Shown: positions 1-62,371 of the stretch, in pieces
Numbering within the stretch: position 1 is the first letter of the stretch
Layout of the letters: the number at the start of each line of letters is the position of its first letter
Assembly: GCA_024229615.1 (NCBI GenBank)
Contig: JAAESG010000620.1
Span: forward strand, 1-62,371
Source: Gammaproteobacteria bacterium
GTDB taxonomy: Bacteria; Pseudomonadota; Gammaproteobacteria; GCA-001735895
Length of the DNA: 62,371 nt
Reading direction: 5' to 3'
Notes under the pieces: model-generated
The model's database searches: none
What the model was told of the DNA's origin: nothing
Seen by the model: only the letters and a program-made list of their open reading frames with translations
Program-made: the position numbers and the translations under genes

Positions 1-9
1 TTCACGAAA
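1..9. repeat. Terminal overlap TTCACGAAA, also at 62363-62371 (circular assembly)
   Basis: Identical 9-mers at both ends; merging them restores one continuous 270-aa ORF. Confidence 0.85.
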
Positions 10-275
10 TCGCTCACATCGTTCTAGGCCACACGAGCACGGGCGAGCAAGTTGACGGCAAGGACATTCCCCGGAACATCGCTGAAGTTGAGGCCGAAGC
101 GGTTGCGCTCATCCTGCTAGAAACCTTGGAGCTTGAAGGCTCCGAGTTTTGCCGAGGCTACATCCAGAACTGGCTCAAAGACGGCGAAACCATACCCGAA
201 ACCAACGCGGCGCGAATCTTCAGCGCGGCGAGTTCGATACTTTCTGCAGGCACCGACAAAAAAGGGAGGGATTAA
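1..275 (+). CDS. ardC: C-terminal part of ArdC-like antirestriction protein (zincin domain); continues from 61825 across the circular junction
   Basis: Frame starting at nt 3 reads HEIAHIVLGH...EVEAEAVA...GYIQNWL...GRD* (HExxH, ExxAE, YIxxW motifs), in frame with the ORF at the window end. Confidence 0.8.
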   Translation, partial: HEIAHIVLGHTSTGEQVDGKDIPRNIAEVEAEAVALILLETLELEGSEFCRGYIQNWLKDGETIPETNAARIFSAASSILSAGTDKKGRD

Positions 276-276
276 A

Positions 277-678
277 ATGGATAACAACAAAGCGACTTAC
301 ATCCTTCAGAACTTCGAATTCAGTTTCACCGATGCAGACGTTTGCAATCTCGACGATTGGATACCTGCAGGCGAGTCGAACCCGCACAACGTTCGTCCCT
401 GGCTCATCCATGATGCCGGGTTTACGCAGGCTGTTGTCTTCGCCGATTGCGAGCAAGATGCGTTCGACATCGCAGCCGATGACGGCAAGCTCGAAGGTTT
501 CGAGATTGCAGAGGATGAGCTTTCCGAGGGCGGCGAATATTTCGAGGATGACGATTACAACCGCCTCTCGTTTCTCGGCAACCATGGCGTTCCCCACGAC
601 ATTGAACCGCTCGGGCTCGTCGAGCTTCCGAATCCCAAATCGAGCTTCGTTGCTCAGTTCAACAAGGAGGGAAAGTAA
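277..678 (+). CDS. Acidic hypothetical early protein
   Basis: ATG after GGGAGGG SD; tightly packed with neighbours. Confidence 0.7.
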   Translation: MDNNKATYILQNFEFSFTDADVCNLDDWIPAGESNPHNVRPWLIHDAGFTQAVVFADCEQDAFDIAADDGKLEGFEIAEDELSEGGEYFEDDDYNRLSFLGNHGVPHDIEPLGLVELPNPKSSFVAQFNKEGK

Positions 679-679
679 T

Positions 680-1126
680 ATGACCTACAAACCAAAACTT
701 CAATATTGGGACATTGCGCAAGTTACTGTCTCGAAAATTTACGGCGCGCGCTCGAATCTCTACAGACGCCAGGCGCTTGAAGAGGCTTACCTCGCAATAA
801 GTAAAGCTGAAACCAGAATCAGGTTTAGCTCTGAAGGTGGGCTAAACCTCAAAGAGGCTATAGGAGAGCTACTCAACCACGTTACGGAGAGTGCCAGGGA
901 AACGGGCGGGCTCATCGTTCTATTGAATGCCATCAACGAGCACCTTCATTATCTCGGAACCCGCGAGCGAACCGAGCTTGAAAGGTGGGAAGCGGTTGAA
1001 GACGCCATAGGAAAAGGCAAGCTCGACTTGAGCGCAACCGGATATGTTCGACTCTGGAGCGCGGTTCGAGCGCATCAACTCTCGCTGGTTGCGCGCGCAA
1101 TCACCGCAGATACAGGAGGGAAGTAA
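680..1126 (+). CDS. Hypothetical protein
   Basis: MTYKPK start after AAGGAGG SD. Confidence 0.65.
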   Translation: MTYKPKLQYWDIAQVTVSKIYGARSNLYRRQALEEAYLAISKAETRIRFSSEGGLNLKEAIGELLNHVTESARETGGLIVLLNAINEHLHYLGTRERTELERWEAVEDAIGKGKLDLSATGYVRLWSAVRAHQLSLVARAITADTGGK

Positions 1127-1127
1127 G

Positions 1128-1469
1128 ATGCTCGTTATCAGAACAGCAAACCGCGATGTTCCCTTGAAGGCATACGTTCAAGCATGGAAGCAAGTTCTTG
1201 CCGAATCGAGCGAGGTTGAGTACAGCGAAGGCTTGACCGGTTACTGGTCGGTGTCGCGCGATGAAGTCTTGAGTCAATTCCGCGCTGGACTACATGACCG
1301 AATCAACCGGCACATTCCGGGTTATGGTGTCGGGCGCAAGTGGGATTCCGATTGGCAACGATGCATCGCGAACGTAGCGCGACAACTCAACACACCGAGA
1401 TTAATCATTCATTGGTTGCCGAAGGAATTGAAAGAACGGTTCGCACATCGCCTTTGGGAAGGTGAGTAA
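1128..1469 (+). CDS. Hypothetical protein
   Basis: MLVIRT start after AGGAGGG SD. Confidence 0.7.
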   Translation: MLVIRTANRDVPLKAYVQAWKQVLAESSEVEYSEGLTGYWSVSRDEVLSQFRAGLHDRINRHIPGYGVGRKWDSDWQRCIANVARQLNTPRLIIHWLPKELKERFAHRLWEGE

Positions 1470-1471
1470 AA

Positions 1472-1615
1472 ATGGATAACTGCAATCATCCTCCGCACAG
1501 ACTCTATGCATGGTTCGCGAGCGATGGTGTCTTGTGCGTTGGTTGCTGCGAATGCGGCGCGGTTCTCAAGGGTGCCGCACAGGAAGGAGAGCAAAATGAA
1601 AAAACAACGAGCTAG
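1472..1615 (+). CDS. 47-aa Cys/His-rich protein (not in the ORF track)
   Basis: MDNCNHPPHRLYAWFASDGVLCVGCCECGAVLKG..., fills the gap between genes. Confidence 0.55.
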   Translation: MDNCNHPPHRLYAWFASDGVLCVGCCECGAVLKGAAQEGEQNEKTTS

Positions 1616-1958
1616 TTGGTGGGTTACTTGCTTAACGGCAAAGGTCGCGCTCGCGCATGACCGGCGAGTATACAAGGTTGCGGATGATGTCGGGCTCGGG
1701 TGGACGCCTTACCGCTTTCGAGTCGAGCATGGTGCGATTGCGCAAACTGCATTCCACACGATTGAAGAGCTTCGGCGATGGCTCGACCGAGAAGGGTTCG
1801 AGATCGAGCGCGTCTCTTCAAATTATATCGGATGCCGAACGCTTTGGTTGAAACAGCGTTTCGAATGCGCCGATTGCGGCAAGCCGTCCGACCCGAAACA
1901 CCTATGCAGAGCGCAGGCTCGCGCGAACCGCAGGGAGGATTCATGCCAGTCAAAATAG
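1596..1958 (+). CDS. Hypothetical protein with C-terminal CxxC...HxC
   Basis: AAGGAG SD, MKKQRASWW start. Confidence 0.6.
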   Translation: MKKQRASWWVTCLTAKVALAHDRRVYKVADDVGLGWTPYRFRVEHGAIAQTAFHTIEELRRWLDREGFEIERVSSNYIGCRTLWLKQRFECADCGKPSDPKHLCRAQARANRREDSCQSK

Positions 1959-2179
1959 AAGAAACTGAAAGAAGGATAATCATACATTACTGGCCGAACT
2001 GGTCAACAGAGGAAAAAGCATCAAGGAACATCGTTTGCCCGAAGTGCGGTTTCTTGATTCGCTCGATGAAACCAGAAGAGGATGAGTTCGAGCTTGAGCG
2101 ACACTTGCAAAGGTGCTCTAGCGGGATTCAATCGGCGAACAAAAAAGACTTTTTCAAAAAGGAGAGGGGAAAAGTATGA
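1943..2179 (+). CDS. Small zinc-finger protein
   Basis: GGAGG SD; CPKC...HLQRC. Confidence 0.6.
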   Translation: MPVKIEETERRIIIHYWPNWSTEEKASRNIVCPKCGFLIRSMKPEEDEFELERHLQRCSSGIQSANKKDFFKKERGKV

Positions 2180-2493
2180 TTCGATATTCCAAGCTAACAA
2201 ACGAACAGCAAGACAAAATCATCGAGCGCTATAAGCTCGCCATCGCAATCGGCGCGACCGATGTGAACCACGCGGCAGCAATAGCTGCGCATGATGTCCT
2301 TGCGTGGAAAGGCCGAAAGTGCAAGCGGGTCGAGAGCCAGTTCAACGACACTCGCCACGCGCCAGGTGCTTGCCCGAAGTGCGACCACGAAGCCGACGCC
2401 TATGCAGCGGCGCTCGCGGTAATCGTTCACAACGGTTACGCTGAAGTATCGCCTTCACAGAGCGAAAAGGTCTACGCCCGCGAAGCGGGCTAA
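2176..2493 (+). CDS. Hypothetical protein
   Basis: ATGA overlap with upstream stop; CPKC motif. Confidence 0.6.
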   Translation: MIRYSKLTNEQQDKIIERYKLAIAIGATDVNHAAAIAAHDVLAWKGRKCKRVESQFNDTRHAPGACPKCDHEADAYAAALAVIVHNGYAEVSPSQSEKVYAREAG

Positions 2494-2507
2494 ACAAAGG
2501 AGGTTCC

Positions 2508-2867
2508 ATGAAACACTACACCCCACACGGACATTTCTTTCACGGCGAGAACGCCTCGATCTTGGTGGTCGATTCCGAAACCGGCAAGACTCGCAAGCTC
2601 GGCTTTGCGGGCGGCAAGGCTCGACATTCCCCGGATGGTTTCTCCTGGGGGTACGCGGGGAGCGGACCCGCCGAGCTTGCACGCGCCATCATTGCAGACG
2701 TTAGCAATGATCCCGATCCACATCCGGCGCTCTACCAGGCATTCAAGAACGAATTTCTTGGAGCCTCGACCTTGGACCAGAATTCAACAAGCTGGTCTAT
2801 CTCCGAGGATGTGATCCTGCAATGGCTCAAGGATCGGCGCGAGAAATATTTCAAAGGAGGGAAGTAA
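2508..2867 (+). CDS. DUF6166-like protein
   Basis: RHSPDGFSWGYAGSGPAELARAI motif typical of the family; AAGGAGG SD. Confidence 0.7.
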   Translation: MKHYTPHGHFFHGENASILVVDSETGKTRKLGFAGGKARHSPDGFSWGYAGSGPAELARAIIADVSNDPDPHPALYQAFKNEFLGASTLDQNSTSWSISEDVILQWLKDRREKYFKGGK

Positions 2868-2868
2868 C

Positions 2869-3189
2869 ATGAACGATTGGACGTGCTCAAATTGCCGCAA
2901 GGTGCCGAAGGTAATGCACTCGATCAACCCGAACATCTGCGCCGCGTGCTACGACGCAAGCGAGCCAGGACCGGCACCAACCTACAACAGCGGAGATCGT
3001 GTTACCACGCCCGATGGTGCTGGCGTGGTTCTCTTCGTTGCTCTCGGTAAGGATCACAAAAGCGAGAAGGCGAATGCGCGCAACAGCGCAGTGTGCGTCA
3101 AGCTCGACGGGAAGAAGTCGAAAGGGTACAACGGGACGCTTTTCCTTGCCGAATTGGTTCAATCTTGTCCAAAATCGAAGCGTCGGTGA
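2869..3189 (+). CDS. Hypothetical protein (N-terminal CxxC pair, SH3-like C-terminus)
   Basis: SD; CSNC...CAAC, GDRVTTPDGAGVV. Confidence 0.6.
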   Translation: MNDWTCSNCRKVPKVMHSINPNICAACYDASEPGPAPTYNSGDRVTTPDGAGVVLFVALGKDHKSEKANARNSAVCVKLDGKKSKGYNGTLFLAELVQSCPKSKRR

Positions 3190-3195
3190 AAGGGG

Positions 3196-3224
3196 TTGAC
3201 AAGTTGATACATATAGTATTTAAT
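3196..3224 (+). promoter_or_regulatory. Sigma70-type promoter upstream of the Cro-like gene
   Basis: TTGACA-17 nt-TTTAAT in an AT-rich intergenic gap. Confidence 0.55.
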
Positions 3225-3230
3225 GAGGAT

Positions 3231-3455
3231 ATGATGGCAAAACAAAAGACACTCGGAGACGTAAACAGTATGAGGGCCAGGGAGATCAAAAAGCGCCGCG
3301 TTGCTGCAGGAATGAACCAGCGCGAGCTTGCCGATGCTGTCGGCGTCTCTCAGCCAACGGTTTGCCGATGGGAGCAAGGGTTGCAACCGATACCGCCTTA
3401 TGCGGCGAAGTTAATCACCATTGTTACGGCGGAGATTCCAGCGAAGTCGGCATAA
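3231..3455 (+). CDS. Cro/XRE-family HTH regulator
   Basis: IKKRRVAAGMNQRELADAVGVSQPTVCRWEQG classic XRE HTH. Confidence 0.9.
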   Translation: MMAKQKTLGDVNSMRAREIKKRRVAAGMNQRELADAVGVSQPTVCRWEQGLQPIPPYAAKLITIVTAEIPAKSA

Positions 3456-3496
3456 AAAAAAAGCGCGGCCTTGGATGCCGTAGTCCAAAACCGCGC
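3454..3496. terminator. Stem-loop preceded by an A tract (minus-strand terminator or RNA structure)
   Basis: A tract then GCGCGG..TTGGA...TCCAA..CCGCGC inverted repeat. Confidence 0.45.
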
Positions 3497-3519
3497 CTCT
3501 GACAGAAGGAGGTAAGCAC

Positions 3520-3747
3520 GTGACATCTGAAAGCATAACTCCTAAACTCATCCTAGTCAAAGATGGGGAGCCGGATCAATTTTGGGTGAAGTGTAAACAT
3601 CCAAAATGCCTTTGGCTGAAGATAGCTTCCTCCGCAAAGAGCGGGCGCACCAAAGCGTTCGCGCACATCGCAACACACCTAACTCACACGGTTGAGTTAC
3701 ACACTATCCAAACGGAGGTATTACATGCCAAAAACTACAGAAGTTGA
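3520..3747 (+). CDS. Small C2H2-like protein
   Basis: AAGGAGG SD, GTG start; CKHPKC...HIATH. Confidence 0.55.
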   Translation: MTSESITPKLILVKDGEPDQFWVKCKHPKCLWLKIASSAKSGRTKAFAHIATHLTHTVELHTIQTEVLHAKNYRS

Positions 3748-4561
3748 ATTCACGGTCGAGGATCGAGACAAAGAAATCGAAAGGCTCGATCAACTGGTTC
3801 TTTCATTGGATGGCTTCTCGATCCCCGCTATCGCTCTCGAACAATCGCTCGAAGAGTGCCGATCCTTGAATGACAAGCTCGGGCTGGTCAGGGTCGAGGC
3901 GCTCAAGATCGATTCCCCTGCGCTCTATACCGACTACGGTTCGTTCTTTCGACGTATCAAGGACATCGAGAAAAAGATCGAAGAGCAACGGATAAAGGAT
4001 AAGGCGGGGCCGCTCGAAGAGGGACGAAGGATTGACGCGAAGTATGGCGGGTTCAAAGATTTCGCGAAGCGGTTGCGGACGGTTTTTGATTACGCTATGA
4101 ACATTTGGGATCGAGAGCAAAAAAGAATACAGCGCGAAGAGGAAGTTCGACTCCGCGAGAAGGCGCGGAAGGAGCAAGAGAAGCTCGACCTACGCGCCGA
4201 AAAGAAAGCGGCCAAGCTCGAAGACGAAGGCAAAACCGACGAAGCTGATGCAGTGCGCGAAGCGGTTCCGATTGTCCCTACTCCGACCGTTGCGCCAGCC
4301 GACATTCCAAAAGTTGCAGGCGTCACCAAAGTCAAGCGATGGAAGGCGGAGATTACCGCCGAGGCTCTCGACAAACAAGAAAAACTCCTCATCGAGATGA
4401 TTAAAAGCTGGAACGCTTGGCCGAAGAATCGAGGCAAAGAAATTATCCCTGGCGAGTTCTGGAGCCTCGATGTCAAAGCGATCAACGCGATGGCTCGCTC
4501 GCTAAAGGGAAAGCTCGAACTTCCCGATGTTGATGTCTTCGACGCCGACACGCGGCATTGA
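3725..4561 (+). CDS. Coiled-coil phage protein
   Basis: GGAGG SD; long E/K/R-rich helix then KVAGVTKVKRWKAEI. Confidence 0.7.
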   Translation: MPKTTEVEFTVEDRDKEIERLDQLVLSLDGFSIPAIALEQSLEECRSLNDKLGLVRVEALKIDSPALYTDYGSFFRRIKDIEKKIEEQRIKDKAGPLEEGRRIDAKYGGFKDFAKRLRTVFDYAMNIWDREQKRIQREEEVRLREKARKEQEKLDLRAEKKAAKLEDEGKTDEADAVREAVPIVPTPTVAPADIPKVAGVTKVKRWKAEITAEALDKQEKLLIEMIKSWNAWPKNRGKEIIPGEFWSLDVKAINAMARSLKGKLELPDVDVFDADTRH

Positions 4562-4564
4562 GCC

Positions 4565-4864
4565 ATGGCACACAAAATAAGGATTCTGGCTCGGACGGGG
4601 GGCTTCTGTCTTTACGAAGAGATGCTCTTCATTGATTTTACTTACAATTATCGAGAGCTTGCATCTTCTGAGCTTGGGCCGGAAGGCTTGAGAAAGCTAC
4701 GGTCGGAAGATGCTTTTTCCTCTCTCGCCAAAGAAGTTCATCGCGCGGGGCTTTGCTTCAATCAAGACTTGCGATTCGTTCGAGAAACTTTGCCGAAGCA
4801 AAGAGGCTCTGATGTGAATACGGAGCGATGGAGCGTTTTTGTGTTCGTTAAGTGGGAGCCATAA
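4565..4864 (+). CDS. Hypothetical protein
   Basis: ORF packed within the operon. Confidence 0.5.
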   Translation: MAHKIRILARTGGFCLYEEMLFIDFTYNYRELASSELGPEGLRKLRSEDAFSSLAKEVHRAGLCFNQDLRFVRETLPKQRGSDVNTERWSVFVFVKWEP

Positions 4865-4867
4865 AAA

Positions 4868-5260
4868 ATGGCTTGCGATTGGATGCTTTGTGATAATCCG
4901 GTTGTCGCTGGAGAGCTTTATTGCATCGTTCACCTTCCGGATATTCTGAGAACGAGATGGGTTGAGCCAAACGAACGCGAACGGGAACGGCTCTATATCC
5001 TCATCGAAGAGTTGAACGAAGCGGGGCAAATTTTCAGCCGAGCACAACATATCGCTATGAAAGTGCTTCGCTTCGGTTTCGATGAGGTTTACCCGAAAAC
5101 AGAAACCGACAATCGCGCTCGACTTGAAGAGGAGCTAGGCGACGTTGCTGCGATGATCGAGATTATGGTTCTCGCTGGCGATGTCAGCGCGACGAACATA
5201 GTTCTTGCACGCAAAGCGAAGTTCGAAAAACTCAAACGCTTTATGAGAAATAAGCCGTGA
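4868..5260 (+). CDS. MazG-like nucleotide pyrophosphohydrolase
   Basis: LIEELNEAGQ...KVLRFG...LEEELGDVAAMI (EExxE / EExxD motifs). Confidence 0.7.
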   Translation: MACDWMLCDNPVVAGELYCIVHLPDILRTRWVEPNERERERLYILIEELNEAGQIFSRAQHIAMKVLRFGFDEVYPKTETDNRARLEEELGDVAAMIEIMVLAGDVSATNIVLARKAKFEKLKRFMRNKP

Positions 5261-5289
5261 AGTGAAAACCATAAGGAGGTTAAAAGCAC

Positions 5290-5889
5290 ATGGCGATTAA
5301 AGAAATAAAATTCAAGTTCAACGGTACAAGACCGTTGATGATTCAATCCGAGCGGACTGCCAATCCGCTCGACCCTATCACAAAAGGAATCAAGAAGTAT
5401 ACGAGCAAGCCAGCGAGTCAAAAAACGGACGCGGATCATCTTGCGGTTATGCGTCTTGAGTTCGAGGCTGCTTTTTACGTTGGCGCTCCCGATAATCTAG
5501 GGCCATGTATTCCTGGCCTTAACGTTGAAGCGTGCATCCGAGACGGGGCGAAGTCTCAACGCAAAGGTGCGACGATAACACGAGCGCTTAACGTTGCCGA
5601 AGAGTGGATTGCCGTACAGTACAAAGGACCGCGAACCATTGCGGAGCTTTGGGCGCAACCGGACAAGTTTGTTGACTATCGCGGCGTCAAGCCTACCAGC
5701 AAAGCTAAGGTTATGCGGTGCCGTCCTGTTTTTCATGGATGGTCCCTCGTTGCGACTGTTGAATTCGAAGACGAAATGATTAATCGAAAGCAGTTGATCG
5801 AATACGTAAAGTATGCCGGGAAATATGTCAGTGTCGGAACGTATCGTCCTACGTTCGGGCGCTTTTCTGTAAGCGTTTTAAAGAAATGA
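5290..5889 (+). CDS. Stand-alone Cas7/RAMP-like protein (candidate RNA-guided effector)
   Basis: N-terminal strand EIKFKFNGTRPLMIQ; PCIPGLNVEACIRDGA (cf. RAMP PxIPGSSxKGxxR); C-terminal G-rich loop AGKYVSVGTYRPTFGRFSV; AAGGAGG SD. Confidence 0.7.
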   Translation: MAIKEIKFKFNGTRPLMIQSERTANPLDPITKGIKKYTSKPASQKTDADHLAVMRLEFEAAFYVGAPDNLGPCIPGLNVEACIRDGAKSQRKGATITRALNVAEEWIAVQYKGPRTIAELWAQPDKFVDYRGVKPTSKAKVMRCRPVFHGWSLVATVEFEDEMINRKQLIEYVKYAGKYVSVGTYRPTFGRFSVSVLKK

Positions 5890-5893
5890 TTTC

Positions 5894-6315
5894 TGCGAGG
5901 CGCGGCAAAGCTTGGTCAAGCCCGGTATGGTTTCGTTTTGCGACGCCATGCGTGGCAAGGCAAGGATTTTATCTAACCTTGAAAAAGGGATGATGAAGAA
6001 ACAAAGGCCAAAGGCAAGGCGATGCGACGCCGTGCGCATCTTCGCTTGGCATGGTGTGGTCGGGTTGAGCATAGCGTTAGTGTTGCAGCGCACGGCAAGG
6101 CAAGGATTTTATCTAACCTAAGCAAAAGGGATGATGAAAGCAAAAGGTCAAAGGCTCGGAGCGGCAGTGTCGAGCCATGTTAGGCATTGCAGCGCTGAGA
6201 ATTGCAGAGCAAGGACCAAAGGCTTTGCCGAGCCTGGCGAGGCGCAGCGCGGTCGAGCACACCATGGCGCAGCGCGGAAAGGTTTGGCGATGCAAAGCAA
6301 GGATTTCATCTAACC
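5894..6315 (+). ncRNA. Array of four 5-nt-periodic (NGY-NN)n tracts with conserved boundary motif; candidate guide-RNA array
   Basis: Tracts 5894-5968, 6013-6108, 6153-6217, 6221-6305; central G in 58/60 pentamers, pyrimidine after it in 57/60; GCAAGGATTTYATCTAACC at 5960-5978, 6100-6118, 6297-6315. Confidence 0.75.
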
Positions 6316-6334
6316 TTTGAAGGAGAAAATTGAA

Positions 6335-6865
6335 ATGAAAAAGTCAACGCTCAAGGAATTGGCAGATCGAGCCATCCTCCGCGCTGGAGGCAACAGCCAT
6401 CAAGCATTCACGGCTTTGTTGAAGCGTGTCACAAACAACGAATCGCTCAAGGATTTAGCGGTTCGCTTGGGAGTTTCCCAAATTATCAGGAACGCACAAA
6501 ACGACATGAGAACAGCGGCATCTTCCGAACAGCTTGCCGAGTTTCTTGAATCTACACCAACAGGCAAACCTGTTGCCGCCATCTCGCCGGAGGATTTCAA
6601 ATTGCTCGAAGGGCGCTTCCTGTATCCGCTTCACAAAAGCGGAACATACATCGGCCTTGCAACCGAAGAGCTAATCCTCGAATCGATTGCCGAGATTGAT
6701 CGAAACATGGAAGGGCTTGCCAGCGCAAAAGGGTTTCAGGATGCAGTCTTGCGGGAACTTAAAAGGAAACGCAAGAACAAAAAGCAACGACCCATCGATG
6801 TTATGTCGGAACACGAAATAAACGAGCTTTACACGAAGCACTGCAAACAAAAAAAGGTAGCGTAG
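6335..6865 (+). CDS. Hypothetical protein directly downstream of the array (possible accessory gene)
   Basis: AAGGAG SD, MKKSTLKEL start. Confidence 0.7.
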   Translation: MKKSTLKELADRAILRAGGNSHQAFTALLKRVTNNESLKDLAVRLGVSQIIRNAQNDMRTAASSEQLAEFLESTPTGKPVAAISPEDFKLLEGRFLYPLHKSGTYIGLATEELILESIAEIDRNMEGLASAKGFQDAVLRELKRKRKNKKQRPIDVMSEHEINELYTKHCKQKKVA

Positions 6866-6875
6866 GTAATTTTTT

Positions 6876-7466
6876 ATGGAACTTGATCAAAGATGGTATG
6901 AGCCAGGGAAGAAAAAGATCCAGCGGCGCAAGCGCATTGATGTATCGGAGCGCGGCCAAAGGATCGCGCTCGAAGCGGGGCGAATCAAGTATGAATCGAA
7001 TCGACGAAGAGGATTCAAACATACATTCGGCCTCGATGATTCGATAGCTCTGCGCATGGATCAAGTCGGTGCCTTGGGAAAGGTTGCGATATTCGAACAT
7101 CTCGGGCTTGATCCGTCTCCTGTTCTCATCGACCGCCCTCCGCATCGTTACAAAGATCCAGACATCGATCCGAAGGTATGGATTAGAAGCGCCGAAGGTA
7201 CCAACAAACGTCTGTACCTGCGCAAGGATGACGAGCCTAATTCGGATGGGCTTTTCATTTGGGCTCCGGTTATCTCGTTCGAAGAGGGAATCGTTTTTTT
7301 TACCGGATGGATTTATTGTCATGAAGGATTGAAGTCTTACTACTGGCAACAAGTTCGAGCGGATCGCGATCCTCAGTTTTACGTTCCCAATTCTTTCCCT
7401 CCCCTTCGCCCGTATTCGACATTCCGCGAAGCGTGGGGGCAAGACAAACAAGGAGCGCTGTTCTAA
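6876..7466 (+). CDS. Hypothetical protein, possibly restriction-endonuclease-like fold
   Basis: GALGKVA...DPDID...WIRS...FFTGWI pattern; fold is inference. Confidence 0.55.
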   Translation: MELDQRWYEPGKKKIQRRKRIDVSERGQRIALEAGRIKYESNRRRGFKHTFGLDDSIALRMDQVGALGKVAIFEHLGLDPSPVLIDRPPHRYKDPDIDPKVWIRSAEGTNKRLYLRKDDEPNSDGLFIWAPVISFEEGIVFFTGWIYCHEGLKSYYWQQVRADRDPQFYVPNSFPPLRPYSTFREAWGQDKQGALF

Positions 7467-7741
7467 TGGACAAAGAAATGAACATAACAGCGATGATGAT
7501 TGGTGGTCCTTACGACCGGCGCCGGATCACTGTTCCAAAGGAAAAACCTTACATTGATATTCCAGAACAGCTAGATCGCTCCCTTGATTCCCCGGTTGCT
7601 CGTTTCCAAGTTCACCGCTACCAGAGGATGTCTTTCGTTGACAGCGACAGAGAATTGGTTTTCGTCTTCGTCCATTCCGACATGATGAAGGGTGGCATCT
7701 TGCGTCATCTTTTAGAAGCCTATAGGAGCCACAATGGATAA
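7466..7741 (+). CDS. Hypothetical protein (IGGPYD motif)
   Basis: AAGGAG SD; start overlaps upstream stop. Confidence 0.6.
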   Translation: MDKEMNITAMMIGGPYDRRRITVPKEKPYIDIPEQLDRSLDSPVARFQVHRYQRMSFVDSDRELVFVFVHSDMMKGGILRHLLEAYRSHNG

Positions 7742-8342
7742 GGGATTCACTGTAACAGAAGAGGGTAAGGCGCGAATCTATCTCTTCGAAAACCAACGCT
7801 ATCCCTCGGTAACGACCGTTATTCAATCGGTGCTACCGTTTTGGGAAGGCTCGAACCAGGAGGAAGCCTACGCGAAGGCGATGCTCGGGACCGAGGTTCA
7901 TTCGATGTGTGCCGAGCTTACTCTCAACCGGCGCTTTGCCGCGAAGCGTATCGCCGACTTCCATCCGAAGATTAGAGGGTACGGTTATTCCTGGCTCAAG
8001 TTCATGGAACAAACCGAGGCGGAAGTCATCTCGCAAGAACGCGCCATCTTCTCTCGCAAGCTCCGCGTGGCAGGTAGGCCGGACGCGATCATGATGATCA
8101 ACGGCAAGCGCACAGTTGCCGATTACACCATAGGAGCAACCCGCCTCGCGAAGAGATTGCAAACGTCTGCATACGCGATGATATGGAAAGAAGAGTTTAA
8201 GGATCGGCACAAGTATCATCGCATCGAGATCCCGCTCAAAGAGAATGGCAATCTCCCTACGCTTCGAGTTCATGATAACGACAACGACAAATCCGCTTTC
8301 ATCTCGGCGGTGAATTTCTACCGATGGAAGGAAGCGGCGTGA
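7734..8342 (+). CDS. PD-(D/E)XK exonuclease-like protein (Cas4/RecB-like phage family)
   Basis: YPSVTTVI, GTEVH, E...AGRPD...ADYT...LQTSAYA. Confidence 0.75.
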   Translation: MDKGFTVTEEGKARIYLFENQRYPSVTTVIQSVLPFWEGSNQEEAYAKAMLGTEVHSMCAELTLNRRFAAKRIADFHPKIRGYGYSWLKFMEQTEAEVISQERAIFSRKLRVAGRPDAIMMINGKRTVADYTIGATRLAKRLQTSAYAMIWKEEFKDRHKYHRIEIPLKENGNLPTLRVHDNDNDKSAFISAVNFYRWKEAA

Positions 8343-8866
8343 ACAGAAAAAAACGCTGCCCCGCACTTACTAGGTACAGCGTTCAATGCAAACATAGCGT
8401 CGAGTATGATCGAGACTATTGCCAGGTTCACGGCGAAGACAGCTTGACCGGAGGGCGGCGGATGGAAGTTATGGGCGGTTCTTTTTTGGCAAGACTGCCC
8501 TTGCCCATGGTTCCCGTTTGCGATTGGGAAACGCTTGGCGAAATCGCACAATGTATTTTGACAGCGAAGAGCGAGCAAAAAATGTTCGTGGTTGAAAAAG
8601 ATCCGGGTACGACAAAAGCGAGGAAAACTGTTGATCAATTAATGAGGGGCCAACGCGGTCAAACATTTTGCGATCAAAGAGGCGATCATCTTGGAATCAT
8701 CGAAAAGAGTTGGTGTGTTCGTTGCGACAAAAAAGACTTTTTGCTCGAAGGGCTTTGTCATCGATGCTGGCTTCGAAAAGCGGATAAAGAAAGGCGGCGA
8801 TCCATCAAGCAAGGGCTTGCTCCTAAAACACGCTTAGATTCTATCGATGGAAGCGAGGCGGCATGA
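8339..8866 (+). CDS. Multi-zinc-finger protein
   Basis: GTGA overlap; CPALT...C...CQVHG, CVRC...CHRC. Confidence 0.55.
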   Translation: MNRKKRCPALTRYSVQCKHSVEYDRDYCQVHGEDSLTGGRRMEVMGGSFLARLPLPMVPVCDWETLGEIAQCILTAKSEQKMFVVEKDPGTTKARKTVDQLMRGQRGQTFCDQRGDHLGIIEKSWCVRCDKKDFLLEGLCHRCWLRKADKERRRSIKQGLAPKTRLDSIDGSEAA

Positions 8867-9060
8867 AATATCTACAGCACGTTTACCAGTGCCCGCACAG
8901 TACCGTTACCGTGCGAACGCATATCGTAAAAGGGATCGCCGACAAACCGCGCGAGCAAGTTTGTGCTTGGTGCGATAGCGCCTCGGTTATGTTTTTGATC
9001 GGTTGGGATGTTGTTGAAAGCGTAGCACCCTTATCGACGCAAGAGATCGAGGCAAGATGA
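8863..9060 (+). CDS. Small Cys-rich protein
   Basis: ATGA overlap; CPH...CAWC. Confidence 0.5.
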   Translation: MKYLQHVYQCPHSTVTVRTHIVKGIADKPREQVCAWCDSASVMFLIGWDVVESVAPLSTQEIEAR

Positions 9061-9302
9061 AAAAACGGTTTTGGTGCAAGGCGCATAACGCATTCCACGA
9101 GGGACAGCCGTGGTTTCACAAAAAAACTTGCATTGCGGAGTTCGTTGTCGGCGATCCGATACCAGACTTCAGCCTTTCGCCGACAACCAAAGCGAGAGCG
9201 GCGCGTCAATTAGATGTGGTTGAGTTTACCGCGCTCAAGGTGGGCTATCGGTTAATTCATGGATTCTCGATTATGAGGATGTGCGAAGATGACGACAGTT
9301 AA
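9057..9302 (+). CDS. Hypothetical protein
   Basis: ATGA overlap. Confidence 0.5.
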   Translation: MKKRFWCKAHNAFHEGQPWFHKKTCIAEFVVGDPIPDFSLSPTTKARAARQLDVVEFTALKVGYRLIHGFSIMRMCEDDDS

Positions 9303-9537
9303 ATTCAGCCACAAGAACGAAACTATCAACGGCACGGTGTTTCAGTGGACAGAGCTTCTTACCCGTTGTCTATTCTTAACTTGCTACGCGGTACGAGTTC
9401 ACCGCCATTCAATTTGCCCCGAGTGCAAAGCGGTTCGATGGGGAAACCCTTCTTGCCAAACGTGCAAGCTCGCCAACAAAACAAAAGTACACGACACTAA
9501 ATTTATGGATTCTTCAACAGCGAGATCAAGACCATGA
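9289..9537 (+). CDS. Small Cys-rich protein
   Basis: GAGGA SD; CPEC...CQTC. Confidence 0.5.
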   Translation: MTTVKFSHKNETINGTVFQWTELLTRCLFLTCYAVRVHRHSICPECKAVRWGNPSCQTCKLANKTKVHDTKFMDSSTARSRP

Positions 9538-9821
9538 AAAAAACAAAGCGCAGGGAAATTGCAGCGAAGCTCCGGAAAGAAGGGCGGCGATGTTCTGTCC
9601 CTACAGCAGTCGCTTTTTATACTCCATCTCCAAATCTTTCAAGCCTTACTGTTGGATGCGACAAACAAGCAACGCGCATCGATGCACTAGGCCGAACACT
9701 TTGCGAAGAAAAACATCGGCGTCGATCTATGGCTTGCGATGGGCCGTATCATCCCCTCCGAGCGCGTGAAGTTCGAGAAGTTCGTTCCTGTCCTCAATGC
9801 GAGTGGGATAAGTGGCGATGA
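9534..9821 (+). CDS. Small Cys-rich protein
   Basis: ATGA overlaps at both ends; CPQC. Confidence 0.5.
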   Translation: MKKTKRREIAAKLRKEGRRCSVPTAVAFYTPSPNLSSLTVGCDKQATRIDALGRTLCEEKHRRRSMACDGPYHPLRAREVREVRSCPQCEWDKWR

Positions 9822-11302
9822 TAGAGCAACCCGTTCTCCGCATCGGCGACTCCTGGGATCATCAAGTCGAGGGATACCATCTCGCGCGCAGCATCTTCAA
9901 CCGCGCTCGTCATAACTGGAACGGAGGCGGCGCTGGCTCTGGAATCTTTTTCGACATGGGAACCGGCAAGACCAGAACCGCGATTCACCTTCTCGACAAT
10001 TCCAATACCATCGATAAGGTTCTCATCGTTACACCGAAGAGAGTTCGCTCCGTTTGGCCTGGGCAGTTCGAGAAACATTCCGCACGTCACGAGGATCGAG
10101 TCTTGCTCGTGCCCGAAGGCTCGGTACGCGACAAGGCAATGCAGATCGCCGATGTGGTTGAAGACTGGATCGTTACCCCGAAGACTCGTCAACTCTGCGT
10201 GGTCATCAACTACGATGCAGCCTGGCGCGAGCCTCTCAAAACCACGCTCAAGCATTGTGGGTTTCAGTTGGCGATACTCGATGAGGCGCATCGGTTAAAA
10301 GGCGTCGGCTCGCAAACCTCCAAGTATTTCGGCAGGCTCGGAAAGGTGATACCATACCGGCTCGCGCTTACCGGTACACCGTTGCCGCATTCGCCTCTCG
10401 ATGCCTGGGCGCTGTATCGCTTTCTTGACCGATCAATTTTCGGAAAATATCTTTGCTGGAGCTTCAAGGAAAAGAAGGTCGTTTGTAATCCTGTCGATGA
10501 TCGATGTTGCTTCAAGAATCGTTACGCCGTCAAAGGCGGATTCGAGGGTCGGCAAATCGTCGGGTACAAAAACGTTGAAGAGCTTCACAATCTAATGTTC
10601 TCGATTGCAATGCGCGTCAAAAAAGATGACGTTCTCGATCTGCCGCCAGCAGTTCACATGGATCGCCGCTTTACCTTACCGGCCAAAGCTCGGAAAACTT
10701 ATGACAAGCTCGAAGCGGATCTCTATGTCGAGATCGAGCAAGGCGAAGTTACGGCCGCAAATGCTTTGGTGAAGCTGTTACGCTTGCACCAACTAACCTC
10801 GGGACACCTTGCACTTGATGACGGGCGAGTCGAAACGGTTCACTCCGAGAAGGAGGATCTTCTCGCGGATATGTTCGAGGATCTTCCAAGAGAGCCGATT
10901 GTCGTTTTCTATAAATACAAGCCCGATGCAAAAGCAATCCGGCGCGCCGCTGAAAAAGCAAAGCGAACCTGCGGCGAAGTAAGCGGCGACCGTGATGATG
11001 TTGCTGCATGGCAAAACGGCGATCTCGATGTCCTTGCCGCGCAAACCCGAAGCGGAAGCGAGGGCCTCGACTTCACCCGCTCCGCTTATGCGATTTTCTT
11101 TTCGGTCGGATTCTCGCTCACTGAATACGATCAATGTCTTGCGCGTTTGCATCGCTCCGGTCAAACGCGCTCGGTGACTTACTATCATCTCATCGCAAAG
11201 GATTCGATAGACGGTCGAATCTATTACGCCTTGCAAAAACGTCGAGAGGTAGTTGAGTCAGTCTTAACACAGATGCGCGAGCCAAGGCGCATCGCTTCAT
11301 GA
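9818..11302 (+). CDS. SNF2-family (SF2) helicase/ATPase
   Basis: DMGTGKT, LDEAH, LTGTP, GSEGLDF, QCLARLHRSGQ. Confidence 0.92.
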   Translation: MIEQPVLRIGDSWDHQVEGYHLARSIFNRARHNWNGGGAGSGIFFDMGTGKTRTAIHLLDNSNTIDKVLIVTPKRVRSVWPGQFEKHSARHEDRVLLVPEGSVRDKAMQIADVVEDWIVTPKTRQLCVVINYDAAWREPLKTTLKHCGFQLAILDEAHRLKGVGSQTSKYFGRLGKVIPYRLALTGTPLPHSPLDAWALYRFLDRSIFGKYLCWSFKEKKVVCNPVDDRCCFKNRYAVKGGFEGRQIVGYKNVEELHNLMFSIAMRVKKDDVLDLPPAVHMDRRFTLPAKARKTYDKLEADLYVEIEQGEVTAANALVKLLRLHQLTSGHLALDDGRVETVHSEKEDLLADMFEDLPREPIVVFYKYKPDAKAIRRAAEKAKRTCGEVSGDRDDVAAWQNGDLDVLAAQTRSGSEGLDFTRSAYAIFFSVGFSLTEYDQCLARLHRSGQTRSVTYYHLIAKDSIDGRIYYALQKRREVVESVLTQMREPRRIAS

Positions 11303-11315
11303 AGGAGATAGCACA

Positions 11316-12140
11316 ATGGCATTTGGAAAGAAGGATGAAAAGAAACAAGCCGCCGAGGTAGAAGAAAAGGCGGTGGTGCCGGTTGACGAGAAAGGTTTGT
11401 CAACGGTCGCTCTCAAGGAAAGCGAGTTCGGTGCGCTCACCCGCTCCCCTGCAGAGATCCATGCGATCATTCAAGCGAACATCGGTGCTTCGGGGATCAC
11501 CATGGGGAACTTGACTCGGGTGAAGATCCCGACGAGCGGCGGAACGAAGTGGAATGTGCCGAGCATCCGAGGCGAGCAATTGATGGATGAGATCGAGGGT
11601 ATCGTCATTCATCACAAAGAGGCGCGCGCCTACTGGAAAAAGAGCATCGATGAAGGTGGCGGCGGGCAACCTCCCGATTGCTCATCCGAAGACGGTTACA
11701 ACGGTAAGGGCGATCCTGGCGGAGCTTGCGCCGAGTGCCCGTTCAACAAGTGGGGAAGCGAGCCGAAGGCCGGAAGGGGAAAGGCTTGCAAACAGCTTCG
11801 CATCGTTTACCTTTTACCCAAAGGTCGATCCTTCTTGCCGTACCTTTTCATCCTTCCGCCGACTTCGTTGAAGCCGATGGGCAATTACCTCGTGGGGCTC
11901 GCGGCGGAAGCGTTGAGAGTCAATGCGGTTCGAACGATCTTTCGTCTTGAGAAAACAAAGAACCAAGGCGGAACGGAGTACGCTCAACTTCTGCCGGTTC
12001 TGTCGAAAGAAAATCCAGAGCTATCGAAAGAAGAGCAACAAGTCACCAACGCTTACATCGCCGCGATCAAGCCCGCGCTCGAAAGGCGCGTCGATCTCAG
12101 TCGTGATGATGTCGGGGAGGAAGAAAACTCCAACGGTTAG
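11316..12140 (+). CDS. Putative ssDNA-binding/annealing protein
   Basis: PPDCSSEDG...CAECPFNKWGS...GKACK...LPPTSLK, acidic C-tail; lies between helicase and primase. Confidence 0.6.
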   Translation: MAFGKKDEKKQAAEVEEKAVVPVDEKGLSTVALKESEFGALTRSPAEIHAIIQANIGASGITMGNLTRVKIPTSGGTKWNVPSIRGEQLMDEIEGIVIHHKEARAYWKKSIDEGGGGQPPDCSSEDGYNGKGDPGGACAECPFNKWGSEPKAGRGKACKQLRIVYLLPKGRSFLPYLFILPPTSLKPMGNYLVGLAAEALRVNAVRTIFRLEKTKNQGGTEYAQLLPVLSKENPELSKEEQQVTNAYIAAIKPALERRVDLSRDDVGEEENSNG

Positions 12141-12172
12141 CGGGGGAGTCTCTGTTTAGAGGCTCACGGTCG

Positions 12173-12214
12173 GGCTCGCCTCGCCAATGCGCAGGCGGGG
12201 CGAGCCTCAATTTT
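12173..12214 (+). terminator. GC-rich stem-loop, probable terminator
   Basis: GGCTCGCCTCGCC...GGCGGGGCGAGCC followed by TCAATTTT. Confidence 0.5.
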
Positions 12215-12240
12215 CGAACCTGTTGACATAGGAGTTTGAT

Positions 12241-13974
12241 GTGGACCACCCCGCGACTGGAGATGCGAAACGATTTCTCGATCTATGGTTCGGCGAAGGT
12301 GCCGATCAACCACCAAAGGGATACATTTTAATTTGGGTCAATCCGGGTAAGCGCTCGGAGTGGTTCAACGATATCGAGAAGGCGGCAAACTACGCAATCG
12401 GAGAGACAACGAGAAATGTCTACTTCGGAACCTCCCTTTCTGAAAGAGATCATGGAGCTAACCGGCGACTCGATTCAAAGAAGCGACCGGCGAAAGGGAT
12501 TCTTGGGTTTCACAACGATTTCGATATTCTAGGTGAGGGCCACAAGAAAAAAAGCTATCCCCCCGATCTCGATTCCGTTAACGCTCTCGTCAAAGACATT
12601 CCCATCTCGCCGACCATCATGGTCGCGACGGGCGGAGGCGTTCATTGCTATTGGGCTTTTCATGAGGCTTGGATTTTCAAGGACGATAAAGATCGCGAGG
12701 CTGCGCAAGCGTTAGCTCGCAAATGGCACAAGCTCGTTCTCACCGCTGCAGAGGCGCGCGGTTGGACCATGGACAACGTGTCCGATCTTGAGCGCGTGAT
12801 GAGAGTTCCGGGCACTTGGAATAACAAAGATCCTCGGAACCCCGCTCCCGTAGAAATTTCGTTCGAGGGCACCTGGCGCTACTCCCCCGATGACTTCAAC
12901 ATGTTCTTGAAGGAAGTCGATACGCCATCCGTCCAAGTTCCGGAAGTGCCGAAGGAGCAACAAGATAAACAGCTTTCGATGTCAATCGACGCCGACCCTC
13001 CGATCCTAAAATTCGAGGCGCTCATCGGGAACCTGCGCGCGGCTAAAGATACCTGGGAACACAAGAGAAAGGATCTGCAGGATCAAAGCGGAAGCTCCTA
13101 TGACATGGCAATGGCGAACTACTGTGTAGCGGCAGGATTCACCATTCAAGAAACGGTCAACACGTTGATCGCCATGCGAAGAAAGCACAACGATCCGAAC
13201 CTACAGAGAAAACTTCGCGAGGGATATTTCAAGGGAACGTTCGACAAAGCGTGGCAAACGTTCTCGACCGACGCCACGCTAAGTCGGCAAAGAAGCGAAG
13301 CGCATCAACGCTTCTCGGGTTCCGATGACGATGAGCGAAGAAAAACCGCCATCGAAGATTTTAACAAGATGGTCGGTTTCGAAAAGGTTCCGATAACGGA
13401 AGTCGTTTGCTTCATTGCTGGAGAGGAAGCCGAGTACCACATCAAAACAAAAAAAGGAACGGTCGTGATGAGTTCGAAGGAGGTTTATTCCTTCTCGAAG
13501 TTTAGCGAAAAATATTTCGGCGCGTTCCAAGATATTCTCCCGCACATGACTTTGAAGCAATGGAAGTATCAAGCTCTCAAGATTCTCATCAACCAAGCAA
13601 CGAGAGAAGAGATCATCGAGGAAGTTCGCGACGAAGGATCGAATCGATCCTCGATGCTCGGATGGGTTGAAGCGTACCTCGCAAAGAAAAGAATTCATCC
13701 CGAGCTAACGATAGAAACGTACAAAGGAAATCATCCGTTCAAGGATAGCAAGGGAAACTTTTACGTTCACAACGATGCGGTTCGAAAATGGATCGGGCGA
13801 CATCGAGACAACAAGATCCCCGTGGGCAAAATGCCGTCTTTGCTCCGGAGTGCTGGCCTCGAACCCGACAAGAAAAAAATCGCCGGGTTCAGCAAGCAAG
13901 CTCGATATTGGAAGTACACACCTAGCAACGTGATCGAGTTCCCGCTTGAAAAAACAGAGGAGGAAAGCTCATGA
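12241..13974 (+). CDS. RepB-type (AEP superfamily) DNA primase with C-terminal helical domain
   Basis: HNDFD, VATGGGVHCYW, RVMRVPGTWNNK, DQSGSSYDMAMA. Confidence 0.8.
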   Translation: MDHPATGDAKRFLDLWFGEGADQPPKGYILIWVNPGKRSEWFNDIEKAANYAIGETTRNVYFGTSLSERDHGANRRLDSKKRPAKGILGFHNDFDILGEGHKKKSYPPDLDSVNALVKDIPISPTIMVATGGGVHCYWAFHEAWIFKDDKDREAAQALARKWHKLVLTAAEARGWTMDNVSDLERVMRVPGTWNNKDPRNPAPVEISFEGTWRYSPDDFNMFLKEVDTPSVQVPEVPKEQQDKQLSMSIDADPPILKFEALIGNLRAAKDTWEHKRKDLQDQSGSSYDMAMANYCVAAGFTIQETVNTLIAMRRKHNDPNLQRKLREGYFKGTFDKAWQTFSTDATLSRQRSEAHQRFSGSDDDERRKTAIEDFNKMVGFEKVPITEVVCFIAGEEAEYHIKTKKGTVVMSSKEVYSFSKFSEKYFGAFQDILPHMTLKQWKYQALKILINQATREEIIEEVRDEGSNRSSMLGWVEAYLAKKRIHPELTIETYKGNHPFKDSKGNFYVHNDAVRKWIGRHRDNKIPVGKMPSLLRSAGLEPDKKKIAGFSKQARYWKYTPSNVIEFPLEKTEEESS

Positions 13975-14213
13975 AAAAAAGAAAACGTCGAGAGGTTCAA
14001 AGAAAGCGCCGACATCAAGTAGAGTTCGCGCGCTCGCATCAACCCGCCAAGCGGGTTAGGTCGCCGTTTCCCGTTACCATCATCGCCGGGTTGTGCTTCT
14101 CGATGCTCGGGCTCGTCGTCGGCCTCTTCGCTCTCAATTGGTGGATTCTCGCGCTCGCCGCTGCAGGGATCATCGTTACCGGAAAGGCCGTGTTTCGGTG
14201 GGTCGTCTCCTGA
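13971..14213 (+). CDS. Small two-TM membrane protein
   Basis: Basic N-terminus and two hydrophobic stretches; GAGGAGG SD. Confidence 0.6.
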   Translation: MKKRKRREVQRKRRHQVEFARSHQPAKRVRSPFPVTIIAGLCFSMLGLVVGLFALNWWILALAAAGIIVTGKAVFRWVVS

Positions 14214-14214
14214 T

Positions 14215-14640
14215 GAAACCGGGCAGGATTCTAGCCACGCGGGGGCTCCTGGGGGCTCCGGAGGGCTCCGGGGGCTCGGGCAAGGGATGCCCGCTGAAAG
14301 TCGCTTACAAGCGAAATATGGAGGCCGTGTCTCCTGCAGGGGACACCGGGTATCCGGAGGTACAGTGTATAGAAAAAAAAGTACTCGCAAATTTGCGGGC
14401 ACTTTTATTTCGGGGGAGTGTACCTTTTCGACCTTTAATCTTTTGGTGTCAACGATTAGCGGTGTCTCAGATCGGTGTGCATTGTACCTTCAGCACTGTG
14501 CCTGTGTACCCTCAGACGTTACGAATCGTAACAAGGGCTACTTTGGACGCGCGAGATGGCACACTGCCTCCGTACTGGAGAGAGTTTTTTTTCGGTACCT
14601 CTGTCCCCTGTACCGTTCTCACCGTGGAAGGAGGGGTAAA
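14215..14640. other. Putative replication origin
   Basis: Largest non-coding gap in the replication module; tandem GGGGGCTCC repeats, recurrent GTAC-core motifs, inverted CAGGGGACA/TGTCCCCTG, A and T tracts. Confidence 0.5.
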
Positions 14641-14645
14641 CCAAG

Positions 14646-14840
14646 ATGAAAAAAGAGCATAGCTTTGAGACGTTTCTCAAACAGCAAGAGCCTGGGGCGA
14701 TTCCTGTTGTTGCCTGGGGAGATACGCACACGATGATCGCCGAAGCCTATGGAGCGTGGCTTGCGCTGAGAACGGCAAAAGATATCGGCGAAGATTTCGA
14801 GCGAGTCATGGATGAATTCGTCGAGGGGAAAAGCTCATGA
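14646..14840 (+). CDS. Hypothetical protein
   Basis: AAGGAGG SD. Confidence 0.6.
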   Translation: MKKEHSFETFLKQQEPGAIPVVAWGDTHTMIAEAYGAWLALRTAKDIGEDFERVMDEFVEGKSS

Positions 14841-16504
14841 TCGAGTATCGAGCCATCGGGCCTCCCGGTTGTGGAAAAACCACCTGGCTACAGAAGCAAG
14901 TCAAGCTCGCTGTTCAAAAGCATGGGTCGGGCTCCGTTCTCCTGGCCTCTCTCACCCGTGCCGCCGCCGCCGAGCTTGCCGGAAGGGATATGCCGGTTGA
15001 TGAGCAATCTATCGGAACGCTTCACGCTCATGCATACCGGTCGCTCGACCGTCCCGAGCTTGCGCAAGACAAAAAGCACATCGATGCGTGGAATGAATAC
15101 GTTTGCAAAAAAGGGTACGAGCATTGGAGGCTTACAAAATCTCTCAAGCAAGATGATATGGGAAAGGCGTCGCACGAAGAGCAAACCGAAGGCGATGAGC
15201 TTTACGAGATGGCGGAAACGTTTCGGCATCGATGCATACCGTTCGATGATTGGATGGTCGATAGAGTTCAATCATGGTTCGAAGCCTGGCAAGACTTTAA
15301 GGAGATGAGCTTCGCGATGGATTTCACCGACATGATCGTCAAGGCAAGCGAAGTCGTCGAGAGAGCGCCAGGCAACCCGCGATTTGTTTTCCTCGATGAG
15401 GCGCAAGATTTGAGCTTGCTCGAATTGAAGCTCGCGCGAAAGTGGGCCGAGCATTGTGAAGTCTTCATCATGGTCGGCGATCCCGATCAATGTCTTTACG
15501 AGTGGCGAGGCTCGAGCCCGTTGAACTTTGAGAACCCGAAGCTCGACGAAGCGAATTATAAATACCTCTCGCAAAGCTGGAGAGTTCCAGCGGCGGTTCA
15601 CAGAGTCGCGGTCAATTGGATCGAGCAAGTGCCTGGGCGTAGAAAAGTTGAATACTTACCGCGCAAGAAAAACGGAGACGGGCCAACCGTTCAAGGCGTT
15701 TGTAGAAACGAAGATGATCTCTCGTTCCAAACTCCCGAAGAGCTTTTCGAGGATGCCGAAAAATATCTTTCTCAAACCGTCGAGCTTGACGATGGAACGA
15801 TCCGACCGAAGACGGTTATGTTTCTCGGGAGTGCCGGATACATGCTTCACCCTATCATCCGCTTTTTGAGAGAAGAGGGGATACCGTTTCACAATCCATA
15901 CAACACGAAACGCGGCGACTGGAATCCGCTTGGCGCTGTAGGGAGGAAGGGATCAACCTCCATGGCAGAGCGAATAAGAGCTTTTGCATATTGTGAATGG
16001 TTGAACAATTGGGACGAGCTTGTTAAATGGTTGCCGCTATTGAAGTTAGAGCACTTCCGCGAAAGTCGTTTCGTTACGAGTAAGCACATCGAGAGCTTAC
16101 ATGGTCGCCATGATGCGGATGAATTGAAAACGGTTCTTTCCGAAGAGGCGATCAAGCGCGCAATCGCGACCGACTTCGCGTGGCTAGTCGATGGGATGAA
16201 GGCTCAATATAAAAATCTTCGCTCAACTCATTACGCTATTCGGCTCGTCGAGAAAAACGGCGAAGCGATCCTAAACAAGAAACCTCAAATCATGTTGGGG
16301 ACCATTCATTCGGTGAAAGGTGGACAGGCAGATGTTGTTTACGTCTTCCCCGATCTATCGCCAGCCGCTGATGATGAATGGCAAGACGATAGATCCAAGC
16401 CTGGGATCTGCCGCGTCTTTTATGTTGCGATGACTCGTGCGAGAGAGGAGCTTGTACTTTGTGATCCGTCATCGGATCGCGCTGTTGAATTTCCGGAGGT
16501 ATGA
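14837..16504 (+). CDS. UvrD/Rep-family (SF1) helicase
   Basis: GPPGCGKTT, LDEAQD, VGDPDQ, QSWR, TIHSVKG, YVAMTRA. Confidence 0.92.
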   Translation: MIEYRAIGPPGCGKTTWLQKQVKLAVQKHGSGSVLLASLTRAAAAELAGRDMPVDEQSIGTLHAHAYRSLDRPELAQDKKHIDAWNEYVCKKGYEHWRLTKSLKQDDMGKASHEEQTEGDELYEMAETFRHRCIPFDDWMVDRVQSWFEAWQDFKEMSFAMDFTDMIVKASEVVERAPGNPRFVFLDEAQDLSLLELKLARKWAEHCEVFIMVGDPDQCLYEWRGSSPLNFENPKLDEANYKYLSQSWRVPAAVHRVAVNWIEQVPGRRKVEYLPRKKNGDGPTVQGVCRNEDDLSFQTPEELFEDAEKYLSQTVELDDGTIRPKTVMFLGSAGYMLHPIIRFLREEGIPFHNPYNTKRGDWNPLGAVGRKGSTSMAERIRAFAYCEWLNNWDELVKWLPLLKLEHFRESRFVTSKHIESLHGRHDADELKTVLSEEAIKRAIATDFAWLVDGMKAQYKNLRSTHYAIRLVEKNGEAILNKKPQIMLGTIHSVKGGQADVVYVFPDLSPAADDEWQDDRSKPGICRVFYVAMTRAREELVLCDPSSDRAVEFPEV

Positions 16505-16508
16505 ACAA

Positions 16509-16817
16509 ATGCCTACCGGCCAATACAAAGGAAAGATGGAGGAGCTTCGCCAGGCGTGGGGAGGAAAGTGCTTGATCGGTTTTTCCGGATGTTGGAAAGA
16601 TCACGGGTTAGAGTTCGCGCACGTCAAGCCAACGAAGATCAAGCGCGAATCGCAAAATGGTGGGAAGCGTAGCGGAAGGGGATTGCCGCAACGTTACCAC
16701 GACATCAAGAACAATCCGGGCTGTTATCTTCTCGTTTGTCGAGCTTGCCACGCTAGGGCAGACGGGCTCGCCGACGAGTTTCATAATTACGACTTGAGAG
16801 AGGAGGCTCCGTTTTGA
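16509..16817 (+). CDS. HNH-like endonuclease
   Basis: GGAGG SD; C...C...LEFAHVKP...LLVCRACH. Confidence 0.65.
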   Translation: MPTGQYKGKMEELRQAWGGKCLIGFSGCWKDHGLEFAHVKPTKIKRESQNGGKRSGRGLPQRYHDIKNNPGCYLLVCRACHARADGLADEFHNYDLREEAPF

Positions 16818-17017
16818 CTTACAGGCCGATAGTAACCGGATTACCATGCGCGGATATCTCGTGCGGTGCTCTCGAAAAACTCAAGGAATGTCCAACGTGT
16901 AAATTTCTCTACTGCGAAAAGCATTTGAGAGAGGGGCATTTTTATACGCACACCGAAGAGATCAACCAGTCGGCAACCGTAGGGATTAAAGCCTGCGGAT
17001 TCGGGAAGGAGGGATGA
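16814..17017 (+). CDS. AN1-like zinc-finger protein
   Basis: C-x4-C...CPTC...YCEKH...H; AGGAGG SD, TTG start. Confidence 0.55.
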   Translation: MTYRPIVTGLPCADISCGALEKLKECPTCKFLYCEKHLREGHFYTHTEEINQSATVGIKACGFGKEG

Positions 17018-17400
17018 TGCCGAGAAAAAAGAAAACGCTTAGAGAGATAGCGGCGACGACTCCGAAGGATGAGAAGTTGGAAAAGAGCATCGTTAAAGCG
17101 TGCCTCGATTATTTGAACAGTCTTCCAAGTTCGGAATTTCAAAAACGTCACGGCTCTCGAACCCGCTCCGGAGATCCCGACATTACCGGATGTTTGAATG
17201 GGATGCATTGGGAAATCGAGATCAAGCGGCCAGGCAAAAAACCAACCGACCGTCAATACTCGCGCTTGCGCACCTGGAGCAAGGCGGGGGCTATCGCAAT
17301 ATGGGTAACTTCGCTCGAAGGGCTTCGTGAGTTCATGCAGAAATATGAAGGATATTGCCACGAAGCTATTCGCGAATATGCGCATAGTATGTTACAATGA
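17014..17400 (+). CDS. VRR-NUC domain nuclease
   Basis: EKSI...SGDPDITG...EIEIKRPGKKPTDRQ. Confidence 0.85.
   Translation: MMPRKKKTLREIAATTPKDEKLEKSIVKACLDYLNSLPSSEFQKRHGSRTRSGDPDITGCLNGMHWEIEIKRPGKKPTDRQYSRLRTWSKAGAIAIWVTSLEGLREFMQKYEGYCHEAIREYAHSMLQ
17375..17398 (+). promoter_or_regulatory. Operator AATATGCGCATAGT with extended -10 upstream of the parB-like gene
   Basis: 13/14 match to the palindrome at 60070; TG-T-TACAAT at the same spacing as in the 60065 and 61777 promoters. Confidence 0.6.
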
Positions 17401-17446
17401 TTCCATGAAGAAATCGTAAACCGTTAACAGGAGGATGGAGGGAAAC

Positions 17447-18874
17447 ATGGAAACAAGGATGATGAAAACTGCAAACATTTGCAAAAGCTCAGTCGGAAAC
17501 GTCCGGAAGGATCTCGGCGATCTCTCCGAGCTTACCGCCTCGATCAAAGAGAACGGCATCTTGGAACCGATTGCGGTTCGACCGACACCGGGCGACAATT
17601 ATGAAATCGTTTTCGGCTTCCGGCGCTTTGCTGTTGCTCAAGTGCTCAAGCTCGATGTGGTTCCGGTTGTCGTTTGGCAAAAGCTCTCCGACGAGAAGGT
17701 CATCGAGTTTCAACTCGTCGAGAACCTCAACCGCGAAGACATTCATCCCATGGATGAAGCAATCGGATTTTTTAAACTTCGCGAGGATCACAAAAAGCTG
17801 GTCGAGGATATCGTCAAGGCGACTGGCAAAGTCAAAGCATACATCTATGCCTCGATGAAGCTCGTCGAGCTTTCCGCGCTTGCTCAAGAGGCGTTCCGCA
17901 AGGGCAAGTTCGATGTTTCGGTTGCCGTTCCCCTCGCGAGGATCTCAACCGAAGAGGGCCAGGCAAAAGCCGTCAAGGTAGTTCAAGGGTTGCCCGCTCG
18001 CGAAGCGTTCGCCGAAATCGACAAGATCAATGAGCACATCGAGCTTGATGCGAAGTGGGAAAAGGTGAAGGCGAAAGCGCTGAAGGACAATACAAGTGTT
18101 TTGACGCAAGCAGCCGCCGCAAAAACACTCAATGATGGCTTCGTTCGTCACGACTCGGATTTTGTCAACTTGGACGCTCAAGACTTCAACCATCCCAAGA
18201 TGTTGAAGTATCGCGACATCGTTAAAAAGAACATGCCGCCCGTTATCCTGGCGCAGTGTCCCGACTCTCACAAAATCTTCAAGCTCGCCTCCAAGAAGGA
18301 TTTCGCGAAATCGGTGAAAGCTATCTACGGCGAGAAGGGATACCTGCCCGACAAGCAAACGCTCTCTCCAGAGGTTGCCAAGAGAAACGAAAAGGTGCTC
18401 GCCTTCCGGAAGTTCAAAACGCAAGCCATGCCGCTCGTCATCGAGAAGGCGATCACCGGCTCGACCGTCAACTTTCTTCGCGCGCTCCTTTTGCTATGCA
18501 TCGATGTTGCGCCGGGTCTATTCAACCGGATCTTGCTCAAGCCGTATGACCGGAAGGACGCGGAGTTCCGCCATAGCATCGGCACCATGAATGAGAAACA
18601 ACTTCGCGACGAGCTTTTCGTCTTGCTCGCCTCGGAGGTAAACGAGAGCAAGTTTGCCAACGTCTGCAATCTGTTGAAGGTGAGCGATGCCTCAATCTCA
18701 AAGATCAAGCAACAAGTTTCGGATGAAGCCAAAGCCAAAACGCAGCGAGCTAAAGAGATCGAAAAGAAGAAGCTCGCAAAGGCGAAAGCGGATAAGGCAA
18801 AACCGAAGGGAGAGGAAAAGGCCAAGCCCGCGCCTAAGTATTCCAAGGGACGAAGAGCTTCTAAAAAATCTTGA
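17447..18874 (+). CDS. parB: ParB/Spo0J-family protein with long C-terminal extension
   Basis: GILEPIAVR...YEIVFGFRR...QLVENLNREDIHPMDEA, then HTH region; Lys-rich tail; start could be 17435, 17447 or 17459. Confidence 0.85.
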   Translation: METRMMKTANICKSSVGNVRKDLGDLSELTASIKENGILEPIAVRPTPGDNYEIVFGFRRFAVAQVLKLDVVPVVVWQKLSDEKVIEFQLVENLNREDIHPMDEAIGFFKLREDHKKLVEDIVKATGKVKAYIYASMKLVELSALAQEAFRKGKFDVSVAVPLARISTEEGQAKAVKVVQGLPAREAFAEIDKINEHIELDAKWEKVKAKALKDNTSVLTQAAAAKTLNDGFVRHDSDFVNLDAQDFNHPKMLKYRDIVKKNMPPVILAQCPDSHKIFKLASKKDFAKSVKAIYGEKGYLPDKQTLSPEVAKRNEKVLAFRKFKTQAMPLVIEKAITGSTVNFLRALLLLCIDVAPGLFNRILLKPYDRKDAEFRHSIGTMNEKQLRDELFVLLASEVNESKFANVCNLLKVSDASISKIKQQVSDEAKAKTQRAKEIEKKKLAKAKADKAKPKGEEKAKPAPKYSKGRRASKKS

Positions 18875-18923
18875 TGTTGGCGAGGTACGGTGAATTAGGG
18901 CCTAGCCTAAGCCTCGCCACAAA

Positions 18924-18969
18924 GCCCTCGCTCCTTGAACCCAAGGCAAGGAGCGGGGGCGCTACCTTT
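18924..18969 (+). terminator. Stem-loop after parB
   Basis: GCCCTCGCTCCTTG...CAAGGAGCGGGGGC inverted repeat. Confidence 0.5.
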
Positions 18970-18980
18970 GGGAGGGAATC

Positions 18981-19379
18981 ATGGTCGAAACTAAAAAGCT
19001 GTCAAAGACAATCGCCGAGGCGGTTTTCGATTGGATCATATCGCTTCAATGGGCTGTCCGGCCCGAAAAGCTCGCCGAAGAATTCAAGGCGGGGATGCAA
19101 GACATCATCGAGGATGTTATAAGGAAAGGGAGAGAAAGCGAGGCTCCGAAGAAACATGATCTTCGAATTATCCCTAAAGGCGCTGAATTAAATTGGGATC
19201 GACATCACGAAGGCGGAGAGATGCTTCAATGCTTGGATTGCGGAAGTGTTTTTACGAAACGCTTTCATCAATATGCGGAATGGATCGATTGCAGCGACGA
19301 GCGCCGGTTTCGAGAAGGTAATCGCGAAACCGCCTTATCCATGATGGTCGATGTTAGCTCGGAAAGGTTTGAACCATGA
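18981..19379 (+). CDS. Hypothetical protein
   Basis: GGGAGGG SD; CLDC. Confidence 0.6.
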   Translation: MVETKKLSKTIAEAVFDWIISLQWAVRPEKLAEEFKAGMQDIIEDVIRKGRESEAPKKHDLRIIPKGAELNWDRHHEGGEMLQCLDCGSVFTKRFHQYAEWIDCSDERRFREGNRETALSMMVDVSSERFEP

Positions 19380-20251
19380 AATTCTCACTTCCTGTTGTAG
19401 CACCTTCGAAAAAAGGAACGCCGGTCGATTTAAAAAAACTCGTCGGCGTTACCGCGTTTGCACTGGGGCTTCGTAACGAGGTTTACATCCGTTCCTTCAT
19501 CGAGCGGATCATAAGGTTCAATTACAACACGATTCGCTTAGGCTCAGAAACGGGAGGATGGACGGCGCACGATCATCCGGAGTGGTTGCCCGAAGGACCG
19601 AAGATCAACACGAAGGCAGCGAGAAAAAACGTTAAGAAGGTTTTAAGGATCGCCGCCGAGTATCCGAACCTCTGGGTACAGCTAGTCGTGGGCTTCACTG
19701 CCAGGGACGATCACAGAGCAACGAAGAGATGGGCGAAATCGATGGCTCGTATCTCTCGACCTTACCGAAACGTTTTTCTCTCCGCCATGAACGAACCCTA
19801 CATGAGCAATTGGACAACCGGCGAGCTTATCGAGTTGATCGACATTTGCAAAAGAAGCAAGCGACCGGTTGGCGTGGACCAACAAGCCGAGGGAGGGCAT
19901 TGGAGATATAACCGCGAGCTTGCGGCGCATTGCGATTACCTCGATATGCATCCGAGGCGAAATCCCGATCTCAACCGGAACGAGATAGAAAATCTTGAAA
20001 GGCTAAATAATTGGGTGTTCCTTTCGGAGACGACTTGTTATCTCTCGGATGCAAATGCAACTCAGTGGCCGAGCTTGAGAAACAACAGCCTCTTTTATCT
20101 CGACGGAAATTCCAAAGAGAAGGCACAGAGAAGAGAGGCGCGCAATTACAAAAACCGGGTGAAGCGCGTTCATCAAATTATGTGGAGCTTCCATTCCATC
20201 GATCTGATAAAGTGCAACACGCTTGATTTCTGGTTGCCGCGATGGAGGTAG
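19376..20251 (+). CDS. Putative TIM-barrel glycoside hydrolase (clan GH-A-like)
   Basis: NYNTIRL, AMNEPY (acid/base NEP), DYLDMHP, FLSET (nucleophile-like E). Confidence 0.6.
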   Translation: MKFSLPVVAPSKKGTPVDLKKLVGVTAFALGLRNEVYIRSFIERIIRFNYNTIRLGSETGGWTAHDHPEWLPEGPKINTKAARKNVKKVLRIAAEYPNLWVQLVVGFTARDDHRATKRWAKSMARISRPYRNVFLSAMNEPYMSNWTTGELIELIDICKRSKRPVGVDQQAEGGHWRYNRELAAHCDYLDMHPRRNPDLNRNEIENLERLNNWVFLSETTCYLSDANATQWPSLRNNSLFYLDGNSKEKAQRREARNYKNRVKRVHQIMWSFHSIDLIKCNTLDFWLPRWR

Positions 20252-20254
20252 GGA

Positions 20255-20449
20255 ATGTCTATCGATTGGTACGAAATCGGTTTCGGTTATAAGTACCATG
20301 CCATAGAAGACGGTAAAACGCTTTGTGGGACCGGAGAGATTTTTTATCGAACGGTTACGCGGGTAAATCCGCCAGGCGATGATCCCTGCAGCGCAAACGA
20401 AAAATATTGCAAGCTCTGTCATGCAATCGCGCTTAGGAGAAAAAGATGA
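20255..20449 (+). CDS. Small Zn-binding protein
   Basis: YHAI...TLCG...CKLC; GGAGG SD. Confidence 0.55.
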   Translation: MSIDWYEIGFGYKYHAIEDGKTLCGTGEIFYRTVTRVNPPGDDPCSANEKYCKLCHAIALRRKR

Positions 20450-20532
20450 AAGACAAAAGCAATTTGTACCTGGGCCTACTCTTCGCCTTTGCGATTGCTT
20501 GGGCGCTTTTTTCTTGGTGGACAACCGTATGA
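20446..20532 (+). CDS. 28-aa transmembrane peptide (not in the ORF track)
   Basis: MKDKSNLYLGLLFAFAIAWALFSWWTTV*, AGGAG SD, ATGA overlaps on both sides. Confidence 0.5.
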   Translation: MKDKSNLYLGLLFAFAIAWALFSWWTTV

Positions 20533-20858
20533 AAACGGCAAAGAAGCCTTGTCGTGTCTGCGAAGGTACCGGGAAGGTACCTATCAAAGGAGCCAAATCC
20601 GGTTATCCGACCGAAACGATGTGCCTGTTTTGCAAGGGGCAAGGATGGATCTCGGTTTCTCAGATGCAACCGCTTCGTGCTGTTAGACGAAATCGCAGCC
20701 TATTCAAATCGTTTTATGAAGCGCTGGCGATGTTCATTGTTTGCGGAGCGTTCGTGCTCGTGCTCTACGAGATTGAATATCTCGACCGCCTTCCCGCTTC
20801 TGTTTTGCTCGCTGTTCTGTTCTTGCTTTTTTGGAACGCACATCATAGGAGCCGGTAG
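20529..20858 (+). CDS. DnaJ-type Zn finger plus two-TM protein
   Basis: CRVCEGTG...CLFCKGQG then hydrophobic helices. Confidence 0.6.
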   Translation: MKTAKKPCRVCEGTGKVPIKGAKSGYPTETMCLFCKGQGWISVSQMQPLRAVRRNRSLFKSFYEALAMFIVCGAFVLVLYEIEYLDRLPASVLLAVLFLLFWNAHHRSR

Positions 20859-20860
20859 TC

Positions 20861-21715
20861 GTGCCGTTTATCATTCGTTCGGTTCTCGATGAGCACACCT
20901 GCGAGAAGTGCAAACGTTTGCATGGGATGATACTTCATACCATGCTCGAATTAAGCGATCATTCCAAAAAGAGATACGCGGAATGTGAGAACGCCGACAA
21001 TGGGTGTCGGTGTTCTGTTACCTTCCATTATCCAAAGGAGGATGATATGACAAGCCAAGAACAAGAACACGATCCCTCGGATGAGCAACGAGAGATCAAC
21101 AAGGCGGCAACCGCCGACGAAGAAACCGCAGTCAACGAAGATGAGGTTGGCAAAGTCGTTACCGGCGACGGTAGCGGAGAAGCGCTTCCCGAGATGCCCG
21201 ACGAAGAGGTTTTAACGTTACATGAAGACGGTACGGTTACAGAAGGCGAAGAGCCGACCGGCAAGCATGGAGCGAGCCTCGAAGTCACCGACGAGATCGG
21301 CGGAGTAAGTGAAGAGCTTGCAGCAAAGCTCGAAGGAACTGAAACGCCCGCGCCGGGCGTAGAGCCGAAAACTCGGGTTGTCAAAAGGACAATCGACGAA
21401 ACCGATCCGAAGCTCGCCGTAGCCGACAAGCTAACCGATGAGGCAAACGCGCTCACCAATGAGGCGAATGCTTTGACAGATGAAAACAAAACCGAAGAGG
21501 CCGAAGCGAAGCTCAAAGAAGCAGGTGAAAAACTCGCCGAGGCAGATAGGCTACTCGATGAAATCGAAACTCGGCATGATGATTCCATCGATACCGGCGT
21601 GCTCGCTTGCCCTAAGTGCAAGAAACGCAAAACCGTCAACGTCGAAGAGTGGACCGGCGCAACCCGTTGTACGAAGTGTAGCGCGATTCTCACTGCAAAC
21701 GATGCCGTGGAGTAA
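20861..21715 (+). CDS. Acidic protein with N-terminal gpF-like Cys motif and C-terminal Zn ribbon; probable internal start at 21047
   Basis: DEHTCEKCKRLHG...GCRC; AAGGAGGA SD before MTSQEQ; LT(D/N)EANA heptad repeats; CPKC...CTKC. Confidence 0.55.
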   Translation: MPFIIRSVLDEHTCEKCKRLHGMILHTMLELSDHSKKRYAECENADNGCRCSVTFHYPKEDDMTSQEQEHDPSDEQREINKAATADEETAVNEDEVGKVVTGDGSGEALPEMPDEEVLTLHEDGTVTEGEEPTGKHGASLEVTDEIGGVSEELAAKLEGTETPAPGVEPKTRVVKRTIDETDPKLAVADKLTDEANALTNEANALTDENKTEEAEAKLKEAGEKLAEADRLLDEIETRHDDSIDTGVLACPKCKKRKTVNVEEWTGATRCTKCSAILTANDAVE

Positions 21716-21721
21716 AGCCCC

Positions 21722-21862
21722 ATGGCCGATGAGCCGATGAGCGCTTGTCAACGTTGCGGTAAAGCTGTTCCGCGTTTGCGACAATGGGAGGATATATACG
21801 TCTGCCCCGCTTGTTGGAAGGACGTTCACGATCCTTTTGCATTTCTTGAAAACGGAGAATAG
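21722..21862 (+). CDS. 46-aa Zn-finger protein (not in the ORF track)
   Basis: CQRC...CPAC; GGAG SD. Confidence 0.5.
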   Translation: MADEPMSACQRCGKAVPRLRQWEDIYVCPACWKDVHDPFAFLENGE

Positions 21863-21865
21863 TCC

Positions 21866-22033
21866 ATGGCTTACATTCGGCAAATTCTGTCGGCGTGCGA
21901 GACGCCAGGATGTAGCAGCCAAGCAAAAGTAAAAGTCTACAATAATCAAAACTCATTGCTTGGAAGCTACTGTCGCCCATGCGGAACGGCAAAATGGAAG
22001 CAACAAGAAAAGATAGAAAAGGCTGGCACTTGA
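21866..22033 (+). CDS. 55-aa Zn-finger protein (not in the ORF track)
   Basis: CETPGC...YCRPC; GGAG SD. Confidence 0.5.
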   Translation: MAYIRQILSACETPGCSSQAKVKVYNNQNSLLGSYCRPCGTAKWKQQEKIEKAGT

Positions 22034-22077
22034 TTCTTGCTCAATAGGTTGACACTATAAAAAAGGGGTAAACCTCA

Positions 22078-22683
22078 ATGAAGAAAAAACCTATACGCAA
22101 GAAAGGCCGGAAGCCTGGGCCGAAGGCTCATAAAAAAAGAACCCGCGCTCCAGCAAAGAAAAAACCGCCTCGAAGAAAACTCTCGACGAAACAACTCCCC
22201 GAGCAAGATGTTGATTTCGAAACATTGCTCGGGGAGCTACTTCCAAGGCAAAAAGAATTTCTGGAAGCGTACTATGAAGAGGGAACGGTTGCAGAAGCCG
22301 CACGCAAAACCGGAGTTTCCCGCCAGGCACATCATGACGTTTGGATGAGAAAGGATAGCGCCGGGAAATATGTCTACGGGCTCTATGCTCAACTCTTCAA
22401 CGATGCAAGAAACGCGCTCGTCGAAATTGCAGAGGCCGCACTCTGGAAGCGTGGCGTCAAAGGGATCGATGAGCCCCTCTTCTATCAAGGCGAAATGACG
22501 AAACATAAAATAACGAAGTACGATACAACCGCTTTGATATTTTGGCTCAAAGGAAACTGCCCGCAGAAGTATCGAGATCGCTTCGAGCATACCGGTCGAG
22601 ATGGCGGACCTATCTCGATGACCATCGATGCCGCAAGACAAATCGCAGATAACTTCGACAAGAACCAAAAGGAGGGAACGTGA
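22078..22683 (+). CDS. terS: Terminase small subunit
   Basis: QKEFLEAY...GTVAEAARKTGVSR HTH; YDTTALIFWLKG..P.KYRDR.EHTG.DGGPI; upstream of TerL. Confidence 0.8.
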   Translation: MKKKPIRKKGRKPGPKAHKKRTRAPAKKKPPRRKLSTKQLPEQDVDFETLLGELLPRQKEFLEAYYEEGTVAEAARKTGVSRQAHHDVWMRKDSAGKYVYGLYAQLFNDARNALVEIAEAALWKRGVKGIDEPLFYQGEMTKHKITKYDTTALIFWLKGNCPQKYRDRFEHTGRDGGPISMTIDAARQIADNFDKNQKEGT

Positions 22684-22943
22684 CAGAGCCCGAAGATCCA
22701 AGAGAGCCTCGCATCTGGAAACGTCAGATAAAGATCGAGATTGCTCGAAAGGGGTATCAAACAAAAGTCAGCCTAGCAGGATTGATAATTCCAATAAAGA
22801 GCATGGCTTTCGTTGCCGATTCGCCAGGAGAGCCTTACGTTGAACTAAAAATCCCGTATCGCTTTATCGAGCTTTCTGTAACGCAGGAAGGCGAGAACGA
22901 TGCCGTGTTTGATGAAGCCGGGAGAGAGAAGGAGGATCTGTGA
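22680..22943 (+). CDS. Hypothetical protein
   Basis: GTGA overlap, AAGGAGG SD. Confidence 0.55.
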   Translation: MTEPEDPREPRIWKRQIKIEIARKGYQTKVSLAGLIIPIKSMAFVADSPGEPYVELKIPYRFIELSVTQEGENDAVFDEAGREKEDL

Positions 22944-23149
22944 CACCGCAAAAAGAAATCGAGTCGCTCAAGAGGCGATTCTACGAAACTGAACGCACCC
23001 TAAAGGCCATCGTAAAGCTGTATGGCGCTCAAGGAGTCATGCTCGATGATACCGACTTGGCGAACGTTGCCGATGACGACAACTTGATCATTAGTCGTAT
23101 CCCGCAGTCTCACAAGATGCGATATCGAGTCAAGGAGGCTGGCCGATGA
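22940..23149 (+). CDS. Hypothetical protein
   Basis: GTGA overlap, AAGGAGG SD. Confidence 0.55.
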   Translation: MTPQKEIESLKRRFYETERTLKAIVKLYGAQGVMLDDTDLANVADDDNLIISRIPQSHKMRYRVKEAGR

Positions 23150-23292
23150 AAAAGTTTGAAGACATCGCAACCGAAGTTTCTCAAAAAGCCTCGCGAGTCG
23201 ATTGTCACATCGATGATTACATCGAGGGGCTCAAGCTAATCATCGAGCGCTTGCAGGAAGATATCAACGCAGCAAGGGAGACGACACGATGA
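23146..23292 (+). CDS. 48-aa hypothetical protein (not in the ORF track)
   Basis: MKKFEDIATEVSQ..., AAGGAGG SD, ATGA overlaps. Confidence 0.55.
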   Translation: MKKFEDIATEVSQKASRVDCHIDDYIEGLKLIIERLQEDINAARETTR

Positions 23293-23507
23293 AGAAAGAA
23301 GATATCGACGAAGGTAAGAAGCTCGCACAAGCCTCGCTCAAGTGGTGGAGAACTACGCTTCCATCCTTCGAACATGAAAGCCATTCCGACGAACCGATCC
23401 CGAAGCTCGTCAAGTGGCTTAACCGATTTGCGTTCCCTGCGCTCGCTGCGGGCGTAGACGCGCAGAAAACTCGGTTGTCTAGGAGAAAAACCCATGTTAA
23501 GAAATAA
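23289..23507 (+). CDS. Hypothetical protein
   Basis: ATGA overlap. Confidence 0.5.
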   Translation: MKKEDIDEGKKLAQASLKWWRTTLPSFEHESHSDEPIPKLVKWLNRFAFPALAAGVDAQKTRLSRRKTHVKK

Positions 23508-23799
23508 TTGTGAAGGATCATCGGTGCTGGCTCGCTTAATGAAGCTCGATGTTCGAAGAGCCGCGTTCAAAGCCTTTCAAAAACTTTTTTGCGATCACGA
23601 TTACGATCTCATCGGCAATGGGAAAATCGTTCATCTCGATCCAGAGAAGCATGGAACTATCGAGATGAAAAAGTGGGGACGTGTCGCAAGGATGCAGGTT
23701 GCGGAGCTTCATTGTCGCCTATGCAAAAAAACCGTTGCTATGATGAAGGATAATCACATCGAAATCGGCGCAGCCTTGTACATGATTTCAGACGAATAG
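23494..23799 (+). CDS. Hypothetical protein (LFCDHDY...CRLC)
   Basis: AGGAG SD; Zn-binding pattern. Confidence 0.5.
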   Translation: MLRNNCEGSSVLARLMKLDVRRAAFKAFQKLFCDHDYDLIGNGKIVHLDPEKHGTIEMKKWGRVARMQVAELHCRLCKKTVAMMKDNHIEIGAALYMISDE

Positions 23800-23802
23800 C
23801 CT

Positions 23803-25359
23803 TTGATAGCAACGCTTCCCCTTGATGAGATGGTCGCTCTCTATGTGAGCGACCCTCCTTTTTTTGCTCGGGACATCTATCCAAGCCTAAGCCAGGATCA
23901 AAAGATCGCGCTCTGTATGCGCGATTCTGTTTTGTTCTCAAAGAATATCCTGCAGCATGTTACATGGGACAAACAAGATGAGATGCTCCGAGCTATCTTT
24001 GAGAATGATAAGACTGGCGTTAAAGCCTGCCATGCAAGCTCGAAAACTTACTCCGCTGCCGAGGCTGCAGTCTATTGGCTAGCCCGCTATAAAGACGGTG
24101 TGGTCATCTCGACCGCGCCAGGGGACCGGCAAGTAACGGGCCTCCTATGGAGAGAGGTTCGCGAAGCGCTATCAAGGTGCCTTCTCGATTTCGGTGTCAA
24201 GCCTACTCTCAAGGGGCTCAACATAACCGAAACAAATTATGGAATGGGAATGGCAACCCGTTCCGATGTTACTGCAGGAAGGGGCGTTCGCTTTTCTGGT
24301 TTCCACGGTGGCAAGATTCTTTTAATCGTTGATGAAGCGCCAGGTGTGAGTCAAGATATTTGGGACGGCATTCAAGGCATACAGGCAGGCGGTGAGGTTC
24401 ACGTTGTAGCGCTCGGCAACCCGGTTATTCCTTCCGGGCCTTTTTATGACATCTTCCACACGAAGCGCGCCGGATGGCATTGTATTACCATCGATGCTTT
24501 CGAAACGCCTAACCTTATCGGGCTCAATATTCACGACATCGCCAAAATGAGTCAAGAGGAGCTTGACCTAAACCCGAGTCATGTTCCGAACCTCATCACG
24601 CGCCGATGGGTTCGAAATATGATGGATGAGTTAAACGTTGATCCCGATGCGCCCGATGAGCTTCAAGACCCGCTTTGGCAATCGAAGGTTCGCGGCCAGT
24701 TTCCCACGCAAGCGGAAGATTCAGTTATTTGGCTCGCATGGATTGAAGCGGCGAGAACAAAAGAGCGCGACGACCAACCGAAAGGCTTTTTTACTGCGGG
24801 CGTCGATCCTGCTGCCGGGGGGGACAACGCAACAGCGGTTGAAGTCGTCGAGGGATATCATCTCGCCGGTCGCAATTCATGGAGGAAAAAAGATCCAAGA
24901 GGCGAGGTTGTTGCGTTTCTCAACGGCTTTGGACCGATGCTCCGCGAGGTTCGTGTTGATGTTGATGGAGTTGGCTATTATTTCGCGAAGCACTTGGGAG
25001 ATCAAGGATTCAACGTGGTCGAGTTCCATAATGGAGCAACCGCGATCAACGAGAAACGTTTCAAGAACAAAAAGACCGAGGGTTTCTGGAACCTGCGCGA
25101 GCTATACCAGCGTGGGCTCATAACGGGAAAGATCGACGACACCACAATGAGCCAGCTTTCCTCGATTCGTTATGGACACGATCCTAAAGGCATCATTGAA
25201 GTCGAGAGCAAGGATTCGATGGCAAAGCGTGGGGTGAAGTCGCCCGACCACGCTGACGCTCAGATGATGGCGCTCGCTCCGGTACACAAGGTAGGTACAC
25301 CGCCCTCCGATAGAATGATGGCTACATTGCGGCACATTCCAGCAATGAGCCAGTTTTGA
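23803..25359 (+). CDS. terL: Terminase large subunit
   Basis: Q motif WDKQ, P-loop variant KACHASSKT, Walker B LLIVDEAPG, ALGNP, RNase H GVDPA, SPDHADA; start may be 23830. Confidence 0.92.
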   Translation: MIATLPLDEMVALYVSDPPFFARDIYPSLSQDQKIALCMRDSVLFSKNILQHVTWDKQDEMLRAIFENDKTGVKACHASSKTYSAAEAAVYWLARYKDGVVISTAPGDRQVTGLLWREVREALSRCLLDFGVKPTLKGLNITETNYGMGMATRSDVTAGRGVRFSGFHGGKILLIVDEAPGVSQDIWDGIQGIQAGGEVHVVALGNPVIPSGPFYDIFHTKRAGWHCITIDAFETPNLIGLNIHDIAKMSQEELDLNPSHVPNLITRRWVRNMMDELNVDPDAPDELQDPLWQSKVRGQFPTQAEDSVIWLAWIEAARTKERDDQPKGFFTAGVDPAAGGDNATAVEVVEGYHLAGRNSWRKKDPRGEVVAFLNGFGPMLREVRVDVDGVGYYFAKHLGDQGFNVVEFHNGATAINEKRFKNKKTEGFWNLRELYQRGLITGKIDDTTMSQLSSIRYGHDPKGIIEVESKDSMAKRGVKSPDHADAQMMALAPVHKVGTPPSDRMMATLRHIPAMSQF

Positions 25360-25484
25360 TACAGTGAGCATAAATCTACATGGAACGCGCGGATGAAAAA
25401 AAGACGATCACGCTGATCGAACTTTTTTTCTCGGTGTACCACTGCACGTCCGTATACCGTGGTATCCGGAAGGAGAGATAAAAA

Positions 25485-25763
25485 ATGCAAACGTGTGCAA
25501 CGTGCCGTTATTTCATGCTGCGAGAAAACGATGACAATGGAAACGGAGATTGCGTTCGATATCCCCCGAAGCATATTATCAGTGGGTACGATATCGTCGA
25601 GCTTGAAGCGACCGATAAGGCTCCAGTGATAACGATGCCGAGTGGAGTGCCCGCGCGTCCGCTCTCGATGTGGTTGGTTGAGCCTAAGTACACATCGGCT
25701 TATGATGGCGTTAGAGAAGGGCTCGGTTGCGGAGAGTGGAGAGTAAAAGAGGAAGTGCATTGA
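25485..25763 (+). CDS. Cys-rich phage protein
   Basis: CATCRYF...GDCVRYPP...GCGEW. Confidence 0.6.
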   Translation: MQTCATCRYFMLRENDDNGNGDCVRYPPKHIISGYDIVELEATDKAPVITMPSGVPARPLSMWLVEPKYTSAYDGVREGLGCGEWRVKEEVH

Positions 25764-25788
25764 ATAACGAAATCGATTCGTATATCAT
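25760..25788 (+). promoter_or_regulatory. Putative promoter for the head operon
   Basis: TTGAAT-17 nt-TATCAT upstream of portal. Confidence 0.4.
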
Positions 25789-25809
25789 CTCAAACCGGAG
25801 GCCGATGCC

Positions 25810-27291
25810 ATGAGTTCAACCCCGCCGCCGCTTTCAACGTTCAATTATTTTGGTGAGATTGGATACTCGGGTCTGAAAGTCTTTTCGGGTCGTATCGAGG
25901 ATTCAACGCTTCGCCAGCTTAGGGGACCGCGCCGCGCCGAACGCTTGCGCATGATGGCCGAAACCGATGATATCGTTGGCGGCATTTTGCTTGCTTACGA
26001 AACGCTCGGCAGGTCTGCGCCATGGAGAGTCGAGCAAGGCGACAGCGACGAAGAGCAAGCCGACTTTTTACAATCGTGCATCGAGGATCTCAATCGCGAC
26101 TGGTCGGATATTCTTTCGAGCGCCTTTACGTTTATGCCCTACGGTTACGCTCCGCATGAAGTTGTCTACAAGCGCCGCCTCGGTGAAGAGCCGGGAGAGG
26201 GCGAGAAGGGAAACTCGCTACCGTCTTCAAAGTTCAACGATGGGCGAATAGGTTGGCACAAGTGGGCGCTGCGCGCGCAAACGTCGATCTCTCGATGGGA
26301 GTTTGATGAGAACGGCGATGCGATTGGTATGTGGCAACGGATTGAAAGCACCGATGTCAAGCCAAAGGCATCGGGCAGTTCGGTCGTTGGTGCTGAAGTT
26401 CCTATCCCGATGAAAAAGATATTGCTCTTCAGGACAACCGGTCAAAAGAACAGTCCCGAAGGGCGCACGCTACTTGAGACGGCTTTCAAGCAATGGTTTA
26501 TCAAGAATCATCTTATCGAGGTTGAGGCGGTTGGCGCGGAGCGCGATCTCGTTGGCTATCCGATTATTTATGCGGCATCCGATGTCAACATCTGGGGAGA
26601 GGATTCGAAAGAGGTTGCCTCGTTCAATCGTGCAATGGAGATCGCGACCGGGATGCGCCGTGATGAGTTGATGGGCGCGGTTTTTCCGGACGGCTGGAAA
26701 GTCGAGCTTATTCGCTCGGGTGGAGCGCAAGCGGTTGATCTCGACAAGCTCATCAAAGCAAAAAACCAAGGGATCGCGATTTCGATGATGGGAGATTTTG
26801 TTTTAATCGGACACGAGGGAACGGGTTCCTATGCACTTCGCGAAAGCGCCGACAACTTTTTTCTTCGAGCCTTAAACGGCATTCTCGATATACTTGCTTC
26901 CGCTATGAACCGACAAGAGGTTCCGCGTTTGATGAAGCTCAATAATTTCAAGCCGCCTTACCCGATGATCATGCACGGCGACCCGGATGCGCCCGATCTA
27001 GACAATATGCTGAAGACGGTCAAGGAGCTTCGCGAGGGAGGAAGCGAAGTTGTGTTCGATGATGAAATTATTCGCGCCTTGCTTGAGCGAGCCCGACTGC
27101 CTATCCCCTCCAGTTTCGGCGAGCCTGTTATGGGGCGAGAAACGCGCTGGTCCCCTGGCGCGAGAGGGGGAGGGCCAAAACCAGCGCGCCAATTTTACGA
27201 TGGCGTCAATCTTGGAGCGCAACCTAGTCGCGACGTTGGAAGGAACAGAACCGAGAAACTTAAAAACTTTTTGGGCTTAGGCATCCAATAA
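25810..27291 (+). CDS. Portal protein (Mu gp29/DUF935-like)
   Basis: Follows TerL; EIGYSGLK...YGYAPHEVVYK...KNSPEGRTLL...GAERDLVGYP. Confidence 0.85.
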   Translation: MSSTPPPLSTFNYFGEIGYSGLKVFSGRIEDSTLRQLRGPRRAERLRMMAETDDIVGGILLAYETLGRSAPWRVEQGDSDEEQADFLQSCIEDLNRDWSDILSSAFTFMPYGYAPHEVVYKRRLGEEPGEGEKGNSLPSSKFNDGRIGWHKWALRAQTSISRWEFDENGDAIGMWQRIESTDVKPKASGSSVVGAEVPIPMKKILLFRTTGQKNSPEGRTLLETAFKQWFIKNHLIEVEAVGAERDLVGYPIIYAASDVNIWGEDSKEVASFNRAMEIATGMRRDELMGAVFPDGWKVELIRSGGAQAVDLDKLIKAKNQGIAISMMGDFVLIGHEGTGSYALRESADNFFLRALNGILDILASAMNRQEVPRLMKLNNFKPPYPMIMHGDPDAPDLDNMLKTVKELREGGSEVVFDDEIIRALLERARLPIPSSFGEPVMGRETRWSPGARGGGPKPARQFYDGVNLGAQPSRDVGRNRTEKLKNFLGLGIQ

Positions 27292-27305
27292 AAGGAAGGT
27301 TTAAA

Positions 27306-27743
27306 ATGAGAAGATTAGAACCAGTCGTTACCCTTCGGGCGGCATCGGGCGATCTTACGGCGGGCGAGGAGTCGCCGACTCTTGATACTAGTCAATTCAA
27401 GTCGGCAATCATTTTCTTTGACTTTACTAAGCTCACGCTTCCTGATGCTGATGATGAAGTAGATTTCTACATTCGGGCACGCTATGACGGGGTGACTTGG
27501 GTTGACGTTGAAAACATCCATTTTGCATTAGCGGACAACGGGACAACGCCGAAAAAGGTTGCAGGTATCAGCGTTGTTGAGTTCGCGGCGGCGGATGTTG
27601 CGATAGACGCAGAGGCACGAATCGCTGATAACACAAAACGGCAATTGCCGTTAGGTGCAGAGCTTTCGATTGAGACAGCGGTTGCTGGAGCAAGCGCGCC
27701 AACTTACGCTTACTCGGCAACGGTTTACTTTCCGCCTAGCTAA
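27306..27743 (+). CDS. Hypothetical beta-rich virion protein
   Basis: SD, location in head module. Confidence 0.55.
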   Translation: MRRLEPVVTLRAASGDLTAGEESPTLDTSQFKSAIIFFDFTKLTLPDADDEVDFYIRARYDGVTWVDVENIHFALADNGTTPKKVAGISVVEFAAADVAIDAEARIADNTKRQLPLGAELSIETAVAGASAPTYAYSATVYFPPS

Positions 27744-27754
27744 AGAGTTGTCTT

Positions 27755-30541
27755 TTGCTGATCGCTGAGGTTCTCTCCTCTGAATTCACCGCTGTTGAGA
27801 TCGACGCAGCGGTCAAGCGGTATGATTTTGCCAACCCTCTCTTCGTCGATCCCGAAGATGTTCCGGAGTCGGAATGGTGGGAGATCACTCATGCTGCCGC
27901 AGATGCATCGCAGTCCGAAACCGAAGATGCTGTCTTCGATGCGATGGAAATTTTGGAGGAGATTCCATCCGGCGAGCTTCAAGAATTAATCGAGGCGGGC
28001 GATTTCTCGGGTGCAACAAATCTGTTTGACTGGGTTGGTTTCGAGGATGAGCTTGCTGATAATCTCAACGATGTTTATTCAACGATAGCAACGCGCTCCG
28101 GAAGTGAAACCGCTCTTGAGATCGGCAAGGGAATCGACTTCGATGCCGAGGCGGTTCTCGATTTTTTTGCGCGCGGCGCAAAGATAACAGCAAAGCGCAT
28201 TACCGCGAACACTCGCAAGGCGGTTAACCTTGCGGTGCGCCGGTTGACCGGGCTTGGGTTTTCGCCGTTTCAGGTACGAGCGCAGTTGATCGAGTTGATC
28301 GGCCTCGATGCGCAATCGATGAACGCTGCTATTAATGCGATATCGGCTGCGAAAGAAGCGGGCGCGAAGATAACGGAGATCAAGCAACTCGCTGAAAAGC
28401 TCGGCGAGGAAAAGTTGAGCGAGCGCCTTCAACGCATCGCCAGGTTCGAAAATCTAAACGTTGCGCAGGCTGCGCAAGAGGAAGCGGTTGAGCAACACGT
28501 TGAAGCGCGCGCTCTCAAGAACGTTGTAAAGGTTTGGGTTGTTACTCCCGATGAGCGCTTATGCCCTATCTGTGATCGACTTCGAGGCCAACGCAAGCGA
28601 AAGGACCAGCTATTCGAAGATCCTTTCACCGGGCTCGAATATATCGGGCCTCCTGCGCACCAAAATTGCCGATGCGGGTTGCGATACATGCAGGCAAGGC
28701 GCGCCGAACAGGTTGGTGTTTTCGTTGTTGATATCCGCACTCCCGAGGGCGAGCAAATTATTTTGCCTTCCGGCGTCAAGGTTCTATTCGAGAGGTTCGA
28801 GTTTCACCTTGCAGGCAAGCACGAGCAATCGAGGCACGGTAAAGGCGGCGGCAAGGGGAAGAAAGGCAAGCCTCGCCCGAGTTCGATGAGTCAACGAGAG
28901 TATGCAGCGCTCAATAATGCAGAGTGGGATAATGAGTCAAAGTTTACGCACCTTCGCGGATCGGATGGCCGTCTTGATTGGGAAAAGAGCCCCGAAGCCG
29001 AAAAAGAAATAAGCGAGTTGTTTGATCGGCGAAGAGAATCGGATCGCGAGTGGAACGCAGATGCGAAAGACGCGGTAACGATGGGCGAGCTTGATCCTGC
29101 AGAGGCATCGAGGCGCGGGCTCGGTACACCACGCGCGCAAGATTGGGAAGAACTTCCCGACGAGGTTTATCACGTAACGACCGCATCCTCGGCGGTGAAA
29201 AAAGAAGGGCTCAAGACTCGCGACGAACTTGGTGGGGATCTAGCGGCGCTCGGCGGCGGGCCATCGGATACGATTAGTTTCACCGATGACGAAGAGATAG
29301 CGCGAGGTATCGAGCGCAGTATGAGAGAGGCTCGCGCGGTTGCCCGAAACGAAATCACTGTTGATGACATGCTTGAAGCGGCGGCGACCGGCAAAGATGC
29401 GGATAAGCCTTACATCGAGGAGCTTATCAACGGCGGAACCGCGAGCATAGCGACAGATGGAAAATGGAAAGAAGGCGATCCGCTTCCGCGACAATGGGAG
29501 ATATTGAAAGAAGGTCGCGATCTTGAACGAGACGCAATGGCTTACGGTGCGCACCAATTGAAACCGGGGCAACGTCTTGAGGGTAATACCTGGCAAGGCG
29601 GCGATGGCAATACCTATGCAACCGCGATCACTGTGCCGATGTCTCAATCTCGCGCAACCGATAGGCGCTTTCAGGTTTATAAGCGTGTCTCGCCTCTTCG
29701 CGAAGCGGCGGGCGGACCTATGGACCCGCTTTTCTTTTTGCAGGATACTCAACATATCGGGCTCACCCCGAAAGACGAAATCAAGATCCTAAAGTTCAAG
29801 CCTTCGAAGAAAGGCGTCAAAGGTACTCGCGTTTCGGCTTTGGGAGAATGGCGAACCTTTACCGGCGCGGCAGTTGATTTCGACGAAGAGCTTCCCGCTG
29901 GAGAGTATCAAGGGTTCGCAGAAAGAGATTTTCCAGTAGACAACGAAGTTTTCTCTGCGTCTACGCCCGCAAACGGGCGGAACCTCCGCAAGCTAGGCCG
30001 CGCCGCGCTCATTGCCGATGCGCTTGCCTTCCACCTTGCAGGCAAGCACGATCAATCGGTTCACGGTCGAGGAGGCGGAAAGAAAACCCTCGGTAAGCCG
30101 AAGGTGCTTCCATGGAAAGCGCCGCCACCGCCGCAAGGCGGCAAGGGGAGCAAGGCGGGCGGTTTCTCTGCAACCGGACGCACTAATACCATGGTCGGCG
30201 ATACCGCCGAGGCTGCGCTCTCTCAACTCGGGTTCGAGTCGGCGCTCCCCCCCGGCAAGCGTCAAGGCCCGTTCGATGTGAAGTGTTGCAACGGTTGGGA
30301 GTTCGAAGTCAAGGCGGTTACAACAGACTCCACGCAATACAAAATCAAAATGAAGGGCTCCGAGCTTCGCAGCAAAAAGCGCGCCGCAAAAAAGCGCGGA
30401 GTCAAGGCGGGCTCGCTTATAGTCGTCATGGATTACAAAAAAGGCCAGGCACACGCTTACTGGAAAGAGGGCCTCGGGAATTTTCGCCTTAACGAATCAT
30501 GGAACTATGCAGGAACCGCCGAGCTTGGGGAGGCAGCATGA
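27755..30541 (+). CDS. MuF/gpF head morphogenesis protein with C-terminal effector domains (ART-like and PD-(D/E)XK)
   Basis: RIARFE...KVWVVTPDERLCPIC...PPAHQNCRC; then VYHVTT...GLKT...ISFTDD; then GDTAE...PFDV...FEVKA. Confidence 0.8.
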   Translation: MLIAEVLSSEFTAVEIDAAVKRYDFANPLFVDPEDVPESEWWEITHAAADASQSETEDAVFDAMEILEEIPSGELQELIEAGDFSGATNLFDWVGFEDELADNLNDVYSTIATRSGSETALEIGKGIDFDAEAVLDFFARGAKITAKRITANTRKAVNLAVRRLTGLGFSPFQVRAQLIELIGLDAQSMNAAINAISAAKEAGAKITEIKQLAEKLGEEKLSERLQRIARFENLNVAQAAQEEAVEQHVEARALKNVVKVWVVTPDERLCPICDRLRGQRKRKDQLFEDPFTGLEYIGPPAHQNCRCGLRYMQARRAEQVGVFVVDIRTPEGEQIILPSGVKVLFERFEFHLAGKHEQSRHGKGGGKGKKGKPRPSSMSQREYAALNNAEWDNESKFTHLRGSDGRLDWEKSPEAEKEISELFDRRRESDREWNADAKDAVTMGELDPAEASRRGLGTPRAQDWEELPDEVYHVTTASSAVKKEGLKTRDELGGDLAALGGGPSDTISFTDDEEIARGIERSMREARAVARNEITVDDMLEAAATGKDADKPYIEELINGGTASIATDGKWKEGDPLPRQWEILKEGRDLERDAMAYGAHQLKPGQRLEGNTWQGGDGNTYATAITVPMSQSRATDRRFQVYKRVSPLREAAGGPMDPLFFLQDTQHIGLTPKDEIKILKFKPSKKGVKGTRVSALGEWRTFTGAAVDFDEELPAGEYQGFAERDFPVDNEVFSASTPANGRNLRKLGRAALIADALAFHLAGKHDQSVHGRGGGKKTLGKPKVLPWKAPPPPQGGKGSKAGGFSATGRTNTMVGDTAEAALSQLGFESALPPGKRQGPFDVKCCNGWEFEVKAVTTDSTQYKIKMKGSELRSKKRAAKKRGVKAGSLIVVMDYKKGQAHAYWKEGLGNFRLNESWNYAGTAELGEAA

Positions 30542-31075
30542 GCTTTCGCTTTTGGCCGACCGAAAATGATTCGATAACGTTGGGATCGCCGTTCCTTGTG
30601 CTCGATGCTTTTCGCGAGATGGCGAACATTTCCGGCGAGGAGTGGCCCGCGCTCTTCGGCGTGGTTCACACCGACGATCAAGACTTAAACCCCGATTATG
30701 TTGCAGATGTTCATAGAGAGGCGACGGAGTTTTTTGCTCGCCACGAGAACAATCTAAGCAAGAACGCGCGCGCTGTTTTGACTTTATTGGAGGTAGGGCT
30801 AGCTCCGTTTGCAAACCCGCCAGGTTGACACTATTGACACCGTTTCCGCGTAGGACATACTCTCTCTAATGTCGATCATCAAGCGCGGGCGAAAATGGTG
30901 TGTAACGGAGTCGGACAAAAAGACAATCATCAAGTGCCATCCCACCAAAAAGCAAGCAATCAAACAACTTGCGGCTATCGAAGCGGCGAAAGCCCGCAGG
31001 AATGGCCGCTCCGCGCTCCTTGCAGACGTTTGCATTTTCCACCTTGCAGGAAAGCACGAGCAAAGTGCTCACGGG
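28802..31075 (+). repeat. Three dispersed 39-bp copies encoding FHLAGKH(E/D)QSxHG (28802-28840, 30029-30067, 31037-31075)
   Basis: TTYCACCTTGCAGGMAAGCACGA conserved at DNA level across two genes. Confidence 0.9.
30538..30828 (+). CDS. Small acidic protein, candidate immunity protein
   Basis: ATGA overlap with the MuF stop, GGAGG SD. Confidence 0.55.
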   Translation: MSFRFWPTENDSITLGSPFLVLDAFREMANISGEEWPALFGVVHTDDQDLNPDYVADVHREATEFFARHENNLSKNARAVLTLLEVGLAPFANPPG

Positions 31076-33646
31076 AAAAAGGGTCCGCCCATCGGTCAAG
31101 TGAGCTTCGAGGCTCAACCCTCGACGAGCTTGTCACCGGTTCCGGGCTTGCAGGGAGCGACCTTTCCGGAAAAGCGCGCCTATATGCGGGATTCGGTCAG
31201 CGCTATGGGAAACCCGCAAAGCGGATCGCCCGATGAGCTATTGGAGGCGCAAGGGCTTGATGGGAGTGAGCCTTTTGAAGTCGTTGGTGTATGGAAAGGC
31301 GAGTTCAACCCTGGGATGCAAGTCGAGATCGACCGGAACGCATCTCAAGAAGATGTTGAAGCCTACGCCGCCAGCGTGGGCAAGACGCTCAAGCAAGATG
31401 CGGTTGGCTATCATCGGCCTTTTTATGACGGCAAGCCGGGAAACGATCAAGGCGCTGAAATCGAGCTTGGGAGCACCATCTCGAAAAAACAGATGGGAAG
31501 TCTTTACGATGAGCTTGGCAAGGAAGTTGGAGTTGACAACGTTGATGATATCGCGCTCGTTGCTTCGAAGGATGGAGTTCGCGCGCTAAATTTCTCGAGC
31601 TTGCCTCCTGGGGAGTTCCAAGGGAAGCTCGGCACGGCAGCGGGTAACGCTTTTGAAAAAGATGTTTCGATAGGAACGTTTGACTTTGAAGGCGGGCTCG
31701 TCGAAAACGATTGGAAGGTAAAGCCTCATGGGAAAGGTTACGACCCGAAAATTGGAAAAGGAAAACCCGATCTTTCAGGAGCCGTGGAACGTGTCAACGA
31801 GAGGGTTGGCAGAGTCAACGACACCTGGCGGGAAAGATGGCAACCGCAAACGGCAGCGAGCGAACGAAGATCGGCAAGAACAAAGCACTTCATCGGAAGG
31901 CAAGGAGTCATGATGGCTAAAGAAAAAGAAAAGCCCGAACCTGAAGAGGACGAAGACAAAAAGAAAAAGAAACCGAGTCCCGATGATGAGGTTCCTACCA
32001 CAAAGTTATTCATGCGCAAGTTGATCAAGTTTCTTCGTGATCTACTTCCTGGCGAGGAGTTCGACAAAGCAATGAAGTCGGCACGCGGTTCGGCGGGCGG
32101 TGAGATGAAAAAACGCAAGCGAGCGGCGAGCGAGGGAGAGATGGCGGTTCCGTCTCCTTCTGTGAACGATGATTATACTCCGGCGTATCGCCCGAAGAAA
32201 TCAAAAGAAATCGTCATGTATACCGAAGCGAGCGGCGTTAGAGAGCAATGCCGCATGTGCCGGTTTTATCTTGGTGGGGCTTGCTTGTTAGTCGAGGGAA
32301 CAATCATGCCCGAGTTCGCTTGTGAGCTTTGGGAAGAAAAGATGCAATTGTTCAGCGATAACATCGTTGAGCTTTGTTCCGGCTCTCGTGATAACGCCGA
32401 GCTTCAGTTATTCAACGAGCTTTTAGAATTTGCGGAGCCGCCCGATTGGATTCCGTATCTACCGAAGCCTGGCAAGTACAACTCGCCGAAATACGGCGAC
32501 ATCTACATCACGCGCGAGCGCAACGAGAATTTCATCGAGAACTTCGAGGCTGGCGTTTATCAAGAGTCGCTCCCTATCTCATCCGAGCATATCGACGCCG
32601 ATCAAGAAGGTGCCTACGGTTGGATCGAAGAGATGCGGATGAATGAAGACGGGAGCGTTGATGCAAAAGTATCTTGGACCGACCGAGGGAAAGAAGCGAT
32701 TGAGAATGATCGGTTTCGTTACTTCTCTCCCGAGTTCCATGATGTCTATAAAGACAACAAGGAAGTCATACACAATGATGTTGCAGTTGGAGGCGCTTTG
32801 ACGACTCGACCGTTTTTCAAAGAGGATGCAATGCGCCCTCTGGTTGCATCGGAAGATGTTTTAACTTTTTCAGAAGGAGAGCACTCGATCACTTTCACTA
32901 ATGCGGCGCAGCGCCGCAGGGAGGACAAAATGGGAACGTCTAAGGAAACCGGCGCTCAGAAGGGTGCGCCGAAAGAACAAAGTACCTTGGAGAAATTCAA
33001 GGACTATCTTGTTAATGCCATCAAGGGATTCAACACTGAAGACCCGAAGGCAATTCCAAAGCCGGAGCCGGTAAAGGTAGAGCCGAAGCCCGAACCGGTC
33101 AAGGCGAGCGAGAAAACCGACAGCGAGCGCATCGTTGCGCTTGAGACGGAGAACCAATCTCTTCGAGCAAGCGAAGCAAAGCACACCGAGGACGCCAACA
33201 AGTCAAGCAAGCGCATCGCTGCGTTGGAGGATGAAGGAGTTCGCTCCAAGTTTGCCGAGATCGTCAACGGTAGCGGCAACAACGAGGCTCGATGGTTCGG
33301 GCTGCAAGATGATCATGTTGATCATCTTATGTCGCTGCACAAGGCGTTCGGTGAAGACTCCAAGGAACTCAAGCATTACATTACAACGCAGCAAGCTCAC
33401 GTTACCGGTATGAGCGCCGCAGGGATTTATAGTGAGGTTGGATCGGTCCTCGGTGCTGAAGCGGAAAGCGACACGAGCACTCCGGATGGAGCTTTCGCCG
33501 AGCTTCGGAGGTTGGCGAAAGAAGATGAAGACTACAAAGCTCGAAAAATTTCTTTGGAGCAAGCGCTCGTCAAGGTGAGCGCCGACCATCCCGAACTCAA
33601 GAAAAAGTATCGCGAGCAATTTCGTTCGCGGGACACCGTTCGATAA
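30869..33646 (+). CDS. Mu gpI-like prohead protease/scaffold polyprotein with extra N-terminal domains
   Basis: PISSEH...GAYGWI...VSWTDRGKEAI...FRYFSPEF...GGALTTRPFFK; coiled-coil scaffold C-terminus; in-frame SD+ATG at 31910 and 32930. Confidence 0.8.
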   Translation: MSIIKRGRKWCVTESDKKTIIKCHPTKKQAIKQLAAIEAAKARRNGRSALLADVCIFHLAGKHEQSAHGKKGPPIGQVSFEAQPSTSLSPVPGLQGATFPEKRAYMRDSVSAMGNPQSGSPDELLEAQGLDGSEPFEVVGVWKGEFNPGMQVEIDRNASQEDVEAYAASVGKTLKQDAVGYHRPFYDGKPGNDQGAEIELGSTISKKQMGSLYDELGKEVGVDNVDDIALVASKDGVRALNFSSLPPGEFQGKLGTAAGNAFEKDVSIGTFDFEGGLVENDWKVKPHGKGYDPKIGKGKPDLSGAVERVNERVGRVNDTWRERWQPQTAASERRSARTKHFIGRQGVMMAKEKEKPEPEEDEDKKKKKPSPDDEVPTTKLFMRKLIKFLRDLLPGEEFDKAMKSARGSAGGEMKKRKRAASEGEMAVPSPSVNDDYTPAYRPKKSKEIVMYTEASGVREQCRMCRFYLGGACLLVEGTIMPEFACELWEEKMQLFSDNIVELCSGSRDNAELQLFNELLEFAEPPDWIPYLPKPGKYNSPKYGDIYITRERNENFIENFEAGVYQESLPISSEHIDADQEGAYGWIEEMRMNEDGSVDAKVSWTDRGKEAIENDRFRYFSPEFHDVYKDNKEVIHNDVAVGGALTTRPFFKEDAMRPLVASEDVLTFSEGEHSITFTNAAQRRREDKMGTSKETGAQKGAPKEQSTLEKFKDYLVNAIKGFNTEDPKAIPKPEPVKVEPKPEPVKASEKTDSERIVALETENQSLRASEAKHTEDANKSSKRIAALEDEGVRSKFAEIVNGSGNNEARWFGLQDDHVDHLMSLHKAFGEDSKELKHYITTQQAHVTGMSAAGIYSEVGSVLGAEAESDTSTPDGAFAELRRLAKEDEDYKARKISLEQALVKVSADHPELKKKYREQFRSRDTVR

Positions 33647-33706
33647 ACCAAAACTCGAATCGGAGTTTTTTTCGAGTTGAACCTTTTTCAATTTGGAGGA
33701 TAGAAA

Positions 33707-34081
33707 ATGAGCGGATTATTTCAAGAGCCTCCCCTGCAGGCACCGGCGTCCGTTGACCTGTCGGCGGCGCAATACCATTGCATCATCATCGATACGAATG
33801 GCGAGCTTGCTCTCCCTACGGTGGGCGAATACATCGATGGTGTTTTGAAGGACGCTCCAGAAGCGGGCAAAACAGGCACCTATGACACTCGGCGCGGTCA
33901 GCGTGCAACGGTGATCGCGGGTGGAGCCGTAACGGTTGGGGCGTTGGGTTCTGTCTTGGCAAATGGTCGCGTTGTGATCTCCGTGACTTCCACTCACGAA
34001 CGCTTTTGCAAGTTTCTCTCCGCTGGCGGCGACGGAGAGGAGGTTAACGTACTCTTCGGCACTTACGATCCAGTTCCCTAG
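33707..34081 (+). CDS. Capsid cement/decoration protein (DUF2190-like)
   Basis: Small Gly-rich beta protein between scaffold and capsid. Confidence 0.7.
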   Translation: MSGLFQEPPLQAPASVDLSAAQYHCIIIDTNGELALPTVGEYIDGVLKDAPEAGKTGTYDTRRGQRATVIAGGAVTVGALGSVLANGRVVISVTSTHERFCKFLSAGGDGEEVNVLFGTYDPVP

Positions 34082-34128
34082 TTGGCCTCGCGGCCTATAG
34101 GCTTTGATTTTTTCAAACGGAGGATAAA

Positions 34129-35136
34129 ATGGGTTTGAATTCACCGACTCTCGAAGAGGCGAGGCTAGACGAGCAACTTTCTAATGTCTCGGTTGCTTTC
34201 ACGCAAGAAGCATCCGACTATGTTGCTGGAACGGTCGCGCCCGTTGTGCCGGTTCAACAACCGGCAGGTTTTTATCAGATTATCCCAAAGGGGGAGTTTT
34301 TCAGAAATCGTGTTGAGCCTCGCCCGATGGGAGGACGCCCGCCCAATGTTGGGCACAGGTTGACCCGTCAGCCTTATGCGGTTGAAGAGTACGCGCTCGA
34401 AGGCTCGCTCGATGATCGCAGCCGCTCCAATGCAACGCCGCCCTACGATCCGGAACAAAGTAAGGTTCGGCAGATTACCGAAGAGCATCTCATCAACAAG
34501 GATGTGAAGTGGGGAGCCGAATACTTTGTAACCGGGCAATGGACTGGCAACACCGAACAAACCGGCGTTTCCGGCGCTCCTGGCGCGAACGAGTTTCAAC
34601 AGTTCAACGAAGCGGGTTCCGATCCTATCGGAGTAATTCAAGCGCAGAACCGGGTACTCAAAAAGAATACCGGCAGATGGGGCAACGTGCTCGTGCTCGG
34701 TTCTAAGGTGTTCGATGATCTCATTGAGCATCCTGACATCATCTCTCGATACGTCAACGTTGAGCCTGGCGTCATCGGGAAGAGCCAACTCGCTGAGGTT
34801 TTCTTCCGTCGAGGCGGAGGGAGGATCGTTGTCGCTGATGCGATTCAAAACACCGCGAATCCTGGCGCAACCGATGTGATGGATTTCATCATTGATGAGC
34901 AAGCGATGCTCCTTGCTTACGTAGCATCGAGCCCAGGCATCGACGTTCCTTCGGCGATGTATACCTTTGCATGGACCGGGCTACTCGGGCCGAACGCTTT
35001 TTCGACCATTGGTGTTTGGCGTGGTCGAGATGGGCGGGCTCATAGCGACTGGTTCCAAGTGCGTATGGCGTACTCGTTCCAGATCGTCAGCGCCGATCTC
35101 GGAGTGTTCTTTAACACTGCGGTTGCAGCGTCGTAA
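34129..35136 (+). CDS. Major capsid protein
   Basis: 335 aa; LSNVSVAF...VAPVVPV...NVLVLG..VFDDLIEHPDI...DLGVFFNTAV. Confidence 0.85.
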   Translation: MGLNSPTLEEARLDEQLSNVSVAFTQEASDYVAGTVAPVVPVQQPAGFYQIIPKGEFFRNRVEPRPMGGRPPNVGHRLTRQPYAVEEYALEGSLDDRSRSNATPPYDPEQSKVRQITEEHLINKDVKWGAEYFVTGQWTGNTEQTGVSGAPGANEFQQFNEAGSDPIGVIQAQNRVLKKNTGRWGNVLVLGSKVFDDLIEHPDIISRYVNVEPGVIGKSQLAEVFFRRGGGRIVVADAIQNTANPGATDVMDFIIDEQAMLLAYVASSPGIDVPSAMYTFAWTGLLGPNAFSTIGVWRGRDGRAHSDWFQVRMAYSFQIVSADLGVFFNTAVAAS

Positions 35137-35166
35137 AGTTTTAATCGTTGTAAAGTTTTAATCGTT
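35133..35166. repeat. Perfect 17-bp tandem duplication GTAAAGTTTTAATCGTT
   Basis: 35133-35149 and 35150-35166, overlapping the capsid stop. Confidence 0.9.
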
Positions 35167-35204
35167 CGTCAAGGTGGTTGGTTGGTGTACGAACGGAGGT
35201 ATTT

Positions 35205-35432
35205 ATGTTCAGTCCATTGTCGCCTTCAGATTTTGTAGTTGCCGAACGGTTTCGGTGGAGAGGGATAGTTTACGAAAAGGGCTCGGGGTTGCCTCCTGCT
35301 ATTCCGCAGGGAGCAATGAGTTCCTTTCTTCGAAAAGATCCTCCACTCATCGCGCTAAAGAACGGCAAGCAAAAAGGGAAGGCGAGAGTAACGAAAAAGA
35401 AAGCGTCGAAAAAAACTCGCAAGCGAGGCTAG
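35205..35432 (+). CDS. Small basic virion-associated protein
   Basis: GGAGG SD; position after capsid. Confidence 0.6.
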   Translation: MFSPLSPSDFVVAERFRWRGIVYEKGSGLPPAIPQGAMSSFLRKDPPLIALKNGKQKGKARVTKKKASKKTRKRG

Positions 35433-35435
35433 CAA

Positions 35436-35918
35436 ATGGGATCACTCCTAATTGAAGATTGGTCGTATGATAGTAAGCCTCAAGATATACCTCGCGATGA
35501 GGTTCGCGAGCTTGTAGGCGACACCGACAAAAACCGAAAGCTGGTCAGCGATACGACAATCGATTTAGCGCTTGAATCTCAAAACAACAATACTCGGTTG
35601 GCGGCGGCGAAGGTTGCCGAAAAGATTGCGGCGCGCTTCATGAAAGACGCGATTTCGAAATCGGGCAAGGATTATTCTCGTACCATCGCAATCGCGGAGT
35701 CGTATCAGAATCTTGGCGAGCGCTTGATCAAACAATCTTCGAACGCCGTGGGAAGCGCGGCTCAAACCCGAGTATCTAGTTCTCAAGCGCTTTACGGTAA
35801 CGGCGATATAAGGCGAGGCGCTTTTCGAACAGGGATGTTTAATACGCCCGAGTTCGATCCGCGTACCGAGCTACGCGATCAAGACCTTTTAGATGACGTT
35901 AGAAACGAAGAGAGTTAG
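35436..35918 (+). CDS. Head-tail adaptor
   Basis: WSY...DEVRELVGDTD...LVSD...LAAAKVAEKIAARF. Confidence 0.7.
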   Translation: MGSLLIEDWSYDSKPQDIPRDEVRELVGDTDKNRKLVSDTTIDLALESQNNNTRLAAAKVAEKIAARFMKDAISKSGKDYSRTIAIAESYQNLGERLIKQSSNAVGSAAQTRVSSSQALYGNGDIRRGAFRTGMFNTPEFDPRTELRDQDLLDDVRNEES

Positions 35919-36455
35919 ATGGTTCAAATTGCGCTTTCCGAAGCTGGCCCTAAATATCATGGGTTAGCAAAAGGCATACCGGCAGCGGGCGCGAGAGCGC
36001 TCACTCCTGTCATGGCGGAAACCGCTCGCGATGTTATCACGAAACATTTTGTTGGGCCGGTCGGTACAGAGTCAAAGAAGAAACCTTTAGCAACGAAAAT
36101 CGTTTCTCGTTCCGGGCAGCTTGCTAGCACGGTTGGCCCTATACCGACAACGGTTCGCGGCGGTCAAATTATTGCAGGGATCAAGATGGAAGGTATCCAA
36201 GCGCGAGGTTTGGAGGAAGGAAACCTCATCTCTCATCCTGGCAACGTTGGAAAGCTACAGGTATTCAAGCCAAAGGGATCGCGGCGGTTGGTATTCACGC
36301 GCAAGACAAGAGCGCATCTTATCCCGATCCGCGCGCGCTGGCCTCTGAAGAAAACAATGAAGCGCTGGCGCAAAAAACATTTAGCGACCCTCAATGCTGC
36401 CGTAGGCCAGGCAGCGGCGGAAGTGGGCCTCGTAGCGAAAATACGGAGAGCTTGA
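35919..36455 (+). CDS. Neck/tail completion protein (HK97 gp10-like)
   Basis: Basic; RSGQLAST...ARGLEEG...IPIRARWPL. Confidence 0.6.
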   Translation: MVQIALSEAGPKYHGLAKGIPAAGARALTPVMAETARDVITKHFVGPVGTESKKKPLATKIVSRSGQLASTVGPIPTTVRGGQIIAGIKMEGIQARGLEEGNLISHPGNVGKLQVFKPKGSRRLVFTRKTRAHLIPIRARWPLKKTMKRWRKKHLATLNAAVGQAAAEVGLVAKIRRA

Positions 36456-36456
36456 A

Positions 36457-37011
36457 TTGGCGCGTAACGGAATCGAAGCGACGAAGGAACAGGTTCTTGT
36501 TGCACTCGAAGCTCGCTTGAATTCCATCAATCCGATTAGCGATAACAATTATTTTTTTCAACCCGATCATCTCGTTCGAGTCGAGCCGCCCGAGCTTCAA
36601 TACATCGAAGGGTTGGTTTTTCCGGAAGGTAGCAAAACCGTTTATTTCATCGCCGATGAAGAGGGCCTCGACGAAGAGACGGCGACCGAAAATGAGATGT
36701 CGGAAGAAACCGAAGTTTGGATTGCAGTTTATCGGCGCGTTCCTTCCGACAAGCAAACCGTTAATCCTTTTTCGCCCGATGGTGATTACTTTGTGAAGAG
36801 TACGGAACGCAATCGTATCTGGTCAGATTTCATGAGGGTCTTATCGATTCCGGACAATCATCTCGGGCTCGGGTTCGTTGAGAACGTCAACATAACGGAC
36901 AATCGGCCTTTGTGGGCGGATATTCCGGAGGAACTTCAAAAGTGGGTCGGGATTCTTTTCCGACTATCGATTACTTTCATCTTCAATCGCGCGGAACCAT
37001 GGGAAACGTAA
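36457..37011 (+). CDS. Tail terminator-like protein
   Basis: Acidic, precedes tail tube; TTG start after GGAG. Confidence 0.55.
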   Translation: MARNGIEATKEQVLVALEARLNSINPISDNNYFFQPDHLVRVEPPELQYIEGLVFPEGSKTVYFIADEEGLDEETATENEMSEETEVWIAVYRRVPSDKQTVNPFSPDGDYFVKSTERNRIWSDFMRVLSIPDNHLGLGFVENVNITDNRPLWADIPEELQKWVGILFRLSITFIFNRAEPWET

Positions 37012-37013
37012 AA

Positions 37014-37199
37014 ATGGACAAGCGACTAGAGGATGAAATCATCGAGGTAAAAGACAAACTGGATTCTGTGTTGGAGCTTTTAGCTAAACTGGCAGAACAT
37101 ATAACCGAAGGCGAGCAACTTGCAGTTGATGACATTGAAGCCTGGAAGCAACGATGCAGGGAGCGAGCATCGGCGCGGAGAGCGCGCCGGAGGAGATGA
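37014..37199 (+). CDS. Small coiled-coil protein
   Basis: MDKRLEDEIIEVK. Confidence 0.5.
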   Translation: MDKRLEDEIIEVKDKLDSVLELLAKLAEHITEGEQLAVDDIEAWKQRCRERASARRARRRR

Positions 37200-37203
37200 G
37201 TTT

Positions 37204-37458
37204 ATGAGAATTTTCTTCGAATCAAAAAACAAGAGCTACTTTCCGGTTTGGAAAATAACGTTGCTTCCTGGGGAGAACGTTATTCCCGATGACATCGGTG
37301 GAGAGCTTTTGAAGGCTCATCAATCGGATTGCGAGCGCGGCGGGAAAAAGGATAAGGCTCGATTGTGGAAGCTCGCGGAGCCTGCCGCTAAACCAATAAC
37401 CAAGCCTAAGCCGCCGATCCCGGCATTCGCAAAGGCAGACAAGAAGGGAGCAAAGTAA
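37204..37458 (+). CDS. Hypothetical protein
   Basis: GGAGGAG SD. Confidence 0.55.
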   Translation: MRIFFESKNKSYFPVWKITLLPGENVIPDDIGGELLKAHQSDCERGGKKDKARLWKLAEPAAKPITKPKPPIPAFAKADKKGAK

Positions 37459-38919
37459 ATGGGCGACATCGCAAAAGGCAATCGAATTATTTGGGGCTTT
37501 GCCCACGAATCCACCTATGCGACTCCCGTTATTGTCGGCGTCGATCATGGTGTGGTTCTAGGATCGGGCGGCGAAGGGATCTCTCATGCAGCGGGCGACA
37601 TTCCCGACGATAACCTCGAAGGCGAACACCAAGAATTTTACTCCGAGAAGGGATCGGAAACCGTTGGCGGAGACATCTCCAATGCACCGATGATGTATGA
37701 CTCGATCTATCATATGCTGGCTCATGCGCTCGGTATAGCTGCGGCTCCGGTTGCCGTGGTTCAAGTTGTCGAGGGTATCAACGATATGTTGGATTTCGTC
37801 GAAGCGACAACAGGTGCGGCTGCTGCAGTGTTGACGCCAGGCAACTATACACCTGCCGAGTATTTAACGATGCTGTTGTTGGCGATCAACACGGCGGCAA
37901 CCGATAACACTTACATCGGCGACTTTGGAGGCACGACAGCGGATCGGTTCACTGTTGAAATCGATACAGGCACCGATACGTTCCAGATCCTTGCCGTCAC
38001 AGGGTCGAACGTTTCTCAAACCTGCGCGCTCATGATTGGATTTGCTGCGGACACTTTGGATGATCTTCTTGCAAAGACGGGCGACACCGATGTTGTTCCG
38101 TTGGCATACAAGCACGTTCTTACTCCGCCAGCCTTAATGAATTTTGCAATCGGAACGTTCGTGTACGGTCAGGCGACTCTTTTCCTAAAAGAGTTTGTGT
38201 CGGCGATGTTCAATGGCTTCACGATTGATTATCCCAACCAAGGGAAAGTCAATTGTGCTTTGCCGCTCGTCGCGCACGGTGTCAACTTCGATGATACGAA
38301 CGTCGCTGCAGCGGATAAGCCGGTTAACTTGCTCTCGGCAATCGGAACGATCTCAAGGCCGGGAGCTAGGGATACCGGGTTATGGAGACAAACGAAAGTT
38401 CGGTTCAACGATCAATCGGGCGCGGCGCTCGCGGCTGCGGATTCGAAAAAGTGTTCGGCGATGCAAGTTATCGCCAACAACAATTTCGTTACCGATGATT
38501 TCACTTTGGAGTTTGCAGCCGAAGGACCGAACAGCGATACCTCGCGGATCTCTCAACCGGTACGGGATAACAAGGTTCAATTCACGGGGAGTTTGACTTT
38601 CAGCCGGTTGCAGACGGACATTCAAGATTTGATAGACGGTATGGCGCGAGAGCGAAAGAAAATGACGCTCATCACGACATCAGGTGTTATCGTTGGAGCA
38701 ACCAACGGAGGACAGCGCTATCAGATCAACATCTACATGCCCGACGTTCAATTCGATGTTGAGTCGAACGTTTCCGGGCCTGGTCGAGTTCCTAAGACGA
38801 TCAACTATCAGGCTCATGCGGCGAGTGCAGCGCCGACCGGGTTTCCTTCGGGATACACCGATGGAATAACAATCGAAATCATCAATGGCAGAAACATCAA
38901 CGCGATCACTCAAGTATAA
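37459..38919 (+). CDS. Major tail (tube) protein with internal insertion
   Basis: Position before chaperone and TMP; GSETVGGDI...YKHVLTP...FTGSLTF...INIYMPDV. Confidence 0.7.
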   Translation: MGDIAKGNRIIWGFAHESTYATPVIVGVDHGVVLGSGGEGISHAAGDIPDDNLEGEHQEFYSEKGSETVGGDISNAPMMYDSIYHMLAHALGIAAAPVAVVQVVEGINDMLDFVEATTGAAAAVLTPGNYTPAEYLTMLLLAINTAATDNTYIGDFGGTTADRFTVEIDTGTDTFQILAVTGSNVSQTCALMIGFAADTLDDLLAKTGDTDVVPLAYKHVLTPPALMNFAIGTFVYGQATLFLKEFVSAMFNGFTIDYPNQGKVNCALPLVAHGVNFDDTNVAAADKPVNLLSAIGTISRPGARDTGLWRQTKVRFNDQSGAALAAADSKKCSAMQVIANNNFVTDDFTLEFAAEGPNSDTSRISQPVRDNKVQFTGSLTFSRLQTDIQDLIDGMARERKKMTLITTSGVIVGATNGGQRYQINIYMPDVQFDVESNVSGPGRVPKTINYQAHAASAAPTGFPSGYTDGITIEIINGRNINAITQV

Positions 38920-38960
38920 ACCATGAATCGAGAGCCTAAAGGCTAAGGGGAGAAAAAGAG

Positions 38961-39284
38961 ATGGGAAATTACGCGGAGAACAGGAAAGTTATGGGCCTGT
39001 TGTCGGGAGGGCTTTCTTTTTCGGCAGTCGTAAATCCTGCGGCGATTGCTGCGGGCGCGGTTGCGCATGAAGCGTTCACTGTTGACGGGATCAAGGACGG
39101 CGACATCGTGATCGGTTTCGTGGCAAACGAAACGGCGAACGTTGCGATTGCTTACGCGCGAGTAAGCGACAACGATGAAATCACCGTTACGTTCATGGGC
39201 GGTGTTGGAGGCGGTGATCCCGCAATCTCAACTTGGACGTTCTACGTTATCCGTCCGGAGCAACCAGGACCAGGCTTGAGTTAA
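38961..39284 (+). CDS. Small beta-rich virion protein
   Basis: FTVDGIKDGDIV...ARVSDNDEITVTF. Confidence 0.55.
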   Translation: MGNYAENRKVMGLLSGGLSFSAVVNPAAIAAGAVAHEAFTVDGIKDGDIVIGFVANETANVAIAYARVSDNDEITVTFMGGVGGGDPAISTWTFYVIRPEQPGPGLS

Positions 39285-39361
39285 TTTTGCAAATGTTTGC
39301 AATCATGGCTTACCTGTCAGCCAGCATAACGCGCAAGACAGGAGGATGGTAGGAGGATTCA

Positions 39362-39913
39362 ATGCCTTTCGAATTTAGCGTTGAGAGAGAATGGCTAGGA
39401 ACTTGGGAACCGTACTTGTTCGACAAAGAGAAAGACGTTCAAGTTTTTCTCCGCATTCGACCGATGACCGAGGATGCGACTTCCAAGGTCAACAAAAAAT
39501 TCGGCAAGCTAAAAATGATCAAGGCTCAAGGTGTTCGTCAACGGCAGATCCCAGAAGGCAACAGAACCGAAGCGGGCTTTGCTAGGGTTTCTTTCATGTG
39601 GACAGGAATCCGAAACGGTTATATCAAAATGGTTGACGAACCGACCGCCGCTTTTTTTGGTGAGAAGCTCGGCAAGAAGTTTAGCATCAGCGAGGAAGTT
39701 TTGTTGCCCGAGGATCTTTGGCACCCTGTTACTCTCGACGAGAACGCGCCTCGACCCTTCGACGATATCAAGCGATTGATGCTTGAGCAAGACACTCGGA
39801 TTTCGAGCAAGGTTGTCGATATCGGCATGGGAACCGATTCAGAAGCTGTTGAGGATGAAAAGAAAGAAGCCCAAGAAAAAGTCAAGCAAGAACAGGAGCT
39901 AGAAAAAAACTAG
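39362..39913 (+). CDS. Tail assembly chaperone (gpG-like)
   Basis: Upstream of TMP; ends in slippery A AAA AAC before TAG. Confidence 0.75.
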   Translation: MPFEFSVEREWLGTWEPYLFDKEKDVQVFLRIRPMTEDATSKVNKKFGKLKMIKAQGVRQRQIPEGNRTEAGFARVSFMWTGIRNGYIKMVDEPTAAFFGEKLGKKFSISEEVLLPEDLWHPVTLDENAPRPFDDIKRLMLEQDTRISSKVVDIGMGTDSEAVEDEKKEAQEKVKQEQELEKN

Positions 39914-40347
39914 CAGGCTACCTTGAGTTTCGATTAGCGAATCCTAAGGTAGCCGAACACGGTGAGCCTAGTGAAAATTTCCCGCACATTTGCGACAAGT
40001 GCCAAATTCAGGGAGGCAAGCTCGATCCTTGCATCCCTGATGACTGGTTGCTTGATTACAAAGAACAGAAAGGGAGAGATTGTCCTTACATCGAGCTTGC
40101 TCCGCAGAATGAAGATGCTTATTTCATGGCGACCCTTCGCCTCTCCGAGGATGCTAGACCGTTTCTCACTCCGGTCGGCATTACATTCGGTTTACGTCAT
40201 GAGTGGAAGGATGTTCGTGTTGTTTGGGCGCGGCTTTCTCGCGCGCTCAAGCATCCCGATTTTGTAAAGGCGTTGGAAGAATGGCGCGAGACAAACAAAG
40301 TTCCTTCCGTAAGAGAAGACGACCGGGAGGATCTAGGCTTAGAGTGA
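39904..40347 (+). CDS. Tail chaperone -1 frameshift extension (gpGT-like)
   Basis: -1 frame open from the slip site (LAGYLEFRLANP...) to 40347. Confidence 0.75.
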   Translation, partial: KKLAGYLEFRLANPKVAEHGEPSENFPHICDKCQIQGGKLDPCIPDDWLLDYKEQKGRDCPYIELAPQNEDAYFMATLRLSEDARPFLTPVGITFGLRHEWKDVRVVWARLSRALKHPDFVKALEEWRETNKVPSVREDDREDLGLE

Positions 40348-40351
40348 GAGC

Positions 40352-43300
40352 ATGGCCGACAATGAGATCAATGCAAAGTTAACAGCCGACACCGACGAAG
40401 CTGTTGACGATGTTGATAACCTCGCAGACTCTTTTGATGAAGCTGCCGATGCTGCCGATCAAGCCGGGGACGCTGGCGAAACTTTCGGTCAGCGGATGGA
40501 TCGTATCGGCGGCAAACTTACCGGCGTAGGAACCGCTCTTTCAGTCGGCGTTACCGCTCCTCTCGTAGGGCTTGCTGGCGCTACGATCAACATGGGAATG
40601 CAAGCGGTAGAAGCCGAGTCTCTCTTCGAAACCTCCTTCGGCGACATGGCAGACGAGGCGCGGGCGTGGTCGCTTGAAACCAGCGATGCGCTTGGCTTGA
40701 ATGAGTTCGAGCTTCGCCGTCAATCCGCAACCATGTTCACTATGACCGAATCCATGGGTGTGTCGCGCGACGCAGCGAAGGACATGGCGCAAGGGATCAC
40801 CGTTCTCGCGGGCGACATGGCTTCGTTTTTCAACACATCGCCCGAGGAGGCGTTCAACAAACTTCGATCCGGGATCACAGGTGAGGCCGAACCGCTCAAG
40901 CAATTAGGAATTCTCGTTACCGAGAACTTCATCAAGCAAACCGATTTCGCGAAAGCCATTCTTGCGACCGGTCGCGAGTTAACCGAGCAAGAAAAAGTCA
41001 TGGCGCGCTACCACGCCATTCTCGACCAGACTTCAACGGCGCAAGGAGATCTCGCGCGCACTGCGGAGTCGCCCGCTAACAGAATCCGCCGCATGGGTGA
41101 GAGCATTCAAGAGGCGGGGACGAAGCTCGGCCTGGCGCTCATTCCTGCGGTTGAGCGAGTTCTCCCTCTACTCGAACAAGGTGTCGAGATCATCGAGTCG
41201 GTAGTTCAAAAATTCTCCGAGCTTCCTGGTCCGGTTCAAGACACGATCATTGTTTTGGCCGGGGTTGCTGCGGCTGCGGGTCCGGTTCTCGTTATCGTCG
41301 GCCAAATGTTACCGGCGCTCGCCGCGCTCTCGTCAGCGTGGACGGCTTCAGGAATTGCCGCCGCTGGTTTTAGCGGTAGCCTCGCGGCTGTTGGAACTTT
41401 CATCACAGGAACGCTCCTTCCAGTTTTGGCCGCGCTTGCCGTAGGAGTTTTACTTGGTGGGGCGATAGGGATCGCGATCTCGGAGTTTCTTGAGTGGCTT
41501 GGCGTTATCGAGTCGGTTGAAGAGAAAACGCGCAAGCTCGTTGATGCAATGGAGCCGACTCAACAAGAAATTCGGTTACTAGCGGAAGCCTCTGCAATCG
41601 CGGATCGAGAGATCACCGATTGGGATGAGGCGATGAAGATTACTTCCGAGAATATCGAGAATCTACGCAACGGAACCGAAGGCGCGATCAACACTACAAC
41701 GCAAATGGCGGAGCAAACCGAAGTGGCTGCGGCTGCGGCTCAAGAGCTTGCCGCACAAGAAGAGGCAACAGCAAAGGCAACGGCGGCGGCTGCAGAGGCA
41801 TCGAAGAAAGCGGCAACGGCGCGCGCGGCAGAACAGCGCGCAACCAAAGCGCTCGCGGATTCGCTTGGTACGGCGGGCCTCGAAGCCTCGATGAGAAAAA
41901 CCGGGTTGGCGCTTGAAGAATTGAATCGACGCGGAGAGGAGTTGAGCAACGAGGGCCTCGCGAAAGTTATTAGCCAAATTCAAAAGCTAAAGGCGGAGGG
42001 AGTTCCACTAACGGGAGCTTTGAGAGATTGGAACGATGCGGCCTTGAGTGCGGCGGCAAGTATGACGCCGCTTTCCGATGTGCTCGAAGATATGCCGGTT
42101 GTTGAGCTAACCGATGATATTAAAGATATGGCGGACGGGTTTGATTTTGGTGCGGGTTCGGTTGACACCATGGCAGAATCGGCGATGGATGCTGCAGATG
42201 CCATGTCCGACGCGGATCGTGCGCTGTTGGGGTTCCCTCCTGCCACGCGCGAGAGTTCCAACGCTGCAGACTTGATGACATCTTCCGTTGAGAACCTCTC
42301 TCATGCAATGCAGGCTTTTGGCATCGATGCAAATTCGGTGATCGGTCAAGTCATGGGCCTTGCGAGTACAGTTACAAGCGCGATCCCTGCGATGACGAAC
42401 TTTCAAAATAGCCTCTTGGGGCAACAGGGGCTTTCTGCAGGACAACGAGTCGCCGGTACGGGTCAAGCGCTTGCCTCTGGTTTCGGTTCGCTCATGCAAG
42501 CGACTCAAACGGGAGGCGCGGCGCGTTCGGCTGCGATGGGCGCTTTGTCGGGAGCCTCGACCGGCGCGCAGATTGGCGGGCCGATTGGCGCGGGCGTCGG
42601 CGCGGCGGTTGGTGCGGTTGTTGGTTTCTTCCGGGGTCGAGGGCGAGATCGAATTCGCGCAGCCATTCAAGAAACGGTTGGAGCCGATGTTAGTGAAGAC
42701 CTTGCCATGGCGATCTCTGATGCTGCAGAGGCGGCGGGTCGAACCGTTGAAGAGCAAAGCCTTCTTTCCCTTGCCGATATCTTCGGTGAGGTTGGAGTCG
42801 AGGAGTTCGAAGGCGGCGTGCAAGGGGCAGCGGATGCGATAACGCAATTGATGCAGCGGGTTGCTGATGGCTCGATAGAAGCGAGCGAGGGTGTTGAGGC
42901 TATCGGTTCGGCTTTCGCGGAGCTTGTCAATCAAACATTCGAGGCTGGAAGGGTTGCGGATGCCGGGATCATTCAGTTGGTGCGCAATGCTCGCGAGCTT
43001 GGACACGAGATCCCGGAGATCGCCGCGTTCGTCGAGCAACAGCTTGCCGAAGCTGCCGTTGGCATCGGCAAGGTCATCGGCGGGATTCAGATCGTCGATC
43101 CTCAAGACGCGCAGGATCAAGCAACGCTTTTCGCGGGGGCTTTCTTCGCGACCCTCGAAGAGGTTGGCTTGCTTGCGGCGGTTGATGCGTTCAAGCCCGC
43201 TTTCGACGAGTTGAAGAGTCAGCTTGAAGAGCTTGGCTTCGAGGATGTTGACCTGGGCGGAGTCGGAAGGCTTTTCCGCATCGCCGGTCAAGAAGAGTTC

Positions 43301-44323
43301 CGGCCACTACTCGAAGGCATCGAAGGATTGAATCAAGCTCTGGTCGGTGTATCAAACGCTGGTTTCTTGACAACGGATATGTTCTCCGCGTTTCAGAACC
43401 AAGCGCAATCGGCGTTCGAGCAATTGACCGAAGCGGGCTTGCGCCCTCAAGAAGCTCTGCAGCAAATTGCGCCGTTCCTGCAAAGTGCCATCGATGCGGC
43501 AGAGCGATTCGGAATCCCTCTCGACGCGAATACTCAAGCGCTCATCGATCAAGCCGAGGCTGCGGGCATTGCTTTCGAAACCGATCCGATGAATCGCATG
43601 GCTGATGCGATGGTGCTCGTTGCGGATCTTCTCGGGGCGACCGATGAGCAACTTGCGAATCTTGGAGGTACGGCGAACGAAACCGCCGATACAATGCAAA
43701 ACGGTTTTGCTGGCGCAAGCGACGAGCTTGCGAACCTCGGCGATACGGCGAATCAAACCGGCGAACAAATGTCAGACTCCTTTGAGGATAGTAGCCAACA
43801 GATGCAGAACAGCATGGAGAATGCCTCGAACGCCGCTCAAGATGAGTTGAATAACCTGGCGACCACCATGGTTAGCAGTATCGTCCCCGCTGCAGATGAA
43901 GCGGCAAACGCAACGGATCGGATCGCGGATGCGGCGCGCCGTGCTGCGGAAGCCGCTCGCGACATCAAGTTTCCGGACGTGCCGAATGGCGGCGGCGGCG
44001 GCGGTGGTGGAGGGTTGAACGCGGCGGCAGGGTTCCAAGGTGTACTCGGAAAGGATACGCTCATTCAAGCGCATCGAGGAGAGTTCGTCAACATCCTTAC
44101 ACAAGCGCAGACCCGAGCGATGGATTTCTTCCATGCTCAAAACGGAATGGGGCCTGCTGCGAATGGCGCAACGTTTAACATGGGAGATACCAACATCACA
44201 TTCACCGCAAGCGGGAATCGAAAAGAGGATGACTCGACGTTGACGAAGTTGCTTGAAGAGCTTGCCGTATTCGACGGAGAGAAGAGGCGCGAGCTTCAAA
44301 GAATGTTAGGGGTGAAACCATGA
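40352..44323 (+). CDS. Tape measure protein
   Basis: 1323 aa, Ala/Gly-rich helical; LSVGVTAPL, LRSGITGEAEPLKQLGI, TM-like segment. Confidence 0.92.
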   Translation: MADNEINAKLTADTDEAVDDVDNLADSFDEAADAADQAGDAGETFGQRMDRIGGKLTGVGTALSVGVTAPLVGLAGATINMGMQAVEAESLFETSFGDMADEARAWSLETSDALGLNEFELRRQSATMFTMTESMGVSRDAAKDMAQGITVLAGDMASFFNTSPEEAFNKLRSGITGEAEPLKQLGILVTENFIKQTDFAKAILATGRELTEQEKVMARYHAILDQTSTAQGDLARTAESPANRIRRMGESIQEAGTKLGLALIPAVERVLPLLEQGVEIIESVVQKFSELPGPVQDTIIVLAGVAAAAGPVLVIVGQMLPALAALSSAWTASGIAAAGFSGSLAAVGTFITGTLLPVLAALAVGVLLGGAIGIAISEFLEWLGVIESVEEKTRKLVDAMEPTQQEIRLLAEASAIADREITDWDEAMKITSENIENLRNGTEGAINTTTQMAEQTEVAAAAAQELAAQEEATAKATAAAAEASKKAATARAAEQRATKALADSLGTAGLEASMRKTGLALEELNRRGEELSNEGLAKVISQIQKLKAEGVPLTGALRDWNDAALSAAASMTPLSDVLEDMPVVELTDDIKDMADGFDFGAGSVDTMAESAMDAADAMSDADRALLGFPPATRESSNAADLMTSSVENLSHAMQAFGIDANSVIGQVMGLASTVTSAIPAMTNFQNSLLGQQGLSAGQRVAGTGQALASGFGSLMQATQTGGAARSAAMGALSGASTGAQIGGPIGAGVGAAVGAVVGFFRGRGRDRIRAAIQETVGADVSEDLAMAISDAAEAAGRTVEEQSLLSLADIFGEVGVEEFEGGVQGAADAITQLMQRVADGSIEASEGVEAIGSAFAELVNQTFEAGRVADAGIIQLVRNARELGHEIPEIAAFVEQQLAEAAVGIGKVIGGIQIVDPQDAQDQATLFAGAFFATLEEVGLLAAVDAFKPAFDELKSQLEELGFEDVDLGGVGRLFRIAGQEEFRPLLEGIEGLNQALVGVSNAGFLTTDMFSAFQNQAQSAFEQLTEAGLRPQEALQQIAPFLQSAIDAAERFGIPLDANTQALIDQAEAAGIAFETDPMNRMADAMVLVADLLGATDEQLANLGGTANETADTMQNGFAGASDELANLGDTANQTGEQMSDSFEDSSQQMQNSMENASNAAQDELNNLATTMVSSIVPAADEAANATDRIADAARRAAEAARDIKFPDVPNGGGGGGGGGLNAAAGFQGVLGKDTLIQAHRGEFVNILTQAQTRAMDFFHAQNGMGPAANGATFNMGDTNITFTASGNRKEDDSTLTKLLEELAVFDGEKRRELQRMLGVKP

Positions 44324-44769
44324 AACGACTGGCTTTGATTTTCTCTCTCTTCGCAGTGCTAACGTTTGCACAAGTGCGAAGCGTAACGATGTATACGGCT
44401 TACGATCTCGCTTCGGCTTGCCCTACGTTTGTTTATGATGACGGAGGCGGGACCGCTGCCGAGGATGGTTGGGTTACGGTTTCCAACGAGCCGAACCGCT
44501 CGATACAGATTGACATCGTTGCGCTCACCGCTACCGATGCGCAATTCATCATCGAGGGTCGAAATTCCGGGCTCGCAACGGGCGCGCGCATTTGGCCGAG
44601 CTTGACCGGCACGACAACTATTCTCGGAACGGAAGATCCTATAAGCCTCATGGTTCCCGTTCCCGATCCGGTCAACCAAGTTCGTCTCGGAATGTGCATC
44701 ACAACCGACACGGCGGGCGCTGAAGACATCGATGTTGTGTTGAACACCTTTGCTCCGGATAAGAGGTAA
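44320..44769 (+). CDS. Beta-rich protein with N-terminal signal-peptide-like sequence
   Basis: MKRLALIFSLFAVLTFA-Q. Confidence 0.65.
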   Translation: MKRLALIFSLFAVLTFAQVRSVTMYTAYDLASACPTFVYDDGGGTAAEDGWVTVSNEPNRSIQIDIVALTATDAQFIIEGRNSGLATGARIWPSLTGTTTILGTEDPISLMVPVPDPVNQVRLGMCITTDTAGAEDIDVVLNTFAPDKR

Positions 44770-44773
44770 GCCA

Positions 44774-45988
44774 ATGAAAACTTCGTTGTCACAGAGAAAA
44801 GCGTCTACGCCCGCGAAGCGGGCTATCAAAGATTTTTGCAAGACGCTCGCGCATCTTGCCTTAACCCTCGTGATGCTCGTGTGGATCGGCAACATCCTTA
44901 TCTCACACGATGCGAAGGCGACCGCGCAGGATGGCGTATGGATGAACGCGGCGCAACTCGAAACACTGCGGTTGATACTCAATACGTTTGGCGTGGCTAC
45001 CTGGCCGAATTTCGCGAGCGATCCTTATCCTTGCACTGCGAACGTTGGGGGAGCTTACTACTTCAACACAACAGCGAAGGAGTTTCGCGTTTGTGATGAG
45101 TCATCATGGGCGGCGGGCGGCGGCGGCGTTGCGGCACTAAATGATTTGAGCGACGTTACCATTGCTGCACCAAGCGACGGTCAAGCGTTGGTTTATGATG
45201 GCGTAACGGATATGAGATGGGAGAACACCGCGCAGAGCGCGAGCGATCTCAACGATTTGGCTGACGTTGAAGCTCCTGCACCGAGCGATGGTGACATTGT
45301 TGTTTACGATGGCGTAACAGATATGAGATGGGAATCAACTGCGGGCGCTGCGCCGACCACGCTTGCCGGGTTGAGTGATACCACGATCACCACTCCAGCC
45401 GAGGGTGATTATCTCATCCGCAACGGAACCGATTGGAAGAATGTGAATCCTAGCGGCTCGTATGTCGTTTTCCCATATAACGGGCTCATCATTGGCTCGG
45501 TTGGTGCGAATGCAGTCATTGCACTAGATAACGATGTTCGAGTCTTTCGTGCTTCGTTTCCTTATGCTTGCGAAGTCGATAGCATTGAATGGATCGTTGA
45601 TTCTCAAACCGGAACGGGGTGCGACTTCGGAGCGGTTGCTCTTTACTCGCTCGATGGCAACACGAAAATCATTGACAGTAGCCCGCAAGCCTACAGCACG
45701 AACGATACTATTATCAGCGCGGATATTACCGATACTTATGTTGAGCAAGGAACCTATTTTCTCGCTTACACTGCGGATGAGACATCGACTTGCACTATTC
45801 GTGCTTTTGCCGAGCCTACACCGACGACGTTGCCAGGCATCGATGCTTTTTTGAATGATGGAAGCACTTTGATCGGCACGGCTGCGAACCAAAGTGTTAG
45901 CGGTGCGATGCCCGCGACGCTCGGCGTTATAACTCCGAACAATAACATTGATCGGCCAGTCGTAAAATTCACCTGCGTCGATCCGTAG
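44774..45988 (+). CDS. Tail fibre-like protein with N-terminal hydrophobic/signal segment
   Basis: Three LxDLxD...PSDG..LVYDG..W-type repeats; LAHLALTLVMLVWIGNILI...AKA. Confidence 0.65.
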   Translation: MKTSLSQRKASTPAKRAIKDFCKTLAHLALTLVMLVWIGNILISHDAKATAQDGVWMNAAQLETLRLILNTFGVATWPNFASDPYPCTANVGGAYYFNTTAKEFRVCDESSWAAGGGGVAALNDLSDVTIAAPSDGQALVYDGVTDMRWENTAQSASDLNDLADVEAPAPSDGDIVVYDGVTDMRWESTAGAAPTTLAGLSDTTITTPAEGDYLIRNGTDWKNVNPSGSYVVFPYNGLIIGSVGANAVIALDNDVRVFRASFPYACEVDSIEWIVDSQTGTGCDFGAVALYSLDGNTKIIDSSPQAYSTNDTIISADITDTYVEQGTYFLAYTADETSTCTIRAFAEPTPTTLPGIDAFLNDGSTLIGTAANQSVSGAMPATLGVITPNNNIDRPVVKFTCVDP

Positions 45989-46000
45989 GGAGAAAAGTAA

Positions 46001-46570
46001 ATGTCAGATCAAGCGCATCAATTACCGGAGGCGCAAGCGCCGCTTGGCGATAAGCTCGACACCGAACTTGTTTCTGTTTCTTCAGTCAACGTGCTTCGGC
46101 AAAGGATTCAACTTGCTGGCGCGAACGAGCTTGAGAGGGCCAGTGTAAGCAATGCGGCGCTTGCCATCGATGCTTATGGTTTGGCCGTTCGTGCTCTAGC
46201 CAATCGATCATCGCTTCAGACCTTTGTTTCTGCCGTCACCTTCAACAACGTCACAACGCAGGATCTAAGCTCGACGGAGTTTGCTTGCGGACCCTACAAA
46301 AAAGCGATTCTTTATGTTGACGCAACAATCGTCGGGAATCCGACCGCTTTGAATATCGGGTTCGAGTTTGCAGACGTTTTCACTTCGCCGGTTTCGGCGG
46401 ATTGGCATTTGCACCTTGCGGAGCGAGTTCGAGTTACCGATTTCAGCATTCAGCGTTTCGCTCTCGATGTTGACTCTCCGGGGCAGCTTGCACGAACGCG
46501 CCTCGATTCCGAAGGGACAACGGCAATCGATACGATAACGGCAACGATCACGGTGGAGTTTTTCTCTTAA
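46001..46570 (+). CDS. Virion protein
   Basis: Tail module position; beta-rich. Confidence 0.55.
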   Translation: MSDQAHQLPEAQAPLGDKLDTELVSVSSVNVLRQRIQLAGANELERASVSNAALAIDAYGLAVRALANRSSLQTFVSAVTFNNVTTQDLSSTEFACGPYKKAILYVDATIVGNPTALNIGFEFADVFTSPVSADWHLHLAERVRVTDFSIQRFALDVDSPGQLARTRLDSEGTTAIDTITATITVEFFS

Positions 46571-48540
46571 TGCCTTATGCGATTTATTGGCCTCTCTTCT
46601 ATCAGGGAGAGGGCGAGCGAGATGGAGCATACTCGGCAGAGGTTCTCGCCGAGTTGGAGCGCCCAAGTTCGGAGTTCTATAAGCTCTTGCGCATCGAGTT
46701 CCCGCAGGTTACAGAAACGCTCCAGTTCTCACCAACATCAACCGAGCTATCGGATGCGGATACCGATATTATAGGAACGCCTGCAACGAAGCACGGCGTT
46801 CTCGCCGATCCTCCCGACACTCCGGATGAAGCGAACTATGTTCGCAACGATGCGGCGAACACCGCGACGGAGGATCGGTACGGGTTCGGCGATTTGCCGG
46901 ATGATGTTGTGGGAGTCGAGGAGGTTCGCATCTTCGTTCGAGCCGCAACCGGGTTCGAGGCTGGAGTGATTGAAGATGACGGGCCATGGAGTTTTGCGCT
47001 TCGGGTCAACGGAACGAATTATTTCGAAGACCAGAAAACACCGAATCGGTTTTTTAATCTCGCGCATCGAACAAACTTGATTCGCTTTCCTTTGAATCCG
47101 GACACCGGGCTAGCTTGGACGAAAGCGGAGTTCAATGCGCTGCAAGCCTCGCTCTTCACTCAACCAGATGGATACGGATCGCAGTGGGGGCAGCGTCACG
47201 CTCAATTATGGATCGAGGCTGATGTAACGAGAACACGGCGCGGGCTGTTCTCTTCGGATGCGCCGAATTCGCGAAGCGAAGGAACTTATAAAAATCGAGT
47301 TATGCAATGGGCTCCGATTCGCTATAGCGCAGCGGGCTTTGCTATCGAGCGCGTCTCGACCGGCGCGCGCGTGGCAGATCCGGACAACGAGCTAGGCGCG
47401 CTTTTTGCCGGCAAGGACGGTCGAGAGGCTAGGTTTTCTCCCGTCGATCTCCGCTACGCCTCGCCGAATATCATAGACAAAACAAAATGGTACACGGCGT
47501 TTACCGGCGTTCTTTCTTCATGGGAGGAAGCCGAGCCTCGTGTTTGGAATCTGTTTTTCCGGGTTGATGATGACGGGCTCGACAGTGAGACGCCTCGAAT
47601 AAAGATCACCGAGTTCGATTTTCCAGACGCCGATCCGAAAGTCTTTTCGAATTTCGTTCAAGTACCGTATGGCGTCCATGATACGGATGGTTTGAGCGAG
47701 GATGGCGCGATTCTTTGCGTCGATGTTGACAAGATTCGTTTTAGGCGCTTCGTTTCTCTCGGCATCATGAAAAGCGTTATCCGAGTTTACTCCAAAGCTG
47801 GAAACGATGATCCCCCGGTCGAGCGCTCATCTGGTTACGCTTCGGGCACTGCAGCCACGGCGGGATATCGCGTCATCAATCCGATCATCAATGGACGCCA
47901 GTATACGTTGTTAGAGTTCAACGTTACGGGCGCGGGTGAGGATGAGCTATTCGCCGAGCTTGAGATCACTTGCGATCTTGAAGGCGTTGAAGACATCGGC
48001 GATGGAACCGGAGCCCTGGTCCGCAACGCGAATGCCTACATGCATTTTGTTTCGAACTTCGTTTTTGCAAACTATCAATCGGGGAATTGGTTGCCAACCG
48101 ATTCCCGCCTCGATGCTGATTCCTTTGCTGAAGTGCAAACGTTTTTAAACAACCTTGGGCAGGATACATCGAGGCTTATTGGCGGCAAGGCTCGAGGGCG
48201 CAAGGCGAAAGATGAGCTAGCGGATTGGGCCTTTCAGCTTCGCATCAAAGTTTTTTGGGAGGAGGACGGGCAGCTTGCCGCAAGGCCATTTTCGCCGTTC
48301 ACGCTCGATGTTTATAAAGACGATCCTTGGATTCGAGAGGGCTTGCACGACATTGAAGAGCCGAGCTATGACGTGATCGAAACCGGGATAAAGCAACAGA
48401 TTTTTATTAACTACATTCACCGCGCGGCGAGCGATGATTACTTGGCAAACATCGAGGTTCGCGATTTCACGCTTGCGGGCGAAGAGTCTGAAACCGTCGA
48501 GGCGAGTTGGTTCCGTTCGGCTCTACCGGAGGCACCATGA
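46570..48540 (+). CDS. Tail tip/hub-like protein
   Basis: 656 aa in tail module; NPDTGLAWTKAEFNALQ motif resembles repeats in the next gene. Confidence 0.6.
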   Translation: MPYAIYWPLFYQGEGERDGAYSAEVLAELERPSSEFYKLLRIEFPQVTETLQFSPTSTELSDADTDIIGTPATKHGVLADPPDTPDEANYVRNDAANTATEDRYGFGDLPDDVVGVEEVRIFVRAATGFEAGVIEDDGPWSFALRVNGTNYFEDQKTPNRFFNLAHRTNLIRFPLNPDTGLAWTKAEFNALQASLFTQPDGYGSQWGQRHAQLWIEADVTRTRRGLFSSDAPNSRSEGTYKNRVMQWAPIRYSAAGFAIERVSTGARVADPDNELGALFAGKDGREARFSPVDLRYASPNIIDKTKWYTAFTGVLSSWEEAEPRVWNLFFRVDDDGLDSETPRIKITEFDFPDADPKVFSNFVQVPYGVHDTDGLSEDGAILCVDVDKIRFRRFVSLGIMKSVIRVYSKAGNDDPPVERSSGYASGTAATAGYRVINPIINGRQYTLLEFNVTGAGEDELFAELEITCDLEGVEDIGDGTGALVRNANAYMHFVSNFVFANYQSGNWLPTDSRLDADSFAEVQTFLNNLGQDTSRLIGGKARGRKAKDELADWAFQLRIKVFWEEDGQLAARPFSPFTLDVYKDDPWIREGLHDIEEPSYDVIETGIKQQIFINYIHRAASDDYLANIEVRDFTLAGEESETVEASWFRSALPEAP

Positions 48541-51500
48541 CGGTATCGGTGTTGAAGCCTCGGGAAACGGCGGTCTTTGAGAACGAGCAAAAAACTCGCT
48601 ACTCTCCGGAGAGCATTACAACGGGGCTCTCTAGCGATGCGCTTCTAAGCCGATTTACTTTCAGCGCAAACGCAACCGAAGTCATCGATGGTTCGGTAAC
48701 GCTCATCGATAATTGGGGATTCTCACTCTACGCGCTTCGGTTGGTTGATGGGCAAGGCATTGTCGATAGTGGATCATACACTCTTGAAAATGATGGAGTG
48801 GTCAACCCGGTTTCTCAGCTTGGAGTCTTGCTCGAAGATCGAAACGACAGCATAACGAATTACTCGGTAACGATCAACGGGACGAATGCCGCCGACGCGC
48901 CGATCTCGGATGTTCTCAATTTCACTTCGGGTGGCGAGGTTCAATATACAGCGAACGGACCATACAAGACGGTTACGAGCATAACAGGCGGCACTGTTAC
49001 CGGGACGTTCGCGGGCGATTTGCTATACGTTGTTCCGAGGCTCGGAGCGCTCGCTCATGACATCGTAACTCGCGGTAGCGATCCTTTCTTCATCAACAAC
49101 AATGTTGCAAACGATCCGCAATCTGGAGCGTTCGACAATAAAGGTTATTACGCCGAGGCGATAGACATAACCGATCAAGAGGTTCGAGTAAGTTTCCCGA
49201 ACCTGCCTTCCGATGTTCGCGACATCGTTGCAGTGCGAGTTCGGTTCAATACCAAGAACCTCGCGGCGACTTCAAACGGAATCGATTTCATTATTCGTCA
49301 TTCCGGGGTGAGCTATATCATCGGCAACAATTCGGCGACGAGCACCGATGCCGGGTTCTCGAATGATAGCGGCACGTTTACCTATGCCATCGCGCCGGGA
49401 ACCGGGCTTGCTTGGACACCGACGCAAGTTGATTCAATCGAGGCGGGTGTCATCTTCAAGGGTGACAATCCGACTGTTACAAAACAGTTGATGCGGATTC
49501 GATTAGAGGTTGACGTTCGCCGCGTTCCGGTTGGTACAACCGCCTATGATGGCGAAGCTGCATTCCTTGAAGCGGTGAGCGGTGATCGATTCGATGAAGG
49601 CGCGACCGATGACAACAAATACATTCCGCATTCATACAACGCAGCAAGCATCGTTCGGTTCGGGTTTCCCGATTTGCCATCGGAAGCGGTTGGTGTTTTG
49701 AATGTCAAGGCGTTCTTTCGCGCGGCGAGTATAAGTAAGGGACACCCGAACGGCGCAACACAACGATCTCTTCATTGTGCTGAGGGCGGTTCAAGCGGAT
49801 CGGCAACCGATTCGGTTCAACCTCGCGGCGGTACGGGGCTCCACTATGGGCGCGGGCCTATGGAGGAAAGCCTTTCCGGGGGCTGGCGCGGAGGTATGCA
49901 AACGCCGAGCGGCCCTCTCCAAGATTTAGGAGACGCGAACGGGCGAACGTTGAACGGGCCAGGCAACCCGAGCGACAGCACTTGCGGCAATGTTCCTACG
50001 GCGCAGAGTGGCAGAAACGTTGTATGGGGCACCTTTCAAAATTACTCGACGGTGTTGAGTGGCCTCCCGACAAACGGAAACGATTGGAGCGTTTCAGAAT
50101 TCAATAGTATGCAAGCTCAGTTCGAACAAGGGCTCGGAGATGAGCAAGAGCTTCGATACTCGAAAATGTATACCGAGCCGGAATGGTTGCGAGATCCTAC
50201 CGGCGACACTCATTTGCATTTGGTAGTTCGAGACGATCTCGATGATCCCGACGATACGAAGTTTATGGTGTCGCAGCATTCGAGCAACAAACAGTTAGGT
50301 TGCAATTTTCCGGGCATCGATGAAATCACCGAAGTTGTTTCCATTGTTGGAACGGTGCGCGGTGCTACCTCGGTCGGCGCTTCAAAGGGCTGGAAAATAA
50401 AATTGAAGGTTGGCTCGACAACGTTCAACGCAACGGGCGACACTGAATATATGAATACCTCGCCCGAGGATAAGACGGCGACTTGGGCGCAACACCCGAC
50501 CGAGTTCCGACCGTGGACCCGCGCCGAAGTCAATACGGCTGTTCTCATCTTCGAGGCGCAAGGCGAAAATGCTTTTTATCCAAAATATCTATACAACATG
50601 GGCTTGACCGTTTCGGCAATTACTATCCCCGACAAGATCGACACTGCGCGCCGACTCGGTTCCGAGATTTTGCTTTATCAAGGCCAGCCTGTTCCTTTGT
50701 TGAGGATGCGCGTTCCTTTCATCCTTGGAGATGCGAAGCTCGTTAACGATGTTGCGATATCGCATGATGCTATCCCGAAGGTTCAAAAGACGCTCGGCCT
50801 CGAACGTTGGGATCGTTCTTTGTTTCGGCTTTTCGACAAGGAGTTAGATCCAGAAACGGATACATGGAGCGTTCTCCTGTATGATCTTCGAGACTTTCTT
50901 GTAACACTTGTGATGAGCGGGCAGGCGGTAACAAAGGGGCGGAGCTTCGATGGCATGAGCCTCATTACTCCTGGCGCTAACATGCAGTTTGTTCGGGGCT
51001 CGAATGATTACCAGGAAGATCCGTTCGCCGATTTGGTGCAACAGCTTCAAGCCAACGAGCCGCCGACAAACGAGGATGGCATCCTCATTCAGAATCGAGG
51101 CATCAACCGAGTCATCAATAACGCTTTTAGCGAAGGCGCGACGAATGTTTTTACCGATTGGTCAAAGGTCGGCCTCCCTGCGGCGGGCGCTTCCATCAAT
51201 GAAGATCCGATAAGCAACTTCGACGAAGAGAGCGAAATCATTCGCTCGGTTCGGTTGACTGGAGCCGATGCGCCAACCGACATTTACCTCGAACAATATG
51301 TTACGCTTCCGACCGGCGACGGGCTCGCTCCGGAAGGCAGTCGTCATCAAATCACTATAACCCATGAAGACGTAACCGGGCACCCGCTTTCCGTTTGGTT
51401 GCGCGGCGATCCGGTTGGCTTTTCGGATAACAATTTCAACCCCGCCGATGATTCGTGGGCGACAGGCAATCCGACATGGTTTACTTTGCCGATTCGTTCG

Positions 51501-52259
51501 ACACCAACGCGAGATCGCATCCCTGCGCCGTTCGCCACGCTTCACAACATCTCGCAGGTTCCGGCTCAAAATACGTTTTCTCTTTGGCTCCGCATCGGAG
51601 TGCGAACGTCTGCAAATCAAATCAACCGCCTTTACGATGTTTGCAGCGAGGGTGGCACGATAGCGGGCGGCGATGAAGCGATGTTCCAGCGAACGCGGAT
51701 CGTTTCGATCACCGGGCCGGTTGTGCGCGACGAGGGAGACTTGTTCGTCGAGAACAAATTCGAGTCTCCCGTTTATTCGATGAAGAGGGGAACGGGCTTC
51801 TGTGTTATCGAAACGTTATGGGATACTGCCGAGCTTCCGGTTGCAACGGGCGTCAAAAAATACATTATGGGAATGGTGATCAACGCAAGCAACAAAGAAG
51901 AGCTTTTCTATGATTGCGATGATGAGGAGTTCGTTTATAACCGGGTGATCGCTGGCGTTACTTACCAGGCAACGAAGAAACATCGCGCCATCGCGAAGGG
52001 AGTTCCGATTCGAATTGCCTGGCGTTGGATATCCGCCGAAGGGGATCTCGGTGAAACGCCGTTTTCGATTCAGATATACGTCAACGATGAGCGAGGTACG
52101 GATGGCGCGCCGACGAGCGTTCCAGCGCAGCCTTCGAGTGTGGATTTTTACTTAGGTTCCCTTGATGGTTCACAAGGGCAAATGCTTGATGGTAGAATGC
52201 GGCGACTAAGGATCACTCAACAGGTTCTTTCGCTGGATCGCATCAAAAAGTTGAGGTAA
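48537..52259 (+). CDS. Large minor tail protein with repeated jelly-roll-like modules
   Basis: Repeated AWTPTQVDSIEAG / WSVSEFNSMQ / PWTRAEVNTA modules; LamG-like C-terminus. Confidence 0.65.
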   Translation: MTVSVLKPRETAVFENEQKTRYSPESITTGLSSDALLSRFTFSANATEVIDGSVTLIDNWGFSLYALRLVDGQGIVDSGSYTLENDGVVNPVSQLGVLLEDRNDSITNYSVTINGTNAADAPISDVLNFTSGGEVQYTANGPYKTVTSITGGTVTGTFAGDLLYVVPRLGALAHDIVTRGSDPFFINNNVANDPQSGAFDNKGYYAEAIDITDQEVRVSFPNLPSDVRDIVAVRVRFNTKNLAATSNGIDFIIRHSGVSYIIGNNSATSTDAGFSNDSGTFTYAIAPGTGLAWTPTQVDSIEAGVIFKGDNPTVTKQLMRIRLEVDVRRVPVGTTAYDGEAAFLEAVSGDRFDEGATDDNKYIPHSYNAASIVRFGFPDLPSEAVGVLNVKAFFRAASISKGHPNGATQRSLHCAEGGSSGSATDSVQPRGGTGLHYGRGPMEESLSGGWRGGMQTPSGPLQDLGDANGRTLNGPGNPSDSTCGNVPTAQSGRNVVWGTFQNYSTVLSGLPTNGNDWSVSEFNSMQAQFEQGLGDEQELRYSKMYTEPEWLRDPTGDTHLHLVVRDDLDDPDDTKFMVSQHSSNKQLGCNFPGIDEITEVVSIVGTVRGATSVGASKGWKIKLKVGSTTFNATGDTEYMNTSPEDKTATWAQHPTEFRPWTRAEVNTAVLIFEAQGENAFYPKYLYNMGLTVSAITIPDKIDTARRLGSEILLYQGQPVPLLRMRVPFILGDAKLVNDVAISHDAIPKVQKTLGLERWDRSLFRLFDKELDPETDTWSVLLYDLRDFLVTLVMSGQAVTKGRSFDGMSLITPGANMQFVRGSNDYQEDPFADLVQQLQANEPPTNEDGILIQNRGINRVINNAFSEGATNVFTDWSKVGLPAAGASINEDPISNFDEESEIIRSVRLTGADAPTDIYLEQYVTLPTGDGLAPEGSRHQITITHEDVTGHPLSVWLRGDPVGFSDNNFNPADDSWATGNPTWFTLPIRSTPTRDRIPAPFATLHNISQVPAQNTFSLWLRIGVRTSANQINRLYDVCSEGGTIAGGDEAMFQRTRIVSITGPVVRDEGDLFVENKFESPVYSMKRGTGFCVIETLWDTAELPVATGVKKYIMGMVINASNKEELFYDCDDEEFVYNRVIAGVTYQATKKHRAIAKGVPIRIAWRWISAEGDLGETPFSIQIYVNDERGTDGAPTSVPAQPSSVDFYLGSLDGSQGQMLDGRMRRLRITQQVLSLDRIKKLR

Positions 52260-52261
52260 CA

Positions 52262-54211
52262 ATGGCTCTGCCTTTACTCTTACGAGGAGAGAAGCTTAGT
52301 TTATTGGAGCGCTCCGCAACAACGGTGAGCGCATCGCAAACGCCGGATGCGCTCTATCCTTTATCGAATCTATACGACACTCGACCCTCGCAACTTTTCA
52401 TCTTCCCGACCGCCGCTGAGGATGATTATCTGCAAGCGAACCTCGATCAATATCTCAACGGCGATTTCGAGAATTGGACCAACGGCGATCTCAACGATCA
52501 CACCGTCAACGTTACGGGGACCGGCGCGGTAACAGAGGAAACGACTTCGCCTATATGGACGGGCGGAAGCTCGATGCAGATGGAGAACGGCGCAAGCGGC
52601 ACGGTTGAAGTCTTGCAAGATATCGAGGTTCTAGCGGGCGAGTCGGTTGAGCTTCGCTACGCTTCAGAAACGAGCGCGGCGGGATCACCGGCAACCATGG
52701 AAGTCTATAACCCGATCACCGGTAAATGGCTCACGACTTCCGGCACCTGGAGCGCGCGCAGGCAAAACGCGATTGAATCCGTACTGACAACGATGGGCGA
52801 GGCGACTCTCGCTTTTACCGTCGAGGATTTTGCAGACGTTCGCAAACATTCCTTCGATCTCGAGATCCGTTACCACATGGATCAAGCGGCGGTGTCACAA
52901 ACGCATCATTGGGATGCGGTTCGTTTCATCGTTGGAGCGAACTTCGCGAGCATCCATGCTCACAACATGAGCGCGGGGATTATTCCGCGCTTGGTTTCGA
53001 GTGATATCGATCTCTCGGGTGAAACGGTTGATCGAGCGTTGCTCTACGATGGAACAAACGACTACTCCGTAAAAACTTCAGAATTCACCGGGCTGGTTGA
53101 CGGCAAAGAAGGAACGATCTCGTTTTGGTTTGAGCTTAAAAGCGGCGACGGAACGGATATGCGTTTCATCAGCAACGGAACAGCCGCGACTAGGTTTACA
53201 GTTTACCGAACAAGCGGAAACAAAATCAGGGTTCTCGGGTTGAATGCTGCCGCAGGAACGATCCTTGATGGAAGCTCAACTACTTCATACCTCGCCGATG
53301 GGGTGAGGCACCATTGCGAAATTTCTTACGATCTTCTCAACACTACTTTGCGTCTTCGTGTGGACGGCTCGGATGATCTAGCGGGTGGTCCTACAGTCAC
53401 GAACGATACACTTGATTACACCTTCGGCCCTCAATGGAATTTAATGGCGTTGGGCGACGGCACTGAAAAAGCAAATGCTGAGATTTCAGAGCTTTGGTTT
53501 GATGATTCCTACATCGATGTTGCCATAGCTGCAAACGAAGCGCTCTTCCGTACCTCGGCGGGCCAGGCGGCGGTACTTGGCGAGAACGGCGAGCTTGTTA
53601 CCGGAACTGCACCGATCCTTTATTGGACAGGAGATGACGCGGCAACGAACGAAGGCACTGGCGGCGACTTCGATACCGTCAACGGCGCGCCGACTTCGCC
53701 GATCACGCTCGAAGCGGAGATGACGAAGCAAGACATCTCCTTTTACTCGAAGCTCGCCTCGACGAAGTATCGCAAATATTGGAAGCTCCATCTTCGCGGC
53801 ACGAACGCGGTTGATCCAATCGAGATCGGGCAATGGGTTTTTGGTGAAGCCGTTCAACCGGCGTGGTCGCCACGCTTAGTAGGCAATCGCCTCTCTCAAA
53901 GATTCCCGCAGTCGAGATCGATTGTAAGTGCGAGCGGTGAACAGTGGGCGGTCAAGAAAGCGAAGCATCCGATTCGCTCGGCGCGGATGCGCTTCAATCT
54001 TAAAATACCACAGCAAGCGGCGTTCCGTGATGAGCTACTCGCACGAACGTTCCAAGGCGCTAATCCTATGGTCCTGGTCGAGGATCAATCGCAGCCGCTT
54101 GTCATTCATGGTCGAATACCGCAAGGGTCGGATTTTACGCGGCGTTCTAGGTCGCTTGAATTCACTGAGCTTGTCATCGAAGAGAGTAGCAATGGAGTCG
54201 GTTTGCCATGA
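52262..54211 (+). CDS. Minor tail protein with carbohydrate-binding/LamG-like insertions
   Basis: YLNGDFENW module; ALLYDGTNDY...GTISFWF...HHCEISYD. Confidence 0.65.
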   Translation: MALPLLLRGEKLSLLERSATTVSASQTPDALYPLSNLYDTRPSQLFIFPTAAEDDYLQANLDQYLNGDFENWTNGDLNDHTVNVTGTGAVTEETTSPIWTGGSSMQMENGASGTVEVLQDIEVLAGESVELRYASETSAAGSPATMEVYNPITGKWLTTSGTWSARRQNAIESVLTTMGEATLAFTVEDFADVRKHSFDLEIRYHMDQAAVSQTHHWDAVRFIVGANFASIHAHNMSAGIIPRLVSSDIDLSGETVDRALLYDGTNDYSVKTSEFTGLVDGKEGTISFWFELKSGDGTDMRFISNGTAATRFTVYRTSGNKIRVLGLNAAAGTILDGSSTTSYLADGVRHHCEISYDLLNTTLRLRVDGSDDLAGGPTVTNDTLDYTFGPQWNLMALGDGTEKANAEISELWFDDSYIDVAIAANEALFRTSAGQAAVLGENGELVTGTAPILYWTGDDAATNEGTGGDFDTVNGAPTSPITLEAEMTKQDISFYSKLASTKYRKYWKLHLRGTNAVDPIEIGQWVFGEAVQPAWSPRLVGNRLSQRFPQSRSIVSASGEQWAVKKAKHPIRSARMRFNLKIPQQAAFRDELLARTFQGANPMVLVEDQSQPLVIHGRIPQGSDFTRRSRSLEFTELVIEESSNGVGLP

Positions 54212-54534
54212 CGGATACACAGATCGTTGGAGTTTTTCTTGGGGCGTTGTTTGTTCTCGTTGAGGCGCTCAAGCGCAAGGATCGAAAAAAGAATGGAGTG
54301 AACGGTTATTTCTCAGAAGAGGATCGAGAGAAGCTCTCTACTCTTCACACTCAACATTCCTTAACGGACGGCGATGGTCGCCCGTTATGGTACAGCGACC
54401 CTAGAGGCAATCGAGAGCAAATGAAAAAATTGGATGGCATACTGGTTTTGCAAAAAGATGTAGTGAGCGAGCTTCAAAAAATGAACGGGTTCCTGGGCAA
54501 GTGGGTTTGCCCTTACACAAAGGAGGAGTCATGA
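54208..54534 (+). CDS. Single-TM protein, holin/lysis-associated candidate
   Basis: N-terminal TM then basic stretch. Confidence 0.5.
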   Translation: MTDTQIVGVFLGALFVLVEALKRKDRKKNGVNGYFSEEDREKLSTLHTQHSLTDGDGRPLWYSDPRGNREQMKKLDGILVLQKDVVSELQKMNGFLGKWVCPYTKEES

Positions 54535-54917
54535 AAACGCTAGTTTTGTTTTTCAGCTTTTTGTTGGTACCTTGTTTTTTAATCGCGCAGGAGGGGGAGG
54601 TTGCGCAAGTCGTTGGCATTAACTGGCAACAGTTAGTTGCCCTTCTTATCACGGCGGTTCTTGTTCCGTTTGTCGTGGAATTTTTGAAGAGATGGCTTCC
54701 TACGGCATCACCGAACATCAAGCGGATACTTGCTCTCGTTGCAGGACCGGCGTTGATGGCGTTGGGAACCTTTCTATCTGGTTTGCTCGGATACCCGATA
54801 GACTTTCAGAGCATCATTGATATCATCACCGCTGGAATTATGGCCTCGATCCCGTCGATGGCGACGTATGGCGTTGCCAAGCGGCACGCGAAGAGAAAGT
54901 TGAAATTGGCGGCATAG
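54531..54917 (+). CDS. Holin-like multi-TM protein
   Basis: Hydrophobic helices, VVEFLKRW, basic C-tail; AAGGAGG SD. Confidence 0.6.
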   Translation: MKTLVLFFSFLLVPCFLIAQEGEVAQVVGINWQQLVALLITAVLVPFVVEFLKRWLPTASPNIKRILALVAGPALMALGTFLSGLLGYPIDFQSIIDIITAGIMASIPSMATYGVAKRHAKRKLKLAA

Positions 54918-54922
54918 ATCAT

Positions 54923-54967
54923 GGGAGTGCGCCGTCACATGTTGAGCGGCGCATTCCCCTCGTTTTC
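54923..54967 (+). terminator. Stem-loop terminator after the holin-like gene
   Basis: GGGAGTGCGCCG...CGGCGCATTCCC then TCGTTTT and an A tract. Confidence 0.55.
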
Positions 54968-54988
54968 AAAAAAAAAGGAAAAAAGACA

Positions 54989-55363
54989 ATGGCTGCGAAG
55001 CTTGATTTGTTGATCGACAAAGGGGCAACTTTCCGTCATACGTTGAAATGGCGCACACGCGATTCACTCGGCGTCATCTCCGATGTTGATCTATCGGGCT
55101 TTACGGGACGCATGAAGATCCGTAACACGCGCACCGATGCCGATCCTCCTTTGGCCGAACTTACCACTGCCAACTTTGGTATCGTGCTCGAAGCGGGCGG
55201 TGAGACGGGACGAATCGATCTCTTCATTGCAGACACAGATACCGAAGCTTATACTTGGGAAACTGGCGTTTACGACTTAGAGCTTATCGACGCGGGCGGA
55301 AGCGGTGATGTGAAGCGACTCGTTCAAGGTCGTGTTGCTGTTGATCAAGAGGTTACGACATGA
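54989..55363 (+). CDS. Ig-like virion protein (BppU-N-like)
   Basis: LLIDKGATF...DLSGFTGRMKIR...GVYDLEL...RLVQGRV...EVT. Confidence 0.65.
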   Translation: MAAKLDLLIDKGATFRHTLKWRTRDSLGVISDVDLSGFTGRMKIRNTRTDADPPLAELTTANFGIVLEAGGETGRIDLFIADTDTEAYTWETGVYDLELIDAGGSGDVKRLVQGRVAVDQEVTT

Positions 55364-55722
55364 GCGAACAAGACATCGTTATAAGCGAGTCGAGCCAAAC
55401 CGTTATCGTCACTCAACAAGAAACGGAAATAATCTCTGAAGGCGCACAGGGGCCGAGGGGTGTGAGCGCGGAGGATGTTGTGCCATTAGCAAGACGAACC
55501 GATATCATTGATGATTCTCCTGCCGCAGGGTTTCAGACGATCTATGTTGCTGATGCTTCGGTCGGAACGCTCGATGCCGATTCGCAATGGAGAATCAAGC
55601 GCATCATCATTGACAACAACAGCGACGGTGATGCGGTTATCGAGTGGGCCGAGCTTACAGGTACGGCAACATCCGACTTTGTGTTTTCGTGGAACGACCA
55701 CTTGACACTTAGTTATAGCTAA
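55360..55722 (+). CDS. Virion protein
   Basis: IYVADA...WRIKRI...FSWNDHLTLSYS. Confidence 0.6.
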   Translation: MSEQDIVISESSQTVIVTQQETEIISEGAQGPRGVSAEDVVPLARRTDIIDDSPAAGFQTIYVADASVGTLDADSQWRIKRIIIDNNSDGDAVIEWAELTGTATSDFVFSWNDHLTLSYS

Positions 55723-55735
55723 AGGAGTTCGCATC

Positions 55736-57880
55736 ATGACGACTGTTTTGCTAGGCGCTGGCGGCGGCGGCGGAATGGATCACAATACCCTTCTCAATCT
55801 CATCGTTGGCGATCCTCATACGCAATACGCGCTCCTCGCTGGTCGTACCGGTGGACAAACATTGTACGGTGGTGGTCCTGTTTTCGGCGACTTGACTTTA
55901 CAGGGTCGCAATTCCCCGAGCACTGGAATCATTAATATAAACTCCCCCATGGTCCTTGGTCCCTACGTGCCAAGCGAAGAGCTTTACTCCGTTCGATACA
56001 GCGCGACCGAAACCTTTACAAACAACTTCATTGGTGGCGGCGTGAATATGTCAGGGGATCTGACATTCGATATTCCGGTATTCATCTATGAATCGTTTCG
56101 CGCTTCTCCGACGATCAACTCAAACGCAACACCTAGCTTTGCTGCTTGGACGGCTTTGCAAGCGTTAGCAACATTGAACTCAGGTCCAAGTGCAGGACAC
56201 AATCCACTTCCTCCCTTGGTGGTGAATGCTGGTCCGCGTATCAGGCACGCTTTTTCTGGAGCGAGAACTGTACCTAATGTTACAGGGCTTAACTTTGTTG
56301 CGATCCTTAATGGAGCGGTAAGCGGTGGAACGCTGACCGTGAACAATTGGCGGGGATTGATTTTCGGGCCAACCTGGGACACGGTTTCTGGTGCCACAAT
56401 TGATTTCGGAACTATTATCGGCGTTCAATGTAGAGCGCCAGTAAGAACAACGTTTGGGCAAAGTTTCGGCACCGAACGGATGGCTGCTTACTACGGGTTG
56501 CAGATGGCAGACCCGACCATCTCTAATGCTGTTGGGACTGCCCCGGTCGCTGCGGTTCATTCGTTGGTCAACGCCGGGACGAATAAATACTTCCTGTTGA
56601 ACGCGGGCACCGCCGACAGCGACTTCGGCGCGGGTGACATTCTGTTCGATGACGATACCGGTCTTGTGCTCGGAGACAGTGCAGATGTACGAGTCGAGTG
56701 GTCTGGTGCTGAGGGAGTTCTTGATTTCAATCCTGCCGTGGGGGAAGATCTCTTTTTCGCATTCGGCCTCGACGGTAGCAAGCCAACATATTTATTCGAA
56801 GCAGAGACGTTCGGCGATAGCGAAACCGACTACACGCAAATCCGATTCGGCTTCGACCGCTACGCATTTGGGCAAACGGCCTCGATTGGCAATCAAGTCG
56901 GCCTCTTCATTGCGGGCAATCGAACCGCTGAAGTCGGGGGCGGTTGGTCTGATTACTTGTTGACGCAGGCGGGCGGCTTGAATATCGGAACGTTCGCAAT
57001 GAGCGACGTTGCGGCCTGGACCATCAACCAAATCTCGCTCGACAACACTGCGGGCTCGATTACGAGCCTCGACACTCTTGTTGTTGGCGGAATGACTATC
57101 TCGAATCCTGGCATCACCGTTACCGAACGTTCGGCGCTTCGTATAACGGGCAGGCTCAAACAGCGTGGCAGCATTCAGTATCCACCGATAAACCCTTCAG
57201 CGCTTTCGGCTGGCGATAACGATGATTGGGCGGGACTTCTCACCGCTTCGCCGAGCAACAATGGTCGCTATTGGGCGCGCGTCACCGGGAACGCGACGAC
57301 ATCGAAAATCACCGGTATCGATGCGACCGCCGTTCAAGATGGCGACACGTTCGAGTTGACCAACGTCGGCGCGGAAACTATTTTGCTTGCTCATCAAGAT
57401 ACGGGATCGGTCGCCGCAAATCGGATCATCGTCGAGACGAGCAATCCCTTCTCGATTGCCGAAGACCAAACCGTTAGCGTGCGCTACGACGGCACGACTT
57501 CGCGCTGGCGTATCATTACGCCAGCAGGAGCCGTTCTTCCGCTCGGTAGCATATGGAAATCCGATACTGGCTCGACCACGATGGCCGACCCAGGGAATAC
57601 ATTCTTTCGGCTGAACAATGCTACGCTGGCGTCAGTCACCGCGCTCGCGTTTAGTGTAATCACCTTCAAGGAGGGCGACGCCACCAACTTCTTTAACTCG
57701 CTCGACGCGGGTGATCAACTTATCATGCAGCAGCGGAAGGATAAGGGAGAATACGCGACGTTCACCATTACCGGCATCACGGACAATACGACGTGGTTTC
57801 AGATCGATGTCACGGTGAACGAAAGCGGAAACAACTTCACAGACAACAAAGAGTTTCAATGCATATTCGTCTACGCTTAA
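55736..57880 (+). CDS. Tail fibre/receptor-binding protein
   Basis: DHNTLLNL..GDPHTQYALLAGRTGGQTLYGG fibre motif; beta-rich body. Confidence 0.7.
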   Translation: MTTVLLGAGGGGGMDHNTLLNLIVGDPHTQYALLAGRTGGQTLYGGGPVFGDLTLQGRNSPSTGIININSPMVLGPYVPSEELYSVRYSATETFTNNFIGGGVNMSGDLTFDIPVFIYESFRASPTINSNATPSFAAWTALQALATLNSGPSAGHNPLPPLVVNAGPRIRHAFSGARTVPNVTGLNFVAILNGAVSGGTLTVNNWRGLIFGPTWDTVSGATIDFGTIIGVQCRAPVRTTFGQSFGTERMAAYYGLQMADPTISNAVGTAPVAAVHSLVNAGTNKYFLLNAGTADSDFGAGDILFDDDTGLVLGDSADVRVEWSGAEGVLDFNPAVGEDLFFAFGLDGSKPTYLFEAETFGDSETDYTQIRFGFDRYAFGQTASIGNQVGLFIAGNRTAEVGGGWSDYLLTQAGGLNIGTFAMSDVAAWTINQISLDNTAGSITSLDTLVVGGMTISNPGITVTERSALRITGRLKQRGSIQYPPINPSALSAGDNDDWAGLLTASPSNNGRYWARVTGNATTSKITGIDATAVQDGDTFELTNVGAETILLAHQDTGSVAANRIIVETSNPFSIAEDQTVSVRYDGTTSRWRIITPAGAVLPLGSIWKSDTGSTTMADPGNTFFRLNNATLASVTALAFSVITFKEGDATNFFNSLDAGDQLIMQQRKDKGEYATFTITGITDNTTWFQIDVTVNESGNNFTDNKEFQCIFVYA

Positions 57881-57893
57881 AAGGAAAGGTTAA

Positions 57894-58604
57894 ATGGCTA
57901 AAAGATTCTACGAACCAGTATCGGGTGATCTTGTTCTCTGGTCCGATCCTGCGCAGTTTGAGAAAACGCAATTGGAAGCAGAGCTAGCCTTGGTTGAACA
58001 GTACCAGGGGTACGATGATACCGTCCGGACTATTATTGCGACGTGCTCGGGCTTCGATAATCTACAGGCATTTGATGATGACTTGACGGCCAAGCGCACG
58101 AGACTGAAAGATTTGATCGACTTCTTCGATTACTCCAACACACCACTCGCGTTGAATGTGAAGGACGGTGCATGGTTCACACCGATTGCTGTTCAAGGCA
58201 AGTGTGGCGAAGAGGTCGGCCATGAAGCGATCCTCACCATCGACGGGAGCAATACTACGTATTGGGAACACGCGGTAGGCGAAGCACATCAAATCACCTG
58301 GCAACTCCGTGATTACAGGAAAAGGATAGGCAAGCTCCAAGTCAGAATTGCGAGTAGTGATAGAAATCTATTAACCGGGATAGATATTTACATTGCTGAT
58401 AATGTTGATGGTTTGGACAGTCCGGGTAATCTAATAAAAAGTGGAGTGAATTTAGTGGTGCCCAATTCATGGGAGGAAATTCCTTTCATATCAAAGGGTA
58501 ATGGTCAATACATAAGATTCACCGGTTTCGGTTCGCAACACGCATCAAACGAAGTTAGGATTCAAGAAATTCAAGCATGGGTCGTTACTGTAGAATACGA
58601 TTAG
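57894..58604 (+). CDS. Protein with C-terminal discoidin (F5/8 type C)-like domain
   Basis: TIDGSNTTYW...HQITWQL...GQYIRF...VRIQEIQAW. Confidence 0.6.
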   Translation: MAKRFYEPVSGDLVLWSDPAQFEKTQLEAELALVEQYQGYDDTVRTIIATCSGFDNLQAFDDDLTAKRTRLKDLIDFFDYSNTPLALNVKDGAWFTPIAVQGKCGEEVGHEAILTIDGSNTTYWEHAVGEAHQITWQLRDYRKRIGKLQVRIASSDRNLLTGIDIYIADNVDGLDSPGNLIKSGVNLVVPNSWEEIPFISKGNGQYIRFTGFGSQHASNEVRIQEIQAWVVTVEYD

Positions 58605-58613
58605 GAGAGTGAT

Positions 58614-58853
58614 ATGAGCGAAGGTAATCAAAACAGAACAGTCGGCGCACCTGCGAGCATCGCGAAAAAGAACGGCGGTGACGCCGCGAAAGAACCGGGC
58701 AAGCAAACGCTATGCTTCATCGTTCCCGTTCAAATCATGGCGGCAGCGCTCGATCTAATGCAAGAAGAGTTGCCGATGAAGAAAGCGCGTAATATCGTGC
58801 AAGCTCTCGAACAGTGCCCGAAGCAAGAAGTGGTCTTGAATCAAAATGGCTGA
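58614..58853 (+). CDS. Hypothetical protein (possible fibre chaperone)
   Basis: AGGAG SD; follows fibre genes. Confidence 0.5.
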   Translation: MSEGNQNRTVGAPASIAKKNGGDAAKEPGKQTLCFIVPVQIMAAALDLMQEELPMKKARNIVQALEQCPKQEVVLNQNG

Positions 58854-59373
58854 AATAGTAGCTTTCTTCAAGCTTGCAAGTGGGGCTCCACTCGTCGCAC
58901 CGGTTGATTTGCCCGAGGTAACTGTTAGACGAATCGACACGCAAGCAATCGTTGCGGGACCGTCAGCCATGACGGAGATCGGTGAGGGGCTTTTCTCGTT
59001 TCTGTTCTCGCCGAGCCCGACGCTTGAATACACCATTTCAGCGGACGGCGATCCGAATGTAACGAGTCAGGTTCCGGCAGTCGAGAGGTACAAGGGCGGT
59101 GCTATCTCTGGAACGAATGAAGCTCAACTCGCGCGCCTCGATGTAGATGTTAGCTCAAGGGCGACACCGGCAGACGTAAGCGCGAGCGAGGCAGTCATCA
59201 CCGCAGCGATAGCGGCACTCAACGACTTGAGCATTGCAGACGTTCAAACCGCTTTGACGACTCAAGGTTATACAACAGTGCGGGCGGCGTTGCTAGATAA
59301 TCTCGATGTGCCGGTTTCTTCGGTTGGGGGCGATTGTCTTACGCTGGCGCAGTGGCTTTCTCTTGATCAATAG
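58846..59373 (+). CDS. Virion protein
   Basis: MTEIGEGLF, RLDVDVSSR / NLDVPVSS repeats. Confidence 0.55.
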   Translation: MAEIVAFFKLASGAPLVAPVDLPEVTVRRIDTQAIVAGPSAMTEIGEGLFSFLFSPSPTLEYTISADGDPNVTSQVPAVERYKGGAISGTNEAQLARLDVDVSSRATPADVSASEAVITAAIAALNDLSIADVQTALTTQGYTTVRAALLDNLDVPVSSVGGDCLTLAQWLSLDQ

Positions 59374-59650
59374 GCCATATTCTTTCGCGAGGTTTTATCG
59401 TCCATACCGCGACGACTTCATAGCCTAGAACTTTTTTGCGGAAATAAAAAAGCAAGGCATCAAATTCACCCGCCGTTACCATATCGAATCCTACTCGAAC
59501 GCGGGGACCATGCGCCCATGGTGGAGCTACCTGCGCGCTCGCTACCTTTCCGAATCCTTGCGCCTCCGGACGCTTGAGCCATTCGCGAAGCGAAGAATCA
59601 ATAAACAAGAGATCCGTTTTCTTGAGTCGATTCGCTTTTACTTTTGGCAT
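59339..59650 (-). CDS. Hypothetical protein in the regulator operon
   Basis: GAGGA SD before MPKVKAN; overlaps the stop of the RHH gene. Confidence 0.45.
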   Translation of the reverse strand: MPKVKANRLKKTDLLFIDSSLREWLKRPEAQGFGKVASAQVAPPWAHGPRVRVGFDMVTAGEFDALLFYFRKKVLGYEVVAVWTIKPRERIWPIDQEKATAPA

Positions 59651-59904
59651 TGATCCTCGATCCATTGCTCGATCACTTCGGAGCGGGAAAGGCCGAGTTC
59701 GGCGGCGAGGGAGGATAACCGAACCCGACCTTGAGCGGAGATCAATAGATTGAGCGGAGCTTTCTTGACTCGCTTTGGCCGATGAGAGTGGGGATGGAGA
59801 GTGCAACGAGTTGATCCGTTGATCGCTGTGCGCTTGCATTGCGATCCGTCTTTGCACCTGGCAACACAACGCGGTATCAGGTTGCGCTTTGCCTTTCTCG
59901 CCAT
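59638..59904 (-). CDS. Zn-finger plus ribbon-helix-helix regulator
   Basis: RCVARCKDGSQCKRTAINGSTRCTLH then PLNLLIS...LSSLAAELGLSRSEVIEQWI (CopG-like). Confidence 0.7.
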   Translation of the reverse strand: MARKAKRNLIPRCVARCKDGSQCKRTAINGSTRCTLHPHSHRPKRVKKAPLNLLISAQGRVRLSSLAAELGLSRSEVIEQWIEDQCQK

Positions 59905-59919
59905 GCGCATATTATAACA
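59900..59919 (-). promoter_or_regulatory. Extended -10 promoter giving a probably leaderless mRNA, overlapped by an operator
   Basis: TG-T-TATAAT, 6 nt, then ATG; contains AATATGCGCAT. Confidence 0.6.
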
Positions 59920-60064
59920 TAGCTCGACCAGGCACCGCGAGCGCGCATCTTCCCCGAGATCTGAAATCGCCATAAATCCCACAGAATCAAGCATTTAGCC
60001 CGCCTGCGGCGGGCGTAGAGCCGTAACCCCTTTGTTCGCAAGGAGTTAGCGTGTCGCTTTTCCC

Positions 60065-60101
60065 TTGACAATATGCGCATATTATGATACACTATGTATA
60101 G
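60065..60101 (+). promoter_or_regulatory. Strong early promoter with palindromic operator
   Basis: TTGACA-17-TACACT with extended TG; perfect palindrome AATATGCGCATATT at 60070-60083. Confidence 0.8.
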
Positions 60102-60113
60102 AGGTTAGATGAG

Positions 60114-60215
60114 ATGAAAAGAACAGAAACACGGAACCTGAAAAAGTACAAGAAACAACTTGAAAAGCTCATCGCTGAACTTGAGAACAAACGATACAAA
60201 AGGGAGGTTGCCTAA
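60114..60215 (+). CDS. 33-aa basic peptide (not in the ORF track)
   Basis: GAGG SD; MKRTETRNLKKYKKQLEKLIAELENKRYKREVA*. Confidence 0.5.
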   Translation: MKRTETRNLKKYKKQLEKLIAELENKRYKREVA

Positions 60216-60218
60216 ACC

Positions 60219-60296
60219 ATGTTAGGAATTTACATCTGTATCAGCATCATTGTTCCCTTGGTTGTTTACTTGAACACCATGCGGTTCGGAGGGTAA
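60219..60296 (+). CDS. 25-aa transmembrane peptide (not in the ORF track)
   Basis: GGGAGG SD; MLGIYICISIIVPLVVYLNTMRFGG*. Confidence 0.5.
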   Translation: MLGIYICISIIVPLVVYLNTMRFGG

Positions 60297-60300
60297 CAAC

Positions 60301-60531
60301 ATGAAATTAATCAACCTTCGGGAAGGCGATGTTTTCACGGTTTCCGGTTTGCCGCACCTGGGCGCGTTCAAGCTAGTACGTAAGCACGCTTCTGGTTGCA
60401 CAGTTCGAACCACCAAACTCAAGCGAGTCGATTTCGAGTCGAACGGCAAGCCGATTTCTTTCAAGGCTCCAGCTAAAGGCCGGACGATTTTCGGAGCCTC
60501 GACTCTGGTTGAACTACAGGAGGGAATCTAA
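60301..60531 (+). CDS. Hypothetical early protein
   Basis: GGAGG SD. Confidence 0.6.
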   Translation: MKLINLREGDVFTVSGLPHLGAFKLVRKHASGCTVRTTKLKRVDFESNGKPISFKAPAKGRTIFGASTLVELQEGI

Positions 60532-60532
60532 A

Positions 60533-61771
60533 ATGAACGATAAAAAACAAGACAACGTTTTCAACATACCGACTGAGAACCTTGCCGCCCTATTGAGCGA
60601 CTTGCAAAAGCTCTCGAAGCGCGCGGCAAAGCTCGGGCTCGAAGATGCGCTAACGTGGTCGGCTGGCGATACGTTTCAAGTCGAGAAGGTTATAGCTCGC
60701 GGCCACAAAAAGATTCGCGAGTATACCCCGATCACCGTCAACCTCGTCGGCGACATCAAGCTCCCTGGCGGCTGGCATCTGGTTGCCACGCTCGACCATA
60801 GGAGCGCCGAAACTCCTATTATCCTTTCCGTTCCTGGCGAAGAGCTTCCCACAAAATACCGCTCGACCGGACCCGACTGTAACCACTGTAAGCTCGACCG
60901 GCGAAGGAACGATACTTTTGTTATTCGCGACGAGCAAGGCGAGTACAAGCAAGTCGGTCGAACCTGTATCGCCGATTATCTAGGCCACAAGGACGCGCTC
61001 AACATCGCTCGCGCTTATCAATATCTCGCTCAGTTTGTTGGCTCGCTCCGCGATGAGGATTCCGGATACTACCGCTCCGCTCCCTCGATATGGGCGCTCG
61101 ATGATTGTTTGGCGTTTACTGCGGCGCTCGTTCGCCTAGACGGTTGGGCTCCTCGCTCCGCTGGCACGGATGGCGCGGCGACTGCGGATCAAGCGTGGAA
61201 TTGGTTTCTCCAAAACTTCGAGCCGATAAAGACGAAGCGCGGTTCGATACATCCTCCGGAAGTCATCGAGAAGGATACCGAGCTTGCCGCCAAAGCGCTT
61301 GCCTGGCTCGACGTTCAAGACCCCACCAAAGCAAAGAGTGATTATCTCTATAACGTCCAAGCCATAACCAAAGCTGGAACGGTAACGCGGCGCACCATAG
61401 GGCTCGCCGCCTCCATCATAGGAACTTACAAGCGAGTCGTGGAGAGAGAGCTTCGCTACGCCAGGGAGCGCAAAGAAAAGTATAACGGCAAACCTTCCGA
61501 GTGGGTTGGTGAAGTCAAAAAGCGGATCAAGGGCTTGGAGATTGAAGTCTTCGGAACCTACGAAGCGCAAGGCGACTATGGAGTCTATACCCGCGTGGTT
61601 TTCAAGGATGCGGAAGGCAACGAGTTTGTCTGGTTCGCTTCCGGGTACACCGACCTTGAAGCGGGGCAAAAGTATATCATCGATGCTACCGTCAAAAAGC
61701 ACAACGAGTTCAAAGGCAAGAAGCAAACGCAGGTTAATCGCGTAACAGTCAAGCAAGGTTTGCTCCAATAA
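60533..61771 (+). CDS. Phage early protein with Cys motif and C-terminal OB-fold-like domain
   Basis: CNHCKLDRRRNDTF...QVGRTC; WVGEVKKR...WFAS...ATVKKH...QTQVNRV. Confidence 0.7.
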   Translation: MNDKKQDNVFNIPTENLAALLSDLQKLSKRAAKLGLEDALTWSAGDTFQVEKVIARGHKKIREYTPITVNLVGDIKLPGGWHLVATLDHRSAETPIILSVPGEELPTKYRSTGPDCNHCKLDRRRNDTFVIRDEQGEYKQVGRTCIADYLGHKDALNIARAYQYLAQFVGSLRDEDSGYYRSAPSIWALDDCLAFTAALVRLDGWAPRSAGTDGAATADQAWNWFLQNFEPIKTKRGSIHPPEVIEKDTELAAKALAWLDVQDPTKAKSDYLYNVQAITKAGTVTRRTIGLAASIIGTYKRVVERELRYARERKEKYNGKPSEWVGEVKKRIKGLEIEVFGTYEAQGDYGVYTRVVFKDAEGNEFVWFASGYTDLEAGQKYIIDATVKKHNEFKGKKQTQVNRVTVKQGLLQ

Positions 61772-61776
61772 CGCAT

Positions 61777-61813
61777 TTGACAATATGCGCATAATGTGAT
61801 ACACTATGTATAG
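61777..61813 (+). promoter_or_regulatory. Second copy of the early promoter/operator
   Basis: 35/37 identical to 60065-60101. Confidence 0.8.
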
Positions 61814-61824
61814 TGGAGGTTAAA

Positions 61825-62371
61825 ATGAAAACAAAGCAAAAAACCAACGAAATAGCCTGGAACGAGCTACTCGAAAAAGCTGTCAACGAACCGGGTTCGC
61901 TTCTGAAAGCATATTCGAACTTTCACAACTACAGTTTCGGGAACTGTATCCTCGCGCTTTTCCAAGCCGAAGCTAGCGGCGCGGAGTTCGGTCCTTTCGC
62001 TACCTACAAAAAATGGCAAGAGCTTGGACGCCAGGTTCAACGCGGCGAAAAAGCTCTCACGCTTTGTCAGCCGGTTCTCATCAACAAGAAAGATGAAAAC
62101 GGCGAAATCGTTCGCGGTGAAGACGGCAAGCCCGAAAAGCGGAAAATCTTTATCTTCCGGAATCGCTGGTTTTTTCTCTCTCAAACTGAAGGCGACGAGG
62201 TTGAGCTTGAGACTGGCTCCGAGTGGGATAAGGCCAAAGCGCTTGCCGAGCTTGAAATCACCGAAGAGAACTTTTCTCACGCCAGCGGGAACGCGCAAGG
62301 GTACGCCAAAGAAAAAACTCTCGCGGTGAGCCCTCTTGCCGAGCTTCCCCACAAAACACTTTTTCACGAAA
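61825..62371 (+). CDS. ardC: N-terminal part of ArdC-like ssDNA-binding antirestriction protein
   Basis: GGAGG SD; FHNYSFGNCILA...FATYKKWQELGRQVQRGEKA...FFLSQTEG...HKTLFHE, joins nt 1-275. Confidence 0.8.
   Translation, partial: MKTKQKTNEIAWNELLEKAVNEPGSLLKAYSNFHNYSFGNCILALFQAEASGAEFGPFATYKKWQELGRQVQRGEKALTLCQPVLINKKDENGEIVRGEDGKPEKRKIFIFRNRWFFLSQTEGDEVELETGSEWDKAKALAELEITEENFSHASGNAQGYAKEKTLAVSPLAELPHKTLFHE

Follow-up and report, generated by a model that had tools for sequence, protein, structure and literature searches.

The 445 bases that follow a small Cas7-like gene in the 62,371-bp stretch of DNA analysed here (the window) form the guide array of a VIPR system, and the last tract of this array, T3b, is almost certainly a VIPR guide. 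Under the gapped code of these systems, the best match of T3b in the whole assembly lies at the 3' end of terS, the small terminase gene of the phage that carries the array. The match is unlikely to have arisen by chance, and it is too imperfect to be called a working target; its identity of 0.75 is below the 0.8 used in the literature. We propose, with a probability of roughly 0.45, that terS of rival kin phages is the target of T3b or of a guide from which T3b descends.

The window is the entire contig C620, one of 735 in a 5.24-Mb assembly, and encodes a tailed phage with a Mu-type portal and protease, terL, a small terminase, SNF2 and UvrD helicases, nucleases and a ParB-like gene. The phage makes up 1.2% of the assembly. 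Its terS gene is located upstream of terL and the portal gene (Table 1). A blastn search of positions 5800–6400 against phages gave no match, and an Rfam scan of positions 5000–7500 returned nothing relevant.

Table 1. Features discussed in the text, numbered from the first base of the window.
Feature	Positions	Strand	Description
vipr	5290–5889	+	Stand-alone Cas7-like RAMP protein, 199 aa; directly upstream of the guide array
vrRNA 1, tract T1	5895–5964	+	14 pentamers (G-Y-N-N-x)
Tail 1	5965–6013	+	Conserved motif (26-nt copy at 5954–5979, overlapping the end of T1) and hairpin at 5968–5997
vrRNA 2	6014–6104	+	T2a at 6014–6078 (13 pentamers), one-base register slip at 6079, T2b at 6080–6104 (5 pentamers)
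Tail 2	6105–6153	+	Second copy of the conserved tail and hairpin
T3a	6154–6213	+	12 pentamers, without a tail of its own; linked to T3b via GACCAAAG (6214–6221)
T3b	6222–6301	+	16 pentamers
Tail 3	6302–6345	+	Third tail copy, with a hairpin overlapping the Shine-Dalgarno sequence and the start codon (ATG at 6335) of the downstream gene
Downstream gene	6335–6865	+	176 aa; no Pfam or PHROG match; sits where an accessory (vap) gene could be
terS, small terminase subunit	22078–22683	+	phrog_4044 at E 1.5e-22; sigma-70 region 4 HTH
T3b near-match site in terS	22618–22665	+	Codons MTIDAARQIADNFDKN; guide in coding-strand sense
terL	23803–25359		Downstream of terS

VIPR was first described in 2026 as an RNA-guided DNA silencer (bioRxiv 10.64898/2026.04.26.720920), and the system to which the present locus belongs is already known from three preprints of that year, cited here from their accessible parts. 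According to the first, VIPR consists of the RAMP protein Vipr and of vrRNAs, in which alternating GGY and NN elements form pentamers that are followed by a 3' tail, and double-stranded DNA is recognised by a code in which NN is read and one base is skipped, the skip usually falling on the wobble base of a codon; both strands contain targets, repression is obtained from either, and the alternative repeats NNNGG, YNNNG and NNNNG are mentioned in its Methods (10.64898/2026.04.26.720920). The accessible text of the structural preprint describes one protomer per repeat, sequestered GGY bases, pairing of all 12 repeats in the ternary complex, and reading of the first G of the scaffold by H17 and D177 of SUSP1 Vipr (10.64898/2026.04.26.720927). 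In the accessible part of the third, targets are scored by full-length identity, called at 0.8 or above, and calibrated with permuted guides (10.64898/2026.10.15.759431). Further marks of these systems are four or more tandem pentamers beside vipr, vrRNAs of about 100 nt that Vipr binds, and an accessory vap gene in the neighbourhood. The initial annotation of the window, made from the letters alone, had read the tract by a gapped code of two bases compared and one skipped. This is the published VIPR rule, with a matching Vipr at 5290–5889, and T3b is therefore regarded as a guide.

The product of vipr matched phrog_4652 (E 1.4e-49), and its AF2 model (pLDDT 95) retrieved Csm3/Cas7 backbone subunits of type III and type VII systems as the best Foldseek matches, with 80 such matches at E ≤0.001. 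A tblastn search returned 130 phage records, mostly of Felixounaviruses, 129 of which covered at least 80% of the query; one example had 34.7% identity at E 2e-27, and the Felixounavirus homologues are about 35% identical to the protein over 99% of its length. In IMG/VR, three contigs encoded Vipr homologues at 34% identity, and GGY-NN pentamer tracts were present directly upstream of the gene in all three. Furthermore, segments with a period of five adjoined the vipr homologue in all four annotated phages examined (Medea1, LESphi2, MakoManhole and Alf5). Viprs have an RRM core, a thumb and a G-loop, and the last of these, glycine-rich and C-terminal, is conserved in the protein. SUSP1 itself was absent among the 30 tblastn matches listed. 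Alf5 Vipr has H17, K33, E71, M72, R138, C173, D177, W178 and R179 at the SUSP1 numbers of the structural preprint. By this numbering, the protein of the window keeps K33, R138 and R179 and has Q in place of H17 and T in place of D177, positions occupied by H and by D or E, respectively, in all five of the other Viprs aligned. On homology and the predicted fold, it is assigned as a Vipr of the published family.

The 445 bases between the stop codon of vipr and the ATG at 6335 showed a strong 5-base period, with an identity of 0.43 at lag 5 and of 0.22–0.30 at other lags. They were parsed into 60 pentamers of the form G-Y-N-N-x in five tracts. G occupies the first scaffold position in 28 of these units and the second in 58, and 57 units have a pyrimidine at the third. 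Because the first G is kept in just 28/60, the unit is a YNNNG variant; written as Y-N-N-x-G, it fits the form of that name among the alternative repeats (10.64898/2026.04.26.720920). T1, T2b and T3b all end in GCAA(G/A)GCAAGG, followed by the 26-nt conserved motif and a hairpin, whose 3' arm in Tail 1 is AAAAGGGATGATGAA (RNAfold −11.7 kcal/mol; repeat families D1 and D7). T2a and T3a have no tail of their own, and the short junction GACCAAAG between T3a and T3b looks like a deleted tail. The variable dinucleotides of T3b are TT CG CT GA GC GC CG AC AT GC GC AA TT GA AA AA. Its final two units, AA AA, recur almost unchanged at the end of every tract, in agreement with the initial annotation, and may be part of the handle rather than of the guide.

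When the assembly was scanned for runs with at least nine of ten fitting pentamers, the array alone was found, apart from one marginal run on contig C587, and an 8/8 scan added one site on contig C112. The C587 run was considered as a second guide and rejected, its best matches being five at 17/22, with no target. The tail motif gave no matches in IMG/VR. No RNA run was listed as carrying the locus, and runs X4 and X5 yielded none of it, which has no bearing on whether it is expressed. As for the gene downstream of the array, four full-length homologues of its 176-aa product were found, none of its relatives was present in IMG/VR, and a word-index search returned just the protein itself; the AF2 model is helical (pLDDT 66.5), with no confident fold. 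In five loci (Medea1, LESphi2, MakoManhole, Alf5 and L001), a gene of a conserved vap1-like wHTH family stands next to vipr. Searches of the window with hmmsearch and hhalign did not find this family, and the 176-aa protein shows no likeness to it.

Compared with the type II VIPR of SUSP1, which comprises Vipr, Vap1 and four vrRNAs, the locus is alike in its small stand-alone RAMP protein, in being phage-borne, in the position of the array beside vipr, in pentamer guides whose NN vary and that precede a conserved, structured tail, and in the retention of K33, R138 and R179. It differs in the relaxed first scaffold base together with Q and T at positions 17 and 177, in a tail of another sequence for which a simple hairpin is predicted, in the tailless tracts T2a and T3a, and in that no vap1-like gene was found. 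Furthermore, the SUSP1 guides converge on a satellite, whereas no natural target of the guides described here was found in the data searched. Among proteins of known structure, the best matches of the Vipr model were Cas7/Csm3 backbone subunits (9g9e chain D, type III-A; 8yhe chain B, type VII), at E 1.8e-7 to 1e-4 and TM 0.45–0.55. Proteins of both kinds assemble into filaments along a guide RNA whose bases are flipped at regular intervals, a property that would extend to the Vipr of the window by analogy. Unlike class 1 CRISPR-Cas systems, however, the locus has neither a CRISPR array nor other cas genes, its period is 5 nt instead of 6 nt, and a fixed scaffold lies inside the guide. Rfam detected no CRISPR repeat at threshold, the best score being 19.1 bits, outside the array, against a gathering score of 48, and neither Cas domains nor TrpBP (TRAP) matches were found among the 36 proteins scanned.

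Under the one-base skip, the last 13 units of T3b agree with positions 22627–22665 of terS in 10 of 13 dinucleotides and 22 of 26 bases, and all 16 units agree with positions 22618–22665 in 10 of 16 dinucleotides and 24 of 32 bases (eight mismatches). Recomputation thus reproduced the 10/13, 22/26 and 10/16 of the initial annotation and added the 24/32. The first three units barely match (2/6 bases). The site is in frame with the open reading frame at 22078–22683, and the skipped base is therefore the wobble base, as had been noticed from the letters together with the fact that CG of T3b and AGA of terS both specify Arg. T3b reads in the sense of the coding strand, and pairing would therefore be with the template strand. 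The site belongs to the late operon and is situated 15 bases ahead of the stop codon of terS and the start of the following gene, which overlap each other; it coincides with the most conserved part of the terS C-terminus, TIDAARQIADNFDK, in an alignment of 15 homologues and the phage's own protein; the close terS family thus comprises 16 proteins, the window's own included.

In the window, no position besides terS reached 20/26. Over the 10.4 million positions of the assembly, the 13 units scored 17 at 256 positions, 18 at 45, 19 at 12, 20 at one and 22 at one, the single 22 being terS, and terS was the best match in the whole assembly with the full guide as well as with the 13 units. When skips of zero to three bases were compared by a local score, an outlier was obtained with the one-base skip only (p=0.027), with p≥0.95 for skips of zero, two and three bases. 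Base-permuted guides reached 24/32 in 3/1000 cases and in 0/1000 in a repeat. Dinucleotide-order shuffles reached the terS value in 2/200 cases by the full-length score and 1/200 by the best-window statistic, and codon-permuted genomes in 2/400 cases with 16 units and 0/400 with the 13 units of the initial annotation. The gapped genome scan with a codon-aware null, which that annotation had suggested, thus left terS as the best match.

The significance of the match leans, however, on the two near-constant AA units. With the 14 variable units alone, terS scored 20/28 and was not the best in the assembly, three positions elsewhere scoring 21 and nine scoring 20, and the nulls reached its score in 27/1000 base permutations, 16/200 shuffles and 36/400 codon-permuted genomes. 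Shuffled tracts, which were expected in the initial annotation to fall short of terS, therefore do so in nearly all cases with 16 units and less consistently with 14. In addition, the test covered five tracts, and the choice of the 13-unit window was post hoc. We estimate the family-wise chance at about 0.015–0.03 if the AA units count and at least 0.15 if they do not; the earlier figure of about 1e-3 per tract is thus of the right order for the chosen window and optimistic given the post hoc choice and the number of tracts. Among the other tracts, the best self match of T1 (18/28) was reached by 679/1000 permuted guides and that of T2a (17/26) by 787/1000, and T2b gave no self-match signal. 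A match of T3a at 4291 (18/24) was rejected as chance, with the skip on codon position 2 and 40/1000 permuted guides reaching the score. The location of T3b mismatches on variable alignment columns was not significant (785/4368 subsets and 20/78). The Arg codon AGA was also considered as an escape codon; it is no sign of escape because AGR accounts for 22% of Arg codons in the phage, and it accounts for 6/16 in terS.

T3b of the window is polymorphic. Logan contigs of two runs of one study, X1, from which the assembly may derive, and X2, carry a different T3b, with five substitutions (6259, 6273, 6278, 6281 and 6283) and one extra pentamer after 6296. These amount to a change in a single NN (AC to GC, unit 8), four changes in the scaffold, and an added unit, with AC as its NN, ahead of the last one. 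On a 4.2-kb contig, five of eight substitutions lie within 25 bases of T3b. The second allele scored 24/34 on terS (identity 0.71), which was still its best match in the assembly, with two other positions at 23, and 4/1000 permuted guides reached the terS score. Its best relative by protein bounds was the homologue P0032, at 25–27/34. The departures of the guide from the phage's own terS occur as natural terS variants, namely Ala for Asp in P0034, Thr after Lys in P0032 and Ala for Gln in P0030, and none of the 15 homologues combines these three.

The initial annotation looked to a related terS that would match T3b better than the phage's own, which scores 22/26 and 24/32. In the three relatives with DNA, T3b scored 20/26 and 20/32 (L031), 21/26 and 23/32 (L032), and 20/26 and 22/32 (L033), respectively; the outcome that the initial annotation named as refuting, no related terS better than self, thus holds for all three. 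When score bounds were derived from the amino acids of the 15 homologues, P0034 alone could exceed self, at 23–24/26 and 25–27/32 (maximum 0.84), and the other 14 were bounded at or below self for the window allele. Exact seeds of units 1–8, 4–11 and 9–16 gave 12, 50 and 69 matches in IMG/VR, none of which extended beyond 24/32, and 79 host-family genomes contained no full T3b match at three or fewer mismatches and nothing phage-like. The 13-unit pattern occurred at one homologous locus in six genomes of the genus with 23/26, and 23/32 over 16 units, on the antisense strand of a transmembrane segment in a chromosomal membrane-protein gene unrelated to terS, showing that chance does yield scores higher than that of terS when the search space is larger. 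No matches were obtained for T1 in 79 genomes or for T3a in 61, and T2a was searched in the assembly alone. For T3b, a natural target at 0.8 or above under the one-base skip was not found, and the best full-length match anywhere was the phage's own terS. Of the proposal in the initial annotation, that the tract guides against terS of a competitor, the guide thus stands, and a rival terS target was found in neither the relatives, IMG/VR nor the 79 genomes. Because no guide of the array has an identifiable target in the data, the lack of a better terS is weak evidence; the absence of a target at 0.8 or above bears on knowing the target and not on VIPR membership.

On homology with the SUSP1 and P. 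fulva systems, for which the mechanism is reported, we suggest how the array may function. Positions 6221–6305 are almost certainly the specificity-bearing tract of the last vrRNA of the array. If this vrRNA is expressed, as we infer from those systems, Vipr protomers would polymerise on it, one per pentamer, burying the fixed part (N-G-Y in this phage) and displaying each NN dinucleotide. The filament would then pair with double-stranded DNA, two bases read and one skipped, blocking transcription. T3b would be aimed at, or descended from a guide against, the conserved C-terminal terS codons of rival phages of the same family, and the phage's own terS, with 8/32 mismatches and an identity lower than such guides are assumed to need for activity, would be spared. 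In a stricter and rather unlikely form, T3b would be a kin-discriminating guide that silences the terS C-terminal segment of rivals, the phage's own copy escaping by a few codon differences and the alleles tracking rival terS.

There is a precedent for guides that match self less well than the homologous loci of rivals in the accessible part of the third preprint (10.64898/2026.10.15.759431), and the idea of a guide against rival terS therefore remains reasonable. It is in logic that T3b resembles the solo and vipr-targeting vrRNAs of the SUSP1 family, in which a rival's homologue is aimed at and the self-match is lower; the targets there are vipr genes and vrRNA loci, with identities of at least 0.8 to real rivals (10.64898/2026.10.15.759431), whereas the candidate target of T3b is a packaging gene and no higher-scoring rival was found. 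In the accessible texts, the word 'terminase' has no occurrence in the first preprint (10.64898/2026.04.26.720920) and two in the third, both in satellite classification (10.64898/2026.10.15.759431). Speaking for a guide against rival terS, besides this precedent, are the top rank of the match in the assembly, its rarity under the full-length nulls, its restriction to the one-base skip, the in-frame wobble skip like that of published natural targets, the second allele being also best on terS, the natural variants in P0034 and P0032, and the conservation of the site. Counting against it are the signal in one of five tracts, the lack of a better terS and the reliance on AA units, and a guide on such a conserved region discriminates poorly between self and kin.

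T3b may instead be a real guide for an unrelated, unsampled element, its resemblance to terS being the extreme tail of chance, and we regard this explanation as a serious contender, though at less than even odds. The guide is rich in GC, GA and AA, dinucleotides that are common at codon positions 1 and 2, and it is to such a coincidence that the loss of the first rank and the higher null counts without AA AA, the number of tracts, the post hoc window and the host gene at 23/26 point, as do the lack of a relative whose terS is better than self by DNA and an identity short of 0.8. However, the full-length statistic of the field gave 0–3/1000 permuted guides at 24/32, the single best of 10.4 million positions fell in a phage that is 1.2% of the assembly, and the skip is in frame on the wobble base and specific to one nucleotide.

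The initial annotation had also considered that the guide tunes the phage's own packaging genes. Vipr with T3b would in that case bind the 3' end of terS weakly and damp transcription of the packaging and late operon. The best match of the array does lie in the phage itself, in its late operon, 15 bases ahead of the stop codon of terS, and VIPR represses from either strand (10.64898/2026.04.26.720920). We consider such self-tuning improbable. In the accessible part of the first preprint, perturbed NN pairing abolished silencing in the assays, and no self match at 0.8 or above was reported for the guides tested, of the P. fulva clade (96), type III (63) and type V (39) (10.64898/2026.04.26.720920). 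T3b has 8/32 mismatches to terS, its first three units match in 2/6 bases, and the co-occurring allele is lower still, at 0.71.

TRAP-type attenuation involves the TRAP (TrpBP) protein and (G/U)AG triplet repeats in a layout of a triplet and a 2-nt spacer. That the tracts are not guides, being instead sites of a TRAP-type ring protein controlling downstream translation, or small peptides, is extremely improbable: the units resemble the triplet and spacer of TRAP sites, the tails hold Shine-Dalgarno-like and start-like sequences, with Tail 3 overlapping a real ribosome-binding site, and open reading frames exist at 5912–6121 and 6131–6313, but the neighbouring gene encodes a Cas7-like RAMP protein of the Vipr family, the period is five and not three, the fixed part of the pentamer is G-Y and not (G/U)AG, and both frames were rejected as coding because they read the conserved tail in different frames. 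A TRAP-like site or a Shine-Dalgarno-sequestering leader was accordingly dropped on the Cas7-like fold of the neighbour and the VIPR preprint.

The locus adds a phage of an uncultured, marine-type kind to the VIPR family. Its Q17/T177 pair with a relaxed first scaffold base, a combination that may be new, offers a natural test of how Vipr reads the scaffold. If the terS match is a coincidence, it calls for caution in target calling, in that sub-threshold self matches can pass a null of permuted guides once near-constant terminal units are included. The possibility of a target in a packaging gene of kin may likewise be new. If T3b is indeed directed against terS of rivals, VIPR targets would for the first time include a core virion-assembly gene of kin, beyond satellites, prophage switches and VIPR loci, and the handful of mismatches that spare self would delimit, in a natural setting, how far the gapped code tolerates mismatches. 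The link to terS would then mean that VIPR is used between close kin, in an arms race between guide and packaging gene within one phage family.

The junction between guide tracts T3a and T3b (6209–6226) carries the sequence GACCAAAG, which reads like a vrRNA pair from which the tail between both tracts has been lost. At the T2a/T2b boundary (6074–6084), one additional base shifts the register. The conserved tails, each comprising a motif and a hairpin, share a further feature in their 3' arms, as listed below with the array segments of related contigs. In the third tail copy, this feature is what gene 6335 actually uses as its ribosome-binding site and start, making it possible that the array grew by duplication of a unit that took in the 5' end of this gene.

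Tail 3' arms of the window and guide-array segments of IMG/VR contigs
Feature	Positions	Content
Tail 3' arm, first copy	5983–5997	Shine–Dalgarno-like sequence, then ATG
Tail 3' arm, second copy	6124–6138	Shine–Dalgarno-like sequence, then ATG
Tail 3' arm, third copy	6320–6337	Shine–Dalgarno-like sequence, then ATG
Guide-array segment, L001	2846–2990	IMG/VR contig with Vipr match
Guide-array segment, L002	2812–2985	IMG/VR contig with Vipr match
Guide-array segment, L003	63–200	IMG/VR contig with Vipr match

Residues 23–62 of the 176-aa protein encoded downstream of the array (gene 6335–6865) matched 25 separate stretches of P0045, a 3237-aa protein of the representative library. Elsewhere in the window, a ParB-like gene (17435–18874) is not a direct neighbour of the VIPR locus, being 11 kb away, and a 159-aa protein (20379–20858) showed weak, sub-threshold matches to the DnaJ CXXCXGXG (E 3.6e-4) and Anti-TRAP zinc-ribbon (E 1.1e-3) motifs.

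In the Vipr of SUSP1, an Escherichia phage with type II VIPR, H17 and D177 read the first scaffold G, whereas the Vipr of the window (gene 5290–5889) has Q and T, respectively, at these positions, at which H and D/E are kept in five other Viprs. Of the 60 window pentamers, just 28 have G as the first scaffold base.

Over its last 13 units, T3b matched a conserved chromosomal membrane-protein gene in six genomes of the host genus (L155–L160) at 23/26 nucleotides, with the skipped base on the wobble position; the matched site lies on the antisense strand, at the segment FFTNFAAMVLAAT. The own genome was without such a membrane-protein match to T3b. The match is probably due to chance; alternatively, the gene may serve as a host decoy or target of T3b. 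On another contig of the own assembly (C587, 2243–2297), away from the phage, a non-coding run of 11 consecutive pentamers, 10 of which start with G-Y, could be a solo guide; a search for its target found none, the top score of 17/22 being reached five times.

Within T3b, a polymorphic tract, Logan contigs from two sequencing runs of one study (X1 and X2) carried five substitutions and one extra pentamer at 6259–6296. Five of the eight substitutions in one 4.2-kb contig were packed into 25 bases at T3b, a cluster that looks like a recombination patch. The Vipr matches in L001, L002 and L003 were equal in identity and E-value, yet their arrays comprise either two or three guide tracts and vary in pentamer content. 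Turnover of these arrays is fast.

Follow-up and report, generated by a model that had tools for sequence, protein, structure and literature searches.

With a probability that we put at about 0.9, the 447-nt gap between the open reading frames (ORFs) at 5290-5889 and 6335-6865 holds an array that encodes the guide RNAs of a phage-borne VIPR (Viral Interference Programmable Repeat) system. Judged from its sequence, the locus is a VIPR system, that is, a Vipr protein together with predicted vrRNAs, built from GGY/NN repeats and a constant 3' tail, and a divergent, marine-type phage example of it; we assign it to VIPR because the protein encoded upstream of the array is homologous to the Vipr protein of SUSP1. 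The window, by which we mean the whole stretch of DNA that was analyzed, is one complete contig (C620) of 62,371 bases from an assembly of 735 contigs and 5.24 Mb. VIPR was described in three 2026 bioRxiv preprints (10.64898/2026.04.26.720920, 10.64898/2026.04.26.720927 and 10.64898/2026.10.15.759431). As presented in them, Vipr is a minimal RAMP, and a vrRNA has 9-16 YNNGG units ahead of a tail that does not vary, with one protomer sitting on each unit and the GGY flipped out. The vrRNAs are described as reading double-stranded DNA in the form NNx, with the skipped base falling mostly at the wobble position of codons, and competing phages and satellites as being silenced at the level of transcription. 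Of the three, 10.64898/2026.04.26.720920 gives the 1-nt skip rule and the wobble alignment, 10.64898/2026.04.26.720927 the skipping of every third target nucleotide, and 10.64898/2026.10.15.759431 the prevention of mutational escape by codon periodicity.

The array comprises four tracts of 14, 18, 12 and 16 units, spread over 5895-6300, with a strict 5-nt period and units of the form xG-Y-NN. They begin 6 nt past the stop codon of the upstream gene, vipr, and lie on the same (+) strand. Extraction by script delineated the guide tract of vrRNA 1 (T1, 5895-5963, 14 units), that of vrRNA 2 (T2, 6014-6103, 18 units, including a single 6-nt unit at 6075-6080), a tail-less tract (T3a, 6154-6212, 12 units) and the guide tract of vrRNA 3 (T3b, 6222-6300, 16 units). 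In T1, GY recurs at period 5 in 14 of 14 units, and the NN string reads GA GC AA TT CA CC AT TT TT GA CA GT AA AA. The NN strings that an initial annotation had read from all four tracts were returned identically by the script, down to the 6-nt unit of T2, which it had written as GT(T). Over 5889-6340 the lag-5 identity is 0.436, as against 0.35 at lag 10 and 0.22-0.28 at lags 2-4, 6-9, 11 and 12. Across the 60 units of the four tracts, the second scaffold base (G2) is G in 58 and the third (Y3) is C or T in 57, the first (G1) is G in only 27, and all four bases occur at both NN positions. A filter for tracts with at least 9 GY at period 5 in at least 85% of units, run over the whole 5.24-Mb assembly, recovered three of these four tracts and one other, in contig C587. 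The tracts are real and far from what chance would produce. The additional tract (C587 2243-2293) was considered as a solo vrRNA and rejected; it is T-rich, has 11 units with GY in 10 of them, lacks both the tail motif and a Vipr gene, and is most likely a chance occurrence.

The gap also holds open, ATG-initiated frames of 43 and 60 codons (5991-6121 and 6131-6313), and it could be asked whether these are simply small protein-coding genes. We consider this practically negligible as an explanation, given that the 5-nt period is no multiple of three, that the two ORFs would translate the conserved tail motif described below in different frames, and that related loci (L001-L003, see below) differ from each other by whole 5-nt units. 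Separately, we noted that parts of the tracts are complementary to each other, T1 5895-5911 to T3b 6222-6238 (17 nt, 88%) and T2 6050-6062 to T3b 6254-6266 (13 nt, 92%); a GC recurring at period 5 by itself favours such pairing.

The vipr gene (5290-5889, + strand) encodes a 199-aa protein, for which a phmmer search against the PDB recovered chain 36pp_D, 'SUSP1 Vipr protein', with an e-value of 4.6e-27. The match aligns residues 4-197 with residues 2-190 (194 aligned), the protein identity to the SUSP1 type of system is about 35%, and the frame is intact and full length with respect to SUSP1 Vipr. The protein also matches phrog_4652 (E 1.4e-49). An AlphaFold2 model built from 27 aligned sequences (pLDDT 95, pTM 0.88) points to a Cas7/Csm3-like RAMP fold, and its best matches in a Foldseek search of the PDB, in a library that ends on 2026-04-08 and does not include 36pp, were backbone chains of the Csm3/Cas7 type (E 1.8e-7). 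The predicted product is thus a stand-alone, Cas7-like RAMP.

Searches with tblastn detected Vipr homologues in 130 phage records, from which we chose five phages, Medea1, MakoManhole, ekra, Trine and phiHSIC, for closer comparison, in addition to three viral contigs (L001-L003) that encode relatives of the upstream protein at 34% identity. In all 8 of these 8 other loci, GY tracts of period 5 adjoin the vipr homologue. The three viral contigs carry a strict GGY-NN array directly before the gene (L001 2840-2985, L002 2806-2985 and L003 57-197), in which short internal delimiters GGATTCCCT were also seen. Their flanks are identical, and their arrays differ in the number of units and in the NN bases; these arrays turn over quickly. 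The hypervariability of NN within a conserved scaffold was seen in these distant relatives. Two annotated hypothetical CDSs overlap vrRNA-like tracts of period 5, gene 40 of Gordonia phage Trine (L051 3088-3891) and ORF21 of Listonella phage phiHSIC (L052 3114-3395), and both are probably mis-annotated non-coding arrays. The phiHSIC array (L052 3151-3390) is built of xGCAN units with G at the first position in 2 of 29, and its strand is ambiguous, the GC being palindromic.

A ring-shaped or helical binder would likewise give a conserved triplet at 5-nt intervals, with the spacers free to vary, and the tracts might accordingly be read as a protein-binding array with no guide role, either a leader RNA of the TRAP type, bound by a multimer with one triplet every 5 nt, or a set of iteron-like DNA sites. 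This reading is very improbable. The protein next to the array is homologous to Vipr and is neither of the TRAP type nor an initiator, the NN string of T3b is informative in that it matches the small terminase gene in frame (see below), and the NN bases and unit number vary between the otherwise identical relatives on L001-L003. The match to PDB entry 36pp speaks against the TRAP-like or iteron reading; the triplets are xGY and the neighbouring protein is a RAMP.

On the + strand, the neighbourhood of the array is a phage early/replication module with genes for an HTH repressor, two exonuclease-like proteins, a MazG-like protein, an SNF2 helicase and a primase-polymerase. Rfam models yielded no match across the window at gathering thresholds. 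No CRISPR repeat-spacer array lies beside the RAMP gene; Tandem Repeats Finder applied to 4000-9000 returned nothing beyond a 19-nt chance repeat, and the only repeats found within 5800-6400 are those of the vrRNA tails and motifs. A scan of 5200-6900 found no sigma-70-like promoter, a kind of scan that is uninformative for phage. Directly after the array, in the position where an accessory gene could be, lies a gene for a 176-aa protein (6335-6865, + strand) that matched no Pfam, PHROG or NCBIfam family. In the ESM Atlas its best score was 0.86, to unnamed phage clusters that gave no lead. A family of vap1-like proteins is common to the VIPR loci of ekra, MakoManhole, Medea1 and L001, and the 176-aa protein resembles none of these four proteins (hhalign probability 0.4). 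A profile of the four, searched against the 673 ORFs of the window, detected no vap1-like gene, the best e-value being 0.29.

Three of the four tracts are closed by GGATTTYATCTAACCT, the exception being T3a. The constant motif GGATTTTATCTAACCT opens tail 1 (5964-5997, + strand; direct repeat D1, three copies) and is followed by a predicted two-step hairpin with a folding energy of -9.0 kcal/mol (z -2.3). Tail 2 (6104-6139, + strand) shares with it both the motif and the predicted topology of the hairpin (-7.4 kcal/mol, z -0.8). In tail 3 (6301-6336, + strand; GGATTTCATCTAACCT) a possible hairpin extends to the start codon of the next gene, at an energy (-4.7 kcal/mol, z +0.6) that does not support structure. 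For the hairpins of tails 1 and 2 the energies are barely better than those of shuffles, and support for folding of the tails is weak. The tail motif occurs in three copies across the whole assembly, all of them on the + strand and at the array, and exact matches to it in the viral contigs numbered zero. Ahead of every tail the last two units are AA AA (5954-5963, 6094-6103 and 6291-6300), and in phage ekra AT invariably takes the last place. The units next to the tail hence seem not to vary, and this would pin every target to a set ending.

The 5' ends of the tracts have a conserved element of their own. A 13-nt motif, AAAGGYCAAAGGC or a near copy of it, precedes T2, T3a and T3b and is absent before T1. 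The copy before T2 (AAAGGCCAAAGGC, 6003-6015, + strand) recurs at 6143-6155 and 6211-6223, making a direct repeat (D2) of three copies with 85-100% identity, and the motif might serve as a 5' handle or mark a site of processing. T3a terminates in GCAAGGA, the 7 bases with which the tail begins, and this stub is directly joined to the 5' motif of T3b (6205-6225). From this junction we infer that the tail of T3a, along with its spacer, was lost by deletion; the junction would then give either a composite tract of 29 units or a dead guide.

By analogy with the SUSP1 and P. fulva systems, the tracts would be transcribed into vrRNAs, on which one Vipr protomer would bind each unit, flip out the scaffold bases and present the two N bases for pairing with double-stranded DNA, read as NNxNNx. 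The resulting filament would keep a competing phage or mobile element from being transcribed. Since the skipped base aligns with the wobble position of codons, such a guide would read the amino-acid-determining bases of a coding target. The initial annotation, made from the sequence alone, had proposed that only the NN bases are read, against targets of the form NNxNNx, and that a skipped base at the wobble position would blunt synonymous escape. Both proposals correspond to the VIPR rule as set out in the three preprints, and the locus falls into that family by protein homology; the code of two bases read and one skipped was right in substance but had already been published in 2026. The annotation had also appended the next base to each NN pair, which gave EAKLQPMFFDHVKK for T1, FRLEAARTMAAKLDKK for T3b, and stops in T2 and T3a. 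We could reproduce these strings, but they and their stops carry no meaning, because the next base is the first scaffold position and is not read. Nor do stops set T2 and T3a apart from the other two, for both decode equally well to stop-free degenerate peptides.

To score gapped matches, the NN strings were compared with both strands of the contig at 0, 1, 2 and 3 skipped bases, with the locus masked, using the count of informative positions and a shuffled-guide null as in section 17 of 10.64898/2026.10.15.759431; the null comprised 1000 unit-order shuffles for each of the 16 tract-by-skip cases. A signal against the shuffled controls came only at skip 1, from T3b, which matched 24 of 32 read bases at 22618-22664 (+ strand), a score that 2 of 1000 shuffles reached; the scores of the other 15 combinations were reached by 56 to 1000 of 1000 shuffles. 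The T3b signal barely survives correction for 16 tests (2/1000 times 16). The skip-1 maxima on the contig were 18/28, 23/36, 18/24 and 24/32 for T1, T2, T3a and T3b, respectively, and nothing rose above shuffles for the first three. The T3a match at 4291-4325 (18/24) was set aside, as 56 of 1000 shuffles reach it and it lies out of wobble phase in ORF 3692-4561. The T3b site is the single best skip-1 match of this guide in the whole assembly. Within ORF 22078-22683 the site is in frame, the NN bases falling on codon positions 1-2, the phase in which the string had been read at the outset. This ORF encodes the small terminase of the phage itself, terS (phrog_4044, E 1.5e-22), and is located upstream of the large terminase gene.

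Decoded as codons, T3b reads [FL]RL[DE]AART[IM]AA[KN][FL][DE][KN][KN]. Comparison of this degenerate peptide with the phage's own MTIDAARQIADNFDKN gave a BLOSUM score of 56, which none of 200 shuffles reached (mean 35.5, sd 3.1, maximum 50). The equivalent peptide-level search of the window with T1, T2 and T3a, in both orientations, gave scores that 83 to 180 of 200 shuffles reached. The terS segment at the T3b site is the conserved 3' end of the gene, conserved in 15 terS homologues, one of which (P0035) fits T3b at 13 of 16 codons, as compared to 11 of 16 for the phage's own gene. The latter differs from T3b at 8 of 32 read bases, which places it under the published 80% threshold, and no self-target with an NN match of at least 80% was found in the 5.24-Mb assembly at skips 0-3. 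The systems published in 10.64898/2026.04.26.720920 are likewise described as having no self-target at an NN match of at least 80%. We put the chances at about even that T3b is aimed at the conserved 3' end of terS in related phages, and the small terminase of related phages is thereby added as a candidate class of VIPR targets.

Searches for a full target extended beyond the assembly. The viral contigs were scanned with exact gapped patterns, which would overlook a target carrying even one mismatch, and contained no match to T3b (14 units and 11 units), T1 (12 units), T2 (12 units) or T3a (11 units). With up to 3 mismatches allowed, T3b and T1, the two guides run against genomes of the host family, had no match in any of 79. 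Relatives of terS were absent from the viral contigs and from 78 other genomes of the family. Comparison of 39 metagenome contig loci yielded 3 close terS relatives, and the best T3b scores at the homologous site were 23/32 and 22/32. In a 596-Gb scan of genome contigs, the exact 11-unit core of T3b had one match (L047), in frame in a TraC/VirB4-like gene that matches TIGR02746 with an e-value of 2.9e-16, under the cutoff of that model. Over its full length T3b matches this site at 26 of 32 bases. This match is probably a chance one, because about 0.07-0.3 chance matches to the core are expected in such a scan (2 x 5.96e11 / 4^22, i.e. about 0.07 for uniform bases, and more for coding sequence), the flanking units match at only 4 of 10, and none of T1, T2 and T3a scored above shuffles on the 76.5-kb contig. 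At 80% or more, this probable chance match on L047 is the only one that the searches gave for T3b, and for T1, T2 and T3a none of them gave any.

The weakly conserved first scaffold base has a counterpart in the protein. The roles of the SUSP1 residues that contact G1, G2 and Y3 are described in 10.64898/2026.04.26.720927, and the phmmer alignment allowed us to place their equivalents. The residues holding G2 and Y3 are kept (SUSP1 R138 as R145, W178 as Y185, which preserves the aromatic character, and R179 as R186), whereas at the two positions that read G1 the protein has Q19 for H17 and T184 for D177. Given these replacements and the presence of G1 in only 27 of 60 units, the scaffold here is not strict GGY. 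The four closest homologues (P0003-P0006) share the same Q, together with T or N. We compared the residue at the SUSP1 H17 site with the occurrence of G1 in seven loci. It is H in ekra (G1 in 47/64 units), Medea1 (12/14), MakoManhole (30/34), Trine (21/23) and L001 (23/25), N in phiHSIC (2/29) and Q in this window (27/60), so that G1 makes up 73-92% with H at this site and 7-45% without it. The loss of the G1-reading residues fits the weak first G, the seven loci being a lead and not a test. The paired change of a relaxed first scaffold base and replaced reading residues could help to map the contacts that set the scaffold.

The same features could mark a decayed or partly inactive VIPR locus, one that descends from VIPR and in which silencing is no longer guided at all or is guided by T1 and T3b alone. 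The low frequency of G1 would fit such decay, as would the tail-less T3a and the 6-nt unit of T2, by which some guides may be defective, the lack of a vap1-like gene among the ORFs of the window, and the fact that three of the four guides had no target in our searches. However, the vipr frame is intact and of full length, and G2 and Y are kept in 58 and 57 of 60 units. The replacement by Q and T being common to P0003-P0006 suggests, at the level of these sequences, a stable subclade and not decay. Moreover, 10.64898/2026.04.26.720920 describes the scaffolds NNNGG, YNNNG and NNNNG as natural variants, and vap as typical of VIPR loci but not universal among them. We therefore regard decay as quite improbable and retain the reading of the locus as a VIPR system, in which the loss of the G1 contact is a variant and not a ground for exclusion, because that preprint lists YNNNG scaffolds among the members.

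VIPR, an RNA-guided silencer of DNA that is related to CRISPR and uses a gapped code, has come to light only very recently; it has been proposed to be older than CRISPR. The present locus leaves the picture of how VIPR works unchanged; what it illustrates is that raw sequence is enough to deduce the code, as the initial annotation did. As a speculative extension, which we hold to be rather unlikely, the subclade with Q19 and T184 may no longer read the first scaffold base, making its repeat xGY-NN, with that base either relaxed or informative, say through contact with the target base that is skipped. The same tentative proposal includes that a guide against the invariant 3' end of terS may shut down DNA packaging of sibling phages at co-infection, and that, if so, the constant AA-AA units beside the tail would be a built-in constraint on the end of the target.

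Among known systems, the closest parallel is the type II VIPR of SUSP1 and the Felixounavirus phages. Shared with it are a stand-alone, phage-borne Vipr RAMP, units of 5 nt divided into scaffold and NN and followed by a constant 3' tail, the location of these beside vipr on the same strand, the lack of a self-target and, putatively, the NNx code with wobble phasing. The present locus differs in its xGY scaffold (G1 in 27/60 units against 47/64 in ekra), in having Q and T in place of H17 and D177, in the sequence of its tail and the presence of one tail-less tract, and in the array being flanked by vipr and the gene that follows, without a detected vap1-like gene. Compared with the loci with alternative scaffolds, by the text description of these classes in 10.64898/2026.04.26.720920, the unit seen here fits YNNNG. 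The same preprint describes staggered arrays with overlapping vrRNAs, which the tail-less T3a-T3b junction recalls.

More distantly, the locus resembles the backbone of class 1 CRISPR-Cas systems (Cas7/Csm3 on crRNA), with which it shares the RAMP fold and, as described in 10.64898/2026.04.26.720927, the binding of a set number of guide bases by each protomer and a thumb-driven flipping of a base in each period. It is set apart from them by having no repeat-spacer array in 4000-9000. Class 1 CRISPR-Cas reads 5 of 6 guide bases, whereas VIPR reads 2 of 5 guide bases and 2 of 3 target bases. The sites bound by TRAP (trp RNA-binding attenuation protein) in Bacillus are triplets, (G/U)AG, spaced by 2-3 nt. 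They resemble the present units in that conserved triplets recur at intervals of about 5 nt and the bases between them are free; however, the protein is unrelated, being a RAMP at the present locus, the triplets here are xGY, and the spacers here probably carry target information.
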